Assembly: GCA_963457535.1 (NCBI GenBank)
Contig: OY734803.1
Coordinates: 1,812,977 to 1,876,976, forward strand
DNA from: Arenicellales bacterium
Lineage (GTDB): Bacteria > Pseudomonadota > Gammaproteobacteria > Arenicellales > Poriferihabitantaceae
Length of the DNA stretch: 64,000 bases
Reading direction: 5' to 3'
The position numbers were made by a program, and so were the translations under genes. The stretch's first letter is position 1; every line of letters begins with the position of its first letter. The notes beneath the pieces were generated by a model. That model was given only the letters and a program-made list of their open reading frames with translations. It did not search any database and was not told the origin of the DNA. This document shows positions 1-64,000 of this stretch, one piece after another.

Positions 1-823
1 CCGGTTCGGACAGCACCGGCGTATACAGAAAATTTTCCCGCGCGCGCGCCCACTCTTCGGCGAGGGCGTGCATGTACACATCTTGTTCATCGCGCGCGCC
101 CCAAAAAAAATGAATGCGCCGCGCCGGGTCGGCCGCCAGCGCCTGTTCTATGAGCGCCTTGACCGGCGCGAAGCCGGTGCCGCCGGCCACCATAATCACC
201 GGGCGCGCCTCGTCTTCGCGCAAAAAATATGTGCCGAACGGCCCCTCAAAGCGAAGCAGATCGCGCTCGCGCATGGCGGCGAATACGCGCGGCGTAAAAC
301 GGCCGCCCGGCACATGACGAATGTGCAGTTCCAGGCCCTCCTCGCGCGCGCGCTCCGGCAAATTGGCCGCCGAAAAACTGCGGCGCTGGCCGTCCTTCAT
401 GATGATGTCGATATACTGCCCCGGAACAAAATTAAATTCCTGCGATTTCGGCGGCATCAAAAAAACGCGCATCACATCCTTCGCCGCTTTTTCCATCCGC
501 AGCACGCGGCACGGCAGCATGCGAATGCGAATGTCGGCGCCGGCCATGATCTCCTCGGCGTCTATGACCACATCCTCCAGCGGCACCGCCTGGCACAGCA
601 GCACCTTTCCCTGCGCGATTTCGCCCGCGCTCAGCGCGAACTCCTCGTATTCGCCGTAATCCACCTTGCCCGAAGCCAGCGTTGATTTGCACGCGCCGCA
701 CGCGCCGTTGCGGCAGCCGTAGGGAAACACGCGCTTGTCGCGCAGCGCCGCGTCGAGAATGGTCTCGCCCGGGTTGGCGGTGAACGCGCTTTGGTTGCGC
801 CGGTTGGTGACGGTGAAGGACAT
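1..823 (-). CDS. 2Fe-2S ferredoxin / FNR-type NAD(P)H-flavin oxidoreductase (AscD/Fre-like); the N-terminal part is in the window and the C-terminus runs off the left edge
   Basis: Not in the ORF track because no stop falls in the window. My reverse-complement translation from cat 821-823 gives MSFTVTNRRNQSAFTANPGETILDAALRDKRVFPYGCRNGACGACKSTLASGKV... This carries the plant-type C-x4-C-x2-C 2Fe-2S motif. It is followed by a flavin-binding-like RRSFS and the NAD-binding-like VIMVAGGTGFAPV. Confidence 0.8.
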   Translation of the reverse strand, partial: MSFTVTNRRNQSAFTANPGETILDAALRDKRVFPYGCRNGACGACKSTLASGKVDYGEYEEFALSAGEIAQGKVLLCQAVPLEDVVIDAEEIMAGADIRIRMLPCRVLRMEKAAKDVMRVFLMPPKSQEFNFVPGQYIDIIMKDGQRRSFSAANLPERAREEGLELHIRHVPGGRFTPRVFAAMRERDLLRFEGPFGTYFLREDEARPVIMVAGGTGFAPVKALIEQALAADPARRIHFFWGARDEQDVYMHALAEEWARARENFLYTPVLSEP

Positions 824-860
824 TCGGTTGTAGAATGCGCGCGAGGACGGATTGTATCGC

Positions 861-1673
861 ATGCCCGAACTTCCCGAAGTGGAAACCACGCTGAACGGCA
901 TTCGCCCCGATTTGCTTGGCGCAAAAATTCGGCTGGTGGTGCGCGAGCGGCGGTTGCGCTGGCCGATAGAGCCGCGGCTGGAGGCGAAGGTGCGCGGGCG
1001 GACGGTGACGCGCATGCGGCGGCGCGGAAAATACATGCTGCTCTATCTGGACCGCGGCGCGCTGCTGATGCACCTCGGCATGTCCGGCTCGTTTCGCACG
1101 CTCGCGCAGGGCGCGGCGGTCGCGCCGCATGACCATTACGACCTGCTCACCGACCGCGGCCGCGTGGTGCGCTACCGCGATCCGCGCCGCTTCGGCTGCC
1201 TGCTGTGGTGCGGCGGCGACCCAATGCAGCACGAGCGCATTCGCATGCTCGGCGTCGAGCCGCTGTCGGCCGAATTCAACGGCGCGTATTTGCGCGCGTC
1301 TTCGCGCGGCCGCACCTGCGCGGTAAAAATCCTGCTGATGAACGGCCGCGTGGTCACCGGCATCGGCAACATCTACGCGTCCGAGGCGCTTTTTGACGCC
1401 GGCATCCACCCGCTGCGCGCCTGCCACCGCATCAGCGAAGCGCGCTACCGCCGCCTGTGCGAGTCGGTGAAAAAAATCCTCGCGCGCGCCATCGCCCGCG
1501 GCGGCTCCACCATCCGCGACTTCTCCAACGCCGACGGCCTGCCCGGTTATTTTGAACAGGAATTGACGGTCTATGACCGCGAAGGCCAAACCTGTTTCCG
1601 CTGCCGCGGAAAAATCCGCTGCGAAACTGTCGGACAGCGCTCCACTTTCTTTTGCGGGAGGTGCCAGCGGTGA
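861..1673 (+). CDS. mutM: Formamidopyrimidine-DNA glycosylase (Fpg/MutM)
   Basis: ORF 852..1673 trimmed to ATG 861, so the protein begins MPELPEVETT (the catalytic Pro2 of Fpg). The C-terminal zinc finger is CFRCRGKIRCETVGQRSTFFCGRCQ. Confidence 0.95.
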   Translation: MPELPEVETTLNGIRPDLLGAKIRLVVRERRLRWPIEPRLEAKVRGRTVTRMRRRGKYMLLYLDRGALLMHLGMSGSFRTLAQGAAVAPHDHYDLLTDRGRVVRYRDPRRFGCLLWCGGDPMQHERIRMLGVEPLSAEFNGAYLRASSRGRTCAVKILLMNGRVVTGIGNIYASEALFDAGIHPLRACHRISEARYRRLCESVKKILARAIARGGSTIRDFSNADGLPGYFEQELTVYDREGQTCFRCRGKIRCETVGQRSTFFCGRCQR

Positions 1674-1701
1674 GCGGTTTGCAGAAACGCGGACATTGAT
1701 C

Positions 1702-1730
1702 TTGATAATGAGAAAAAATTCTGCTATAAT
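1702..1730 (+). promoter_or_regulatory. Near-consensus sigma70-type promoter for the low-GC two-gene islet
   Basis: TTGATA (1702-1707), a 17-nt spacer, then TATAAT (1725-1730). It lies about 35 nt upstream of the GGGAG Shine-Dalgarno (1758-1762) and ATG 1769. Confidence 0.6.
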
Positions 1731-1768
1731 TGCGGTTTCAATGAACTGGATCGCAATGGGAGATGAAC

Positions 1769-2536
1769 ATGAAACTTGCAGGTAATTATGATATTCGGGA
1801 ACTGCACGGTTTTCGCGAAGCAAACAACATCACGCAGTTTTGCGAATTCATGCGTCAACTGGACATGGAAAAGCTCAGCGATGCATATGAAGAGGAAAAA
1901 GCGCGCGCGCCTCGCCGCGAGAAATATTTTGTCGGCCACACCGGAAAACCCACCACTAGAAATGCAAAAAGCAACCGCCGTGAAGAACACTTGGCGATGG
2001 CGCTTTGTAATGATTTCGAAAAAAAGGGTGGAATCGAGCATGAGAAAATCTCCAAATTGGAGTTTTTGGATTATCAACTTCCGCTGACAGCGCGCGGAGG
2101 CGGCGTGGACTTCGGTGAGGTCGACCTCTTTGGCGTGATCGATGATGCGCACCCGTGCGTGGTCGAACTAAAAATCGGCAATGAAACGCCGTTGCGCGCG
2201 CTTCTGGAGGCGCTGGCGTATTGCGCCATTGTGGAAGCAAATATCGAAGACATCGCAAAGGAATCGCGAGTGAAATTCCGCGCGGAACAACCGCGGTTGC
2301 TCATTCTGGCGCCGAATCCGTACTGGCAAAAATTCATCGAAAAAAGCGCGGCCGGAAAGTGGCAGCCGGAGTTTGTGCGCTTTCTCCAAAGCATTCGCAA
2401 ACATATCGGTGTGCGCGTACATCTTGCCGCGTTGCCCGATGACATACTCTCCATGTTTTCCATGGGCGACAAAAATACGGAGCCCCGCTTGCGCTGCAAT
2501 AAGTGCATACTAAAATTCGTCCGGTTGGAGGTCTGA
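1769..2536 (+). CDS. Hypothetical protein with a PD-(D/E)XK-type nuclease signature (islet ORF1)
   Basis: ORF 1763..2536. ATG 1769 has GGGAG 6 nt upstream, whereas ATG 1763 abuts the SD. The region is visibly AT-richer than its flanks. The motif is GEVDLFGVIDDAHPCVVELKIG (D ... E-x-K). I do not recognise a named family. Confidence 0.7.
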   Translation: MKLAGNYDIRELHGFREANNITQFCEFMRQLDMEKLSDAYEEEKARAPRREKYFVGHTGKPTTRNAKSNRREEHLAMALCNDFEKKGGIEHEKISKLEFLDYQLPLTARGGGVDFGEVDLFGVIDDAHPCVVELKIGNETPLRALLEALAYCAIVEANIEDIAKESRVKFRAEQPRLLILAPNPYWQKFIEKSAAGKWQPEFVRFLQSIRKHIGVRVHLAALPDDILSMFSMGDKNTEPRLRCNKCILKFVRLEV

Positions 2537-2539
2537 AAA

Positions 2540-3456
2540 GTGAACTATCTGAACGAACAACTCTGGAATTACGCCGAGTCCGAGGGGCTGTTGCCGAAAC
2601 TCAACGAGCGTGTCCGCACAAATGAGCGGCCGCCCGTCTTCCAGCGGCAATATGCCGACCAAAACATTCTTCTCCCTCCGGATGCGGATGATGAGACGCG
2701 TTCCAAAGTGGTCTGCGGGGTGTCGCGGCGCAAGCGGCATTCGAAGTTTTGCAGCATGAAAAGTTCGCAGGCATTGGCACAGTCGGTTTTTGCAAACCTC
2801 GTCGCAAGCGGCGATTTGCATGTACTGAATGATTTGGTAGCGGACCGGGGTTTGCCCGCGTTTGGTGTCGATTTGGGTGGCGCGAAAGTGCAGCTGGAAT
2901 ACGCTGTCGGCCACTTGGGGGAACCGACCCAGTCCCGGACATCTATAGATGTGTTCATCAGCGGTGAGCGCCGCGTCGCGGTTGAATGCAAACTTACCGA
3001 ACAAAAGTTTGATAAGTGTTCGCGGGTGCGGGAAAAAAAATGTGATGGAAACTACGCGCGGCAGCGCGGCCGGAAAGAACGCTGCTACTTGAGCGAACGA
3101 AACATCCTCTACTGGAAATACGCGCCGGATTTTTTCATTTGGAAAAACGACCGCGACATTTTCCCGTGCCCGCTGCGCTTCACCTATCAGATCGCGAGGA
3201 ATCTGCTGGCCGCCGGCGTACTTGAGAATGGCTCGGTTGCCGCCGATTCCTCCCATGCACTGATCATTTATGATGAGCGCAACCCGGAGTTTGGCGGCGG
3301 CGGAAAGTGCCGCGGACAATTTGACGCCGCCTGCAATGCGCTTAAAATTCCGTCAATGCTGCGTTTATGCAGTTGGCAGTCCGTGACCGGGGAACTTGCG
3401 AAAAATGCATCCACCAAATGGCTGGCGGCGCAACTGCAAAACAAATACGGCTTTTA

Positions 3457-3457
<1 letters not shown>
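2540..3457 (+). CDS. Hypothetical protein with a PD-(D/E)XK-type nuclease signature plus a Cys-rich segment (islet ORF2)
   Basis: ORF 2540..3457 has a GTG start with GGAGG (2527-2531) 8 nt upstream, lying inside the end of ORF1. The motif is TSIDVFISGERRVAVECKLTE, followed by CSRVREKKCDGNY..ERCYL..CPL. The stop TAA (3455-3457) overlaps the next gene's ATG. Confidence 0.7.
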
Positions 3458-4368
<911 letters not shown>

Positions 4369-4413
4369 CGCGCGCAAAAAAATTCCCGCCGGAAAAGTCA
4401 TGACGGGGAAGCG

Positions 4414-5949
4414 GTGAAAGGCGCGGTCGCCGCCGGCCACCGGCTGACCGCCGAGGCCGCCGCCGAAATGCTGCGCACCGGCGGCAACGCGTTTGACGCG
4501 GCGATCGCCGGCTTTTTTGCGGCATGCGTTGCCGAGCCGGTGCTCGCTTCGCCGGGCGGCGGCGGGTATTTGCTCGCGCGGGACGCGCGCGGGCGGGCGC
4601 GCATGTTTGATTTTTTCGCGCACACTCCGCGCGCCAAGCCGGACGCGCGCGGCCGCGAGTTGGATTTCTTTTCGGTCACCGTGGATTTCGGCGCGGCGCA
4701 GCAGGAGTTTCACATCGGCCTCGGCTCCTGCGCGGCGCCCGGCGCGGTGCGCGGTATGTTCGGCGCGCACCGCGAACTCGGCACGCTGCCGATGACCGAG
4801 TTGGTTCGCCCGGCGGCCGAAATGGCGCGCGCCGGCGTTGAGGTCAACGCGTTTCAATCCTATCTGGTGGAATTGGTTGGCCCGATTTTTCGCAGCGAGT
4901 CGGTGTTCCCGCTTTTTCAAAGCGCGAGTTGCCCCGGCGAATTGGCGCAGCCGGGCGACATGTTTACCAACCCGCAACTCGCCGACTTTTTGGAAACGCT
5001 GGCGCGCGAGGGCGAGGCGTTTTTTTACGAAGGGGAAATCGCGGCCGCGGTCGCCGAGCAATGCCGCGACCGCGGCTTTTTGACGCGCGCCGACATGCGC
5101 GCATATCAAACCCGCATGCGCGCGCCGCTGGAAATTGCATACCACGGCCGCCGCCTGCTGACCAACCCGGCGCCGAGCGCCGGCGGTTTGCTGGTCGCTT
5201 TCGGATTGGAATTGCTGAAGCAGTCCGGCCTCGGCGCGGACGGGCACGGCGGCGGCGCGCATTGCCGCGCGCTCTCCGCCGCGCTGCGCGCGACCTGCGA
5301 GGCGCGCAGCCGGCATTTTTCCGACGGCCCCAGCGACGAATTGCTGCACCCGGAATTGCTCGCGCAATACCGCCGCAAAGTGCCGCCGCCCGGTTCGGCG
5401 CTGCGCGCCGCGCGCGGCACCACGCACATCAGCGCGATGGATTCGGCGAACAACACCGCCTCGCTCACGGTCTCCAACGGCGAAGGCTGCGGCATTCTGT
5501 TGCCCGGCGCCGGTTTCATGCTGAACAACATGCTCGGCGAAGAGGACTTAAACCCCGGCGGTTTTCACCGCTGGCGGCCGAACCGGCGCATGTCTTCCAT
5601 GATGGCGCCGGGAATTTTGCTGGGGAACGATTATGAGGCCGCGCTCGGCTCGGGCGGCTCCAACCGCATTCGCAGCGCGATTTTGCAGGTGGTCAGCAAC
5701 CTCGTAGATTTCGGCATGGAATTGCCCGAGGCGCTGGCCGCGCCGCGCATGCACATTGAAAATGACGCGTTGTATCTGGAATCCGGAATGCCGGCGCAGC
5801 GCGAAATGCAAAATGCGTTTCCGAATCATCGCGTGTTTGAAGAGCCGAACATGTTTTTCGGCGGCGTGCATGTCGCCGAACGCAAAGCGGGCGAAAAAAT
5901 ATCCGCGCTCGGCGACCCGCGCCGCGACGGCGTCGGCGTTATCGTGTAG
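4414..5949 (+). CDS. ggt: Gamma-glutamyltransferase family protein
   Basis: ORF 4414..5949 (GTG start). GGT-family features: N-terminal AGHRLTAEAAAEMLRTGGNAFDAAIA, the autoprocessing site RGTTHISAMD, and GGSNRIRSAILQ. No obvious signal peptide. Confidence 0.85.
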   Translation: MKGAVAAGHRLTAEAAAEMLRTGGNAFDAAIAGFFAACVAEPVLASPGGGGYLLARDARGRARMFDFFAHTPRAKPDARGRELDFFSVTVDFGAAQQEFHIGLGSCAAPGAVRGMFGAHRELGTLPMTELVRPAAEMARAGVEVNAFQSYLVELVGPIFRSESVFPLFQSASCPGELAQPGDMFTNPQLADFLETLAREGEAFFYEGEIAAAVAEQCRDRGFLTRADMRAYQTRMRAPLEIAYHGRRLLTNPAPSAGGLLVAFGLELLKQSGLGADGHGGGAHCRALSAALRATCEARSRHFSDGPSDELLHPELLAQYRRKVPPPGSALRAARGTTHISAMDSANNTASLTVSNGEGCGILLPGAGFMLNNMLGEEDLNPGGFHRWRPNRRMSSMMAPGILLGNDYEAALGSGGSNRIRSAILQVVSNLVDFGMELPEALAAPRMHIENDALYLESGMPAQREMQNAFPNHRVFEEPNMFFGGVHVAERKAGEKISALGDPRRDGVGVIV

Positions 5950-5987
5950 CGGAGGAATGTTTCGGCGGGAGCGGGTATTATCGGTTT

Positions 5988-6707
5988 ATGCGTGAAATTG
6001 GCAACAACCGTGAGCGAAAGATGCGCGGCGGGCGCGCGGCGGCGGTGATGCTTGCCGCATTTTTTGCGGGGGGCGCATGGGCGCAAACTCCGGCGCCGAC
6101 GCTGAGCTCCCTTGTGGTTGCTGATCCGCATGGCAAGGTTCTGAGCACCGGCACGGGTTCGACCATCATTGTAAGCGGCATCACTTTTCCATATGTATTT
6201 GTGACGGCGACCGCATCCGATGCGGATGCAACCATCATTCTGCAAGTCACGCCCACACTATCCATTCCTCTTCCATCGGGTGTTGCAGTGAAGGTTCGTT
6301 TTATCCGCGGGGTCAGAACTCGCGTGGTTCGTGTGTCCAAATCCGGCGCCACAAGAGACTATACGTTGGTCCTCATTCGCCACGGCGATGGTCACTCCGA
6401 CGACCCGACGAGTTTCCGCGCAACCGCGGACCGCGGCTCCATCGATCTCGCTTGGGATCCGCCGACCGACACCAACGGCACGGACATCATCGGCTACAAA
6501 GTCCGCTGGAAAACGGCGGATGCGAGCGCAACGTATTCCAACACCGGCGGCAAAGCCGGCGCCGATATTCCCGGCGGAGCGTCCGCAAGGACGCACACGA
6601 TTCCCGAACTCACCGCCGGCACCACCTACGAAGTCCAAGTCGCCGCGGCGAACACTTTCGGCACCGGCGGCTGGCTGATTCGCAGCGCGCCGTTCCGAGG
6701 GAGGTAA
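5988..6707 (+). CDS. Secreted cadherin-like / Fn3 / dockerin-like protein, upstream frame segment (gene split by a frame change near 6675)
   Basis: ORF 5988..6707. An alternative ATG at 6021 gives the signal-peptide-like MRGGRAAAVMLAAFFAGGAWA/QT. A beta-sandwich segment is followed by an Fn3 domain (SIDLAWDPPTDTNGTDIIGYKVRW...TTYEVQVAAANTFGTGGW). The frame then ends in RSAPFRGR*, while the domain continues in another frame. Confidence 0.75.
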   Translation: MREIGNNRERKMRGGRAAAVMLAAFFAGGAWAQTPAPTLSSLVVADPHGKVLSTGTGSTIIVSGITFPYVFVTATASDADATIILQVTPTLSIPLPSGVAVKVRFIRGVRTRVVRVSKSGATRDYTLVLIRHGDGHSDDPTSFRATADRGSIDLAWDPPTDTNGTDIIGYKVRWKTADASATYSNTGGKAGADIPGGASARTHTIPELTAGTTYEVQVAAANTFGTGGWLIRSAPFRGR

Positions 6708-7663
6708 TACCGCCTTTGGCGGCAACCGATTTGTCGGCGGCGTGGGGGGACGGCGTGTTGACGCTTTCATGGACGGCGCCGGCCGACGACGGCGGCAAGG
6801 CGATCACCGGCTACCGCTACCGCTGGTCAAATGACAACGACGACAGCGATTGGGAGCACACTCCGTCTTCGGGCCGCGCCGCCGAGGATGGGCTGGACAT
6901 TCCAAACAGCGCAAATGCCGCCGAATATATTTTGTCCTCGCTGACCAACGGCGTGAATTACCAGGTGCAAATCGCCGCGGTCAATGCCCTCGGTGTCGGA
7001 CAGTGGACGGCATCGGCGGCCGGCAGACCCCTCGCCGCGCCCGGCGTTCCGAGGCAACTGCAAGCCGCGGCGACCGACGGCGCGCTGCTTGCAATGTGGA
7101 TGCCGCCGGCCGACGGCGGCGGCGCCGCCGACGGCGAATTGACCTACAGCGTGCGCTGGCGCGCCGCAGCCGACGCCAACTACGACTTCGCCGATACCGC
7201 GGAGACCGCGGGCGGCGCGGTCTCCTATCGCATCGCGAGTCTGACCAACGGCACAACTTATGCGGTCCAAGTGCGCGCACAATTCACCGGCGGCATGAGC
7301 GATTGGAGCGCCGAAGCGCAGGGCGCTCCCGTGGCGTTTCACATTGACTTGGACGACGATTCCGACGCCGACTGGATTGACGGCGTCGTTGTCACGCGTT
7401 ATCTGCTCGGTCTGCGCGGCGCCGACCTGATTGCAAACCTGTCCGGCTTGGACGCCGACGACGCAACGCGCATCACCGCGCACTTGGACGCAAACCGCGG
7501 CGCGCTGGATGTGGACGCTTCCGGTGCGGTTACTCCGGCCGACGGCATCCTCATCGCGCGCCACTTGATGGATGTTACCGACAACGCCGAACTCCTGGAC
7601 GGTCAAACCGCCGCCACCGACGCGGACGCGGTGAAAGCGGCGATAGACGCGCTAAAGCCGTAG
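6677..7663 (+). CDS. Same gene, downstream frame segment: two Fn3 domains plus a C-terminal dockerin-like module
   Basis: This is the frame of ORF 6452..7663; meaningful protein starts about 6677 (DSQRAVPREVIPPLAATDLSAAWGDGVLTLSWTAPADDGGKAITGYRYRW...). The C-terminus is DADWIDGVVVTRYLLGLRG ... DVDASGAVTPADGILIARHLMDV. Confidence 0.75.
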   Translation, partial: DSQRAVPREVIPPLAATDLSAAWGDGVLTLSWTAPADDGGKAITGYRYRWSNDNDDSDWEHTPSSGRAAEDGLDIPNSANAAEYILSSLTNGVNYQVQIAAVNALGVGQWTASAAGRPLAAPGVPRQLQAAATDGALLAMWMPPADGGGAADGELTYSVRWRAAADANYDFADTAETAGGAVSYRIASLTNGTTYAVQVRAQFTGGMSDWSAEAQGAPVAFHIDLDDDSDADWIDGVVVTRYLLGLRGADLIANLSGLDADDATRITAHLDANRGALDVDASGAVTPADGILIARHLMDVTDNAELLDGQTAATDADAVKAAIDALKP

Positions 7664-7691
7664 CGCCCGAATGGAAGGCGGTTTTGCGCGG

Positions 7692-8792
7692 TTATAAAAA
7701 CGGCAACTCTACCACATCCGCGCCGATTTCGTCGCCGTCCTTGAGCACTTCCACGCGCGCGCCCGGAAGGATGTCGCGCGCCAGCAGGGCGAAGCCGATG
7801 TTGCGTTTCAGGCGCGGCGACCAGGTGCCGCAGGTCATGTCGCCGACGTGTTTTGATTCGCGCCGCACCGAATACCACAGCGCATGCGGCGGTGACGGTT
7901 CGTCGCCGTCCAGCAGCAGGCCGAGTTGGTGGCGCGCCGCGCCGCGCGCGTGGATTTCGCGGAGCGCTTTGATGCCGATTACCTCGTCGCCGACATCCAG
8001 ATCCACATATTTGCCGAGGCGCACTTCATACGGGTTGGTCGCGTCGTCGGTGTCGCCGCCCCAGGACAAAAGGCCGCTTTCAATGCGCTCGGTGCCGTTG
8101 GGGTAGCCGGGCCCGATGTCCCACGGCCGCCCGGCCTCGCTCACCAAATTCCACAACTCGCCGCCGCGCGAACCGTCCGTCAGATACAACTCAAAGCCGC
8201 CCTGCTTGGACCAGCCGGAGCGCGCCACGATGAGCGGAATGCCGCCGGCCTGTGTTTCGCGAAACGCGAAAAATTTTAATTCGCGCACCCAGTCGCCGAA
8301 AATCGCAGCGGCAACTTCCTCGGCCTTCGGCCCTTGCAGCGCGAGCGGCGAAACATCCGGCTCAAAGACGCGCGCGTTCAATCCGCGCTCGGCGGCGACC
8401 GCGCGCGCCCAGAAGAGAATGTCGGAATCGGCGATGGAAAGCCAGTAGCGGTCGTCCGCCAATTTCAGCAGCACCGGGTCGTTGATCAGCACGCCGTTGT
8501 GGCTGCATAGCGGGGCGTATTTTCCGCGCCCGGCCTCGGTGGTGGAGAGGTCGCGCGTCGTCAAAATTTGCGCGAGGCGGCCGGCGTCGGCGCCGCGCAA
8601 TTCCACCTGCCGCTGCACCGCCACATCCCACATGGAAACGCCGCGCAACAAGCGCCAGTATTCGGCCTCGGCGTCGCCGTAGCCGCACGGCAGCAGCATG
8701 CGGTTGTAGACGCTGAACACTTCGGCGCCGGCGGCGATGGTCGCGTCGTAAAACGGCGAGCAGCGCAGGCGGGTTGTTTGAAAAATTTCCAA
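7692..8792 (-). CDS. Aminomethyltransferase-fold protein (GcvT family; possibly DmdA-like)
   Basis: ORF 7692..8792 has a TTG start 18 nt from the tRNA-Pro 3' end. GcvT-family-like strings include SVYNRMLLP, WDVAVQRQVELRG, PLALQGPKAEEV and ARSGWSKQGGFELY. No gcvH or gcvP is adjacent. Confidence 0.75.
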   Translation of the reverse strand: MEIFQTTRLRCSPFYDATIAAGAEVFSVYNRMLLPCGYGDAEAEYWRLLRGVSMWDVAVQRQVELRGADAGRLAQILTTRDLSTTEAGRGKYAPLCSHNGVLINDPVLLKLADDRYWLSIADSDILFWARAVAAERGLNARVFEPDVSPLALQGPKAEEVAAAIFGDWVRELKFFAFRETQAGGIPLIVARSGWSKQGGFELYLTDGSRGGELWNLVSEAGRPWDIGPGYPNGTERIESGLLSWGGDTDDATNPYEVRLGKYVDLDVGDEVIGIKALREIHARGAARHQLGLLLDGDEPSPPHALWYSVRRESKHVGDMTCGTWSPRLKRNIGFALLARDILPGARVEVLKDGDEIGADVVELPFL

Positions 8793-8810
8793 GGCGGTTG
8801 CGGTGGACGC

Positions 8811-8887
8811 TGGTCGGGGTGAGAGGATTTGAACCTCCGGCCCCTGCCTCCCGAAGGCAGTGCTCTACCAGTCTGAGCTACACCCCG
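8811..8887 (-). tRNA. tRNA-Pro (anticodon CGG)
   Basis: The reverse complement folds as a cloverleaf: CGGGGTG TA GCTC AGACTGGTA GAGC A CTGCC TTCGGGA GGCAG GGGCC GGAGG TTCAAAT CCTCT CACCCCG A CCA. The anticodon loop is TT-CGG-GA and the CCA end is encoded. Confidence 0.93.
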
Positions 8888-8899
8888 TTGTCGTGCCGT

Positions 8900-9913
8900 T
8901 CAGCACCCGCGCCGCGCCGCAAAATCGGCGAGCGAAATCAGCGCTTGTTTTGCCGGCGATTCGCCGATGGCGGCGAGCGCATCGGCGGCCTCCGCCGCGC
9001 GCCGCCGCGCGAGTTCCGCAGTGTAATCCAATGCGCCGGTGGATGCAAGGATTTCCAGCACTTCGCCGAGCCGCTCGCGCTCGCCGTTTTCAATCGCGCG
9101 GCGCAGCGTCGCGCGCTGGCGCGAATCGCCGCGGCGCATGGCGTGAATCAGCGGCAGCGTCGGCTTGCCTTCGGCCAAATCGTCGCCGGCGTTTTTGCCG
9201 AGCGCGCCGCTGTCGGCGGTGTAATCCAGCATGTCGTCGGTCAATTGAAAGGCGTCTCCGAGCGCGCCGCCGTATGCGGCAAGCGCCGGCGCCCAGTCGT
9301 CGCGCGCGCCGATGACCGCGCCGAGTTGCGCCGCCGCGGCAAAAAGCGCCGCGGTTTTTCGGCGGATGGTTTCCAGGTATTCGGCCTCGCCGGTGGAGGC
9401 CGAGCGCATGTTCATTAACTGCATCACCTCGCCCTCGGCGATGGTGTTGGTGGTCGCGGCGAGAATGTGCATGACTTCCATGTTGCCCGGCTCTATCATC
9501 ATTTCAAACGCGCGCGAATAGAGAAAGTCGCCGACCAGCACGCTGGACTGGTTGCCCCAGATTTGGTTGGCGGTGGCGCGCCCGCGGCGCATCGCCGAGG
9601 CGTCCACCACGTCGTCGTGCAGCAGCGTCGCGGTGTGAATGAATTCAATCACCGCGGCGAGCAGGATGTGGTGGTCGCCGCGGCAGCCGGCGGCTTTCGC
9701 GCTCAGCAGCAGAATCATCGGGCGCAGCCGCTTGCCGCCGCTTTGGATGATGTGCGCGCCGAGCGCGCGGATCAATTCAATGTCCGAATCCAGCCGCGCG
9801 CGAATGACGCGGTCGACCGCCTCCAATTCCGGCGCGACCAAATCGGTCGCCGATTGCAGCAGGAGATCGGGCTCGGGCGGCGCGATTTGCGCGGCCGCGT
9901 GGGACTGGGTCAT
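8900..9913 (-). CDS. ispB: Octaprenyl-diphosphate synthase (long-chain polyprenyl synthase)
   Basis: ORF 8900..10030 trimmed to ATG 9913 (MTQSHAAAQ...). It has the two Asp-rich motifs LLHDDVVDAS and LTDDMLDY. It sits divergent from rplU-rpmA, which is the usual arrangement. Confidence 0.9.
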   Translation of the reverse strand: MTQSHAAAQIAPPEPDLLLQSATDLVAPELEAVDRVIRARLDSDIELIRALGAHIIQSGGKRLRPMILLLSAKAAGCRGDHHILLAAVIEFIHTATLLHDDVVDASAMRRGRATANQIWGNQSSVLVGDFLYSRAFEMMIEPGNMEVMHILAATTNTIAEGEVMQLMNMRSASTGEAEYLETIRRKTAALFAAAAQLGAVIGARDDWAPALAAYGGALGDAFQLTDDMLDYTADSGALGKNAGDDLAEGKPTLPLIHAMRRGDSRQRATLRRAIENGERERLGEVLEILASTGALDYTAELARRRAAEAADALAAIGESPAKQALISLADFAARRGC

Positions 9914-10034
9914 GGCGGTGGTGGCGGGGTGGAAGCGGGATTGTAGCCGACTTGGGGCGGTCTGCGGCGGTCCCGCAGCCGCCCCGAACCGGTAATTTGC
10001 GCCCGAAAAATTTCGCATTTCCGGCGGCATTCGG

Positions 10035-10063
10035 TTGACGGCGCGGGCGCGGGCGGGTATACT
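10035..10063 (+). promoter_or_regulatory. Putative sigma70 promoter of rplU-rpmA
   Basis: TTGACG (10035-10040), a 17-nt spacer, then TATACT (10058-10063). The SD CAGGAG is at 10075-10080 and the ATG at 10090. Confidence 0.5.
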
Positions 10064-10089
10064 CCGCCTCCTTTCAGGAGTCCCGCAAA

Positions 10090-10614
10090 ATGTACGCAGT
10101 AATTGAAACCGGCGGCAAGCAGTATAAAGTCGCCCTCGGAGACAAACTCAAGGTGGAAAAACTGGCGGCCGAAGCCGGCGCCTCGGTGCGCCCGCGCGTG
10201 CTGCTGGTGGCGAACGGCGGCGATGTCGCGGCCGGCGCGCCTGCGGCCAAGACCGAAGTTTCGGCGAAAGTTTTGTCGCATGGCCGCGGCGAAAAAATCC
10301 GCGTGTTTAAGATGAAGCGGCGCAAAGGCTACCGCCGCACCATCGGCCACCGCCAGTCCTACACCGAGATTCAGATCACCGCAATCGGCGGCGAAAAATT
10401 CACCGGCGAAAAGCCCGCGCAAAACTCCGCGAAGAAAACCTCCGCGAAAACTTCCGCAAAGAAAGCCGAGGAAAAAACTTCGGAAAAAAGTTCCGCGAAA
10501 AAAGCCGGGGCGAAAAAAGCCGGGGCGAAAAAATCTTCCGCGAAAACTTCCGCAAAGAAAACCACCGCGAAAAAATCTTCCGCGAAAACCTCCGCGGCAA
10601 ACGCAACCGAATAG
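10090..10614 (+). CDS. rplU: 50S ribosomal protein L21 with a ~70-aa Ala/Lys/Ser-rich C-terminal extension
   Basis: ORF 10090..10614. The core is [14 protein letters not shown]...[38 protein letters not shown]. The tail is [55 protein letters not shown]. Confidence 0.93.
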
Positions 10615-10624
10615 GAGCAAAACC

Positions 10625-10882
10625 ATGGCACACAAAAAAGCCGGCGGAAGTTCGCGCAACGGCCGCGACTCCGCCTCCAAGCGACTCGGTATCAAAAAAT
10701 ACGGCGGCGAGCGCGTCCTCGCCGGCAACATTTTGGTGCGCCAGCGCGGCACCACCTTCCACCCCGGCAGCAATGTCCGCGCCGGCCGCGACTACACGCT
10801 GTTCGCCACCACCGCAGGCAAGGTGTCCTTCCACACGCGCGGGCGGCGCGGGCGCAAAACCGTGAGCGTCCTCGCCGAATAG
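10625..10882 (+). CDS. rpmA: 50S ribosomal protein L27
   Basis: ORF 10625..10882, starting [29 protein letters not shown]... Confidence 0.97.
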
Positions 10883-10915
10883 GCGCAATCGGCCAACCTG
10901 GCCAAATCCGCTTGA

Positions 10916-13083
<2,168 letters not shown>

Positions 13084-13088
13084 AGTTT

Positions 13089-13352
13089 TTAGCCGAGCGC
13101 GCGCAGGCGGTTGTTCAGGCGGCGCTTCAGCCGCGCCGCACGGTTTTTGCGGTGCAGTCCCTTGTTCGCGGCGCGGTCAATCGCGGCGCCGGCCGCGCGG
13201 TATGCGCCGGCCGCGGCCTCGCGGTCGCCGCCGCCGGCGAGTTTCAGGAATTTCTTGATGGCGGTGCGCAACGCCGAGCGCCCGCTCATATTGCGCAGGC
13301 GGCGGCGGGTGTTCTGGCGCGCGCGTTTGCGCGATTGGATTGTGTTTGCCAC
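13089..13352 (-). CDS. rpsT: 30S ribosomal protein S20
   Basis: ORF 13089..13499 trimmed to GTG 13352 (cac 13350-13352). This gives (M)ANTIQSRKRARQNTRRRLRN..., 87 aa, the normal S20 length. Confidence 0.9.
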   Translation of the reverse strand: MANTIQSRKRARQNTRRRLRNMSGRSALRTAIKKFLKLAGGGDREAAAGAYRAAGAAIDRAANKGLHRKNRAARLKRRLNNRLRALG

Positions 13353-13416
13353 GATGGTTTTCGGGTGATTCCGCGTTCGGTGATAGGGCGCGCGAGTATC
13401 GGCGATTTCGCGGCGA

Positions 13417-15102
13417 ATGTCAAGCGCCGTCCCTAAAACCTCAGCCGCCAAATCCCGCATAATCCCGCTGTTTTCCCATTCCGCCCCGCGCCGCTCCAAG
13501 CGGCGGCGCGCCCCTCGTCCCGCTCAATTGTTCGCCAAACTCCTCCAATCCACCACGGTCATCGGCGCGATGACGCTGTTGTCGCGCATTACCGGGCTGC
13601 TGCGCGATGTGGTGTTCGCGAATTTGCTCGGCGACCGCGCCGCGGCCGATGTGTTTTTTGTCGCCTTCCGCATTCCCAATTTTTTCCGGCGGCTTTCCGG
13701 CGAGGGCGCGTTCGCGGCCGCGTTCGTGCCGGTGTTCACCGATTACCGCATGCACAAGCCGCCCGCGACCGCCCGGCGGTTTGTGGAATTGCTGCTCGGG
13801 CGGTTCGGGCTGATTCTGTTTGCCGCCTCGGCCGTCGGCGTGTTCGCCGCGCCGGCGCTGGTGGCGATGATCGCGCCGGGGTTTTTGCGCGAGCCGGAGC
13901 AGTTTGAAATGGCGGTGCGCGCGACCCGCCTTACTTTTCCGTATGTGTTTTTTATTTCACTGATCGCGCTTTCCGCGGGAATGCTGAACACCTGCGGCCG
14001 CTTCGCCGCGCCGGCGGCGACGCCGGTGTTGCTGAACATCTGCCTGATATCGGCGGCGTGGTGGCTGGCGCCGCATTTTGCCGAGGCGCCGATCGCGCTC
14101 GCGCTCGGCGTGCTCGCCGCCGGAGTCGCGCAGTTGCTGTTTCAAGTTCCGTTTTTGCGAAGTGAAAAATTGCCGATGCGCCCGCGCCTGGCGCGCCGCC
14201 GCGGCAGCGAGACGGACGACTCGGCCGCGGCCGGCGTGGCGCAGGTGTTTAAGTTGACCGTGCCGGCGATTTTCGGCGTGTCGGTTGCGCAGATCAATGT
14301 GCTGGTCGGCACGCTGCTCGCCTCGTTCCTCGCCACCGGCAGCATTTCCTGGCTGTATTACTCCGACCGGCTGATGGAGTTTCCGGTCGGCGTTTTCGGC
14401 ATCGCGCTCGGCACCGCGATTTTGCCGAGTCTGTCGCGCGCGCAAAGCGCCGGCGCGCCGGCCGAGTTTTCACAGACGCTGGACTGGGCGGCGCGCTGGG
14501 TGTTTCTGATTTGCGCGCCGGCGACCGTCGGGCTTGTCGCGCTGGCCGTGCCGATGATTTCCACCATCTTTTTTCACGGCGATTTCAGCGCGCACGGCGT
14601 GCGCATGGCGGCGGCGAGTCTGGCCGCGTTCGCGTTCGGGCTGGGCGCGATCGTCATGGTGAAAATCCTCGCGCCCGGCTACTACGCGCGCAAGGACACG
14701 CGCACGCCGGTGCGCATCGCTGTGTGGGCGATGGGCGCGAACATCGTGCTGAGTCTGGCGCTGGTCTGGCCGCTGCGGCATGTCGGGCTGGCGCTGGCGA
14801 CTTCGCTCGCCGCCTACCTCAACGCCGCGCTGCTGTGGCGCGGGTTGCTGCGCGCGCGCGTCTACCGCGCAGGTCCCGGCTGGGCCGGGTTTCTCGGCAA
14901 GGTATTTATGGCCGCGCTGGCCATGGGCGCGCTGCTGTGGTGGGGCGGCGGCGACGCCGCCGAGTGGATGGTGATGCCGCCGACCGAGCGCGCGCTGCGG
15001 CTGCTGGGCTGGGTGGTCGCCGGCGGCGCGTGTTATTTCGCTGCGCTCGCGCTGCTCGGCTGGCGGCCGCGGCACATGCTGCGCGCGGCGCGGGCCGGCT
15101 GA
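13417..15102 (+). CDS. murJ: Lipid II flippase MurJ (MviN)
   Basis: ORF 13417..15102. The conserved MurJ N-terminus begins around LFAKLLQSTTVIGAMTLLSRITGLLRDVVFANLLG..DVFFVAFRIPNFFRRL. A TTG at 13528 would give a typical ~524-aa length, so the start is uncertain. Confidence 0.9.
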   Translation: MSSAVPKTSAAKSRIIPLFSHSAPRRSKRRRAPRPAQLFAKLLQSTTVIGAMTLLSRITGLLRDVVFANLLGDRAAADVFFVAFRIPNFFRRLSGEGAFAAAFVPVFTDYRMHKPPATARRFVELLLGRFGLILFAASAVGVFAAPALVAMIAPGFLREPEQFEMAVRATRLTFPYVFFISLIALSAGMLNTCGRFAAPAATPVLLNICLISAAWWLAPHFAEAPIALALGVLAAGVAQLLFQVPFLRSEKLPMRPRLARRRGSETDDSAAAGVAQVFKLTVPAIFGVSVAQINVLVGTLLASFLATGSISWLYYSDRLMEFPVGVFGIALGTAILPSLSRAQSAGAPAEFSQTLDWAARWVFLICAPATVGLVALAVPMISTIFFHGDFSAHGVRMAAASLAAFAFGLGAIVMVKILAPGYYARKDTRTPVRIAVWAMGANIVLSLALVWPLRHVGLALATSLAAYLNAALLWRGLLRARVYRAGPGWAGFLGKVFMAALAMGALLWWGGGDAAEWMVMPPTERALRLLGWVVAGGACYFAALALLGWRPRHMLRAARAG

Positions 15103-15141
15103 GTTCGCCGCAAAATTTCGGCGGAAATTTAATACGCGCGA

Positions 15142-16092
15142 ATGAAACTGCTCCGCTCGTTCAATTCCGGCGCGCTGCCGCGCGGCGGTTGCGCGCTGAC
15201 CATCGGCAATTTTGACGCGGTGCACCGCGGCCACCGCGCGATGCTGCGGCGCCTGCGCGAGGTTGCGCGCGCGCGCAATCTGCCGGCGGTGGTCATGACT
15301 TTTGATCCGCCGCCGCAGGATTATTTTCGCTCGGAGGCCGCGCCGCCGCGCCTGACTACGGCGGCGACGCGTTTTTTTGCGTTGCGCGAATGCGGCGCGG
15401 ATTTCATGCTCAGCGTTAAGTTCAACCGCGCGCTGGCGCAGACCGGCGCCGAAGAATTCGTGCGCGAACACATCGCGGAAAAATTGCGCGTGAAATTTTT
15501 GCTGGTCGGCGACGATTTTCGCTTCGGCGCGCGCCGCGCCGGCGACTTTCAAATGCTGCGGCGCATGGCGGCCGAATGCGGCTATGAAGTGGAACTCTTC
15601 GGCGAGGTCGGCGAACACGGCCGGCGCATCAGCAGCACCCGCGTGCGCGAATTGCTCGCCGCCGGCGATTTGCCCGGCGCGGCGCAATTGCTCGGGCGGA
15701 ATTACACCCACGCGGGCCGGGTGATGCGCGGCGCGCGGCGCGGCCGCGAATGGGGTTTCCCGACGATCAATCTAGCCATTCGCCACCGCGCCGCGCTCGC
15801 CGGCATTTTTGCGGTGCGCGTCGCAGGTTTGCGTGATGACGGCGGCGCGATTGACGGCGTCGCCAGTCTCGGCCGCCGCCCGAGCGTGCGCGCGGCGAAG
15901 GGCGCGCCGGCGGTGCTGCTGGAGGCGCATCTGTTTGATTACGACGCGGATGCATACGGCAAGCGCGTTTGCGTGGAGTTCGTTGGAAAAATTCGCGACG
16001 AGGAAGTGTTTGACGACTACCAAAAACTGATTGAACGCATCGGCAAAGACGCGCGCATCGCCAAGGAAATTCTGCGCGCGCAAAAAACATGA
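15142..16092 (+). CDS. ribF: Bifunctional riboflavin kinase / FMN adenylyltransferase
   Basis: ORF 15142..16092. Motifs: GNFDAVHRGH, the kinase part GRVMRGARRGREWGFPTINL, and a C-terminal FVGKIRDEEVF. Confidence 0.94.
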   Translation: MKLLRSFNSGALPRGGCALTIGNFDAVHRGHRAMLRRLREVARARNLPAVVMTFDPPPQDYFRSEAAPPRLTTAATRFFALRECGADFMLSVKFNRALAQTGAEEFVREHIAEKLRVKFLLVGDDFRFGARRAGDFQMLRRMAAECGYEVELFGEVGEHGRRISSTRVRELLAAGDLPGAAQLLGRNYTHAGRVMRGARRGREWGFPTINLAIRHRAALAGIFAVRVAGLRDDGGAIDGVASLGRRPSVRAAKGAPAVLLEAHLFDYDADAYGKRVCVEFVGKIRDEEVFDDYQKLIERIGKDARIAKEILRAQKT

Positions 16093-16613
16093 ACGCGCCG
16101 GAAAAAAACGCGCATGACTTGGCGCGCCGCGCCAACCGCAATTTCGCCGTTGCGGTCGCGCTCGCCGCGGCCGTGTTCGCGCTGGACCAAATCAGCAAGC
16201 GCGTCGCGGTTGCGCAATTGGCCGGCGCGCCGGTGGAAATCCTGCCGGTCTTTCAGTTCGCGCTGGTGTTCAACCAGGGCGCGGCCTTCGGCTTTCTCGG
16301 AGACGCCGGCGGCTGGCAGCGGTTTTTTCTTATCGGCGTGGCCGCGCTGGTGTCGGCGGCGCTGCCGGTCTGGATGTGGCGCGCGCGCGGCGGCGGCGCG
16401 CTTTTGGTGTGCGCGCTCGCGCTGCTGCTCGGCGGCGCGCTCGGCAACCTCGCCGACCGCCTGCTGCACCACCATGTCATTGATTTCATCGTGCTGCATT
16501 ACCGCCACTGGTATTTTCCGGCGTTCAACCTCGCCGACTCGGCGATCACCATCGGCGCCGGCGGCGTCATTCTGGAAAGTTTCATCCGGCCGCGCGCGCC
16601 CTTGCGGGTATAA
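16089..16613 (+). CDS. lspA: Lipoprotein signal peptidase (signal peptidase II)
   Basis: ORF 16089..16613 has an ATGA overlap with the ribF stop. Motifs: [37 protein letters not shown]. Confidence 0.93.
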
Positions 16614-16620
16614 TTTCGCG

Positions 16621-17553
16621 ATGCAAGTCTTGCTCGCCAACCCGCGGGGTTTTTGCGCCGGCGTCGACCGCGCGATAGAAATCGTTGAGCGCGCGCTGGA
16701 AAAACACGGCGCGCCGGTCTATGTGCGCCACGAAGTCGTGCATAACCGCGTGGTGGTGGAGCGCCTGCGAAAACGCGGCGCGGTGTTCGTGGACGACCTG
16801 AACGAAGTGCCGCCGTCGGCGACCGTGATTTTCAGCGCGCACGGCGTCTCGCGCCAGGTGCGAAGCGGCGCCGACGCGCGCGCCTTAAATGTGCTGGACG
16901 CGACCTGCCCGCTGGTTACCAAGGTGCATTTTGAAGTGCGCCAATACCGCAAGCGCGGTTTGGAAGTGGTGCTGATCGGCCACGCCGGCCACCCCGAAGT
17001 GGAAGGGACGATGGGGCAGGCCGACGGCGGAATTTATTTGGTGGAGAGCGCCGAAGATGTCGCGCGCTTAAATGTGCGCGATCCGTCGCGCCTCGCCTAT
17101 GTCAGCCAGACGACGCTGTCGGTGGACGACACCGCGCGCATCGTGGAGAAATTGCGCGCGCGTTTTCCGGCGATTACCGGTCCGAAAAAAAACGACATCT
17201 GCTACGCCACGCAAAACCGCCAGGACGCGGTCAAACAACTCGCGCGCGAATGCGACATCGTCTTCGTGGTCGGCTCGCCGAACAGTTCCAATTCCAACCG
17301 CCTGCGCGAGATCGCCGAATCCTGCGGCGCGCCCGCGTATTTAATCGACGGGCCCGAGGAAATCCGCGATGAATGGCTCGCCGGAAAAAAACGCGCGGGG
17401 GTAACCGCCGGCGCCTCGGCGCCCGAATCGCTGGTGGCCGCGGTGGCCGCGCATCTGGGGAAGGGAAAAGCGGCGCGGGAATTGTCGGGACCGCGCGAGC
17501 GGGTTTCGTTTTCGCTGCCGGCGAGTTTGCGCGAGGGGACGCCGCCGCAATAA
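16621..17553 (+). CDS. ispH: 4-hydroxy-3-methylbut-2-enyl diphosphate reductase
   Basis: This is the frame of ORF 16114..17553, trimmed to ATG 16621 ([26 protein letters not shown]...). The upstream part of that ORF overlaps lspA in another frame and is not coding. Confidence 0.94.
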
Positions 17554-17563
17554 AAATCGCCGC

Positions 17564-17641
17564 GGAAAAACCTCTGCGGAAAAAGTGCTACGGAAAAACT
17601 TCCATGGAAAAAGCGCCGTCAAAAAAATCCCTATGGAAAAG
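17564..17641. repeat. Array of GGAAAAA motifs with an exact 14-bp period
   Basis: GGAAAAA starts at 17564, 17578, 17592 and 17606. An A7 run follows at 17621, then GGAAAAG at 17635. The array lies between the ispH stop (17553) and the 3' end of tRNA-Ser (17648). Confidence 0.85.
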
Positions 17642-17647
17642 GGGGAA

Positions 17648-17735
17648 TGGCGGAGAGCGAGGGATTCGAACCCCCGGACCCGTGAGGGTCAACGGTTTTC
17701 AAGACCGCCGCATTCGACCGCTCTGCCAGCTCTCC
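17648..17735 (-). tRNA. tRNA-Ser (anticodon UGA)
   Basis: Reverse complement: GGAGAGCTGGCAGAGCGGTCGAATGCGGCGGTCTTGAAAACCGTTGACCCTCACGGGTCCGGGGGTTCGAATCCCTCGCTCTCCGCCA. It has a long variable arm, the anticodon loop CT-TGA-AA, and the acceptor pairing GGAGAGC/GCTCTCC. CCA is encoded. Confidence 0.92.
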
Positions 17736-17808
17736 TTAATGTCCGCGTCATTATAGCGGTGTCAAGCGGATTGTGGCGGTTTTTGCCGGGCGTGGTATCT
17801 TTCCCCCA

Positions 17809-18603
17809 ATGTCGTCCGCCCCGCCCAGTCTCGCCAGCGCGCCGCTCGGCGCGTTTGACTGCGTCCGCCACGCCTTTTACGGCCGCGAAGGCGGCGTGTC
17901 CGAGGGCGCGTTCGCCTCGCTCAATTGCAGCCCATTCGCCGGAGACGCGCCGCAGGCGGTGCGCGCCAACCGCGAACTCGTGGCGCGCGGCCTCGGCGCC
18001 GCCGATTTGTTCACCAACCACCAAGTGCACGGCGCGCGGGTGCGCGTGATTGGCGCGGACGCCGACCCGCGCGAAGTGGTGCGCGCCGACGGGCTGGTGA
18101 CCCGCGAGGCGCGCGCCTGCCTCGGCGTGCTCGCCGCCGACTGCGCGCCGGTGCTGTTCGCCGACGCGCAGGCGCGCGTCATCGGCGCCGCGCATGCCGG
18201 CTGGCGCGGCGCGCTGCTCGGCGTGACCGACGCGGTGATTGCGGCGATGACCGCCCTCGGCGCGCGTCCGGCGCGAATCGTCTGCGCGGTCGGGCCGGCG
18301 ATTCAGGCCGCCTCCTACCGCGTCGGCGCGCCTTTTCGGCGGCGGTTTTTTGACGGGGAATTGCCCTGCGAGGAGTTTTTCGGGCGCGACCGCGGGCGGG
18401 ACGGAGACCAAGACGAGGGGGGCTATTTCTTTGATTTGCCCGGCTATTTGCGGCGGCGGATTGCGCGCGCCGGCGTGGGGGAACCGGATGTGCTGCCGGA
18501 TGACACTTTCGCCGATTCGCGGCGGTTTTTCAGTTATCGCCGCAGTTGCACGCAGGGCGAGAAGGATTACGGGCGGCAAATCGGCGCAATCGCGCTGGTC
18601 TGA
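17809..18603 (+). CDS. pgeF: Peptidoglycan editing factor PgeF (YfiH / laccase-domain family)
   Basis: ORF 17773..18603 (GTG) trimmed to ATG 17809. Family motifs: NHQVHGARV, LAADCAPVLF, AHAGWRGAL. Confidence 0.85.
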   Translation: MSSAPPSLASAPLGAFDCVRHAFYGREGGVSEGAFASLNCSPFAGDAPQAVRANRELVARGLGAADLFTNHQVHGARVRVIGADADPREVVRADGLVTREARACLGVLAADCAPVLFADAQARVIGAAHAGWRGALLGVTDAVIAAMTALGARPARIVCAVGPAIQAASYRVGAPFRRRFFDGELPCEEFFGRDRGRDGDQDEGGYFFDLPGYLRRRIARAGVGEPDVLPDDTFADSRRFFSYRRSCTQGEKDYGRQIGAIALV

Positions 18604-18789
18604 CGGGAATTTTCTTTTCGGCCATTTTTGCGGGAAATTTCGCGTTTTTTCGCCGAAGTTCGCGGCATTTTCCGCGGAGATTTTCCCGCGCTGCGCCCGG
18701 CGGAATTCCGCAAAATTACCGCGAAAAACGCCGCAAAATCCGTGAAAATCCGCTAAAAATCGCTTAAATCCAAATCCCCCGCGAAAACC
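18603..18789. repeat. Intergenic motif array: T-tract units (TTTTC/TTTTCC) switching to A-tract units (GAAAA/CAAAA) around a CGGAATTCCG palindrome
   Basis: T-runs start at about 18610, 18615, 18625, 18638, 18645, 18668 and 18681. The palindrome cggaattccg is at 18701-18710. A-runs start at about 18712, 18724, 18736, 18745, 18755 and 18766. Confidence 0.75.
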
Positions 18790-19677
18790 ATGCAAATCGC
18801 CCTGATTCAGACTACTTCCGGCGACGATATTGACGCCAATTTGGCGCGCGCCGCCGAATATGTGGAGGAAGCGCGCGCCGGCGGGGCGGAAATCGCCGCG
18901 CTGCCGGAATGTTTCGCGCTGATGCCGAAAAATCGCGCGCAATTGCGCGCCTGCGCCGAAAATCACGGCGACGGAAAAATCCAGCGGTTTTTGGCGGATT
19001 TGGCGCGCCGCGCCGGAATTTGGATTCTCGCCGGCACTTTGCCGCTGCGCGCCGACCCCGACCGCGAGCGGGTTTTCAATTCCTCACTGGTTTTTGATCC
19101 GCGCGGCGAAAATGTCGCGCGGTACGACAAAATCCATCTTTTTGACGCCGATTTGCGCGACGCGAAAAGTCCCGCGGAAAATGAAAAACGCGCCGCAAAA
19201 AGTCCCGCGGAAAACCCGGCATCGCGCGAAAACGAGAGATACCGCGAATCCGCCTACACCGCCCCCGGCGGGGAATGCGTGGTGCAGCCGACGCCGGCCG
19301 GCGCGGTCGGCCTGTCGGTTTGTTATGATTTGCGCTTTCCGGAACTCTACCGAAAACTCGCCGCGCTCGGCGCGACTTGTTTTGCGGTGCCGTCGGCGTT
19401 TGCCTGCGCGACCGGCGCCGCGCACTGGGAAACCTTGCTGCGCGCGCGCGCCATTGAAAACGCATGTTATGTGTTCGCGGCTGCGCAAGTCGGCGCGCAT
19501 TCCGGCGGGCGGCGCACCTACGGGCACAGCGCGGTGATCGCTCCGTGGGGCGAGGTGGTCGCGCTGCGCGAAGACGCGCCCGGCATTTTGCGCGCCGAAA
19601 TTGACGCCGCGCGCGTCTCCGAGGCGCGCGCGCGGCTGCCGAGTTGGTCGCAGCGGCGGCCGCAACTTTTTTCATGA
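18790..19677 (+). CDS. Carbon-nitrogen hydrolase family protein (nitrilase-superfamily amidase)
   Basis: ORF 18790..19677. The catalytic triad context is LPECF (Glu), YDKIHLF (Lys) and SVCYDLRFPE (Cys). It contains a low-complexity insertion, AKSPAENEKRAAKSPAEN. Confidence 0.88.
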   Translation: MQIALIQTTSGDDIDANLARAAEYVEEARAGGAEIAALPECFALMPKNRAQLRACAENHGDGKIQRFLADLARRAGIWILAGTLPLRADPDRERVFNSSLVFDPRGENVARYDKIHLFDADLRDAKSPAENEKRAAKSPAENPASRENERYRESAYTAPGGECVVQPTPAGAVGLSVCYDLRFPELYRKLAALGATCFAVPSAFACATGAAHWETLLRARAIENACYVFAAAQVGAHSGGRRTYGHSAVIAPWGEVVALREDAPGILRAEIDAARVSEARARLPSWSQRRPQLFS

Positions 19678-19699
19678 ATCACAACCTGCACATTAATAT

Positions 19700-21166
19700 A
19701 TGAACGAGCCCCGAAACCCGGCCACGCTGCAACTCGCGCGCGACGCGTTGCTCGCCCCGGCCGGCATCGGCGAGCGCGAAATCGAGCAGGTCTTCGCGCA
19801 ACTGCTGAACCCGCGCATTGACTACGCCGACCTCTACTTTGAGCACACCCGCCGCGAGTCGTGGTCGCTGGAAGAGGGCGTGGTCAAGTCCGGCAGTTAC
19901 GGCATTGAACAGGGCGTCGGCGTGCGCGCGGTCAGCGGCGAAAAAAGCGGCTTCGCCTATTCCGACGAATTGATTCCGCCGGCGCTGTTGGACGCGGCGC
20001 GCGCCGCGCGCGCCATCGCGCGCAACCCCAAATCCGAACAGCCGCGCGCGCGCATCGCGGTGCGCGGCGACGACCGCGGCGCCGAGTTGTATGCGCCGTC
20101 GGATCCGCTCGCAAGTTTGCGCGACGACGAAAAAGTCGCGCTGTTGCGGCGCGTGGAAAAAACCGCGCGCGCCGTTGACCCGCGCGTCTCGCAGGTGATG
20201 GCGAATTTGGCGGCCGCGCACCAGGTGGTGGTGGTGGCGCGCTCCGACGGACTTCTCGCGGCCGACATTCGCCCGATGATTCGCATGAGCGTGCAGGTCA
20301 TCGCCGCGCAAAACGGGCGGCGCGAGCAGGGCGCCTCGGGCGGCGGCGGGCGGCGCGGATACGCGTATTTCACCGAGGAGCGCATTGACAACTACGCGCG
20401 CGACGCGGCGCAGCAGGCGCTGACCATGCTGGAGGCGAAAGACGCGCCGGCCGGCGAGATGACCGTGGTGCTCGGCCCCGGCTGGCCCGGCATTCTGCTG
20501 CACGAGGCGGTCGGCCACGGGTTGGAGGGCGACTTCAACCGCAAGCGCACCTCGGCGTTCAGCGGCCGCATCGGCGAAAAAGTCGCGAGCGAAAACTGCA
20601 CCGTGGTGGACGACGGCGCCATCGCCGAGCGCCGCGGCTCGCTTTCCATAGACGACGAGGGCGAGCCGGCGCGCCGCAATGTGCTGATTGAAAACGGCGT
20701 GCTGGTCGGCTACATGCAGGACCAACTGAACGCGCGGTTGATGAACATGCGCCCGACCGGAAACGGCCGGCGCGAATCGTTCGCCCATTTGCCGATGCCG
20801 CGCATGACCAACACTTTCATGGAAAGCGGCGAGCACGACCCGCGCGAGATCATTGAGTCGGTGGAGGACGGCCTTTACGCGGTGAATTTTGACGGCGGGC
20901 AGGTGGACATCACTTCCGGCAAATTCGTGTTCTCGGCCTCGGAGGCCTACCGCATTCAGGGCGGCAAGATCACGCACCCGGTGCGCGGCGCGACGCTGAT
21001 AGGAAACGGGCCCGATGTGCTGACGCGCGTCTCCATGCTCGGCGACGATTTTTCGCTGGACCCCGGCAGCGGCGTGTGCGGCAAGGACGGGCAGAGCGTG
21101 CCGGTCGGCGTCGGCCAGCCGACCATGCGCATTGAGCGGCTGACCGTGGGCGGCGCGGCGGTGTAA
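19700..21166 (+). CDS. tldD: Metalloprotease TldD
   Basis: ORF 19700..21166. Motifs: DYADLYFEHTRRESWSLEEG and GILLHEAVGHGLEGDFN. Its partner pmbA lies immediately downstream. Confidence 0.93.
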   Translation: MNEPRNPATLQLARDALLAPAGIGEREIEQVFAQLLNPRIDYADLYFEHTRRESWSLEEGVVKSGSYGIEQGVGVRAVSGEKSGFAYSDELIPPALLDAARAARAIARNPKSEQPRARIAVRGDDRGAELYAPSDPLASLRDDEKVALLRRVEKTARAVDPRVSQVMANLAAAHQVVVVARSDGLLAADIRPMIRMSVQVIAAQNGRREQGASGGGGRRGYAYFTEERIDNYARDAAQQALTMLEAKDAPAGEMTVVLGPGWPGILLHEAVGHGLEGDFNRKRTSAFSGRIGEKVASENCTVVDDGAIAERRGSLSIDDEGEPARRNVLIENGVLVGYMQDQLNARLMNMRPTGNGRRESFAHLPMPRMTNTFMESGEHDPREIIESVEDGLYAVNFDGGQVDITSGKFVFSASEAYRIQGGKITHPVRGATLIGNGPDVLTRVSMLGDDFSLDPGSGVCGKDGQSVPVGVGQPTMRIERLTVGGAAV

Positions 21167-21179
21167 TCCGCTTTTTTCC

Positions 21180-22568
21180 ATGCAAAAAAAAACCGCCGCC
21201 AAAAAAAATAATGGCGGCAAAACCTGGCAGCCGGTTCCGTCCGGCGAACGCGAAAGCAAACTGCTGGAAGTCGCCGAAATCGTGCTGGAACGCGCGCGCG
21301 CGGCCGGCGCGTCCATGGCCGAGGCGCATGTCGACCACGAGCAGGGCATTTCGGTCACGGTGCGAAACGGCGAAATTGAAACGGTGGAGCGCCACCGCGA
21401 CAAGGAACTCGGCGTGACGGTGTATTTCGGCAAACGCCGCGGCGGCGCGTCCACCACCGACTTCAGCGAAGAAGCGGTGGCGCGCGCGGTTTCCTCGGCC
21501 TGCGACATCGCCCGGCACACCGAAGAAGACCCGTGCAACGGAATCGCCGAAATGGAATTGCTGGCGCGCGACTTCCCCGACTTGGACCTGTGGCACCCGT
21601 GGGAAATTGAAGTGGAAGCCGCGGCCGAAGCCGCCGCGGCCTGCGAAAGCGCCGCGCTGAAGTACGACCGGCGCATCAGCAACAGCGAAGGCGCGACGCT
21701 GTCCAGCCACCACGGCGCCGACCTCTACGCCAACTCGCACGGCTTTCGCGGCATGGAGCGCGGCAGCAGCCACTCCATTGACTGCGCGGTCATCGCCGGC
21801 GAAGGCGACGCGATGCAGCGCGACTACTGGTATGACAGCGCGCGCGACGCGCGCGACTTGGCCGCGCCGGCCGCGGTCGGCGAGGAAGCCGCGCGCCGCA
21901 CCGTGCGCCGCCTCGGCGCGCGCAAGGCGCGCACCGCCGAATGCGCGGTGCTGTTTGAGCCGCCGGTCGCGGCCGGCCTGCTGTCGCATTTGGTCGCCGC
22001 GGTCAGCGGGCGCAGCCTCTACCGCAAGGCCTCGTTTTTGCTGGACAAAGCCGGCGAGCGCATCTTTCCGCAAAACATTCGCATTCACGAGCAGCCGCGC
22101 CTGTGCAAATCGGCCGGCGGCGCGGCCTTTGACGGCGAGGGCGTGGCCACCGCCGCGCGCGACCTGGTCACCGGCGGCGTGTTGCGCGGCTATGTTTTGA
22201 ATTGTTATTCGGCGCGCAAACTCGGCGCGCGCACCACCGGCAACGCCGGCGGCGTGCGCAACTTGGAAATCACGCCGACCGCCGATGCGGATCTGCAGGA
22301 ACTCGCCGCGCAAATGGGCGAGGGCGTGGTGATCAGCGAATTGATCGGCTTCGGCGTCAACACCGTCACCGGCGATTATTCGCGCGGCGCGTTCGGCTTT
22401 CTCGTGGAGAACGGCGAGATCGGCCATGCGCTGCAGGAATTCACCATCGCCGGCAACCTCGCCGAAATGTTCCGCAACATCACCGCGGTCGGCGCCGACA
22501 CCGACCGCCGCCGCAACCTGCGCACCGGCTCCATCGCCATCGGCAAAATGGCGGTGGCCGGAAGATAG
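21180..22568 (+). CDS. pmbA: Metalloprotease PmbA (TldE)
   Basis: ORF 21180..22568. It is a TldD/PmbA-family paralogue (EAHVDHEQGISVTVRNGEIETVE ... GDYSRGAFGFLVENGEI) and is paired with tldD. Confidence 0.9.
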   Translation: MQKKTAAKKNNGGKTWQPVPSGERESKLLEVAEIVLERARAAGASMAEAHVDHEQGISVTVRNGEIETVERHRDKELGVTVYFGKRRGGASTTDFSEEAVARAVSSACDIARHTEEDPCNGIAEMELLARDFPDLDLWHPWEIEVEAAAEAAAACESAALKYDRRISNSEGATLSSHHGADLYANSHGFRGMERGSSHSIDCAVIAGEGDAMQRDYWYDSARDARDLAAPAAVGEEAARRTVRRLGARKARTAECAVLFEPPVAAGLLSHLVAAVSGRSLYRKASFLLDKAGERIFPQNIRIHEQPRLCKSAGGAAFDGEGVATAARDLVTGGVLRGYVLNCYSARKLGARTTGNAGGVRNLEITPTADADLQELAAQMGEGVVISELIGFGVNTVTGDYSRGAFGFLVENGEIGHALQEFTIAGNLAEMFRNITAVGADTDRRRNLRTGSIAIGKMAVAGR

Positions 22569-22640
22569 CGAATTCGCGCAACTTTAATTTAACGCGCGGG
22601 AGCCGGGACGGTGTAAAATGCGCGAAGGACGGGAGAACGG

Positions 22641-23174
22641 ATGCGCAACAGGAACCGGAATTGTCCGGCGAAATCGCCGGGACTGCTGCGGCGTTTGTCG
22701 CGGCGAATTTGCGCCGCGCGCCGGCGGCGGGCGGTGGAGCGGTTTGTGCGCGGGCCGGAGTTTGCCGCGTATCTGCTGAAACCGCGGCCGGCGAAAGCGC
22801 CGGGCAGGGCAAAAAATCCGGCAGAGGCGCGCCAGGATTTTGTGCCGCTGGCGGTGCTGGACGGCGAGTTGATGCGCGTCATCGGCGCGAGGTCAGCGGT
22901 GTTGCGGCTGACCGACCGGGGTGCGGACAAGATGTGGCGGTTTCACGGGCCGGGCATGCGGTACCGAAAATCAAGCGACAACCGGGAAAAATATGTGCCG
23001 CTGGAATGGTATGCGGACATCCCGCGGATCTTGCGGGAAGCGAAGCCGTTCAAAAACATGATGCGGCACTGGCAACTAAACCATGCCGGCCTGAAACGAG
23101 CGCTGGTGATCGATGTGGACGACGGCGGCAATCCGGTGCTGATTTCCTATCACGGCAAGAAAAATCTGAGATGA
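22641..23174 (+). CDS. Hypothetical protein (orphan, Arg-rich N-terminus)
   Basis: ORF 22641..23174 has GGGAGA 4 nt upstream of its ATG. Third codon positions are strongly G/C-biased along the whole frame, which supports coding. I recognise no family motif. Its stop overlaps the minus-strand terminator hairpin of the tandem element. Confidence 0.55.
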   Translation: MRNRNRNCPAKSPGLLRRLSRRICAARRRRAVERFVRGPEFAAYLLKPRPAKAPGRAKNPAEARQDFVPLAVLDGELMRVIGARSAVLRLTDRGADKMWRFHGPGMRYRKSSDNREKYVPLEWYADIPRILREAKPFKNMMRHWQLNHAGLKRALVIDVDDGGNPVLISYHGKKNLR

Positions 23175-23320
23175 AAAAACGGGCTGCTTGCCGCAAAGCG
23201 GGGCAATCAAGCAGCCATGGCGGATGTATGAGGGTCATTGCCAAACCTCCTCACGCCTCTGACAGCGATACCCGGTCAAACCGAACATCGCAATTCTTTC
23301 GCGCCGCGCTTTCGCGCGAC
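23171..23320 (-). ncRNA. Candidate structured sRNA, distal copy of a tandem pair (alternative reading: leader plus micro-ORF)
   Basis: Repeat copy 23177-23320. On the minus strand it shows four elements. The first is a cgcgc-GAAA-gcgcg stem-loop. The second is the hairpin GCGAUG..UAUCGC. The third is GAGGAGG. The fourth is a terminal hairpin GGCUGCUUG(23216-23208)...CAAGCAGCC(23190-23182) followed by C-UUUUUU (A6 at 23174-23179 on the + strand). Confidence 0.4.
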
Positions 23321-23333
23321 AGTATCGCAAATA

Positions 23334-23483
23334 ATGAAACGGGCTGCCTGCCGCAAAGCGGGGCAATCAAGCAGCCATGGCGGATGTATGATGGTCATTG
23401 CCAAACCTCCTCACGCCTCTGACAGCGATGCCCGGTCAAACCGAACATCGCAATTCTTTCGCGCCGCGCTTTTCGCGCGACAA
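23334..23483 (-). ncRNA. Candidate structured sRNA, promoter-proximal copy of the tandem pair
   Basis: Repeat copy 23337-23481, 160 nt from the other copy, differing by 3 substitutions and one 1-nt loop indel. It is preceded on the minus strand by a TTGACA / TGgCATAAT promoter. Its terminal hairpin GGCUGCUUG...CAGGCAGCC contains a G.U wobble and is followed by CGUUUCAUUAUUU. Confidence 0.4.
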
Positions 23484-23487
23484 GTGA

Positions 23488-23514
23488 ATTATGCCACATC
23501 ACCCCCCTTGTCAA
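23488..23514 (-). promoter_or_regulatory. Putative promoter for the tandem element (within the last codons of hemW)
   Basis: Minus-strand reading: TTGACA (23514-23509), a 15-nt spacer, then an extended -10 TGg-CATAAT (23496-23488). The repeat unit begins about 7 nt downstream. Confidence 0.45.
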
Positions 23515-24760
23515 GCGCTTCACGAAAAAAATCCGGCCGCTTTTTGCCGCTTTTTTTGGGCTCCCCCGGCAGCGCCTCCTGCAAAATCTCGTCCAAAAAC
23601 CACCACCCCTTTTCGCTGCAGCGCACCCGTTTATTTTTCTGCACCACCCAGCCGCGCGCGCGGGAGTTGGCGACGGCGGCGAGGGCATCTTCGGCGGAAT
23701 GCGCGGCGCGGGCGCGCACCAAATCCGCGCTGAAACCGTCGCGCAAACGCAATGCGCCGAGCAAAAATTCAAACAACATATCGGCGCGCGCGATTTCGGC
23801 GCGGTTTTCCGTCGCCGGATTTTCTCCCTCGCCCGCATTAATAATGTCCTCCTCCAGCCCGGCCAAATACCGCCGCGGATGTTTGCGTTTCCAATACCGC
23901 GTCACCACATGTTCATCTTTTCCGGCGCGCGTAATTTTCCCGTGCGCGCCGGCGCCGATGCCGAGGTAGTCGCCGAACTCCCAGTAATTTAAATTGTGCC
24001 GGCACGCGCCGCCGCTTTTTGCGAACGCCGAAACCTCATAGCGGCGCAGTTCGCATTTCTCCGCGCGCGCCTGCAGTTTGCGCTGCATTTCCACGGCTTT
24101 TTCGTCTCCCGGCAATTTCGGCGGGCGGCGGTAAAAATGCGTGTGCGGCTCAATGGTCAGTTGATACAGCGAAAGGTGGCGCGGCGAAAAATCCAGCGCG
24201 ATGTCCAGGTCGCGCAGCGCGGCGCGGGTGGTTTGCTGCGGCAGCGCGAACATCAAATCCACATTCAGGTTTTCAAAACCAGCGTCCATCGCGGCGCGAA
24301 TCGCGCGGCGCGCGTCGTTCCCTGAGTGAATGCGCCCGAGCGCGCGAAGTTGCGCGTCCGCAAAACTCTGCGCGCCGAGCGAAAGGCGGTTGACGCCGGC
24401 GGCGCGAAAGTCGCGGAAGTTTTCATGTTCGGCCGCGCCGGGGTTTGCTTCCATGGTGATTTCCGCGCCGCCGCAGTCAAAACGCGCGCGCAGTCCGGCG
24501 AGAAATTCGGCAATGCTTTCCGGGGCGAACAAACTGGGCGTGCCGCCGCCGAGAAAAACGGAAATCAGTTTGCGCCCGCGCGCGCCGGCGGCGGCGCCGC
24601 GCGGCGCGAGGTCGCGGTCCAAGTCGCGCAACAGCGCGCCGACATATCCGGCTTGGTCAATTTCGCCGCGCAATTCGTGCGAATTGAAATCGCAATACGG
24701 GCATTTTTTCACGCACCATGGAAAGTGCGCGTAAAGCGCGAGCGGCGGGGCGGTCGGCAT
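23489..24760 (-). CDS. hemW: Radical SAM heme chaperone HemW (HemN-like, YggW family)
   Basis: ORF 23489..24760. The N-terminus LALYAHFPWCVKKCPYCDFNSH carries the CxxxCxxC radical-SAM motif. GGGTPS follows, then a HemN_C-like C-terminal part. Confidence 0.9.
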   Translation of the reverse strand: MPTAPPLALYAHFPWCVKKCPYCDFNSHELRGEIDQAGYVGALLRDLDRDLAPRGAAAGARGRKLISVFLGGGTPSLFAPESIAEFLAGLRARFDCGGAEITMEANPGAAEHENFRDFRAAGVNRLSLGAQSFADAQLRALGRIHSGNDARRAIRAAMDAGFENLNVDLMFALPQQTTRAALRDLDIALDFSPRHLSLYQLTIEPHTHFYRRPPKLPGDEKAVEMQRKLQARAEKCELRRYEVSAFAKSGGACRHNLNYWEFGDYLGIGAGAHGKITRAGKDEHVVTRYWKRKHPRRYLAGLEEDIINAGEGENPATENRAEIARADMLFEFLLGALRLRDGFSADLVRARAAHSAEDALAAVANSRARGWVVQKNKRVRCSEKGWWFLDEILQEALPGEPKKSGKKRPDFFREALDKGGDVA

Positions 24761-24765
24761 TTAAG

Positions 24766-24900
24766 TTTCCGGGGTTTTCCGATGAGTTTTTTAAGCGGGA
24801 GTTTTAAGCGGCGATTTTCCGATGAACTTTTTCGCGGCGGTTTTTCCGCGGAGATTTTCACCGGCGATTTTCCGCGGCGCTTTTAATGCGCGATATTTTT
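24766..24900. repeat. TTTTCC(G) motif array with a ~13-14-bp period in the hemW / giant-gene divergent intergenic region
   Basis: T-run starts at 24766, 24775, 24787, 24802, 24815, 24828, 24841, 24855, 24868, 24881 and 24896. Most spacings are 13-15 bp. Confidence 0.8.
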
Positions 24901-25006
24901 CGCCGGCGCGCGCCGGGAAATTGCGCTTGCGCGCCGCGCCGCGGGGTGCTATTGTAGCCGCGCGTTCGGCGCTGCATTTTTCACACACTTTTTTTAGGGG
25001 GGTGGC

Positions 25007-28000
25007 ATGTCCATGCTGAAAGTTTTGACTCGGTTTTCGCGGCGGTTCGCGCCGCGCGGGATGCCCGCGTTTTTCGCGGCGCTTTTTGCGTTTGCGCTGC
25101 TCGCGCCGCCGGAGGCGGAGGCGCAGTGGTATCAGGGGGCGGCGTTTTCTCCGCGGGATTACTCGTGGCAAGTCGGGAAGGATTTGGGCCTTGCTAGGGG
25201 ACGCCCGCCATTTGTCCGAGGCACGGGGGTTCTCGTGAATGGCTGTTGGGGGGCAGCGACGCTGCAATCCGCCCTGCCGCCGGGGATTAGTTTCGTGCCT
25301 TACACCCTCGGCATCAGGTCATCCAACGGCGGTTATTCGTTTACCGGCACGCCGACTTCGCCGGGGGAGTGGAAACTCCGCGTGCGCATTAATTGCCCGC
25401 CGCACCGTAGCCGAGATGCGAGGTGGTCCAATGGCGGCGTGACCAATGAAGTCACCGCCACCGTCGCCCCGGCCGCCGGCGCGCCGGGCAGGCCGCGCGC
25501 CCCGGACAGTCCGGATGTGGCGGTGGCCCCGGCGACCGGCGGAGTCACGGTGAAATGGAAAGCGCCGTCCGATGCCGGCTCCGGCGGCTCCATCAAAAAT
25601 TATTTCGTCCGCCACCGCGTCAAAGCGGGCCCCGGCGCCTGGCAGCCGAGCGCGGCCGGGACGGAACTGGCCGGCAGCGCGACCACGCACAGCATCGCCG
25701 GCCTGAGCGGCGACACCGAATACGAAGTGGAAGTGCGCGCCAAAGGAAATGACGACAAACTCGGGCACTGGTTTGCGGCCGGCAGCGCCGCGCCGCTGAC
25801 GCCGCGCGCGGCCTTCGCCGAAACCGCGCTGCGCGCCACCGAAGGCGGCGGCGCGCTGAGTTTCACGCTGAACTTGCCGGTGGCCGCGCATGCCGCGGTG
25901 GAGGCGACCATCACCCCGGGCAACATTACCGCCTCCGACGCCGACTACGCGCCCGCGCCGCTGGTGCTGGCGTTTGCCGCCGGCGAGGACAGCGCGGGCG
26001 GAAACATCAGCATCACCGACGACAATTTGGTGGAGCCCGACGAAACCTTTCGCCTGTCCATTACCGCGCTGGACGGATTTGACATCGGCGACCCGGCCGT
26101 CGTGACCATCGCCGACGACGACCGCGCCGCGGCGCGCGTCGCCTTTCACGCCTCGGACGCGACCGTGACCGCCGATTACACCGCGAATGTCGCCGAAGAT
26201 GTTTCGGGCGGAGTGGTCACAATTCCGGTGACCATCAGTCCGCAACCGACGGAAGATGTCGTGCTGCAAATTGAAGCGGCGCCGGGCGGCGACGCGGACG
26301 AGGGCGCGGATTGGACGCTGACCACGACCACGCTGACTTTTCCGGCGAACAACGCGACGCTGACGCGCAATGTTTCGGTCGCCATTATTAATGATGATTT
26401 GTTTGAGGCGGAGGAAACCATTCGCCTGCGCATTCGCGCCGCCGACGCCGACGGCTCGGATTCCACCGACGCGAATTACGACCACGCCGACCTTTACGCG
26501 CGCGGCGGCGAAGCGATTGTCACCATCGCCAGCGAAGACGCGCGCGAAGCGAGCGCGCCGCAAAACGCGCGCCTCACGCCGCAACTCGGCGGCCTTCGCG
26601 TTTCCTGGGAGGCGCCGCAATTCAGCCGCGTTGCAAATCCGAATTACCGCTGGCGGGTGCGCTGGCGCGAGGCGGTGGAGTCGGGTCCGGAAAATCCCTG
26701 GCAAAACGCAAGCGGCGACGCGGAAACCGGCGAACTTTTAACCGACGCGGCGGCGCGCGAATACGACATCGCCGGCCTGGCCGACGGCGGCGAATACGAT
26801 GTGCAAGTCGCGGCGGTGACGAGTCTCGGACTCGGTTTGTGGTCGGCGGCGCAAAGCGCGACCACGATTGACGCGAGTTTGCGCGAACTTTCCCTTACCG
26901 GCGCGGACGGAAAAACGATCGCGCTTTCGCCGGCGTTTTCCGCGGGCGTGTACACCTACACCGCCGCGGAAGTTGCCACGCCGGCGTATTTCGCCACGGT
27001 TTCCGCGGCGACCAACGACGCGGCCGCGAGTTACAGCGTGAACGGCGCGGCGCCGCCGGCCGCGCTGACCGTCCGCCTGGCCACCGGCGCGAACACTATT
27101 AATGTCGCGGTGACCGCGGCCGGCGGCGGCTCGCGCGTTTATACGGTAACTTTTTCGCGCGCCGAAGGCAGGGCCGGCCCGCCGCAAAACGCGCGCCTCA
27201 CGCCGGAACTCGGGCGCATTCGCGTCGCCTGGGAAACGCCGCAATACGGCGGCGTTGCAAATCCGAATTACCGCTGGCGGGTGCGCTGGCGCGAGGCGGT
27301 GGATTCCGGCGCGGAAAATGCCTGGCAGGGCGCGAACGGAGACGCGCAAAACGGCGAACTTTTAACCGACGCGGCGGCGCGCGCGTATGTCATCACCGGC
27401 TTGGCCGACGGCGCCGAATACGATGTGCAAGTCGCGGCGGTAACGCGGCTCGGCGTCGGGTTGTGGTCGGATGAACAGAGCGCGACTTCGCTGGACGCGA
27501 GTTTAAGCGCGCTTTCGCTGACCGGCGCGGACGGAAAGACGATTGCGCTTTCGCCGGCGTTTTCGCCGTCGGTTTACACCTACACCGCCGCGGAAGTCGC
27601 GGTGGCCGCGTATTTCGCGACGGTTGCCGCGACCACCAACGACAACGCCGCGAGTTTCAGCGTGAACGGCATGAAAAATCCGCCGATCAACATCCGCCTG
27701 TCCACCGGCGAAAACACCATCAAAATCACCGTGGTCGCGGCCGACAACAGCAACTCGCGCGTGTATTCGGTGACTTTTTCGCGCGCCACCGGGCAGGCCG
27801 CGGCGCCGGCCAATCTGCAACTCGTCTCGCAACTCGGGCGCATAGTCGCCTCGTGGCAGGCGCCGCCCTATGCCGGCGGCTCGGAAATTTTGCGCTACCG
27901 CATTCGCTGGCGCGAGGCGGTGGAATCGGGTCCGGTGAACAACTGGCAGGGCGCGGCCGGCGACGCGGTGAACGGGGAAATTTTGTTTGACCCGCTGGCG

Positions 28001-29605
28001 CGCCGCTATGCGATTGAAAACCTGACCAGCGGCACCGCCTACGAAGTGCAAGTCGCGGTGGCGACCGCGTCGCAACTCGGCGCGTGGTCGCCGTCGCAGC
28101 GCGCCATTCCCGGCACCACGCCGAACGCGCCGCCGAGTTTGCGCGCCGCGCACGGCGGCGGGCAGGTTGCTTTGACCTGGCGCGCGCCGCCGGCCGCGGC
28201 CGGCGCGGAAGTTTCCGGCTACCGCGCGCGGTGGCGGTGCGGCGATGAAATTGCCTGGAACAACGGCGGGCGCGGCGTGGATGCCGGAAGCGGCACCAGT
28301 TTCACCGTGACCGGCCTTGCCAACGACGTCGCCTGCGAGTTTCAGGTGTTCGCGGTCAGCGCCATCGGCGACGGCCCGCCGTCGCCGAGCGCGCGCGCCA
28401 CGCCGCGCGGCGGCACCCGTTTCAGTTCGGTGGTGATCGCCGACGCGAACAACTTGCAGCGGGAATTTCCGCTGGACCCGCCATTCTCGCCGTCGCAGAA
28501 CAATTACACCGTTCGCCTGCCGAACTCGGTGTCGCAGGTTCGGGCGACCATGACCAGGACGAATTCCGGCCTGATACAGGCGCAGGACTTTCTTTCCACC
28601 GGCTCGCGCAGATTCACCAGCACTTCCGGAAGCAGCCACGCGCACACCACGCAAACGATACCAGCCGGCGCCGCTTTGCGCAGCAGGATGATACTGAGCA
28701 TTTTTGACGGCGCAACCAAACGCGCGGAAATTGAAATCTTTCTGGTGCGCGCCACCGGCAACCCGCTGGGCGCGCCAGGCGCGCCGCGCGTCGCCGCGGC
28801 GAGCGACGCCGCCGGCGGACTTTCCATCGCCTGGGACGCGCTTTCCGGCGCCGACAGTTACCGCATGCGCTGGCGGCGGCAGGCCGAGCCGGGCTCCGGC
28901 GCCGGCGCCTGGCAGCCGGGCGAGAACGGCGAAACCGCGGCCTCGCCGAAAGTGCTGCGCAATCTGATCGCCGGCGCATACGACGTGCAAATCGCCGGAT
29001 TCAACGCGGCCGGCCTCGGCGCGTGGTCGCCGGCGGCGAGCGCCGAAGCCGCGGTGCCGACCATTACGCTCACCCCGCAGGCCGCGAGCAAGGTGTATGG
29101 CGCGGCCGACCCGGCGATTTCCTACACGGCCGCGCTCGCCGACGGCGACACCGCCGCGCAGGTTTTTTCGTCCGTGCCGCTCGTGCGCGCGCCCGGCGAA
29201 ACCGCCGGCGAATACGCGTATCGCGCCAAAGAGCCGCTGCCGCTGGAAACGGCGTTCCGCGCAAAATACGCGCACTATTCGGTGGTGGTCGCCGGCGCGG
29301 CCGCGTTCACCATTTCGCGCAAACCGCTGGACTACGCCTCCACCACCGCCGACAAAGTCTATGACGGCGCGACCACGCCGCCGGCCGATCTCGGCGGCGC
29401 GTTCAGCGGCGCGGTCTCGGCCACGGTCAACGGCGTGGCGATTGACGACACCATAGCCGGGCGGCTGTTCATCGGCGGCGGCGCCTACGCCGACGCCGCG
29501 GTCGGCGACGACAAAACGCTGAGCGGTTCACGCTCGCCGGCGCCGCGGCCGCCAACTACCAATTGCGCGCCGATGTGCGCGGCGACATTCGCCGCCGCGC
29601 GGTGA
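25007..29605 (+). CDS. Giant secreted repeat protein, upstream frame segment (He_PIG-like Ig, Fn3, Calx-beta, cadherin-like beta-sandwich, first YDG/MBG repeats)
   Basis: ORF 25007..29605.
- Signal-peptide-like N-terminus: MSMLKVLTRFSRRFAPRGMPAFFAALFAFALLAPPEAEA.
- Ig-like domain: LPPGISF...FTGTPTSPGEW.
- Fn3: VTVKWKAPSDAGSGGSIKNYFVRH...TEYEVEVRA.
- Calx-beta: ISITDDNLVEPDETFRLSI and VAIINDDLFEAEETIRLRI.
- Repeated Fn3 plus cadherin-like units.
- YDG-type repeats: KVYDGATTPP.
The last ~25 aa (SRSPAPRPPTTNCAP...) are out-of-frame read-through after position ~29526. Confidence 0.85.
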   Translation: MSMLKVLTRFSRRFAPRGMPAFFAALFAFALLAPPEAEAQWYQGAAFSPRDYSWQVGKDLGLARGRPPFVRGTGVLVNGCWGAATLQSALPPGISFVPYTLGIRSSNGGYSFTGTPTSPGEWKLRVRINCPPHRSRDARWSNGGVTNEVTATVAPAAGAPGRPRAPDSPDVAVAPATGGVTVKWKAPSDAGSGGSIKNYFVRHRVKAGPGAWQPSAAGTELAGSATTHSIAGLSGDTEYEVEVRAKGNDDKLGHWFAAGSAAPLTPRAAFAETALRATEGGGALSFTLNLPVAAHAAVEATITPGNITASDADYAPAPLVLAFAAGEDSAGGNISITDDNLVEPDETFRLSITALDGFDIGDPAVVTIADDDRAAARVAFHASDATVTADYTANVAEDVSGGVVTIPVTISPQPTEDVVLQIEAAPGGDADEGADWTLTTTTLTFPANNATLTRNVSVAIINDDLFEAEETIRLRIRAADADGSDSTDANYDHADLYARGGEAIVTIASEDAREASAPQNARLTPQLGGLRVSWEAPQFSRVANPNYRWRVRWREAVESGPENPWQNASGDAETGELLTDAAAREYDIAGLADGGEYDVQVAAVTSLGLGLWSAAQSATTIDASLRELSLTGADGKTIALSPAFSAGVYTYTAAEVATPAYFATVSAATNDAAASYSVNGAAPPAALTVRLATGANTINVAVTAAGGGSRVYTVTFSRAEGRAGPPQNARLTPELGRIRVAWETPQYGGVANPNYRWRVRWREAVDSGAENAWQGANGDAQNGELLTDAAARAYVITGLADGAEYDVQVAAVTRLGVGLWSDEQSATSLDASLSALSLTGADGKTIALSPAFSPSVYTYTAAEVAVAAYFATVAATTNDNAASFSVNGMKNPPINIRLSTGENTIKITVVAADNSNSRVYSVTFSRATGQAAAPANLQLVSQLGRIVASWQAPPYAGGSEILRYRIRWREAVESGPVNNWQGAAGDAVNGEILFDPLARRYAIENLTSGTAYEVQVAVATASQLGAWSPSQRAIPGTTPNAPPSLRAAHGGGQVALTWRAPPAAAGAEVSGYRARWRCGDEIAWNNGGRGVDAGSGTSFTVTGLANDVACEFQVFAVSAIGDGPPSPSARATPRGGTRFSSVVIADANNLQREFPLDPPFSPSQNNYTVRLPNSVSQVRATMTRTNSGLIQAQDFLSTGSRRFTSTSGSSHAHTTQTIPAGAALRSRMILSIFDGATKRAEIEIFLVRATGNPLGAPGAPRVAAASDAAGGLSIAWDALSGADSYRMRWRRQAEPGSGAGAWQPGENGETAASPKVLRNLIAGAYDVQIAGFNAAGLGAWSPAASAEAAVPTITLTPQAASKVYGAADPAISYTAALADGDTAAQVFSSVPLVRAPGETAGEYAYRAKEPLPLETAFRAKYAHYSVVVAGAAAFTISRKPLDYASTTADKVYDGATTPPADLGGAFSGAVSATVNGVAIDDTIAGRLFIGGGAYADAAVGDDKTLSGSRSPAPRPPTTNCAPMCAATFAAAR
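26558..27805 (+). repeat. Two tandem 624-bp (208-codon) Fn3 + cadherin-like repeat units inside the giant gene
   Basis: The units start at ccgcaaaacgcgcgcctcacgcc, at 26558 and 27182. The 50-nt string gttgcaaatccgaattaccgctggcgggtgcgctggcgcgaggcggtgga is identical at 26630-26679 and 27254-27303, an offset of exactly 624. A third, more diverged Fn3 follows from about 27806. Confidence 0.9.
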
Positions 29606-32600
29606 CTTACGCCGACACCGCCGACGCGCGCGCCTATGACGGCGGCGTCACCGTCTCCGGCGCGCTGGACGACGGCGTGTGGACGCCGCCGCTGGTTTCC
29701 GGCGACCAGGTCGGCGTGGACGCCTCCGGCGCGCGTTTTGAAGACGCCGATGTCGGCGCGGCGAAAGCGGTGACCGGCCTGTCCGCGAGCGGCGCCGCGG
29801 CCGGCAACTACGACATCACTTTCGCGGTCAGCGGCGACATCACGCCGCGCGAGGCGGTGGTCGGCGCGGTCGTGCTGCACAAGGTGTATGACGGCGGCAA
29901 CTCGCTCGCCGGCGCCGAAGTCGCGAGTGGTTCGGTAACCGGCGCGGGCAGCGAGAGTTTGCAACTCCGCCTGAAATCCGACGCGAGCGGCGCGTATGCG
30001 AGCGTCAACGCGGCCGGCGGTATTTCGCTGAGCGGCATTGACGGCGGCGATTTTGAACTTGCCGCGAGCGGCGGCGCCAAAGCCTCCAACTACCGGTTGC
30101 CGTCGGCGATCACCGCGAGCGGAATCATCGCCAAGCGTCCGCTGCATGTGCGCGCGAATAATCTGAGCGACGACGCGCCGCCGACCGCCGGGCTGGGCGA
30201 CCTGTCGCGCGTGACCGTTCTTTCCGGCGTCGCCGGAACCGGGCTGGTCGCGCCCGACACCGCGGCGCAGGTGCTGCAGGGCGCAATCGCTTTCGGCGCG
30301 CGCGTCGCCGACGGCGACACCGCGCCGATTCAGCGCGGAACGCTGGCGGTCAAGTCCGGACTGCCGGGCGACAACTACGAACTGGTTTTCATTGAGGGCG
30401 TGTTCACCTATCTGGATCCGAACCGCGCCACGCTGGTGCTGACGCCGACCACCACCACGCGCGTCTATGGCGCGCCCGAGCCGGGCGAATTCGCCTATAC
30501 GGTCGCGCCGCAGGCCGGCAGCAACTTCGCCGCCGGGCACAGCGCCGCTACCATGTTCTTCACCGCCAATCCGGTGGTGCGCGCCGACGCCGCCAACAAC
30601 GCCGCCGGCGCCTATGACTTCCTGCTGGCCGCGTCGCCGCAATACGCGGCCGGCATCCGCGCGACCTACAACTTTTTGATCGCCGACGGCGCGCAATACA
30701 CGATCACGCCGAAGCCGCTGTATTTCACCGCCACCGCCGGCACCGCCAAGGAATACGACGGCGGCGCCGCCGCGTCCGAGGATTTCGCCGGCAATTTCGG
30801 CGGCGGACTGGTGAGCGGGGACGAGGTGGATGTGGAAATTTCACCGGGCGGTTACGACAGCAAAAATGTCGCCGAGGCGAGCGTCATTAATGTCGCGCTG
30901 GCCGGCGCGAAAGCCGGCAACTACGACTTGCAGACCGCGAGTGTGAGCGCGTCCATCACGCCGCGCCCGGTGCGGGTCAGCGCGGTTACGCTGACCAAAA
31001 CCTACGACGGAACCACCGCGCCGAGCGAGACCGCGGTGCGCGGCGGCGGCGCGGTCAGCGACACCGTGCTCGGCGAGAGTTTCACGCTGCGCGTTTCCAT
31101 CACCGCCTACGAGTCGGCCGCGGTCGGCGCCGGCATCGGCGTTTCCGGCGCGTCTTTTTCGCTGGTCGCGGGCAACGCCGCTAGTTTGCCGGGCAATTAC
31201 AAACTGCCGGCCGACATCGCCATCACCGGCGCCATCACCAAACTCGCGACCACCTACACCGACTCGGTCTCGCGCGTGTATGACGCCGGGCGCGACCTCG
31301 GCGTGGAACTCGGCGGCGATTTTGCGCCGCCGCTCGCCGGCGGCGACACCGTGGTCATCAACCCGGTCGGCGCGACTTTCGGCGACGCCAACGCCGGCGC
31401 CGGCAAAACAGTCGGCGGGCTGAGCGCCGAAGGCTCGGAACTCGGCAACTACGAAGTGCAGATTGATGTCAGCGGCGAAATCACGCGCCGCCCGCTGAAT
31501 GTGACCGCCGCCGGCACCGGCGAAATCGCGCCGGCCGACCTGTCCACGCTGCTGGAAATCGGCGAAGGCGACGGGCACGGTTTTGCCGGCGACGACACCG
31601 CCGCGCAGGTGCTGCAGGGGGGCATCGCGCTGGGAACGCGCACTCCGCCGACCGGCGCCGGCGAGGCGCCGCTGACGCAGGGGACGCTGGCGTTGCGCGC
31701 CGGTTTCCCCGGGCAAAACTACGACCTGCGCTTTTTGCCGGGCGCGTTCACTTTCACGCCGCCGAGCCGCCGCACGCTGGTGGTGACGCCGGCCGCGGCA
31801 AACACGCGCGTGTATGACGGCACCGCGAGCGAGTCGGCCGACTATCCCTACACGGTGGCGCCGGTCGCCGGGCAGGAGTTTGTCGGCGACGACACCGCGG
31901 AAACCGAATTCTTCACCGCAAACCCGCTGGAACGCGCGGCCGGCGCCGACGCCGGCGATTACGCGTTTTCGCTGAAAGTGCCGCGCCCGTTCGCCGCGGG
32001 GGTGGAACTTAAATATGTGTTCGTGGTCGCCGACGGCGCCGCCTACACCGTCACGCCGAAGGAGGTGGCGCTCGGCGAAGTCGCGCTGACGCGGCAATAC
32101 GACGCCGGCACCGCGCTCGCCGGCGCGACTTTCAGCGGCGGCGAAGTCAGCGGCGAAATCGGCGCGCAGAATTTGGAAGCGCATTTGAAAAGCGGCCACA
32201 GCGGCGCGTATGCGGCCGCCGACGCCGGCGGCAATATCGGCGTCACCGGGCTCAGCCGCGATGACTTTGAACTGCGCAGCGCGGACTCCAGCGCGACCCC
32301 CGGCAATTATCAGTTGCCGGCGACGGTTGCGGTGCGCGGCGTCATCACGCCCAAGCCGGTGACGGTCACCGCAAGCGGCGCGAGCAAGGTGTATGACAAC
32401 AGCACAAGTCCGCCGTCGGGCATCACCGCCGCTTTCGCCGGCGGCGATATTTTTGCGGCGGACGCCGGGCAAGTCTCCGCGGAATTCGGCGACTACAACA
32501 GCAAAGATGTCGCCGACGCGGCTGCAATCTCGGTGGCGCGCCTGGTCGCCGGAAATGGCGGCGACAAATCCGGCAATTACACGCCGGCGAATGCAACCGT

Positions 32601-33219
32601 CGCCGGCAACATCACCAAGCGCAAACTGGTGGTGCGCGCCGATGACCGCATCGGTTTCAGCCGGCCCGACGCGGGCGAATTGCGCTGGAGCGTCGCCGAG
32701 GGCGCGCCCGGCGAGGGCCTCGCTCCCGGCGAGAGCGCGCGCGACGCGCTTAGCGGCTCGCTCGCCTACGGAGACGAAAACGCCGACGGAAACTTCCCGA
32801 TTTTGCGCGGCAGCATCGCCGCGACCGCCAACTACACTTTTGACCCGGCCGATTTCACCCCGGGCCTGCTCACCCTCGGCAGCCCGCTGGACGCCGACGA
32901 CAGCAACTCGGCCGACCATGTGGATGGGTTGCTGGTGGCGCGTTATGTGCTCGGCCTGCGCGGCGCGGCGCTGATCGCCGGACTGGAATCGCAACTGGCC
33001 GAAAACGCCGACGCCGAAAGCGTCGCCGAAAAATTAAAAGCCGGCGCCGACGAGTTTGAAGTGGACGGCGCCGGCGGCGAGCGCGCCAACGCCGCCGACG
33101 GAATCATGATCGCGCGCTACATGCTCGGCGTGCGCGGAGCCGCGCTGACCCACGGACAAAGCGAAACCGCCCCGGCCGAGGTGGAGAAAACCATCGCGGA
33201 TTTGCTGCCGCAGGAATGA
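29527..33219 (+). CDS. Same giant gene, downstream frame segment: YDG/MBG-type repeats plus a C-terminal dockerin-like module
   Basis: This is the frame of ORF 29563..33219. Read from 29527 it continues the interrupted repeat as FTLAGAAAANYQLRADVRGDIRRRAVTY. Many (K/R)xYD(G/A) repeat starts follow. The C-terminus is DADDSNSADHVDGLLVARYVLGLRG ... VDGAGGERANAADGIMIARYMLGVRG ... IADLLPQE. Confidence 0.85.
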   Translation, partial: FTLAGAAAANYQLRADVRGDIRRRAVTYADTADARAYDGGVTVSGALDDGVWTPPLVSGDQVGVDASGARFEDADVGAAKAVTGLSASGAAAGNYDITFAVSGDITPREAVVGAVVLHKVYDGGNSLAGAEVASGSVTGAGSESLQLRLKSDASGAYASVNAAGGISLSGIDGGDFELAASGGAKASNYRLPSAITASGIIAKRPLHVRANNLSDDAPPTAGLGDLSRVTVLSGVAGTGLVAPDTAAQVLQGAIAFGARVADGDTAPIQRGTLAVKSGLPGDNYELVFIEGVFTYLDPNRATLVLTPTTTTRVYGAPEPGEFAYTVAPQAGSNFAAGHSAATMFFTANPVVRADAANNAAGAYDFLLAASPQYAAGIRATYNFLIADGAQYTITPKPLYFTATAGTAKEYDGGAAASEDFAGNFGGGLVSGDEVDVEISPGGYDSKNVAEASVINVALAGAKAGNYDLQTASVSASITPRPVRVSAVTLTKTYDGTTAPSETAVRGGGAVSDTVLGESFTLRVSITAYESAAVGAGIGVSGASFSLVAGNAASLPGNYKLPADIAITGAITKLATTYTDSVSRVYDAGRDLGVELGGDFAPPLAGGDTVVINPVGATFGDANAGAGKTVGGLSAEGSELGNYEVQIDVSGEITRRPLNVTAAGTGEIAPADLSTLLEIGEGDGHGFAGDDTAAQVLQGGIALGTRTPPTGAGEAPLTQGTLALRAGFPGQNYDLRFLPGAFTFTPPSRRTLVVTPAAANTRVYDGTASESADYPYTVAPVAGQEFVGDDTAETEFFTANPLERAAGADAGDYAFSLKVPRPFAAGVELKYVFVVADGAAYTVTPKEVALGEVALTRQYDAGTALAGATFSGGEVSGEIGAQNLEAHLKSGHSGAYAAADAGGNIGVTGLSRDDFELRSADSSATPGNYQLPATVAVRGVITPKPVTVTASGASKVYDNSTSPPSGITAAFAGGDIFAADAGQVSAEFGDYNSKDVADAAAISVARLVAGNGGDKSGNYTPANATVAGNITKRKLVVRADDRIGFSRPDAGELRWSVAEGAPGEGLAPGESARDALSGSLAYGDENADGNFPILRGSIAATANYTFDPADFTPGLLTLGSPLDADDSNSADHVDGLLVARYVLGLRGAALIAGLESQLAENADAESVAEKLKAGADEFEVDGAGGERANAADGIMIARYMLGVRGAALTHGQSETAPAEVEKTIADLLPQE

Positions 33220-33235
33220 GAGGCGGCGCGGAGAG

Positions 33236-33445
33236 TTTTCCGCGGGGATTTTCCGGCGGCGGTTTTCCGCGAAGAGTTTTCCGACGGGATTTTTCGGCGG
33301 AGATTTTCCGCGAGGAATTTTCCGACGGGATTTTCAGCGGCGGTTTTCAGCGGCCCTTTTTAATGGGCGGCGCGGCGAAAATGGGCGGCATTTTTCGCCG
33401 CGATTTGCTATGATTTTTAGGCGCGATTTTCCCGCCAATTTCCCC
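33236..33445. repeat. Largest TTTTCCG motif array (13-14-bp period), between the two giant genes
   Basis: T-run starts at 33236, 33249, 33263, 33277, 33290, 33304, 33318, 33331, 33344 and 33357, with spacings of 13 or 14. Looser copies occur at about 33390, 33413, 33427 and 33438. The unit is approximately GGCGGAGATTTTCCG. Confidence 0.85.
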
Positions 33446-33466
33446 CCACCCCCCGGAGATATACCG

Positions 33467-36400
33467 ATGAAACTTCCCGTCAAATTTTTCCCCGCCGCGC
33501 TTGGCGCGTTTTTGGTTTTGTTCGCCGCGCCTTTTCAGGCGCATGCGCAGTCGTCGGATGCGACGCTGGCGGGCTTCAATCTTAACGAACCTCATAGCCG
33601 CAGCTCGCAGCGTCCGACTCCGCAGTTGGCCCCGGCGTTTGATCCGCAGGTGGAGAACTATCTCGCTTTCTTCCCGAATAACCACAGCACTCGAAGCAGC
33701 GAGCGGTCTGCGAATGTGTCGGTTAGCCCGCGAACCAAGCCCGGTCAGACCGTTCAGACCACGGCCTCGGGCAGCGGGGCTTTCCCCCCCAGGGGCACCC
33801 GCACATACACTTTCGTGGTCACGGCCGCGGACGGACGAACCACCAAGACTTACACCGTTCTCGCGCTGCTCTCGCATCACTCGTCGCCGCATGGAATCGT
33901 CATTTCCGACGCAAGCAACGATTCGCGGGAGTTTTCGCTGACGCCGGTCTACTCGCCGCTGACCGCCGAATACAATGTGGTCGTGCCGTTTGATGTGAGC
34001 GCGATCAAGGTTCGCGCGATACACCCCCCGTATCACAACCCGGCCAGTCCCCACCGCCGGGTTCACCGCAATGTGGACCTGCGCAAATGGGAGGACGACG
34101 TCAGCAGCAAAGTGGAGGACCTCACCGAAAACGCGCGCAGCCAGCAATCGGTGGCGGTTCCGGAGGGCGGCCAGGCGGTGCGCCTGAGCATCTACACGGA
34201 CGAGGTTGTCTTTCAGCTCGGCAGCGGTAGAGACGCCAGCCCGGCCAGCGAGTATTTCCTCAACATCGTGCGCGCCCCCGCGCCGCATCCGCTGGCGCTT
34301 TCCGCGCTGGAGGTCGTCAATACCGCCGACGATTCCACGCTGGATTTGACGCCGGAATTTGAGGCCGATGTCGGCAATTATGTGGTGCGGCTGCCGAACA
34401 ATCAGGACGCCACGCTGAAAGTTCGCGCGACCGCGGCCGCGGCCAATACCGCGAGCCTCTCGGTTCGCCTCAACGGCGCCGCTTTTCAGGGGAGTCTCGC
34501 AAGCGGCGCGCTGAGCAATGACATTTCCGCCGCCGGCGCGCCCGGTTCCGAGACGGACATCATCGTGCAGGTGACCGGCGCATCGGGCAGCCGCCAATAC
34601 ACGGTGCGGGTGATTCCGCCGCTGACCGCCGGCGCGGCGAGCGCGCTCTCCGCTTTGTCGGCGGCGACGCCGGACGGCTCCGCGGTGGTGTTTGACCGCG
34701 CGTTTCACCGCTCCACGAGGTCGTATTCCGCGCTTGTGCCGCGCCCGGCGAACTTCGTCAAAGTCACCGCGACGCCGGCCGACAGCAATGCGAGCATGAC
34801 GCTGAACGGCGCCGCGCTGGCCGGCGGCGCGGAGAGCGGCGAGATCGCGCTCTCCCTCGCAAACGGCGGCGCGAACAAACTTGAACTGGCGGTCACCGCC
34901 GCCGACCGGCAAAGCAGCCAAACCTACACGCTCAACATCACCCGCACGCAGGTGATTCCCGACGCGCAAAACGCGCGGCTTCGCGAGTTGCGGTTTACCT
35001 CGGGCGCGCTGGGCGCGGCTTTTTCGCCGGACACCACCGCCTACACCGCGGCGCTGCCCGGGCGGGTGCGGGTGATCGCAGTGCCCGAAGCCGCGGGCGC
35101 GAGCATTCGCATCAGCGGCGACGCGCTGACGAGCGGCGACCGCGGCGCGCTTGCCGCCGGTGCGCCGAGCGCCTTTTTGCTGCATCGCGCGCCGCCGGCC
35201 ACTTCCACGCTCAATGTGGAAGTAACCGCGTCCGACGGCGCGACCACGAAGACCTACACGGTCACCATCACCAACACCGCGCAGCGCAACATTGCGACGC
35301 TGGACGCGATTCGCTTTCGCTCCTGCGAGCGCCAGCCCGGCGGAAGCAGCGCGTTTTGCAGCACTTCCACGCTGCGCGATGAGGCCGCGATTTTTCATCC
35401 GCCGTTTGCCCCGGGAGACGCGAGCAAACTGCGCTACGCGGTGGTTTTGCCGAATACCAGCCGCCTCGCCCATCTCGTGCTGGCCGACGCCACCGACGGC
35501 CGCACCACCGCCGCGCGGATCACCAGCCCCGGTCACACGAGCGCAAGCGGCGACAACCGGGCGATAAATTTCGCCGCGGACAGATCGCGCGAAGTGCGGC
35601 TGGAGGTCATCGCCGACGACGGAACCAGGCTCACCTACATCCTCACCGTCAGCCGCGCCGCGGCCTCCAAACAGACGCTGTCGTGGCCCGCCGGCAACCA
35701 CAGAAAAGCCTACGGCGCGAATGACCCGGCGATTCCCCGGGCGGCCCTGCCGGTGGACTTTGCCACGGTGTTTTCCGCAGATCCGGTTACGCGCGCGCCC
35801 GGCGAGACGCCCGGCGTATACAACTACCGGCCGAAAGACCCGATACCGTGGGCCTCGGCCGACGCCGCGGCGCGCTACACCCTGAGCGTTAGCGGCAACC
35901 TGACCATCCCGAAGCGCCGGCTTACCCACGCCGGAACCCTGAACAAAGTGTATGACGGCTCCGCGGCCGTGACGCAGGAGATTCCGGCGTTCGGCAATGT
36001 GGTCGGCGCGCGCACCGTGAACGGCGTGGCGATTGACGACACGCAGCCGGGAAAGTTGTATGCGCGCAACTGCGCATACGCGGACAAAAACGCCGGCGAG
36101 AACAAACAAATCAACTGCGAATTGGCCGGCGAATCCGCGGCCTATTACGAACTCGCGTCGCGCCCCACCGGCAGCATCACCCCGCTGCAACTCACGGTGT
36201 TCGGCAAGGTCGCGCCGCGCGTGTATGACGGCACCACCGCCGTTACCGGCGACATCACCATCCTGTCGGCAAATCCGCCGCTGCAGGCCGACGAAGATAT
36301 TACCTTGTCCGCATCGGGCGGCCGGTATGCCGACATCAACGCCGGCTTTGAGAAGCAGGTCACGGCGGCCCTGATCGCGCGCGAGGGCGGGGACAAAGAC

Positions 36401-39400
36401 AACTACCGCGTGGAAAACAGCCGCATTACCGGCCTGGTCAACCGCCGTCCGCTGCATGTAACCCCGGGCGGCACCGCCGCGACCACGCCGCCGAATCCGC
36501 AGAACCGCGATTTTCTGATCGTCGGCGAAGGCGTGGACGAGGGCCTGGTCGGCGGCGACACCGCCGCGCAGGTGTTCACCGGCGCGTTCACTCTGGGCAC
36601 GCGCACGCCGGCCTCCGGGCGCGGCACGCAGCCGACGCAGTGCGGCACGCTGGCAATCGCCTCCGGACTGCCGGGCGACAACTACTGGCTGGCGTCGTGC
36701 GGCGACGGCGAAGTCGTCTATACCGGCGCGCCCGCGGTTGCGACCGCGCCGCGCAATCTCACGGCGAGCGCCGCCGCCGCGCCGGCCGCGCCGGAGAGCG
36801 TGCAACTCTCCTGGCAGGCGCCGGACCCCGAGCCGCATCCGCCGATTACCACCTACCGCGTGCGCTGGCGCGCGAGCGGCGGGCCCGCTTTCGCCGCGGA
36901 CGACCGCGGCGTGGGCGCTTCCGGCGCGACTTCGCACACGGTGAGCGGGCTCACCGGCGGCGTGGAATACGAGTTTCAGGTGTTCGCGGTCAATGACGAA
37001 GGCGACGGCGCGGCCGCGAGCGCCACCGCGACGCCGCGCGCGGCGTCTTCCGACGCGACTTTGCGCGCGTTGGATGTCAACACCTCGTTCATGGCGTTTC
37101 GCCCGGCGTTTGACCCGGCGGTTACCGAGTATTCCGCGGTGATGCGCAACAACGACCCCAAGCACGACCCGGATATCCGGCCCAACGCAAGGTGGATCAG
37201 CGCAACCACCAATCACGCGGGCGCGACCGTGCAATGGAGCATCTCGAGCCCGCAAGACAACAGCAACTTTTGCCTGTTCAAAACCAACGAACGGTGCGCA
37301 AAGACCCGGGAGGTCCCGAGCGGGATGAGGGTGCACAATAGTGTCCAGCACAGCATTCTGCGGTTTGACCGCCAAAGGTCGCACTCCGTCTACACCTTTG
37401 CGGTCACGGCCGAAGACGGCAGCACCAAGACCTACACGATGACCGCGTATCTGACGCCGGGGTTTACCGGCGCGATCAACGAAGCGCGCGCGCATTCGCT
37501 GCGGGTCACCGGCAAGGACGACGAGGTTCTCCAAACCTCGCCGAATTTTCATCCGAACGGACACGGCGCCTCGTATACGGCGGCGCTGCGCCAAAGCGGC
37601 ACTTTCAAACTCAGCGCCGACGTGTATTTTTCGCCGTCCAACATCGCGATCTACAGGATTGAGAGCGGAACGGCGACGCTGCTGCAGAACAACCTCGCCA
37701 ACAACACGCCGAGCAACCCGATTGATGTCGCCGAGGGCGGCTCGGTGACGGTGGAGATGCGCATCTCGGTGGGCGCGAGTTCCGGCGGCGGCGGGCAGAA
37801 AAACTACCGCGTCACCGTGACCCGCCCGCGCGCCTCCTCCGACGCGACGCTGTCCGCGGCCGCGCTGCGCGACGCCGACGGCAATGCGGTGCCGCTGGTG
37901 GAGCGGTTTGCCGCCGCGACCAAGGCCTACACCGCGTTCGTCGGCAACGAGACCACGAGCGTCACATTGACGCCGACCGCCGACCGCTTCGCGCGCGTCA
38001 CCGTGAACGGCGCGGCCGTGGCGCACGGTTCGGCGAGCGCGGCGATTGCACTGAGCGAGGGCGAGAACACCATCAATGTGGCGATCACCGCCGAGGACGG
38101 CGCGGCGACCGACGCATACACTTTCACCGTAACCCGCTACCCGGCGCGCATTCCGCTGGCGGTTACGCCGAACGCGCACAGCCGCGCATACGGCGAGGCC
38201 GACCCGGCGCTGGATTTCAGCGCGACCGGGTTCACCGGCGGCGATGACAAGGACGCGGTGTTCAGCGCGCCGCCGTTTTCGCGCGCCACGGGCGACGACG
38301 CCGGCGCATACGCGTATGCGCTGAAAACGGAATTGCCGCTGATCAGCCCGGCCGGGCTGAAATACACGGTGACCCTGGCCGGTTCCAACTCCTTCACCAT
38401 CACGCCGCGCGAGGTCACCATCGCCGCGGTTACCGCGACCAAGACCTACGACGGCAGCGCCGGCTTTGCCGGCAGCGTGGTCACCGGCGGCGCGGTCGGC
38501 AACACGCTCGCCGGCGAGAATCTGGAAATGGAGTTGACCGGCGGCGCCTACGGCTCGGCCAGCGTCGGCAGCGCGGCCATGAGCAGCCCGGTCGCGGCGC
38601 TGACCAGCGCCGACGGAAGCGCGAAACCGTCCAACTACCAACTGCCGTCGCCGCTCGCGGTTACCGGCGTGATTGAGCGCAAACCGGTTACCGTCACCGC
38701 CACCGGCGCGAGCAAGCCCTACGACGGCGGACTCGGCGCGCCGCCCGGCATCAGCGGCGTCTTCGCCGCCGGCGACATCGTCGGCGCGGACGCGGTCAGC
38801 GTGGTGTTCGGCGATTACGACGACAAAGACGTCGCCGATGCGAGCGCGATTTCCTACACGCTCGGCGGCGCCGCCGCCGGCAACTACGCGCCCGGCGGGG
38901 ACGGCACGGTGGCCGCGTCCATCACGCCGAAGACCGTGACGGTCGCCGATGTGGCGCTGGAAAAAACCTACGACGGCACGACCGCTTTCGGCGGCAGCGG
39001 CATTCAAAGCGGCAGCGGCGCGGTCAGCGGCGCGGCCGGCAGCGAGCAATTGGAATTGACCGCGCAGGACGCGGGGACCTATGCGCAGGCCGGCGTCGGA
39101 AGCAACCTCGGTTTTGACGGCGCGCAGTTTGCGCTCGCCGCGGCCGGCGGCGGCGCCGATGTGAACAACTACCAACTTCCGTCTTCCATCACCGTGCGCG
39201 GCGTGATTACGCGGCGGACGGTGGAAGCGGAAGTGGTCGGCGCGGCGACCAAGGTGTATGACGGCACGGCCGCCGCGCCGGCCGGCATCGCGGTGGTGTT
39301 CACCGCCGGGCGCGGCCCGGTGTCGGCCGACCTCAGCGGCGCCGGCGCGGTCAGCGTGGCCTTCGGCGCGTATGACAGCAAGAATGTCGCCGACGCCACT

Positions 39401-42400
39401 TCGCTTGCGCTGGAGTTGCGCGGCGCGAAAGCGGCGAATTACCAACTGGCGACCGCCCAGGTTTCCGCGAGCATTACCAAGCGCTCGGTTACGGCCGCGG
39501 CGGCGGTGCTGACCAAGGTTTACGACGGCGGCGTGTTCACCGCCGGGGCGACGCTCAGCGGCGGTGAAATCACCGGCGAAGCGCCCGGCGAGCAGTTGGT
39601 TCTGCGGCACACCGCCAACAGCGGCGCGTATGCGGGCGCCGATGTGAGCGCGAATGTCGGCGTGTCAAGCGCGCTTTACACCCTCGCCGCCGCGCCCGGC
39701 GCGAGCGGGACTTTGCCGGCGAACTACAATTTGCCGGCGGTTTCCACCGGCGGCGTCATCACCAAAAAAGCGGTGACCGTGTCGGCGGTGGAGATCACCA
39801 AGACCTACGACGGCGGCTCCGCTTTCGGCGCGAGTTCGGTGTCGGGCGGCGGCGAAGTGTCCGGCGAAGTCAGCGGGCAGAACCTAGACTTGCGCGTAAC
39901 CGGCGGCGTCTATGCCGCCAAGAATGTCGCCGCGAGCCATGCGGTGACTTCGCTGGCGTTTGAATTGTTCAGCGCCGACGGCACCGCCGACCCGGGCAAC
40001 TATTCCGCGCCGGCGAGCGTCTCCGCCACCGGCGCCATCACCAAACTCGCCATCACCTACACGCTGACCGCCGGCGCGCGCGTGTATGACGCGACCACGG
40101 CGGTTCGCACCGCGCTCGGCGGCGGGTTTTCGCCGGCGGTGATCAGCGGCGATGATTTGCGCATCAATACCGACGCGGCCGCGTATGCCGACGCCAACGC
40201 CGGCACCGGCAAGAGCATCACCGGCGCGGTCGCCGGAGGCGCCGATCTCGGCAACTACGAGGTGACCATCACCGGCGGCGGTGACATCACGCGGCGGACG
40301 CTGCGCCTGACCGCCGAGGGGCGCGCCGCCGAGGCGCCGGCGGATTTGACCGACCGCGGCTTGCTGCGCGACACTTCCGACACTTCCAACAACGAGGGCC
40401 CGGTCGGCGGCCACACGTTGGCGCAACTTCTGCAGGGGGCGATTGCGCTCGGCACGCGCACGCCGGTGAGCGGCGAAGGCAGCGCGCCGCTGACGCAGGG
40501 CGCGCTTGCGCTGACTTCCACCGCGCCCGGCTCCAACTACAGGCTGGTGTTTACCGACGGCGTGTTCACCTTCATCGATCCGAACAAGCCGACGCTGGTG
40601 GTGACGCCGGTCGCGCCGCTGACGCGCGTCTATGGCGAAGCCGCGCCGACTTCTTTCACGCACACCATTTCACTGGCCGCGGGCGCCACCTTCCGCGACG
40701 GCGACAGCGCCTCCACGCAGTTCTTCACCGGCGAGCCGCTGGCGCTGCCGGCCGGCGCGGCCGATGCCGGGCAGTATGACTTCCAATTGGCCGACCCGCT
40801 TCCGGCGAGCGCCGAGACGCTGCGCCAATACAACTTCGTGCTGGACGAAAACGCGCCGCGCTACACCATCACGCGAAAAACGGTGAGCGTGGCCGCGGTG
40901 GTGCTGAGAAAGGAATACGACGCGACCACCGCGGCCGGCGGCGCGACCCTGAGCGGCGGCGCGGTCGGCGATGCGGTCGGCGGCGAGAGTTTGACGCTCG
41001 CGCTCGCCGCCGTGGTGGATGACACTTATGACTCGGCCGACGCCGGCAGCGGCATCGGCGTTACCGCGAGCGGCGCGCAGGACTTTGTTCTGCAAAGCGG
41101 CGACGGCTCCACCAAGCCGGAAAATTACCAACTGCCGGCCGGCATTTCGGTCAGCGGCGTGATCACGCCGAAAACCGTCGCGGTCGGCGATGTGGTGCTG
41201 ACCAAGGTCTACGACGCCACCGTGGATTTCGGCGAGAGCGCCGTCAAAAGCGGCAGCGGCGCAATTTCCGGCACGGCCGGCGGCGAGGAATTGACGCTGA
41301 CCGCGCGCGCCGGAACCTACGCCTCGGCCGGCGTCGGCGCGCCGGCGGTGACCATTCCCGATGTCGCCACGGCGTTTGCGCTGGCCGGCGTCGGCGGCGC
41401 GAAGCCGGACAACTACGCGCTGCCGTCTTCGGTCACGGTCAGCGGCGAAATTACCGCCAGGCCGGTGACCGCAACCGCGACCGGCGCGACCAAGCCTTAC
41501 GACGGCGCGCTGACCGCGCCGCCCGGCATCGCGCTGACTTTCGCGGAGAGCGCCGGCATCGTCGCCGCCGATGACGGCGAGGTGTCCCTGAACGCCGGCG
41601 ATTACAACGACAAAGACGCGGCCGACGCGGAGCGCATCGCGGTTTCCCTGAGCGGCGGCAAGGCCGGCAATTACCGGCTGAGTAGCGCAAGCGTGGCCGC
41701 GGTCATCACGCCGAAAGAGTTGACGGTCGGCGCGATCACGCTGACCAAGGTGTATGACAGCACCGTGGTAACCGCGGTGGCGACGCTCGCCGGCGGCGCG
41801 GTCGGCGGCGTGGTCGACGGCGAGGCGGCGACGCTGAACATCACCAGCCGCGGCGCGTATGCCTCGGCAAACGCCGGCACGGGCATCGGCATCACCGGCG
41901 CGGCGTTTGAACTGGCCGCCGAAGCCGGCACCGACGCGGCCAACTACGAATTGCCGGAAATCCAAATCAGCGGCGTCATCACCGCCAAGCCGGTCAACGC
42001 CGGCGTTGCAAGCGGCAACAGCAAAGTGTATGACGCGAACCTGAGCGCGCCGCCGCAGATGGCGGCGACTTTCGCCGCCGGCGACATTGAAGCGGCCGAC
42101 GGCGAAGCGGCGAGAGTGCGCGTGGCGTTCGGCGAATACGACAGCGCCGATGTCGCCGACGCGAGCGAGGTCGCGGTCAGTTTGGCCGGAACTTCGGCCG
42201 GCAATTACGCGCTGGCGCAGACCGCGCTGCCCGCGACCATCACCAAGCGCGGCTTGCGCGTTGCCGCCGTGGACGCGGTGATTCCGACCGGCGCGAATAT
42301 TCCGGATCCGGCCGACTTGGAACTGCAGGTCGGCGCCGCGCCCGGCGAAGGCTACGCTCCCGGCGAGGACCAAACGGACGCGTTCACCGGCGCGCTTGCC

Positions 42401-42847
42401 TACGGCCCGGCGAATGCCGACCTCAGCCGCCCGATTGAGCGGGGCAATTTGGCGGCGACCGCCAATTACGAAATCCTCTCGTTCACCGCCGGGCTGTTTA
42501 CCATCGGCCTGCCCTTTGACGCCGATGAAAACGACACGGTGGACGGCGTCGACGGCCTGCTCATCGCCAGGTATTTGCTCGGGCTGCGCGGCGCGGCGCT
42601 GGTTGCCAATCTGGAAAATGTCGACCAAGACGCGACCGCCGACAGCATCGCCGCAAAAATCGCCGCGGCCGGAAGCAAACTGGATGTGGACCGCAACGGC
42701 GGCGGCAAGGCCAACGCCGCCGACGGCATCATGATCGCGCGGTATTTTCTCGGCGTAACCGAGGGTCCCGGTTTGACCTTCGGGCAGAGCAGCGAGGACG
42801 CCGCGAACGTCGCGAGAAACATCGCGGATACGCTGCCGCAGGAGTGA
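33467..42847 (+). CDS. Giant (3126-aa) secreted repeat protein: cadherin-like beta-sandwich domains, Fn3, many YDG/MBG-type repeats, C-terminal dockerin-like module
   Basis: ORF 33410..42847 trimmed to ATG 33467, with GGAG at 33455-33458.
- Signal peptide: MKLPVKFFPAALGAFLVLFAAPFQAHA/QSSD.
- Repeated SSDATL...L.P.F......Y domains.
- Fn3: VQLSWQAPDPEPHPPITTYRVRW...VEYEFQVFAVNDEG.
- I count 14 (K/R)xYD(G/A/S) repeat starts by eye.
- C-terminus: DADENDTVDGVDGLLIARYLLGLRG ... DVDRNGGGKANAADGIMIARYFLGV ... IADTLPQE. Confidence 0.9.
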   Translation: MKLPVKFFPAALGAFLVLFAAPFQAHAQSSDATLAGFNLNEPHSRSSQRPTPQLAPAFDPQVENYLAFFPNNHSTRSSERSANVSVSPRTKPGQTVQTTASGSGAFPPRGTRTYTFVVTAADGRTTKTYTVLALLSHHSSPHGIVISDASNDSREFSLTPVYSPLTAEYNVVVPFDVSAIKVRAIHPPYHNPASPHRRVHRNVDLRKWEDDVSSKVEDLTENARSQQSVAVPEGGQAVRLSIYTDEVVFQLGSGRDASPASEYFLNIVRAPAPHPLALSALEVVNTADDSTLDLTPEFEADVGNYVVRLPNNQDATLKVRATAAAANTASLSVRLNGAAFQGSLASGALSNDISAAGAPGSETDIIVQVTGASGSRQYTVRVIPPLTAGAASALSALSAATPDGSAVVFDRAFHRSTRSYSALVPRPANFVKVTATPADSNASMTLNGAALAGGAESGEIALSLANGGANKLELAVTAADRQSSQTYTLNITRTQVIPDAQNARLRELRFTSGALGAAFSPDTTAYTAALPGRVRVIAVPEAAGASIRISGDALTSGDRGALAAGAPSAFLLHRAPPATSTLNVEVTASDGATTKTYTVTITNTAQRNIATLDAIRFRSCERQPGGSSAFCSTSTLRDEAAIFHPPFAPGDASKLRYAVVLPNTSRLAHLVLADATDGRTTAARITSPGHTSASGDNRAINFAADRSREVRLEVIADDGTRLTYILTVSRAAASKQTLSWPAGNHRKAYGANDPAIPRAALPVDFATVFSADPVTRAPGETPGVYNYRPKDPIPWASADAAARYTLSVSGNLTIPKRRLTHAGTLNKVYDGSAAVTQEIPAFGNVVGARTVNGVAIDDTQPGKLYARNCAYADKNAGENKQINCELAGESAAYYELASRPTGSITPLQLTVFGKVAPRVYDGTTAVTGDITILSANPPLQADEDITLSASGGRYADINAGFEKQVTAALIAREGGDKDNYRVENSRITGLVNRRPLHVTPGGTAATTPPNPQNRDFLIVGEGVDEGLVGGDTAAQVFTGAFTLGTRTPASGRGTQPTQCGTLAIASGLPGDNYWLASCGDGEVVYTGAPAVATAPRNLTASAAAAPAAPESVQLSWQAPDPEPHPPITTYRVRWRASGGPAFAADDRGVGASGATSHTVSGLTGGVEYEFQVFAVNDEGDGAAASATATPRAASSDATLRALDVNTSFMAFRPAFDPAVTEYSAVMRNNDPKHDPDIRPNARWISATTNHAGATVQWSISSPQDNSNFCLFKTNERCAKTREVPSGMRVHNSVQHSILRFDRQRSHSVYTFAVTAEDGSTKTYTMTAYLTPGFTGAINEARAHSLRVTGKDDEVLQTSPNFHPNGHGASYTAALRQSGTFKLSADVYFSPSNIAIYRIESGTATLLQNNLANNTPSNPIDVAEGGSVTVEMRISVGASSGGGGQKNYRVTVTRPRASSDATLSAAALRDADGNAVPLVERFAAATKAYTAFVGNETTSVTLTPTADRFARVTVNGAAVAHGSASAAIALSEGENTINVAITAEDGAATDAYTFTVTRYPARIPLAVTPNAHSRAYGEADPALDFSATGFTGGDDKDAVFSAPPFSRATGDDAGAYAYALKTELPLISPAGLKYTVTLAGSNSFTITPREVTIAAVTATKTYDGSAGFAGSVVTGGAVGNTLAGENLEMELTGGAYGSASVGSAAMSSPVAALTSADGSAKPSNYQLPSPLAVTGVIERKPVTVTATGASKPYDGGLGAPPGISGVFAAGDIVGADAVSVVFGDYDDKDVADASAISYTLGGAAAGNYAPGGDGTVAASITPKTVTVADVALEKTYDGTTAFGGSGIQSGSGAVSGAAGSEQLELTAQDAGTYAQAGVGSNLGFDGAQFALAAAGGGADVNNYQLPSSITVRGVITRRTVEAEVVGAATKVYDGTAAAPAGIAVVFTAGRGPVSADLSGAGAVSVAFGAYDSKNVADATSLALELRGAKAANYQLATAQVSASITKRSVTAAAAVLTKVYDGGVFTAGATLSGGEITGEAPGEQLVLRHTANSGAYAGADVSANVGVSSALYTLAAAPGASGTLPANYNLPAVSTGGVITKKAVTVSAVEITKTYDGGSAFGASSVSGGGEVSGEVSGQNLDLRVTGGVYAAKNVAASHAVTSLAFELFSADGTADPGNYSAPASVSATGAITKLAITYTLTAGARVYDATTAVRTALGGGFSPAVISGDDLRINTDAAAYADANAGTGKSITGAVAGGADLGNYEVTITGGGDITRRTLRLTAEGRAAEAPADLTDRGLLRDTSDTSNNEGPVGGHTLAQLLQGAIALGTRTPVSGEGSAPLTQGALALTSTAPGSNYRLVFTDGVFTFIDPNKPTLVVTPVAPLTRVYGEAAPTSFTHTISLAAGATFRDGDSASTQFFTGEPLALPAGAADAGQYDFQLADPLPASAETLRQYNFVLDENAPRYTITRKTVSVAAVVLRKEYDATTAAGGATLSGGAVGDAVGGESLTLALAAVVDDTYDSADAGSGIGVTASGAQDFVLQSGDGSTKPENYQLPAGISVSGVITPKTVAVGDVVLTKVYDATVDFGESAVKSGSGAISGTAGGEELTLTARAGTYASAGVGAPAVTIPDVATAFALAGVGGAKPDNYALPSSVTVSGEITARPVTATATGATKPYDGALTAPPGIALTFAESAGIVAADDGEVSLNAGDYNDKDAADAERIAVSLSGGKAGNYRLSSASVAAVITPKELTVGAITLTKVYDSTVVTAVATLAGGAVGGVVDGEAATLNITSRGAYASANAGTGIGITGAAFELAAEAGTDAANYELPEIQISGVITAKPVNAGVASGNSKVYDANLSAPPQMAATFAAGDIEAADGEAARVRVAFGEYDSADVADASEVAVSLAGTSAGNYALAQTALPATITKRGLRVAAVDAVIPTGANIPDPADLELQVGAAPGEGYAPGEDQTDAFTGALAYGPANADLSRPIERGNLAATANYEILSFTAGLFTIGLPFDADENDTVDGVDGLLIARYLLGLRGAALVANLENVDQDATADSIAAKIAAAGSKLDVDRNGGGKANAADGIMIARYFLGVTEGPGLTFGQSSEDAANVARNIADTLPQE

Positions 42848-42889
42848 GGGAAAGCCCGGGCGGGCATGCGGAAACCCGGGCGGCGCGCG

Positions 42890-43381
42890 TTATGCGCGCG
42901 CGCCGTCCAAAAATTGCTCCAACTCGGTCAGCGCGCGCTCATACACTTGCCGTTTGAAGCGGACGATTTGCCGCGGCGGCAGCCAGTAATCCACCCAGCG
43001 CCAGTGGTCAAATTCGGGCGCGTCGGAAAGGTCCAGGCGGACGCTGGAATCCGGCGCGGTCAGTTTGAACAGGAACCACCGCTGTTTTTGCCCGCGAAAT
43101 CCGCGCAGGCGGTGGCGGTAGGGGACATCGTAGTGCAGCCAGTTTTCGGTCGCGCCGAGCAGGCGGACATCGCGCTCGGTCAGCCCGACTTCCTCCTCCA
43201 ATTCGCGCAGCGCGGCCTCGCGCGCCGACTCGTCGGGCTTGACTCCGCCCTGCGGAAATTGCCAGCCGTCGTGGCGGATGCGCCGCGCCCACAGCACCTG
43301 GCGATGGTCATTGCAGACCACGATGCCGACATTTTTGCGGTATCCGTCGCGGTCTAGGTTGTTGGCGGCGGACGGCGGCAT
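42890..43381 (-). CDS. rppH: RNA pyrophosphohydrolase RppH (NudH)
   Basis: ORF 42890..43528 trimmed to ATG 43381 (MPPSAANNLDRDGYRKNVGIVVCN...). The Nudix box is GGVKPDESAREAALRELEEEVGL. The C-terminal PEFDHWRWVDYWLP resembles E. coli RppH. Confidence 0.9.
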   Translation of the reverse strand: MPPSAANNLDRDGYRKNVGIVVCNDHRQVLWARRIRHDGWQFPQGGVKPDESAREAALRELEEEVGLTERDVRLLGATENWLHYDVPYRHRLRGFRGQKQRWFLFKLTAPDSSVRLDLSDAPEFDHWRWVDYWLPPRQIVRFKRQVYERALTELEQFLDGARA

Positions 43382-43515
43382 CGGCGGATTGTAAGCGCGC
43401 GCGCCGCTTTTGGCAACGGATTTGCCGGGTTTTCGCGGCTTTTTTGGGGGCGTTTTTGGCATTTCCGCCCATTTTTCCGCGTTTTTCGGGGGAGAAAAAA
43501 ACCTCGTTACCCCCC

Positions 43516-43570
43516 TTGACATCGGCAAATCGCGTTGTGTATATTTGTGGTAATTTGTGGATATTTATGG
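43516..43570 (+). promoter_or_regulatory. Pmra-type promoter with three 10-bp-spaced direct repeats (putative MraZ operator)
   Basis: TTGACA (43516-43521), an 18-nt spacer, then TATATT (43540-43545). Direct repeats ATTTGTGG (43543-43550), ATTTGTGG (43553-43560) and ATTTATGG (43563-43570) follow. The mraZ ATG is at 43592. Confidence 0.6.
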
Positions 43571-43591
43571 GGTAATTTCCCAAAACTCATT

Positions 43592-44050
43592 ATGTTGCGA
43601 GGCGGAAGTCCGCTCAGTCTGGACGCCAAGGGGCGCGTGGCGATCCCCGGGCGATACCGCGGCCAATTGGCCGAGCGTTGCGGCGGCCGCCTGGTGCTCA
43701 CCGTGAACACCGCCGGCGAGCGCTGCCTGTGGCTCTACCCGATGGACGAGTGGGAGCGGGTTGAGCGCAAGGTGGACGAGTTGCCGAGTTTTCAGCGCGC
43801 CCATCAAAAACTGAAGCGGTTTTTCATCGGCCACGCGCGCGAGGTGGACATGGACAAGAGCGGGCGGCTGCTGCTGCCGGCGCCGCTGAAAGAGTTCGCG
43901 CGCATCGACAAAGAAGTGTTTCTGGTCGGGCAGGGCAACAAGTTTGAAATCTGGAACGCAGAGTTGTGGAACACGCAGCGCGAGCAGTGGCTCGCCGAAG
44001 AGCTCGACACGGGCAACCTGTCGGTGGAGATGGAGCAACTGACTTTGTAG
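43592..44050 (+). CDS. mraZ: Transcriptional regulator MraZ
   Basis: ORF 43535..44050 trimmed to ATG 43592 (MLRGGSPLSLDAKGRVAIPGRYR...). The second SpoVT/AbrB-like half is DKSGRLLLPAPLKEF. It is the first gene of the dcw cluster. Confidence 0.93.
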   Translation: MLRGGSPLSLDAKGRVAIPGRYRGQLAERCGGRLVLTVNTAGERCLWLYPMDEWERVERKVDELPSFQRAHQKLKRFFIGHAREVDMDKSGRLLLPAPLKEFARIDKEVFLVGQGNKFEIWNAELWNTQREQWLAEELDTGNLSVEMEQLTL

Positions 44051-44061
44051 GCTTCGCTTCC

Positions 44062-45027
44062 ATGACGCACACGCCGGTACTCCAAGAGAAAGTGATCGAA
44101 GCATTGAAAATTAACGCTAGCGATGTGGTCGTGGACGCGACATACGGCGGCGGCGGCCACTCGCGCGCGATTCTCGCGCAACTCGGCGCGGGCGGGCGGT
44201 TGCTCGCGCTGGACCGCGACCCCGAGGCGGTGGCGCGCGCGCGCCGCGACTTCGGCGGCGACGCGCGCTTTGACGCGGTGCATGCGAAGTTCTCGCAACT
44301 CGGCCCGGTGCTGCGCGCGCGCGGACTGGAGCGGCGCGTGGACGCAATGCTGTTTGACCTCGGCATTTCCTCGCTGCAACTGGACGAGCCGCGCCGCGGT
44401 TTCGGCTTTCGCGCCGACGGCCCGCTGGACATGCGCATGAACCGCGGCGAAGGGCAAAGCGCGGCCGAGTGGCTCGCGAATGTGGGCGAGCGCGAACTGG
44501 CGCGAACGCTGCGCGACTTCGGCGAGGAGCGCTTCGCCGGGCGCATCGCGCGCGCGATCAAGCGCCGCCGCCCGGCCGGCACCGCCGACCTCGCGGCGGC
44601 GGTGGCCGAGGCCGCGCCGACGCGCGAGCGATCCAAGCATCCGGCGACGCGCGCCTTTCTGGCGATTCGCATCGCGGTCAACGACGAACTCGGCGAAGTG
44701 CGCGCCGCGCTGCCGCAGGCGCTGGAGGCGCTGGCGCCGCGCGGGCGGCTCGCGGTGCTGAGTTTTCATTCGCTGGAAGACCGGCTGGTCAAGCGCTTTT
44801 TGCGCGAGGAAGCGCGCGGCGACCCGCATCCGCCGGATATGCCGGTGCGCGAAGAGTCGCTGCATCCGCGCCTGAAAATCGTCGGCAAACCGCGCCGCGC
44901 CGATGCGGCCGAAGTCGCGGCAAACCGCCGCGCGCGCAGCGCGGTGCTGCGCGTCGCCGAAAAACTCCCGGAAACTTCCGCGGAAAAGGCCGCGGAAACT
45001 TCCGTGAAAACCCCGACTGCACATTAA
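44062..45027 (+). CDS. rsmH: 16S rRNA (cytosine1402-N4)-methyltransferase RsmH (MraW)
   Basis: This is the frame of ORF 43966..45027, trimmed to ATG 44062 (MTHTPVLQEKVIEAL...). The SAM motif is VDATYGGGGHSRAIL, and DLGISSLQLD is present. There is a short low-complexity tail, EKLPETSAEKAAETSVKTPTAH. Confidence 0.93.
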   Translation: MTHTPVLQEKVIEALKINASDVVVDATYGGGGHSRAILAQLGAGGRLLALDRDPEAVARARRDFGGDARFDAVHAKFSQLGPVLRARGLERRVDAMLFDLGISSLQLDEPRRGFGFRADGPLDMRMNRGEGQSAAEWLANVGERELARTLRDFGEERFAGRIARAIKRRRPAGTADLAAAVAEAAPTRERSKHPATRAFLAIRIAVNDELGEVRAALPQALEALAPRGRLAVLSFHSLEDRLVKRFLREEARGDPHPPDMPVREESLHPRLKIVGKPRRADAAEVAANRRARSAVLRVAEKLPETSAEKAAETSVKTPTAH

Positions 45028-45029
45028 TC

Positions 45030-45371
45030 ATGAAACGCGCAGAAAAAAAGCCGCGAAAAAAGGCCGCTCGCCGCGCGCGGACACCGCCGCCGCCACGGCG
45101 AACCGCGGCCTCGGTCGCCATCGTCTGGGCGCTGGTGCTCGCCTCGGCGCTTGCGGTGGTCACCGTGCGCCACCAAAACCGCCAGGCTTTTGTCTCATTG
45201 CGGCAGGCCGAGGACGCGCAAAGCGAACTGCAGTTTGAACACGGCCGGCTGCTGCTGGAGCGCACCACCTGGGCGCGCCGCCGCCACATCGTCGGCGCCG
45301 CGCGCGAACGGCTCGGCATGGGCGAGCCGGCGCCGAATGAAATCATCACGCTGACGCTGGAGCGCGAATAA
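45030..45371 (+). CDS. ftsL: Cell division protein FtsL
   Basis: ATG 45030, in the frame of ORF 44469..45371. It encodes 113 aa: a basic N-terminus, a single TM segment (VAIVWALVLASALAVVTV) and a coiled-coil-like region. It occupies the canonical position between rsmH and ftsI. Confidence 0.85.
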   Translation: MKRAEKKPRKKAARRARTPPPPRRTAASVAIVWALVLASALAVVTVRHQNRQAFVSLRQAEDAQSELQFEHGRLLLERTTWARRRHIVGAARERLGMGEPAPNEIITLTLERE

Positions 45372-47047
45372 TGGCGGAAGAACAACCGAAGCCGCAGGCC
45401 TGGCGCCGCCACCTGGTGTTTTTGGTGATGCTCGCCGCGTTCGCGCTGCTCGGCCTGCGCGTGGTGCACCTGCAGACCGCCGAGCGCGAGCGCCTGCGCG
45501 AGCAGGGCGACGCGCGCTACCTGCGCGAGTTGAGCGTGGCGCCGGCGCGCGGACGGATTCTCGACCGCAACGGCCGCGCGCTTGCGATCAGTACGCCGGT
45601 CGCGACTCTGTGGGCCGAGCCGCCGCGGTTTTGCGCGCGCCCGCAGCGCTGGGAGGAGATGCTGAAACTGCCCGACATCACGGTCACCGAGAAGCAATTG
45701 CGCGCGCGCTGCGCGCGGCGCAAAAACCACGGCTTCATGTATGTGCAGCGCCGCCTGCCGCCGCGCACCGCCGAACTCGCGCTGCAGTTGGCGCCGCCGG
45801 GTTTGTCGGCGCAGCGCGAATACAAACGCTACTACCCGAACGGGCCGGCCGGCGCGCACCTGGTCGGCTTCACCGACCTGGACGACATCGGCCAGGAAGG
45901 ACTGGAGGGCGCGTATCAATCACAGCTCGCCGGCGTGCCCGGGCGCATGCGCGGCTTCAAGGACCGCTCCGGAAATTATGTGGAGAGCGTGGAAAGCATC
46001 CGCCAGGTGCGCCACGGCGGCGACCTGGTCATCAGCATTGACCAGCGCGTGCAGGCGATGGCCGCCGATTATCTGGAGGCCGCGGTGCACAAGCACCGCG
46101 CGCGCGGCGGCAGCGTGATCGCCATCGGCGTGCCGAGCGGCGAAATTCTCGGCATGGTCAATTCGCCGCAGTTCAACCCGAACAACCGCGCCACGCTGGA
46201 CGCGAGCGCCTACCGCAACCGCAGCGTCACCGACCTGATTGAGCCGGGCTCCACGGTCAAGCCGTTCAGCGTGGCCATGGCGCTGGAGAGCGGCAAGGTG
46301 CGCCCGGAAACCATGGTGGAAACCGCGCCGGGAAAAATGCGGCTCGGCAGCCGAACCATCTCCGACGTGCGCAACTTCGGCGAGATTCCGGTGATTGATG
46401 TGATCGCCAAATCCAGCAATGTCGGCGTCGCCAAACTCGCGCTGGAATTTCCGTATGACGATTTGTTCGGCACCTTCGCCGCGCTCGGTTTCGGCAAGCG
46501 CGCCGGCGGCCTGCCCGGCGAAGTCTCCGGCGTGCTGGAGCGCCGCCCGCGGCGCGTCGACCACGCCACGCTCGCCTACGGTTACGGCATGTCGGTTACG
46601 CCGCTGCAACTCGCGCGCGCTTACACGGTGTTCGCCACCGACGGCGAATTGCTGCCGTTGACGCTGGCGCGCAAACCGCCCGGTTACCGCGCGCCCGGCA
46701 CGCGCGTGTTCGGCGCGCAAACCGCGAGCGAGGTGCGCGAGATGCTCGGCCGCGCGGTGTCCCTCGGCACCGCGCGGCGCGCGCGCATTCCGCGCTACCA
46801 CGCCGGCGGCAAGACCGGCACCACGCGCAAGTTGATTGACGGCGAGTACTCCGAAGACCATTACATCTCGGTGTTCGCCGGCCTCGCGCCGCTGGACGCG
46901 CCGCGCTTCGTGGTGGTGGTCACGCTGGACGACCCGCGCGGAAAGTTTTATTACGGCGGCGACGTCGCCGCGCCGGTTTTCGCAAAGTTGATGCGCGACC
47001 TGATGCGCCTCTACAACATCAAACCCGACGCCGCGGGGTCCATATGA
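45371..47047 (+). CDS. ftsI: Peptidoglycan D,D-transpeptidase FtsI (PBP3)
   Basis: ORF 45371..47047. Penicillin-binding motifs: STVKP (SxxK), SSN and KTGT. Confidence 0.94.
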   Translation: MAEEQPKPQAWRRHLVFLVMLAAFALLGLRVVHLQTAERERLREQGDARYLRELSVAPARGRILDRNGRALAISTPVATLWAEPPRFCARPQRWEEMLKLPDITVTEKQLRARCARRKNHGFMYVQRRLPPRTAELALQLAPPGLSAQREYKRYYPNGPAGAHLVGFTDLDDIGQEGLEGAYQSQLAGVPGRMRGFKDRSGNYVESVESIRQVRHGGDLVISIDQRVQAMAADYLEAAVHKHRARGGSVIAIGVPSGEILGMVNSPQFNPNNRATLDASAYRNRSVTDLIEPGSTVKPFSVAMALESGKVRPETMVETAPGKMRLGSRTISDVRNFGEIPVIDVIAKSSNVGVAKLALEFPYDDLFGTFAALGFGKRAGGLPGEVSGVLERRPRRVDHATLAYGYGMSVTPLQLARAYTVFATDGELLPLTLARKPPGYRAPGTRVFGAQTASEVREMLGRAVSLGTARRARIPRYHAGGKTGTTRKLIDGEYSEDHYISVFAGLAPLDAPRFVVVVTLDDPRGKFYYGGDVAAPVFAKLMRDLMRLYNIKPDAAGSI

Positions 47048-48606
47048 GCGCGCGCGCACAAACGGCCGGCGCGGCCGAGACCGCGCGGAAATTTCCGCCG
47101 AAGTCGCTGCGCGAATTGCTGCGCGGCATGGCCGAGGTGGGGCGGCGCGACGAGCGCGAGATTCGCGGCATCAGCATGGACAGCCGCAGCATCGGCGCCG
47201 GCGAACTTTTCATCGCGCTGCCGGGCGGCGCGCATGACGGCCGCGACCACATTCAAGACGCGCTCGCCGGCGGCGCGGCCGCGGTGGCGCGCGAAGCGTC
47301 GGCCGGCGCGGCTACGCGCGCGCGCCGCCGCCGTTCCGAAGCCGCGCCGCGCGGCGCAAGCGCGCGCGGCGCGCCGAGTTTTGACATTCCCGATTTGCGC
47401 CGGCATGTCGGCGCGATCGCCGCGCGCTTTTACGATCACCCGTCGGCAAACATGCGGCTCATCGGCATCACCGGCACCAACGGCAAAACCACCTGCGCGT
47501 ATCTGCTGGCGCAGGCGCTCGGCGCGCTCGGCCGGCGCTGCGCATTGGTCGGCACGCTCGGCGCCGGCTTTGCCGGCGCGCTGCGCCCCGGCGAACTGAC
47601 CACGCCGGGCGCGGCCGACACGCAGCGCATCCTCGCCGAGTTGCGCGCCGAAAGCGCCGAGGATGTCTGCCTGGAAACTTCGTCGCACGCGCTGGCGCAG
47701 GGGCGCGTCAATTGCGTGGAGTTTGACATCGCGCTGCTGACCAACCTGAGCCGCGACCATTTGGATTACCACGGCGACATGCGCTCGTATGCGCGCGCCA
47801 AGGAAATTTTGTTTCGCTGCGAGCGGCTCGGCGCGGCCGTGATCAACATTGACGACCCGTTCGGGCGCGAGTTGCTGCGGCGGCACCGCGCCGCGTCCTG
47901 CCTGCGCTACGGCATGCGCAGCGGCGATGTGCGCGCGCACAAAGTGCGCCTGAGCGACCGCGGCATTGAAATGGAACTTGAACACACCGCGCTCGGGCGG
48001 CGCGCGCAACTGCGCTCGCGCCTGCTCGGCGCGCTCAATGCGCCGAACCTGCTGGCCGCGGCCGCGGTGCTGGTCGCATGCGGCTTTGCGCTCGGCGAGG
48101 CCGCGGACGCGCTCGGCGAATGCGCGCCGCCGCCGGGGCGGATGGAATTGTGGCGCGCCGAAAACACGCCGGGCGTGGTGGTGGATTACGCGCATACGCC
48201 GGACGCGCTCGCGCGCGCGCTGGAATCGCTCGGCGCGCTGTGCCGCGGCCGGCTGTGGGTGGTGTTCGGCTGCGGCGGCGACCGCGACCGCGGCAAGCGC
48301 GCGCGCATGGGCGCGGCCGCCGAAGCCTTCGCCGCGCGCGTCATCGTCACCGACGACAATCCGCGAAACGAAGATCCGGCGCAAATCGCCGCGCAAATCG
48401 CGGCCGGCATGAGCGCGCCGCCGGTCATCATTCACGACCGCCGCCGCGCGATTCACGCCGCGCTCGCCGCGGCCGCGCCCGAGGATATGGTGCTGGTCGC
48501 CGGCAAAGGGCACGAGACCGCGCAAAACCGCGGCGCGCGCGTGGTCCGTTTCAGCGACCGCGAGGTGGTGCGCGACGCGCTCGGCATCGCCGAGGGGCGG
48601 GCATGA
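47044..48606 (+). CDS. murE: UDP-N-acetylmuramoyl-L-alanyl-D-glutamate--2,6-diaminopimelate ligase
   Basis: ORF 47044..48606. Motifs: GITGTNGKTT and DNPRNEDP. Position in the dcw cluster supports the call. Confidence 0.93.
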   Translation: MSARAQTAGAAETARKFPPKSLRELLRGMAEVGRRDEREIRGISMDSRSIGAGELFIALPGGAHDGRDHIQDALAGGAAAVAREASAGAATRARRRRSEAAPRGASARGAPSFDIPDLRRHVGAIAARFYDHPSANMRLIGITGTNGKTTCAYLLAQALGALGRRCALVGTLGAGFAGALRPGELTTPGAADTQRILAELRAESAEDVCLETSSHALAQGRVNCVEFDIALLTNLSRDHLDYHGDMRSYARAKEILFRCERLGAAVINIDDPFGRELLRRHRAASCLRYGMRSGDVRAHKVRLSDRGIEMELEHTALGRRAQLRSRLLGALNAPNLLAAAAVLVACGFALGEAADALGECAPPPGRMELWRAENTPGVVVDYAHTPDALARALESLGALCRGRLWVVFGCGGDRDRGKRARMGAAAEAFAARVIVTDDNPRNEDPAQIAAQIAAGMSAPPVIIHDRRRAIHAALAAAAPEDMVLVAGKGHETAQNRGARVVRFSDREVVRDALGIAEGRA

Positions 48607-50024
48607 TGCGCCTGTCGGAAGCGGCGGCGGTTACGCGCGGCGCGTTGCGCGGGGCGGACGCGGTGTTTGAGGGCGTCGCCATAGATTCGCGCCGCGCCGC
48701 GCGCGGCGATTTGTTCGTCGCCATCGGCGGCGCGCGCCGCGACGGCCACGATTTCATCGCGCAGGCGCGCGAGGCCGGCGCGGCCGGCGCGCTGGTTTCA
48801 CGCGCGCGCGCGCGCGCCGGGCGCGCCGGCGGCGAACTGCCGCATGTCGCGGTCGGCGACACCACCGAAGCGCTCGGCCGCCTCGGCGCGCACTGGCGCG
48901 GCCGTTTTGACATTCCGCTGGTCGCGGTCACCGGCAGCAACGGCAAGACCAGCGTGACCGCGATGCTCGCCTCCATCTTCAGCCGCGCCGGCAAGTGCCT
49001 CGCGCCGCGCGCGAGTTTTAACAACCAGTGGGGCGTGCCGCTGACGCTGCTGCGCCTGCGCGCGCACCACACCCACGCGGTGGTGGAGATGGGCATGAAC
49101 CGCGCCGGCGAAATTGAAAAGTTGTGCGCATTGGCGCGGCCGCGCATCGCGCTGGTCACCAATGTCGCGCCGGCGCACCTCGCTGGCGCCGGGCTGAAAA
49201 ACCTGCAGGGCGTGGCCGAGGCGAAAGCGGAAATTTTTTCGCATCTCGCGCATGACGGCGTCGCGGTGCTGAACGCGGACGACCGCTTCCACGCGTTTTT
49301 CGCCGAGCGCGCGGCGCGCCACAAGCGGCTGAGTTTCGGCATTGACGGCCGCGTCCCGGCTGATGTGCGCGCGCGTGAATGCGCGCAAGAGGGCGCCGGC
49401 AGCGCGTTTGAACTTTGCGTCGGCGAGCGCCGCGCGCGCGTCCGGCTGCGCCTGCTCGGCGCGCACAATGTGCGCAACGCGCTCGCCGCGGCCGCGGCCG
49501 CGCATGCGGCCGGCGCCGCGCTCGGCGACATCCGCGACGGACTGGAGGCGTTTCGCGCGCTGCCCGGGCGGCTGCGCGAATTGCCGGGACCCGGCGGCGC
49601 GGTGATTCTTGACGACGCCTACAACGCCAACCCGGCTTCGCTGAAAGCCGCGCTGGATGTGCTGTCGCGCCGCGCCGCGCCGCGCATCGCGGTGCTCGGC
49701 GCGATGGCAGAACTCGGCGCGCGCAGCGAGGCGCTGCACTTTGACGCCGGCGCATACGCGCGCCAGGCAGGCGTGGCGCGCCTGTTCTGCTTCGGGCCGG
49801 CCGACCAGGCCGGACTCGCCGGTTACATGCGCGGTTTCGGCGACGGCGCAAAACGCGTCGGCAAACTCGGCGCGCTGCTCTCGCAGTTGCAGCCGCTGCT
49901 CGCCGGAAACGACGGCGCGAGCGTGCTGGTCAAGGGCTCGCGCGCGGCCGCGATGGAGCGCGTGGTGGAAGCGCTCGCGTCGGAAACCGCGCCCGCACAG
50001 CAGGCAGGAGGCGCGGCATGCTGA
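48603..50024 (+). CDS. murF: UDP-N-acetylmuramoyl-tripeptide--D-alanyl-D-alanine ligase
   Basis: This is the frame of ORF 48078..50024, trimmed to ATG 48603 ([15 protein letters not shown]...), overlapping the murE stop. Motif: VTGSNGKTS. Confidence 0.92.
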
Positions 50025-51100
50025 CCTGGCTCTTCGAACAACTCGCGCGCGATTACAGCGCCTTCAACGTGTTCCGCTACCTGACCTTCCGCGGCATCTG
50101 CGGCGTGCTGACCGCGCTGTCCATCTGCTTCGTGTTCGGGCCCGCGGCCATTCGCCGCCTGAGCAAATACAAAGTGCGGCAGACGGTGCGCACCGACGGG
50201 CCGCCCACGCACTTTGAAAAAGTCGGCACGCCGACCATGGGCGGCAGTTTGATATTGATCGCGCTGGTGGTGGCGACGCTGCTTTGGGGCGACCTCGGCA
50301 ACCGCTTCATCTGGGCGATCCTGTTCACCACCATAACCTTCGGCGCAATCGGCTGGCTGGACGACTACCGCAAACTGGTCGACCGCAACCCGCGCGGCAT
50401 GGGCGCGCTCAACAAATTCCTCAGCCAAAGCGTCGCCGGCCTGGTCGCCGCGCTGTTTTTGTATTTCACCGCGGTTTCCCCGGCCGAAACCGAATTGCTG
50501 GTGCCGCTGTTCAAGCAGGTCGCGATTCCGCTCGGCTGGGGTTTCGTGGTGCTCGCCTGGCTGACCGTGGTCGCCACCAGCAACGCGGTCAACCTGACCG
50601 ACGGCTTGGACGGCCTGGCCATCATGCCGAGCGTGATGGTCGCCGGCGCGCTCGGCGTGTTCGCCTACGCCAGCGGCAATTTGTTTTACGCCGAATACCT
50701 CGGCATCCCCTACATCAAAGGCGCCGGCGAAGTGCTGGTGTTTTGCGCCGCGCTGGTCGGCGCCGGGCTTGGCTTCTTGTGGTTCAACACCTACCCGGCG
50801 CAGGTGTTCATGGGCGACATCGGCGCGCTCTCGCTCGGCGCGGCGATAGGCCTGGTCGCGGTCATCGTCCGCCAGGAAATCGTGCTGATCATCATGGGCG
50901 GCGTGTTCGTGGTGGAAACCGTGTCGGTGATTCTGCAGGTCGCCTCGTTCAAACTGGTCGGGCGGCGCATCTTTAAGATGGCGCCGCTGCACCATCACTT
51001 TGAAATGAAAGGCTGGCCCGAGCCGCGCGTCATCGTGCGCTTTTGGATCATCAGCCTGATACTGGTGCTGGTCGGGCTTGCAACGCTGAAGGTGCGGTGA
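50018..51100 (+). CDS. mraY: Phospho-N-acetylmuramoyl-pentapeptide-transferase
   Basis: ORF 50018..51100. It is a polytopic membrane protein with [14 protein letters not shown] and a C-terminal APLHHHFE. Confidence 0.95.
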
Positions 51101-51102
51101 AC

Positions 51103-52440
51103 ATGAACGCGCGCGAAAAATCCACGCTGGTGCTCGGGCTCGGGCGAACCGGTTATTCGGTGGTCGCGCACCTCGCCGCGCGCGGCGACGCCGGGCGCAT
51201 CACCGCGGCCGATTCGCGCGAGCGCGCGCCCTGCGCGGCGCGCGTGCGCGAGCGTTTTCCGCGCGTGCGCGTGATCACCGGCCGCCTGCCTTTTGAGCGC
51301 ATGGCGCAGTTTGACCGCGTGGTCGCGAGCCCCGGCGTGAAGGTGGCGCGCGCGCCGGCGGTGCGCGTCATCGGCGACATTGAATTGTTCGCCGAAAGCG
51401 CGCGCGCGCCGGTCATCGCCATCACCGGCTCCAACGGGAAATCCACCGTGACCACGCTGGTCGCCGACATGCTGGCCGCGGCCGGCAAGCGCGTGCTGCG
51501 CGGCGGCAACCTCGGCACGCCGGCGCTGGAATTGCTGGAAGATGCGGACGCAGGCGAGGCGCCGGATTTTTATGTGCTGGAACTCTCCAGTTTCCAGTTG
51601 GAAAACACCTACAGCCTGAGCGCGGCCGCAGCCTCGGTGCTGAACATCAGCGCCGACCACTTGGACCGCCACGGCGACCTGGCGAATTACACCGCCATCA
51701 AAGCGCGCGTGCTGCGCGGCGCGTCATGCGTGCGCGTGCTGAACCGCGACGACCCGGCCTCGCGCGAATTGCTGCGCGCGCATCCGGACGCGGTCACTTT
51801 CGGCCTCGGCCGCCCGAACGCGCGCCACTACGGAATCGCCGATGAACATTTGTGCCGCGGCGAGACGCGCCTCGCGCCGCTTTCGCGGCTGCGGCTGCAG
51901 GGCGCGCACAACGCGGCAAACGCGCTCGCCGCGTTGGCGCTCGCCGAGGCCGCCGGAGTCGCGCCCGAGGGCGACGCGCTGGAGGCGGTGCTCGCGCACC
52001 GCGGGCTGGAGCACCGCTGCGAACTCGCCGCCGAAATCGGCGGCGTCAAATGGATCAACGACTCCAAAGGCACCAATGTCGGCGCCAGTCTGGCCGCGCT
52101 CGGCGGCCTGCGCGGCGAACTGATCTGGATCGGCGGCGGCATCGGCAAGGGCGCGGACTTCACGCCGCTGCGCGCGCCGCTGCGCGAACGCGCGCGCGCC
52201 GCGGTGCTGTTCGGCCGCGACGCGGCGCAAATTGAAGCCGCGATTGCCGGCGCCACCGAAGTGCTGCGCGCGCGCGACCTGGCGCACGCGGTGGAAATCG
52301 CGGCCGCGCGCGCGCGCGCCGGGCAGGCCGTGGTGTTCTCGCCGGCCTGCTCCAGTTTTGACATGTTTAAAGACTACGCCGAGCGCGGCCGCGCCTTCAA
52401 AAAACTGGCCGGCGCGCTCGCCGAAGGAGGGGCGCGATGA
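51103..52440 (+). CDS. murD: UDP-N-acetylmuramoylalanine--D-glutamate ligase
   Basis: This is the frame of ORF 51043..52440, trimmed to ATG 51103 (MNAREKSTLVLGLGRTGYSVV...). Motif: ITGSNGKST. Confidence 0.92.
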   Translation: MNAREKSTLVLGLGRTGYSVVAHLAARGDAGRITAADSRERAPCAARVRERFPRVRVITGRLPFERMAQFDRVVASPGVKVARAPAVRVIGDIELFAESARAPVIAITGSNGKSTVTTLVADMLAAAGKRVLRGGNLGTPALELLEDADAGEAPDFYVLELSSFQLENTYSLSAAAASVLNISADHLDRHGDLANYTAIKARVLRGASCVRVLNRDDPASRELLRAHPDAVTFGLGRPNARHYGIADEHLCRGETRLAPLSRLRLQGAHNAANALAALALAEAAGVAPEGDALEAVLAHRGLEHRCELAAEIGGVKWINDSKGTNVGASLAALGGLRGELIWIGGGIGKGADFTPLRAPLRERARAAVLFGRDAAQIEAAIAGATEVLRARDLAHAVEIAAARARAGQAVVFSPACSSFDMFKDYAERGRAFKKLAGALAEGGAR

Positions 52441-53627
52441 GCCCGCGCGCCAGGCACGACGCGGATGCGGTGATGCCGCCGCGCGCGCGCGCGGCCGAAC
52501 CGGGGCGCGCGCTCGGCTACGACGTGCCGCTGTGCTTCGCGCTCGCCGCGCTGCTGTCCATCGGCGTGGTGATGGTGTATTCGTCTTCCATCGCGGCCGA
52601 CAGCGCGACGCTGCGCATCACGCCGCACCACCTGCTGCGCCAACTCGCGCACATCGCGGCCGGCGGCGCGCTGATGCTGCTGCTCGCGCACGCGCGCCCG
52701 GAATTGCTGCAGCGCGCCAGCCGGCCGCTGCTCGCCGGAAGTTTGCTGCTGCTCGGCGCGGTGCTTTTGCCGGGCGCCGGCGTGGAAATCAACGGCAGCA
52801 TGCGCTGGATAGAATTCGGCGGGGTGCGCCTGCAGCCGTCCGAGTTTGCGAAAGTCGCCGTGGTCATGTATTTCGCCGATTATTTTTCGCGCAAGCAACA
52901 CGAACTGCACCGCTTCCGCGTCGGCGTGCTCAATGTCGGCTGGGTGGTCGGCATCACCGGCGCGCTGCTGTTTTTGGAGCCGGATTTCGGCGCGACCGCG
53001 GTGCTGGCCGCGGCGGTCGCCGCGATGATGTTTTTGGCCGGCGTGCGCTTCTGGCATTTCTGCGCGAGCATCGGCGTCGCCGGCGGATTGATGGGCGCGC
53101 TGTTGTGGATGGAGCCCTACCGCGTCGCCCGCCTGATCAGCCACCGCAACCCGTGGGCCGATCCGTTTGACGGTGGCTTTCAACTCGTGCAGGCGCTGAT
53201 CGCCATCGGACGCGGCGAATGGCTCGGCGCCGGGCTCGGCAACAGCATCCAAAAATTGCGCCACCTGCCGCATGCCAACACCGACTTTCTGGTCGCGGTC
53301 ATCGGCGAGGAACTCGGCGCGGCCGGCATCTTCGGCGTGCTGATTTTGTTCGCGGTGCTGCTGTGGCGCGCGTTCGTCATTTCCGAGCGCGCCTTCGGCT
53401 GCGGCGAGCGTTTCGCCGGCCTGCTCGCGCAGGGCGCGGGCCTGCTGCTGGCGATTCAGGCGGCCGTGCATATCGGCGTCAACACCGGGTTGCTGCCGAC
53501 CAAAGGGCTGACGCTGCCGCTGGTCAGTTACGGCGGCTCCAGCATGCTCGCCAGCATGGCCGCGGCCGGCCTGCTGCTCGCCGCCGACCGCTGCGCGCGC
53601 CAGGCGGCGCGGGGGGCGCCGGCATGA
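52437..53627 (+). CDS. ftsW: Peptidoglycan glycosyltransferase FtsW (SEDS family)
   Basis: ORF 52437..53627. It is a multi-TM SEDS protein with HLPHANTDFLVAVIGEELG and LPLVSYGGSS. Confidence 0.92.
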   Translation: MSPRARHDADAVMPPRARAAEPGRALGYDVPLCFALAALLSIGVVMVYSSSIAADSATLRITPHHLLRQLAHIAAGGALMLLLAHARPELLQRASRPLLAGSLLLLGAVLLPGAGVEINGSMRWIEFGGVRLQPSEFAKVAVVMYFADYFSRKQHELHRFRVGVLNVGWVVGITGALLFLEPDFGATAVLAAAVAAMMFLAGVRFWHFCASIGVAGGLMGALLWMEPYRVARLISHRNPWADPFDGGFQLVQALIAIGRGEWLGAGLGNSIQKLRHLPHANTDFLVAVIGEELGAAGIFGVLILFAVLLWRAFVISERAFGCGERFAGLLAQGAGLLLAIQAAVHIGVNTGLLPTKGLTLPLVSYGGSSMLASMAAAGLLLAADRCARQAARGAPA

Positions 53628-54716
53628 ACGCGCGCCGCAAAACCAAAATGCGCATCCTGATTTTCGCCGGCGGCACCGGCGGGCATGTGATGCCCGCGCT
53701 CGCGGTCGCCGAGCAACTGCGCGCGCAGGGCGCCGAGGTGCTGTGGGTCGGCACCTCCGACGGCGTGGAAGCCGCGGTCGCGCCGCGCGCCGGCATTCCG
53801 TTTCGCCGGATTTGGATCAAGGGCGTGCGCGGCGCCGGCGCGGCGCGCTGGCTGACCATGCCGTTTCTGCTGACCTGGGCGATGCTGCAGTCGCTGCTGA
53901 TTTTTTTGCTGTGGCGGCCGCGCTGCGTGCTGGGCATGGGCGGCTTCGTCTCGGGCCCCGGCGGACTGGTCGCGCGGCTGCTGCTGCGGCGGCTGGTGGT
54001 GCACGAGCAAAACACCGTGGCCGGAATGACCAACCGCTGGCTGGCGCGCTTGTCGGCCGAAGCGCTGTGCGGTTTTCCGAAAAGCGACGGGCTGGAAAAC
54101 GCGAAGTGGGTCGGCAACCCGGTGCGCCGCGAAGTGTGCCGGGTGCGCGCGCCGCAGCAGCGGCTGGCGAAACGCAGCGGCGCGCTGCGCGTGCTGATTC
54201 TCGGCGGCAGCCTCGGCGCGCAGGTGTTCAACCGGCACGCGCCCGAATTGCTGGCGCGCGCGCACGCCAAATCGCCGATAGAAATCTGGCACCAATGCGG
54301 CCGCGAGCGCGCCGGCCCGATCAGCGAGCGCTACCTCGCGGCGCGCATGGTCAACCGCGTGTTCAGTTTCATTGAAGACATGGACGCGGCCTATTCGTGG
54401 TGCGACCTGGCGATCTGCCGCGCCGGCGCGGTGACCATCGCCGAGATTTGCGCGGCCGGCGTCGCCGCGTTTTTGGTGCCGTATCCGCATGCGGCCGGCG
54501 GCCACCAGCACCACAACGCGCGGTATTTGCAGGAGCGCAACGCGGCGCGCCTGCTGCCGCAGGAAGAATTTGTCGGCGGCGGCTGGTTGCGCGAACTCGG
54601 CGCGCTGCAGGGCGAGCGCGGGCGGCTGCTGGAACTCGCCGAGGCCGCGCGCGATCTGGCGCGCCCGCAGGCCGCGGAACATGTCGCGCGCATCTGCCTC
54701 GGCGGAGGATACGCCG

Positions 54717-54724
<8 letters not shown>
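53624..54724 (+). CDS. murG: Undecaprenyldiphospho-muramoylpentapeptide beta-N-acetylglucosaminyltransferase
   Basis: This is the frame of ORF 53219..54724, trimmed to ATG 53624, which overlaps the ftsW stop. Motif: FAGGTGGHVMPALAVAEQL. Confidence 0.92.
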
Positions 54725-56146
<1,422 letters not shown>

Positions 56147-56150
<4 letters not shown>

Positions 56151-57049
56151 ACGCCGCGCCCGAATTTTTGCGCGGCTTGCGCGGGCAATTGCGCCTGGAC
56201 GAGCCGATGTCGCGCCACACCAGTTGGCGCGTCGGCGGCGCCGCCGAATATTTCTACGCGCCGGCCGACCGCGACGACCTGGTGGACCTGCTGCGCCGGC
56301 TGCCGCCCGACATGCCGCTGCACTGGGTCGGGCTCGGCAGCAACCTGCTGGTGCGCGACGGCGGCATTCAGGGCATGGTCATCAAGGCGTCAAAAGGGCT
56401 CGGCGCGATGCGTTTTCCGGCGCCCGAAAAAATTCACGCCGAAGCCGGCGTTCCCTGCGCCAAAGTCGCGCGCGCCTCGGTGGAGCGCGGCCTGGCCGGC
56501 GCCGAGTTTCTCGCCGGCGTGCCGGGCACGCTCGGCGGCGCGCTGGCCATGAACGCCGGCGCTTTCGGCGGCGAGACCTGGGACCTGGTCGAGCAGATTG
56601 AATGCGTCGGCCGCGGCGGCGAATGCAGCACCCACCGCGCCGCCGAAATTGACAGCGCCTACCGCAAGGTCAAACTGCCGGCGCGCAAGTGGGTGCTGAG
56701 CGCATTGCTCGCGCTGCGCCGCGACGGCAACGGCGGCGGCAAGCGCCGCATCCGCGAGATGCTCAAAAAACGCGGCGCCACGCAGCCGGTGCAAAGCGCC
56801 AACGCCGGCTCGGTGTTCCGCAACCCCGACGGCGACCACGCCGCGCGCCTGATTGAGCAGGCCGGGCTGAAAGGCGCGCGCGCCGGCGACGCGGTCATCT
56901 CCGAGACCCACGCCAACTTCATCATCAACCGCGGCGGCGCGGCCGCGGCCGACATTGAGGAATTGATTGACACCGCGCGGCGCGAAGTCATGCGGCACAG
57001 CGGCGTGGAACTTTGCGCCGAGGTGCGCATCATCGGGAGGCGCGCATGA
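56147..57049 (+). CDS. murB: UDP-N-acetylenolpyruvoylglucosamine reductase
   Basis: This is the frame of ORF 55937..57049. GTG 56147 overlaps the murC stop (GTGA). The FAD-binding N-terminus is LDEPMSRHTSWRVGGAAEYFY, and SANAGSVFRNP is present. Confidence 0.88.
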
Positions 57050-57876
57050 ACGCGAAGACGACGCGCAAGACCGGCCGGCACGAGAGCCGGAAGAGCCGCA
57101 CCGGCGCGCTGGTCAAGTGGGCGCTGGTCGCGCTGGCAGCGCTGTTCGCCGCGGACGCGCTCTACAACCCGGAAAAGTTCCGCATCAAGGCGGTGGAATT
57201 GCACGGCAGTTTCGAGCGCATTGACGCCGCGCAGGTGGAGCGCGCGGTCGCCGGCGCGCTGCCGGGCAATTACTTCCTCACCGATACCGAAGCCGTGGAA
57301 GAGCGCATCGCCGCATTGCCGTGGGCATACCGCGCGGCGGTGCGGCGCAAGTGGCCCGACACGCTGGTGGTCGCGGTGACCGAAGCGCAGCCGGTGGCGC
57401 GCTGGGGCGCCGAGCAGTGGATGCACGCCAACGGCGACCTCGCCGGCCGGCTGCCCGGCGCCGAGGAGTTGTTGCCGCGCCTGCCGAAATTGTCGGGGCC
57501 CGACGGCAGCCGGCACGCGGTGTGGGGCGCGTATAAAAAGTGGTCGGAAGTGTTCGCGGCGAACGGGCTCGCGCTGGACAGTTTGCGCTTTGATTCGCGC
57601 GGGCTGTGGCACATGCAACTCTCGCTCAGCGCGCTCGCGCGGCAGGCCGGCGAGGCGCAGAATGCGCCGGTCGGGGTGGTGGTGCGCCACGAATACGCCG
57701 ACGCGCGCATCACCCGCTTCGCGCGCACCATGCCGCGCCGCCTGATTTCGCATTTTCCCGAGATGCGCGGCATTGACCTGCGCTATCCGAACGGTTTTGC
57801 GGTCAGCTGGCGCGAAGGCGCGCGCGCGCGCATGAAACGCGCCATCAACTCCGCGGGGGGGGCATCGGCATGGTGA
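57046..57876 (+). CDS. ftsQ: Cell division protein FtsQ
   Basis: ORF 57013..57876 trimmed to ATG 57046 (ATGA overlap with the murB stop). It has a basic N-terminus, a TM segment (WALVALAALFAA) and a POTRA-like FRIKAVELHGSFERIDAAQVERAV. Confidence 0.88.
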   Translation: MNAKTTRKTGRHESRKSRTGALVKWALVALAALFAADALYNPEKFRIKAVELHGSFERIDAAQVERAVAGALPGNYFLTDTEAVEERIAALPWAYRAAVRRKWPDTLVVAVTEAQPVARWGAEQWMHANGDLAGRLPGAEELLPRLPKLSGPDGSRHAVWGAYKKWSEVFAANGLALDSLRFDSRGLWHMQLSLSALARQAGEAQNAPVGVVVRHEYADARITRFARTMPRRLISHFPEMRGIDLRYPNGFAVSWREGARARMKRAINSAGGASAW

Positions 57877-59087
57877 AAGAGACCGTGGTCGGCCTGGACC
57901 TCGGCACCTCCAAGGTGCTGGTGGTGGTCGGCGAAATCAACGCGAAGAACGAAATCGACGTGGTCGGCATCGGCCACCACCCGACGCGCGGCCTGCGCCG
58001 CGGCGTGGTCGCCGACATTGAATCCACGGTGGAATCCATTCGCCGCGCGGTGGAGGAGGCCGAGTTGATGACCGATCACAGCATCAGCACGGTGTCGGTC
58101 GGCATCTCCGGCGACCACATCAGCAGTTTCAACTCGCATGGCGTGGTCGCCATCAGCGACGGCGAAGTCGCGCAGGCCGACGTCGACCAGGTCATAGACG
58201 CGGCAAAGGCGATGGCCATCCCGAACGACCAGCGCGTCCTGCATGTGGTGCCGCAGGACTTTGTCATTGACGGGCAGAACGGCATTCGCCAGCCGGTCGG
58301 CATGAGCGGCGTTCGCATGGAGGCGCATGTGCATGTCGTGACCTGCGCCGAAAGCGCCGCGCAAAACATCATTAAGTGCGTGCGCCGCGGCGGGCTTGAG
58401 GCCGACGACATCGTGCTCGAGCAAATCGCCTCCAGCGAAGCCGTGCTCAGCGAAGACGAGCGCGACCTCGGCGTGTGCATGGTGGACATCGGCGGCGGCA
58501 CCACCGACATCGCGGTGTTCTCGGACGGCGCGCTGCACCATTCGGCGGTGATCGCCATCGCCGGCGACCATGTGACGCGCGACATCGCCTACGCGTTCGG
58601 CACGCCGACTTCGGCCGCCGAGGAAATCAAAAAGCGGCACGGCTGCGCGCTCGCCAAACTGGTGAACGAGGCGCAAACCATAGAGGCGCCGAGCCGCGGC
58701 GGCCGCGCGCCGCGTGCGCTGTCGCGGCAAAAACTCGCCGAAATCATTGAACCGCGCGTGGACGAGTTGCTCGGGCTGGTGCAAAAAGAACTGCGCCACA
58801 GCGGCTTTGAGGAATTGGTCGGCGCCGGGCTGGTGCTGACCGGCGGCAGTTCGCGCATTGAAGGCATGGTGGAACTCGCCGAAGAAATCTTTCACCTTCC
58901 GGTTCGCCTCGGCACGCCGAATTACGAACGCGCGCTGAGCGAAGTGGTGTGCACGCCGATCTACGCGACCGGCATCGGCTTGATGCAGTACGGCCACGCC
59001 AGCCGCATGCGCCGCGCGCAGCGCGGCTCCGGCGGCGTGCGCGGCCGCTACGGGCGCGTCAAAGGCTGGTTCAAGCGGAACTTCTGA
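57870..59087 (+). CDS. ftsA: Cell division protein FtsA
   Basis: ORF 57870..59087. Actin-fold motifs VGLDLGTSKV and VDIGGGTTDIAVF, plus a C-terminal amphipathic tail GRVKGWFKRNF. Confidence 0.95.
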   Translation: MVKETVVGLDLGTSKVLVVVGEINAKNEIDVVGIGHHPTRGLRRGVVADIESTVESIRRAVEEAELMTDHSISTVSVGISGDHISSFNSHGVVAISDGEVAQADVDQVIDAAKAMAIPNDQRVLHVVPQDFVIDGQNGIRQPVGMSGVRMEAHVHVVTCAESAAQNIIKCVRRGGLEADDIVLEQIASSEAVLSEDERDLGVCMVDIGGGTTDIAVFSDGALHHSAVIAIAGDHVTRDIAYAFGTPTSAAEEIKKRHGCALAKLVNEAQTIEAPSRGGRAPRALSRQKLAEIIEPRVDELLGLVQKELRHSGFEELVGAGLVLTGGSSRIEGMVELAEEIFHLPVRLGTPNYERALSEVVCTPIYATGIGLMQYGHASRMRRAQRGSGGVRGRYGRVKGWFKRNF

Positions 59088-59155
59088 TTTGTTTTTTCGC
59101 GGCGGCGCGCGAGCGCCGCCACCCGGTTTTCATCATCACAGCGAGGTAAGCCAAA

Positions 59156-60421
59156 ATGTTTGAAATAGTCGATACGGTCAGCCAGCAGGCGACCATCAAA
59201 GTGGTCGGCATCGGCGGCGGCGGCGGCAACGCGGTCGAGCATATGGTCAAAGCGGACCTCGCCGGCGTCGGTTTCATCAACGCCAACACCGACGCGCAAG
59301 CGCTAAACGCGTCCAAAGCGCCGACGGTGCTGCAAATCGGCGAGGGCCTGACCAAGGGGCTCGGCGCCGGCGCCAATCCGGAGGTCGGCCGGCAGGCCGC
59401 GCTGGAGGACCGCGAGCGCATCGCCTCTTCCATAGAGGGCGCCGACATGGTGTTCATCGCGGCCGGCATGGGCGGCGGCACCGGCACCGGCGCGGCGCCG
59501 GTCATCGCCGAGGTGGCGCGCGAAATGGGAATGCTGAGCGTCGCCGTGGTCACCAAGCCGTTTCCGTTTGAGGGCGAGAAGCGGATGGAGCAGGCGCTGC
59601 GCGGCATTGAAAATCTGCAGGGCCGGGTGGATTCGCTGATCATCATCCCCAACGAAAAAGTGCTCGCGGTGATGGGGCAGAACGCGCCGATGCGCGAGGC
59701 CTTCCACAAAGCCGACGAAGTGCTGTTCAACGCGGTGCAGGGGATTTCCGAACTGATCACCCGCCCCGGGCTGATCAACGTGGATTTCGCCGATGTGCGC
59801 ACGGTGATGTCGGAGATGGGCATGGCGATGATGGGCTCGGCCACCGCCAGCGGCGAAAACCGCGCGGTGGAGGCCGCCGGCCGGGCGATTTCCAGCCCGC
59901 TGCTGGAGGACATTGACCTCCGCGGCGCCAAGGGGATTCTGGTCAACATCGCCGCCGGCAAAGACATGGCGATCGGCGAATACGAGGCGGTCGGCACCGC
60001 CATCGGCGAATACGCCGCGCAGGACGCGAAGGTGGTCATCGGCGTGGTCGTGGACGAGAGCATGAAAGACGAGTTGCGCGTGACCATGGTCGCGACCGGG
60101 CTGGTCGATTCGCGCCCGCCCGAGACCGGCACGCCCGAAACCGCGGCCGAAGCGCCGCCGGATTTGCCGCGCAAACAGGCGCCGAAATTGCCGGCAACGG
60201 CGGCGAACGAGCCCGACGACGCGCCCGAGGCCAATGCCGCGGCGGAGGCGGATGCGGGCGAGGTGGTTCAGCCGGTTTCGCCGGCCAAGTCGGCCGGGGC
60301 GGCGGTGCAGCCGGTTCCGCCGGCGCGGCGCAACGGCAAGGCGCAGCGCGGGCAAACCCCGCCGCCGCTGGACATGGATCTGCTGGATTTGCCGGCATTT
60401 TTGCGCCGACAGGCGGATTAG
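59156..60421 (+). CDS. ftsZ: Cell division protein FtsZ
   Basis: ORF 59156..60421. Motifs: [10 protein letters not shown] and the tubulin signature [11 protein letters not shown]. The conserved C-terminal peptide is [14 protein letters not shown]. Confidence 0.97.
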
Positions 60422-60551
60422 CGGCGGCATTTCGGCATTTGGGGGCATCCGGGCGGCATTCGGGGGGCCGGCTCCACAGCCGGCGCCCCCGCGCCGGCCG
60501 GCGCGCCCGCCCCATTTGTGGGCGGTCCGGCGGGGCCGCCGCCGCCGCGCA

Positions 60552-60587
60552 TTTTTTTGCCATTTTTTTGCCTTTTTTTTGCGTTTT
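60552..60587. repeat. Four phased T-tracts (10-11-bp spacing) upstream of lpxC
   Basis: T7 at 60552, T7 at 60563, T8 at 60573 and T4 at 60584. They are followed by a possible -10 TAAAAT (60603-60608), with TTGCGT (60579-60584) 18 nt upstream of it. Confidence 0.7.
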
Positions 60588-60686
60588 CGCCCGCAATTCC
60601 GGTAAAATCCCGCGCCGACAACTCGCCACCACCCTTTCCATTCCAACACGAACCAACACGGCCCAATACGGCACAGGACTTTCGGC

Positions 60687-61601
60687 ATGATCAATCAGCG
60701 CACTTTGAAAAACAGCATTCGGGCGACCGGCGTAGGCCTGCACACCGGCGCGAAAATTTATCTGACACTTCGCCCGGCGCCGGTGGACACCGGCATTGTC
60801 TTTCAGCGCACCGACCTTGATCCGGTGGTGGATATTCCCGCGGCGCCGGCAAATGTCAGCGACACGCGCCTGTCCACCACGCTTGAACAGGGCGACGGCG
60901 TCAAAATTTCCACGGTGGAGCATTTGATGTCGGCTTTCGCCGGGCTCGGCATTGACAACGCGTATGTGGAAGTGAGCGCGCCCGAAGTGCCGATCATGGA
61001 CGGCAGCGCCGCGCCGTTTGTTTTTTTGCTGCAGTCGGCGGGAATTCGCGAACAAAGCAAGCCCAAGCAGTTCATTCGCATTAAAAAATCCCTGCGCATC
61101 GCCGACGGCGACAAGTGGGCGCGCTTTGAGCCGTTTCACGGATTCAAAGTTTCCTTCTCCATCGACTTTGACCATCCGATTTTGCAAAACTCCACGCAGG
61201 TCGCGTCGGTGGATTTTTCCACCACCTCGTTCGTCAAGGAAGTCAGCCGCGCGCGCACCTTCGGTTTCATGGAAGACCTGGAGGAATTGCGCGATGTCGG
61301 GCTGGCGCAGGGCGGAAGTTTTGACAACGCCATCGTCATGGACTCCTTTCACATCCTGAACGACGACGGGCTGCGCTACGAAGACGAATTCGTCAAGCAC
61401 AAAGTCCTGGACGCAATCGGCGACCTCTACCTCCTCGGCCACCCGCTGATCGGCGAGTTCAGCGCGCACAAATCCGGGCACGCGCTGAACAACCGCCTGC
61501 TACGCCGCCTGCTCGCCGACCGCTCGGCCTGGGAGTTGATTTCCTTTGACCAGGAAGACGAAGTGCCGATCGCCTTCGGGCAGAGTTTGCCGGCGGTGTA
61601 A
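60687..61601 (+). CDS. lpxC: UDP-3-O-acyl-N-acetylglucosamine deacetylase
   Basis: ORF 60687..61601. Motifs: [32 protein letters not shown] and [14 protein letters not shown]. Confidence 0.96.
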
Positions 61602-61617
61602 CCCGGCTCGCGCACGC

Positions 61618-61932
61618 TCAGTCGGCGCGCGCCGGCGCCGTTTCCGGCTGCGTCTTCACTTCGATTTTTTCCACCGCAAAACCGCGCGCGCGCAGCGTTT
61701 CCGCCAGGCTGTGTGCGCGGTGGCGGATTTCCATTCCCCAGGAAGCGGCCTCCACGAACACCACCAGCCGCCCGGACGCGAACAGCAGCGGCCGGCTTTG
61801 CGCGCCGGCCGCGCCGAGATTTCCGCGCCAAAACCGCTCCAGGCGAATCTGCGCTTCGCGCGGCGCCGGGCGGTCGGAAGTTTCCGCAAGCGCCGCGTCC
61901 AAAAGCGCGCTGATCTGCCGAAACGCGGTCAT
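61618..61932 (-). CDS. DUF721-like (DciA-like) small protein
   Basis: ORF 61618..61980 trimmed to ATG 61932 (MTAFRQISALLD...). It has the usual size and position: a small divergent gene between lpxC and secA, as in many gammaproteobacteria. The string LVVFVEAASWGMEIRHRAHSLAETLRARGF resembles DUF721. The call rests on context plus weak motif memory. Confidence 0.55.
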   Translation of the reverse strand: MTAFRQISALLDAALAETSDRPAPREAQIRLERFWRGNLGAAGAQSRPLLFASGRLVVFVEAASWGMEIRHRAHSLAETLRARGFAVEKIEVKTQPETAPARAD

Positions 61933-61988
61933 CGCAAAATTATAATGCCGCGGCGACTCTGGCATAATCCCCGCGCGCATCCCCTTCC

Positions 61989-64000
61989 ATGCTGCAGCAC
62001 GCCCTGAAAAAACTTTTCGGCGACCGCAACCAGCGGCTGCTGAGAAACATCGGCAAAACCGTCGAGCGGATCAACGCGCTGGAGCCGGCGATGGCCGCGC
62101 TCAGCGACGGCGAACTGGCGGCGAAGACCGCCGAATTTCGCGCGCGCATAAAGGACGAAAAAAAACCGGAGCGCAAAGACGACCTGCTGCCCGAGGCGTT
62201 CGCGGTGGTGCGCGAGGCCTCGGTGCGCGCGCTCGGCATGCGCCATTTTGATGTGCAGTTGCTCGGCGGCATCGTGCTGAACAGCGGCAAGATCGCCGAG
62301 ATGAAAACCGGCGAGGGAAAAACCCTGGTGGCGACGCTGCCGGCCTACCTCAACGCGGTCGCCGGCGTTCCGGTGCACATCGTCACCGTGAACGACTACC
62401 TGGCGCGGCGCGACGCCGAATGGATGGGAAAGATTTACGAGTTCCTCGGGCTGCGCGTCGGCGTGGTCGTCTCCGGGCAGGACGGCGCGGAAAAGCGCGA
62501 GGCCTACCGCAGCGACATCGTCTACGGCACCAACAACGAGTTCGGCTTTGATTACCTGCGCGACAACATGGCGTTCACCGCCGCCGAGCGCGTGCAAAAT
62601 GGGCTCGGCTTCGCCGTGGTGGACGAGGTGGATTCCATTTTGATAGACGAGGCGCGCACGCCGCTGATCATCTCCGGCCCGGCCGAGGAGAGCACCGCGC
62701 TGTATGAGCGCATCAACAAAATCGCGCCGCGCCTGAAGCGCCAGCGCGGCGAGGGCGAAGGCGAGCGCGGTGATTTCACCATTGACGAAAAAACCCGCCA
62801 GGTCTCGCTGACCGAGCAGGGGCACGAAGTCGCCGAGCGCATGCTGGTGGACGAGGACCTGCTGCCCGAGGGCGGAAGCCTGTATGAGATCGGCAACATC
62901 GGCCTGATGCACCATGTCTACGCGGCGCTGCGCGCGCACAACCTGTTCCAAAAAGACGTCGCCTACATCGTGCGCGACGGGCGCATCGTCATCATTGACG
63001 AATTCACCGGGCGAATGATGGCCGGGCGGCGCTGGTCGGACGGGCTGCACCAGGCGGTGGAGGCGAAGGAGGGCGTGGAGATACAGCAGGAAAACCAGAC
63101 GCTGGCCTCCATCACCTTCCAAAATTATTTCCGGCTGTACCGAACCCTCTCCGGCATGACCGGCACCGCCGACACCGAGGCGCCGGAGTTCATGCAGATC
63201 TACCGGCTGGAAGTGGTGGTCATTCCGCCGAACCGCCCGATGGTGCGCGCGGACGAGCCCGACCTGGTCTACCGCGTGGAGAGCGAAAAATTCCGCGCGA
63301 TCATAGACGCGGTCGCCGAGCGGCGCGGCAACGGCCAGCCGGTGCTGGTCGGCACCGCCTCCATTGAATCCTCGGAGCGCCTGTCGCAGATGCTGCGCGA
63401 GGGCGGCATCGCGCACAAGGTGCTGAACGCCAAGCACCACGAGCAGGAGGCGCAGATCATCGCCGAGGCCGGCCGCCCCGGCACCGTGACCATCGCCACC
63501 CACATGGCCGGGCGCGGCACCGACATCGTGCTCGGCGGCAATTTGGAAATTGAACTCGCCGGCATTGAGGACGAGGCCGAGGCCGAGAAAGCGCGCGCCG
63601 CGTGGCGCGAGCGCAACCGCCGCGTGATTGAGGCCGGCGGGCTGCATGTGCTCGGCACCGAGCGCAACGAGTCGCGGCGCGTGGACAACCAGTTGCGCGG
63701 CCGCTGCGGCCGCCAGGGCGACCCCGGCTCCAGCCGCTACTACCTGTCGCTGGAGGACAACCTGATGCGGATTTTCGGCTCCGAGCGCATCAAGGGGCTG
63801 ATGCAAAAACTCGGCATGGAAGAGGGCGAGGCGATAGAGCACCCGTGGGTGACGCGCGCCATCGCCAACGCGCAGATGAAGGTGGAAGGGCACAACTTTG
63901 ACATGCGCAAGCAACTTCTGGAATACGACGACGTCGCCAACGAGCAGCGCAAGGTGATCTACGCGCAGCGCGACGCGCTGATGGAGAGCGACGACATCTC
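61989..64000 (+). CDS. secA: Preprotein translocase ATPase SecA (N-terminal ~670 aa; continues beyond the window)
   Basis: Not in the ORF track because no stop falls in the window. My translation from ATG 61989 gives [54 protein letters not shown]... It contains [20 protein letters not shown] (Walker A) and [21 protein letters not shown] near 62620. Confidence 0.95.

Follow-up and report, generated by a model that had tools for sequence, protein, structure and literature searches.

A low-GC islet between mutM and cysK encoding two coupled PD-(D/E)xK-type proteins: a candidate dual-nuclease defence module

Between mutM and cysK, the 64,000-nucleotide stretch of Arenicellales DNA analysed here (the window) carries an islet of two coupled genes, ORF1 and ORF2, the products of which look like active nucleases of the PD-(D/E)xK type, an activity predicted from sequence. 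The account we favour, and to which we give about an even chance of being right, is that the islet is an operon gained by horizontal transfer and encoding a heteromeric dual-nuclease defence module, with two unrelated PD-(D/E)xK nucleases acting as one enzyme. ORF1 would represent the conserved core subunit, and ORF2, a REase-ARP protein with a putative Cys4 metal site, one of several interchangeable second nucleases. Since the islet has a strong promoter of its own and its genes are translationally coupled, the subunits would be made in fixed proportion, and the complex would cut invading phage or plasmid DNA without a cognate methyltransferase, self and foreign being told apart by some modification or structural feature. 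The DNA nuclease activity of the pair, its role in defence and the basis of its target discrimination are what we infer, while a physical complex of ORF1 and ORF2 is suggested by natural fusions of the two.

Anatomy of the islet

The original prediction placed a compositional islet between the mutM stop at 1673 and the cysK ATG at 3457, and both borders indeed lie there. Among all same-size intervals of the 64 kb, 1674-3457 has the lowest GC content (0.525, against a mean of 0.666 for the window; z = -4.4), and the second-lowest non-overlapping interval reaches 0.596. Within the islet GC ranges from 0.47 to 0.57 versus 0.63-0.70 in the flanks, and the islet genes have a GC3 of 0.59-0.64 versus 0.80-0.83 for the flanking genes. 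The features are given below together with reference to L001 and L085, two genomes with the pair at exactly the same site (flanking proteins 82-99% identical).

861-1673, forward strand: mutM (Fpg), an open reading frame with homologues carrying Pfam Fapy_DNA_glyco/H2TH, 99% identical in L001; left border of the variable site
1674-3067, forward strand: allelic (recombined) segment covering the promoter region, the whole of ORF1 and ORF2 up to about codon 175, delimited by DNA identity and dS
1702-1730, forward strand: predicted islet promoter, -35 TTGATA (1702-1707), 17-nt spacer, TG-extended -10 TATAAT (1725-1730); 11/12 match to sigma-70
1758-1762, forward strand: putative ORF1 ribosome-binding site GGGAG, 6 nt 5' of ATG 1769, read from the sequence
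1763-2536, forward strand: ORF1, 257 aa (255 aa from ATG 1769), unannotated PD-(D/E)xK-like family, here A1, from its model and residue invariance
2527-2531, forward strand: putative ORF2 ribosome-binding site GGAGG within the 3' end of ORF1, 8 nt 5' of the GTG, likewise read from the sequence
2540-3457, forward strand: ORF2, 305 aa, GTG start, Pfam PF22558 REase-ARP nuclease (Pfam E 4.1e-25; AF2 pLDDT 95.1)
3321-3348, forward strand: promoter-like site TTGACG, 16 nt, TAAAAT, in the conserved 3' third of ORF2; 10/12 match
3457-4368, forward strand: cysK (cysteine synthase, PALP), an open reading frame with its ATG overlapping the ORF2 stop (TAATG), a 1-nt overlap common to L001 and L085; right border

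The expression signals had also been anticipated. The near-consensus promoter is present, ranks first of the four promoter-like sites in 800-4600 (shuffled sequences averaged 1.1), and its -10 box is free of mismatches relative to L001. The proposed translational coupling is congruent with a gap of only 3 nt from the stop of ORF1 to the GTG of ORF2 and with the position of GGAGG inside ORF1; elsewhere the two are also encoded as single fused proteins. Judged by the 6-nt spacing from GGGAG, the second in-frame ATG at 1769 is the likelier ORF1 start over that at 1763; close homologues begin MKLAG and measure 255 aa. The region of the promoter-like site at 3321-3348 is 100% identical in L001 and in the co-occurring strain L172, and cysK could be expressed from here, as the motif would suggest.

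Two nuclease families and their pairing

The D...(D/E)xK signatures ascribed to both ORFs proved real and beyond chance, being near-invariant in 77 relatives of ORF1 and 105 of ORF2. The accompanying view that neither protein belongs to a named family holds for ORF1, which is unmatched in Pfam, NCBIfam and PADLOC, but not for ORF2, which falls clearly within Pfam PF22558, REase-ARP ('restriction endonuclease associating with ARP'). The match reaches 89.3 bits (cut-off 27) over profile positions 30-270 of 270, hence near-full length, and includes the D...ExK core: D137, E149 and K151 are kept in 104/105, 104/105 and 105/105 relatives, respectively. The Cys-rich stretch pointed out earlier is equally well preserved, with C160, C168, C182 and C210 retained in 104-105 of the 105, and these four residues form a putative Cys4 metal site. 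A relative 58% identical to ORF2 has been named 'PGN_0703 family putative restriction endonuclease' by NCBI, and no significant structural match was recovered for ORF2. REase-ARP is a computationally defined family with no characterised member, and the expansion of 'ARP' is absent from the full-text literature searched, Aravind-lab papers included.

ORF1, in contrast to REase-ARP, has no Pfam model. A PHROGs match of 30 residues (E 0.003) was dismissed. Its catalytic candidates are E75, D121, E135 and K137, and among 77 family members D121 is kept in 77, E135 in 76 and K137 in 77. In the AF2 model (mean pLDDT 92.4), a helix (72-88) is followed by strands 89-92, 99-107, 119-126 (holding D121) and 130-136 (holding E135), a second helix (143-159) and strand 178-184; D121 and E135-x-K137 thus sit on successive strands, with K137 directly after strand 130-136. 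As modelled, this alpha, four beta, alpha, beta order fits the alpha-beta-beta-beta-alpha-beta core of PD-(D/E)xK nucleases, where the D is located on strand 2 and the (D/E)xK on strand 3. Foldseek returned nothing significant (best E 0.056-0.085 in the PDB, for NucS/EndoMS, and 2e-3 in BFVD; TM-scores ~0.2-0.3), yet the weak top matches are nearly all PD-(D/E)xK proteins, namely NucS/EndoMS, SfsA, Card1, Exo5, SduA and viral proteins, with MmcB-like repair proteins among those from BFVD; SduA also appears among the weak fold matches of ORF2. One member of the family, P0459, weakly matches PDDEXK_1 (E 0.0036). A search of PDB sequences with the A1 profile found nothing, and neither protein nor either profile has a solved-structure relative by sequence. 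The high-confidence model together with the invariant D121/E135/K137 point to ORF1 being a divergent PD-(D/E)xK nuclease. It has no detectable homology to ORF2 (hhalign probability 0.2%) or to DUF2726 (0.3%), both of which were considered as homologues and rejected.

The ORF1 family comprises 1291 clusters at 50% identity, spread sporadically over Gamma- and Alphaproteobacteria, Acidobacteriota, Nitrospinota, Binatia, Chloroflexota and Actinomycetota; several of the lineages are sponge-associated. Neither INPHARED, PLSDB nor IMG/VR contains a relative of ORF1, and ORF2-type relatives in these phage and plasmid sets are confined to distant rhizobial plasmid matches and one IMG/VR contig. A phage or plasmid origin of the islet was rejected on this basis, and the pair is host-encoded.

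We examined 80 genome loci from many phyla, found through ORF1 relatives. A REase-ARP partner is adjacent or fused in at least 34: canonical and adjacent in 18, fused to ORF1 in a single protein in 8 (among them that of Antarctobacter heliothermus DSM 11445, at L048 3049-4779), divergent and adjacent in 7, and recognised by Pfam in one more (L075). Fusion proteins of 550-640 aa are present among representative clusters too, and the spacing of paired genes in other phyla lies between an overlap of 4 nt and a gap of 3 nt. Five loci instead have an MBL/beta-CASP-like partner (a metallo-beta-lactamase nuclease of 414 aa), in both gene orders, P0496 fuses the ORF1 family to a weakly NERD-like N-terminal part, and about 33 of the 80 show no recognised partner. 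A 449-aa 'partner' in Bryobacterales loci turned out to be spurious, as its 354-aa equivalent in L071 reads as the antisense shadow of an NHL-repeat gene. These genomic arrangements point to a functional link between ORF1 and ORF2. Approached from the other side, through loci fetched via ORF2, ORF1 is missing beside 42 of 50 decidable REase-ARP genes, and the two families are therefore non-obligate partners. The genes 5' of ORF1-less REase-ARP, which had looked like partners, are heterogeneous (RecD-like helicase, RNase T-type exonuclease, thiolase-like enzymes and unknowns) and none is ORF1-related.

Such a combination of a constant component with swappable nuclease 'effectors' is reminiscent of sensor-effector defence systems, and it could be read as a toxin-antitoxin or abortive-infection pair, in which ORF2 is a toxic nuclease that ORF1 restrains, or releases upon sensing infection. 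The tight gene coupling, with the upstream product expected first, and the strain-variable locus agree with this. A type II antitoxin is, however, an upstream, non-enzymatic and indispensable neutraliser, a description that ORF1 does not match: its complete, near-invariant catalytic D/ExK set is unexpected for a mere inhibitor, at least 8 genomes have ORF1 and ORF2 naturally fused, and REase-ARP genes mostly occur without ORF1. Strain L172, moreover, has lost ORF1 and kept ORF2 intact, although its promoter is gone as well and ORF2 may be silent. We consider this alternative unlikely.

The original prediction further stressed that no methyltransferase, ATPase, integrase or transposase accompanies the pair. 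None is called within ~8 kb in the near-identical, annotated L001, and a modification gene is lacking next to the pair in some 80 other genomes as well. All-against-all clustering of flanking ORFs across the 80 loci yielded no methyltransferase and no third recurrent family, only antisense shadows of both genes and lineage-specific neighbours. These observations bear on the idea that the islet is the endonuclease half of a type II restriction-modification (R-M) system, heterodimeric like BbvCI, with the methyltransferase elsewhere in the genome. Two different PD-(D/E)xK subunits with a catalytic site in each, the NCBI name on a relative and a locus that is an R-M hotspot would be congruent with such an arrangement. 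Type II systems nevertheless encode the methyltransferase alongside the endonuclease, and neither the ~8 kb surveyed in L001 nor the 80 loci reveal one; mobile R-M cassettes also rarely have unlinked cognate methyltransferases. This makes the half-system quite improbable.

A variable and recombining site

Comparison of mutM-cysK synteny in relatives had been put forward as a gauge of whether the islet is acquired, and the outcome is mixed. The pair is kept at the exact site in L001 and L085, as a resident locus would be, but its GC3 is foreign in all three pair-bearing lineages, and genomes with MutM 72-76% identical display three other states of the site. In L169, mutM is directly followed by cysK and the site is empty; L170 has an N6_N4 methyltransferase and a small ORF, and L171 an AlbA_2/HATPase gene with an MmeI-like type IIG R-M enzyme. 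Several of the related contigs appear to stem from long-read assemblies. Owing to the non-native GC3, the absence or replacement in these relatives, and the mosaic or deleted state among near-identical strains, we count the islet as acquired and strain-variable and mutM|cysK as a variable hotspot. The foreign composition and a site that is either empty or filled with R-M cassettes fit the acquired defence-type module that was originally proposed.

The variation extends to the level of strains. Relative to L001, the flanking proteins are 98-99% identical, whereas ORF1 is at 69% and ORF2 at 84%. DNA identity amounts to 63-81% across most of 1674-3067, with the exception of a 100-nt stretch at 1801-1897 (91%), compared to 96-100% in most flanking intervals on both sides, and the breakpoints at ~1674 and ~3067 are sharp. 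Similarly, dS is 0.53-0.72 inside the segment versus 0.03-0.10 outside. Accelerated evolution in situ was rejected as the source of this divergence, because synonymous divergence too is 10-20 times higher inside and the boundaries are sharp. The dN/dS is 0.25-0.36; both islet genes are under purifying selection, and the allele has been replaced. In L172 the whole promoter and ORF1 are cleanly deleted; ORF2 is mosaic yet intact, with further breakpoints and its ribosome-binding site GGAGG mutated to GGATG. Allele mosaicism and ORF1 deletion of this kind are typical of the population dynamics of defence loci.

Allele exchange through homologous recombination, the breakpoints of which fall within or beside the cassette, and an islet without integrase or transposase between conserved genes might also befit a selfish, homing-like nuclease cassette, cutting empty sites without benefit to the host. 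Att-like direct or inverted repeats were sought at the islet borders, however, with short, chance-quality matches as the only result, and no target-site signature was detected. The insertion sites differ between phyla, and the other types of cassette at mutM|cysK fit a general hotspot over a homing target, leaving this reading highly improbable.

The neighbourhood could instead be functional, with the pair assisting in DNA repair or recombination as an accessory nuclease, for instance a structure- or mismatch-specific one similar to NucS/EndoMS. The identity of the best PDB fold matches of ORF1, the MmcB-like matches from BFVD, the adjacency to mutM here and to addAB in L175, and the purifying selection on both genes are in agreement with a repair role. 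Against it, the fold matches are all non-significant, L169 lacks the pair while L170 and L171 have R-M cassettes in its place, the GC3 is foreign wherever the pair occurs at this site, and the distribution across phyla is sporadic. The neighbours also vary among genomes, thus the link to mutM is only local. We therefore regard repair as decidedly unlikely.

The dual-nuclease reading and known systems

Returning to the dual-nuclease defence operon, the literature searched contained no evidence, experimental or other, of a defence role for either family, and PADLOC-DB v2.0.0 (5027 models) has no family for either protein at E <= 1. A means of sparing self DNA, as expected for a nuclease lacking a methyltransferase, was not found. 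Speaking against the defence reading as well, the surroundings of the genes in other phyla are often made up of common housekeeping genes and not of evident defence islands, and the same goes for the partnerless loci, the non-obligate pairing of the two families and the lack of a significant structural match. In a more far-reaching form, which we put forward tentatively as possible but short of probable, the ORF1 family would constitute an uncatalogued, widespread 'dual-nuclease' immune class, where a PD-(D/E)xK core pairs or fuses with a REase-ARP, beta-CASP MBL or NERD-like domain and foreign DNA is destroyed without a methyltransferase. The rapidly exchanged C-terminal half of ORF1 and N-terminal part of ORF2 would then bear target specificity, or a surface that is attacked by phage inhibitors.

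If the islet does encode a defence enzyme, it would be a compact, methyltransferase-free two-gene nuclease system that current catalogues such as PADLOC have missed, and would offer a first functional handle on two uncharacterised families, REase-ARP and the so far unannotated family of ORF1. With its natural fusions and an exchangeable second nuclease the architecture is readily testable, and near-identical strains with two alleles and an ORF1 deletion represent a natural experiment on hotspot diversification by recombination. Its two distinct active sites could further make such a heteromeric nuclease useful for deriving nicking or cutting enzymes.

Several known systems share parts of this arrangement. 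Plasmids of Rhizobium and Sinorhizobium carry DUF2726, a member of the PD-(D/E)xK clan, immediately followed by a distant REase-ARP with 34-36% identity to ORF2, resulting in the same nuclease-then-REase-ARP layout; these pairs differ in being plasmid-borne and in having a third small gene (DUF6998-like) 3'. Type IV enzymes (Mrr, McrBC, GmrSD) and Shedu (SduA) likewise are PD-(D/E)xK nucleases without a modification gene, located in variable chromosomal islands. No Pfam match to their domains (Mrr_cat, McrB/C, GmrSD, DUF4263, SRA, PUA/EVE, GTPase) was obtained for either ORF at E <= 1, and where those systems have one nuclease subunit, the islet has two; a type IV-like, modification-dependent activity may be one possibility among others. 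Heterodimeric type IIT enzymes such as BbvCI and Bpu10I consist of paralogous subunits and have cognate methyltransferases, in contrast to the islet, which has no methyltransferase and subunits without detectable mutual homology. What the two share, nonetheless, is a pair of different PD-(D/E)xK subunits from adjacent genes, both with a catalytic site of their own, that could jointly cut both strands.

The islet between mutM and cysK

The islet has a lower GC than any other stretch of its length in the 64 kb (0.525 vs 0.666 for the window, z = -4.4), and the GC3 of ORF1 and ORF2 is 0.59 and 0.64, compared with 0.80-0.83 for mutM, cysK and the gene that follows cysK, which encodes a gamma-glutamyltranspeptidase (GGT). 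Every element of the islet as originally predicted, namely its borders, low GC, promoter, 3-nt gap between the ORFs and GGAGG, is present in the sequence, and congruent with that prediction no integrase or transposase was found at the islet. Flanking repeats were not found either.

Features of the islet (window positions)
mutM: ends at 1673, left border of the islet
1702-1730: promoter-like site, TTGATA, 17 nt, TATAAT (11/12 score, TG upstream)
1763-2536: ORF1, 257 aa
1769: second in-frame ATG of ORF1, 6 nt past GGGAG at 1758-1762
2527-2531: GGAGG, 8 nt ahead of the ORF2 GTG
2540-3457: ORF2, GTG start, 305 aa
3457: ATG of cysK, overlapping the ORF2 stop as TAATG

The site at 1702-1730 is the top promoter-like site within 800-4600. 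ATG 1769 is the likelier start of ORF1; close homologues are 255 aa long and begin with MKLAG. Other lower-GC patches of the window, at 23001-24000 (0.577), 10001-11000 (0.607) and 33001-34000 (0.609), are none as low as the islet; the 10-11 kb patch displays a strong AT skew (0.31).

The order mutM-ORF1-ORF2-cysK-GGT is common to two loci from other genomes, L001 and L085 (flanking proteins 98-99% and 82-86% identical to those of the window), both with a low GC3 of the pair and with the same TAATG overlap. Three more distant loci, L169, L170 and L171, encode MutM 72-76% identical to that of the window and share the upstream genes, and in two of the three also the downstream genes.

Content of the mutM-cysK site in more distant relatives (locus positions)
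L169, 5829-5986: empty, mutM-cysK spacer of 158 nt
L170, 5831-6977: N6_N4 methyltransferase and a 115-aa ORF
L171, 5926-10825: AlbA_2/HATPase gene, then an MmeI-like type IIG restriction-modification (R-M) enzyme

Since the site is empty in the first and filled differently in the others, mutM-cysK is a place where defence-type cassettes are gained and lost. An accessory repair nuclease is quite unlikely, as it sits poorly with a site that is empty or replaced in relatives and with the sporadic distribution of the genes. Tandem repeats resembling TCGTTTAGA(A/T)TT lie within the 158-nt spacer of L169. Downstream of GGT, a fibronectin-type-III repeat protein spans 547 aa in L001 (12268-13911), while the first ORF of the region in the window (5988-6707) is only 239 aa; in the window, an interruption or a different phasing of the gene may account for this.

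Compared with L001, the DNA of the window is mostly 96-100% identical in the flanks and mostly 63-81% over ~1674-3067, a segment that takes in the promoter region, ORF1 and ORF2 up to about codon 175. Identity returns to 96-100% within ORF2. The dS is 0.53 for ORF1, 0.72 for the N-terminal part of ORF2 and 0.047 for its C-terminal part. Local acceleration was rejected as the source of the divergence, considering this dS of 0.53-0.72 inside vs 0.03-0.10 in flanking genes, and the segment is a divergent allele imported by homologous recombination. Its dN/dS is 0.25-0.36, and purifying selection acts on both ORFs. The metagenome that gave L001 also holds a third strain, L172, with flanks 99-100% identical and a clean deletion of window ~1697-2476 (L172 3913-4000). 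The promoter is lost with nearly the whole of ORF1, while ORF2 remains intact in this strain as a mosaic of both alleles, with its ribosome-binding site changed from GGAGG to GGATG. The 3' third of ORF2 remains 96-100% identical among strains while the rest of the cassette is exchanged, and may carry expression signals for cysK. A promoter-like site (TTGACG, 16 nt, TAAAAT, 10/12) lies in this end of the gene, at 3321-3348.

Two separate nuclease-like families

The original prediction recognised neither protein as a named family, which stands for ORF1 and fails for ORF2. ORF1 has no match in Pfam, NCBIfam or PADLOC and a trivial one in PHROGs, and represents an unannotated family. The family is sizeable: a word-indexed search gave 265 matches, and among 1.84 billion representatives of clusters at 50% identity, 1291 clusters reach E <= 1e-3 and 238 of these E <= 1e-30. 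The AlphaFold model (pLDDT 92.4) has no significant structural match in PDB or BFVD; the top matches are weak and almost all PD-(D/E)xK nucleases, including NucS/EndoMS, SfsA, Card1, Exo5, SduA and AdnAB, as well as viral PD-(D/E)xK proteins, MmcB-like proteins and Mrr. The modelled secondary structure fits the order of the core fold, with D121 and E135-x-K137 on consecutive strands. In another strain ORF1 is apparently split in two, P0512 (80 aa) and P0513 (179 aa), both in the cluster of protein P0001 and on one 18,103-nt contig, which may reflect either a pseudogene with a frameshift or a misassembly.

ORF2, on the other hand, is by its sequence a clear member of PF22558, 'REase-ARP' (E 4.1e-25, 89 bits, cut-off 27), and a 58%-identical relative is named 'PGN_0703 family putative restriction endonuclease' by NCBI; PDDEXK_13 also matches weakly. 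It is a new addition to a family of predicted nucleases that is known but uncharacterised. The literature search recovered no paper on this purely computational family. The Pfam name implies that REase-ARP has been associated before with a partner named 'ARP'; should this partner be ORF1, the pair would already have been recognised in silico. The ORF2 model (pLDDT 95.1) likewise lacks a significant match in PDB or BFVD, with SduA, Hjc, EcoRV, HincII and Can2 among the weak ones, and no homology between the two families is detectable.

The D...(D/E)xK signature predicted for both ORFs is borne out by relatives from many phyla, in which the catalytic positions are essentially invariant: D103, Q105, D121 and K137 of ORF1 in 77/77 and E135 in 76/77; Q77, E128, K151 and E154 of ORF2 in 105/105 and D137 and E149 in 104/105. 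The four cysteines already noticed in ORF2 are kept in 104-105/105 relatives, suggesting a putative structural Zn or Fe-S site.

Partners of ORF1 across phyla

Scanning one genome per species with an ORF1 profile yielded 80 loci, from Gamma- and Alphaproteobacteria, Acidobacteriota, Nitrospinota, Binatia, Chloroflexota, Actinomycetota and others, several sponge-associated lineages among them.

Partners of ORF1 relatives in the 80 loci
18 loci: canonical REase-ARP directly downstream
8 loci: ORF1 and REase-ARP fused as a single ORF (e.g. 576 aa in L048, Antarctobacter heliothermus DSM 11445)
7 loci: divergent ~260-aa REase-ARP, adjacent
1 locus (L075): neighbour that is REase-ARP by Pfam
5 loci: REase-ARP-type gene nearby, non-adjacent
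5 loci: 414-aa metallo-beta-lactamase (MBL), beta-CASP-like nuclease, in both gene orders

The pair is a recurrent module, the two genes lying elsewhere between a 4-nt overlap and a 3-nt gap; ~33 loci have no recognised partner. Among representative clusters, ORF1 is also found C-terminally in 600-680-aa proteins, one with a weakly NERD-like N-terminal part. A toxin-antitoxin or abortive infection system is unlikely, given the fusions, the catalytic conservation of ORF1 and the strain that has lost ORF1 (L172). As predicted, no modification partner accompanies the genes: clustering of all ORFs flanking the 80 loci returned neither a methyltransferase nor a third recurrent gene. A type II endonuclease with its methyltransferase unlinked, elsewhere in the genome, is improbable.

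The relation is asymmetric, as ORF1 lies upstream in only 8/50 decidable loci fetched through ORF2, and nearly all of these 8 belong to the matches closest to ORF2 (44-52% identity). The remainder are solitary or have varied neighbours. One solitary REase-ARP (L084, 6001-11942), 56% identical to ORF2, adjoins a set of DruA, unknown 402-aa and DUF87-ResIII genes, possibly a Druantia-like system. On a metagenome contig (L174, 8078-11033), the genes of an ORF1 relative and of a 414-aa MBL nuclease share a 1-nt overlap, with a DnaB_C/AAA_25 ATPase gene directly upstream and WYL/WCX, DUF2779 and Fic genes close by, in what looks like a defence island.

A candidate defence module and its likenesses

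On the reading with the best support, to which we give roughly even chances, the islet encodes a heteromeric dual PD-(D/E)xK nuclease, as a horizontally acquired, strain-variable, methyltransferase-independent cassette of defence type. ORF1 and ORF2 would form a 1:1 complex, because of the fusions and the coupling, in which both subunits would cut, because the active sites are intact in both families; ORF1 would be the defining component, because the second nuclease is swappable. A defence role is suggested by context: a hotspot shared with R-M systems, foreign composition, presence and absence, allelic mosaicism, and the absence of ORF1 relatives from the phage collections searched. No modification-reading domain was found in the pair. 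A selfish homing-like cassette, of which no supporting signature was found, is very improbable.

Neither PADLOC v2 nor the literature searched contains the module of ORF1 and a nuclease, which is a candidate member of the methyltransferase-less nuclease defence islets. The islet is one among many candidate nuclease systems, yet a clean, testable one with informative natural variation. An analogous layout occurs on rhizobial plasmids, where a gene of another PD-(D/E)xK family, DUF2726, precedes a REase-ARP that is only distantly related to ORF2 (34-36% identity). Two Rhizobium phaseoli plasmids (L086, 5059-7246; L087, 5096-7285) hold a conserved set of DUF2726, REase-ARP and a 165-aa DUF6998-like protein, and the 38 plasmid matches to this three-gene set are exclusively from Rhizobium, Sinorhizobium or Ensifer.
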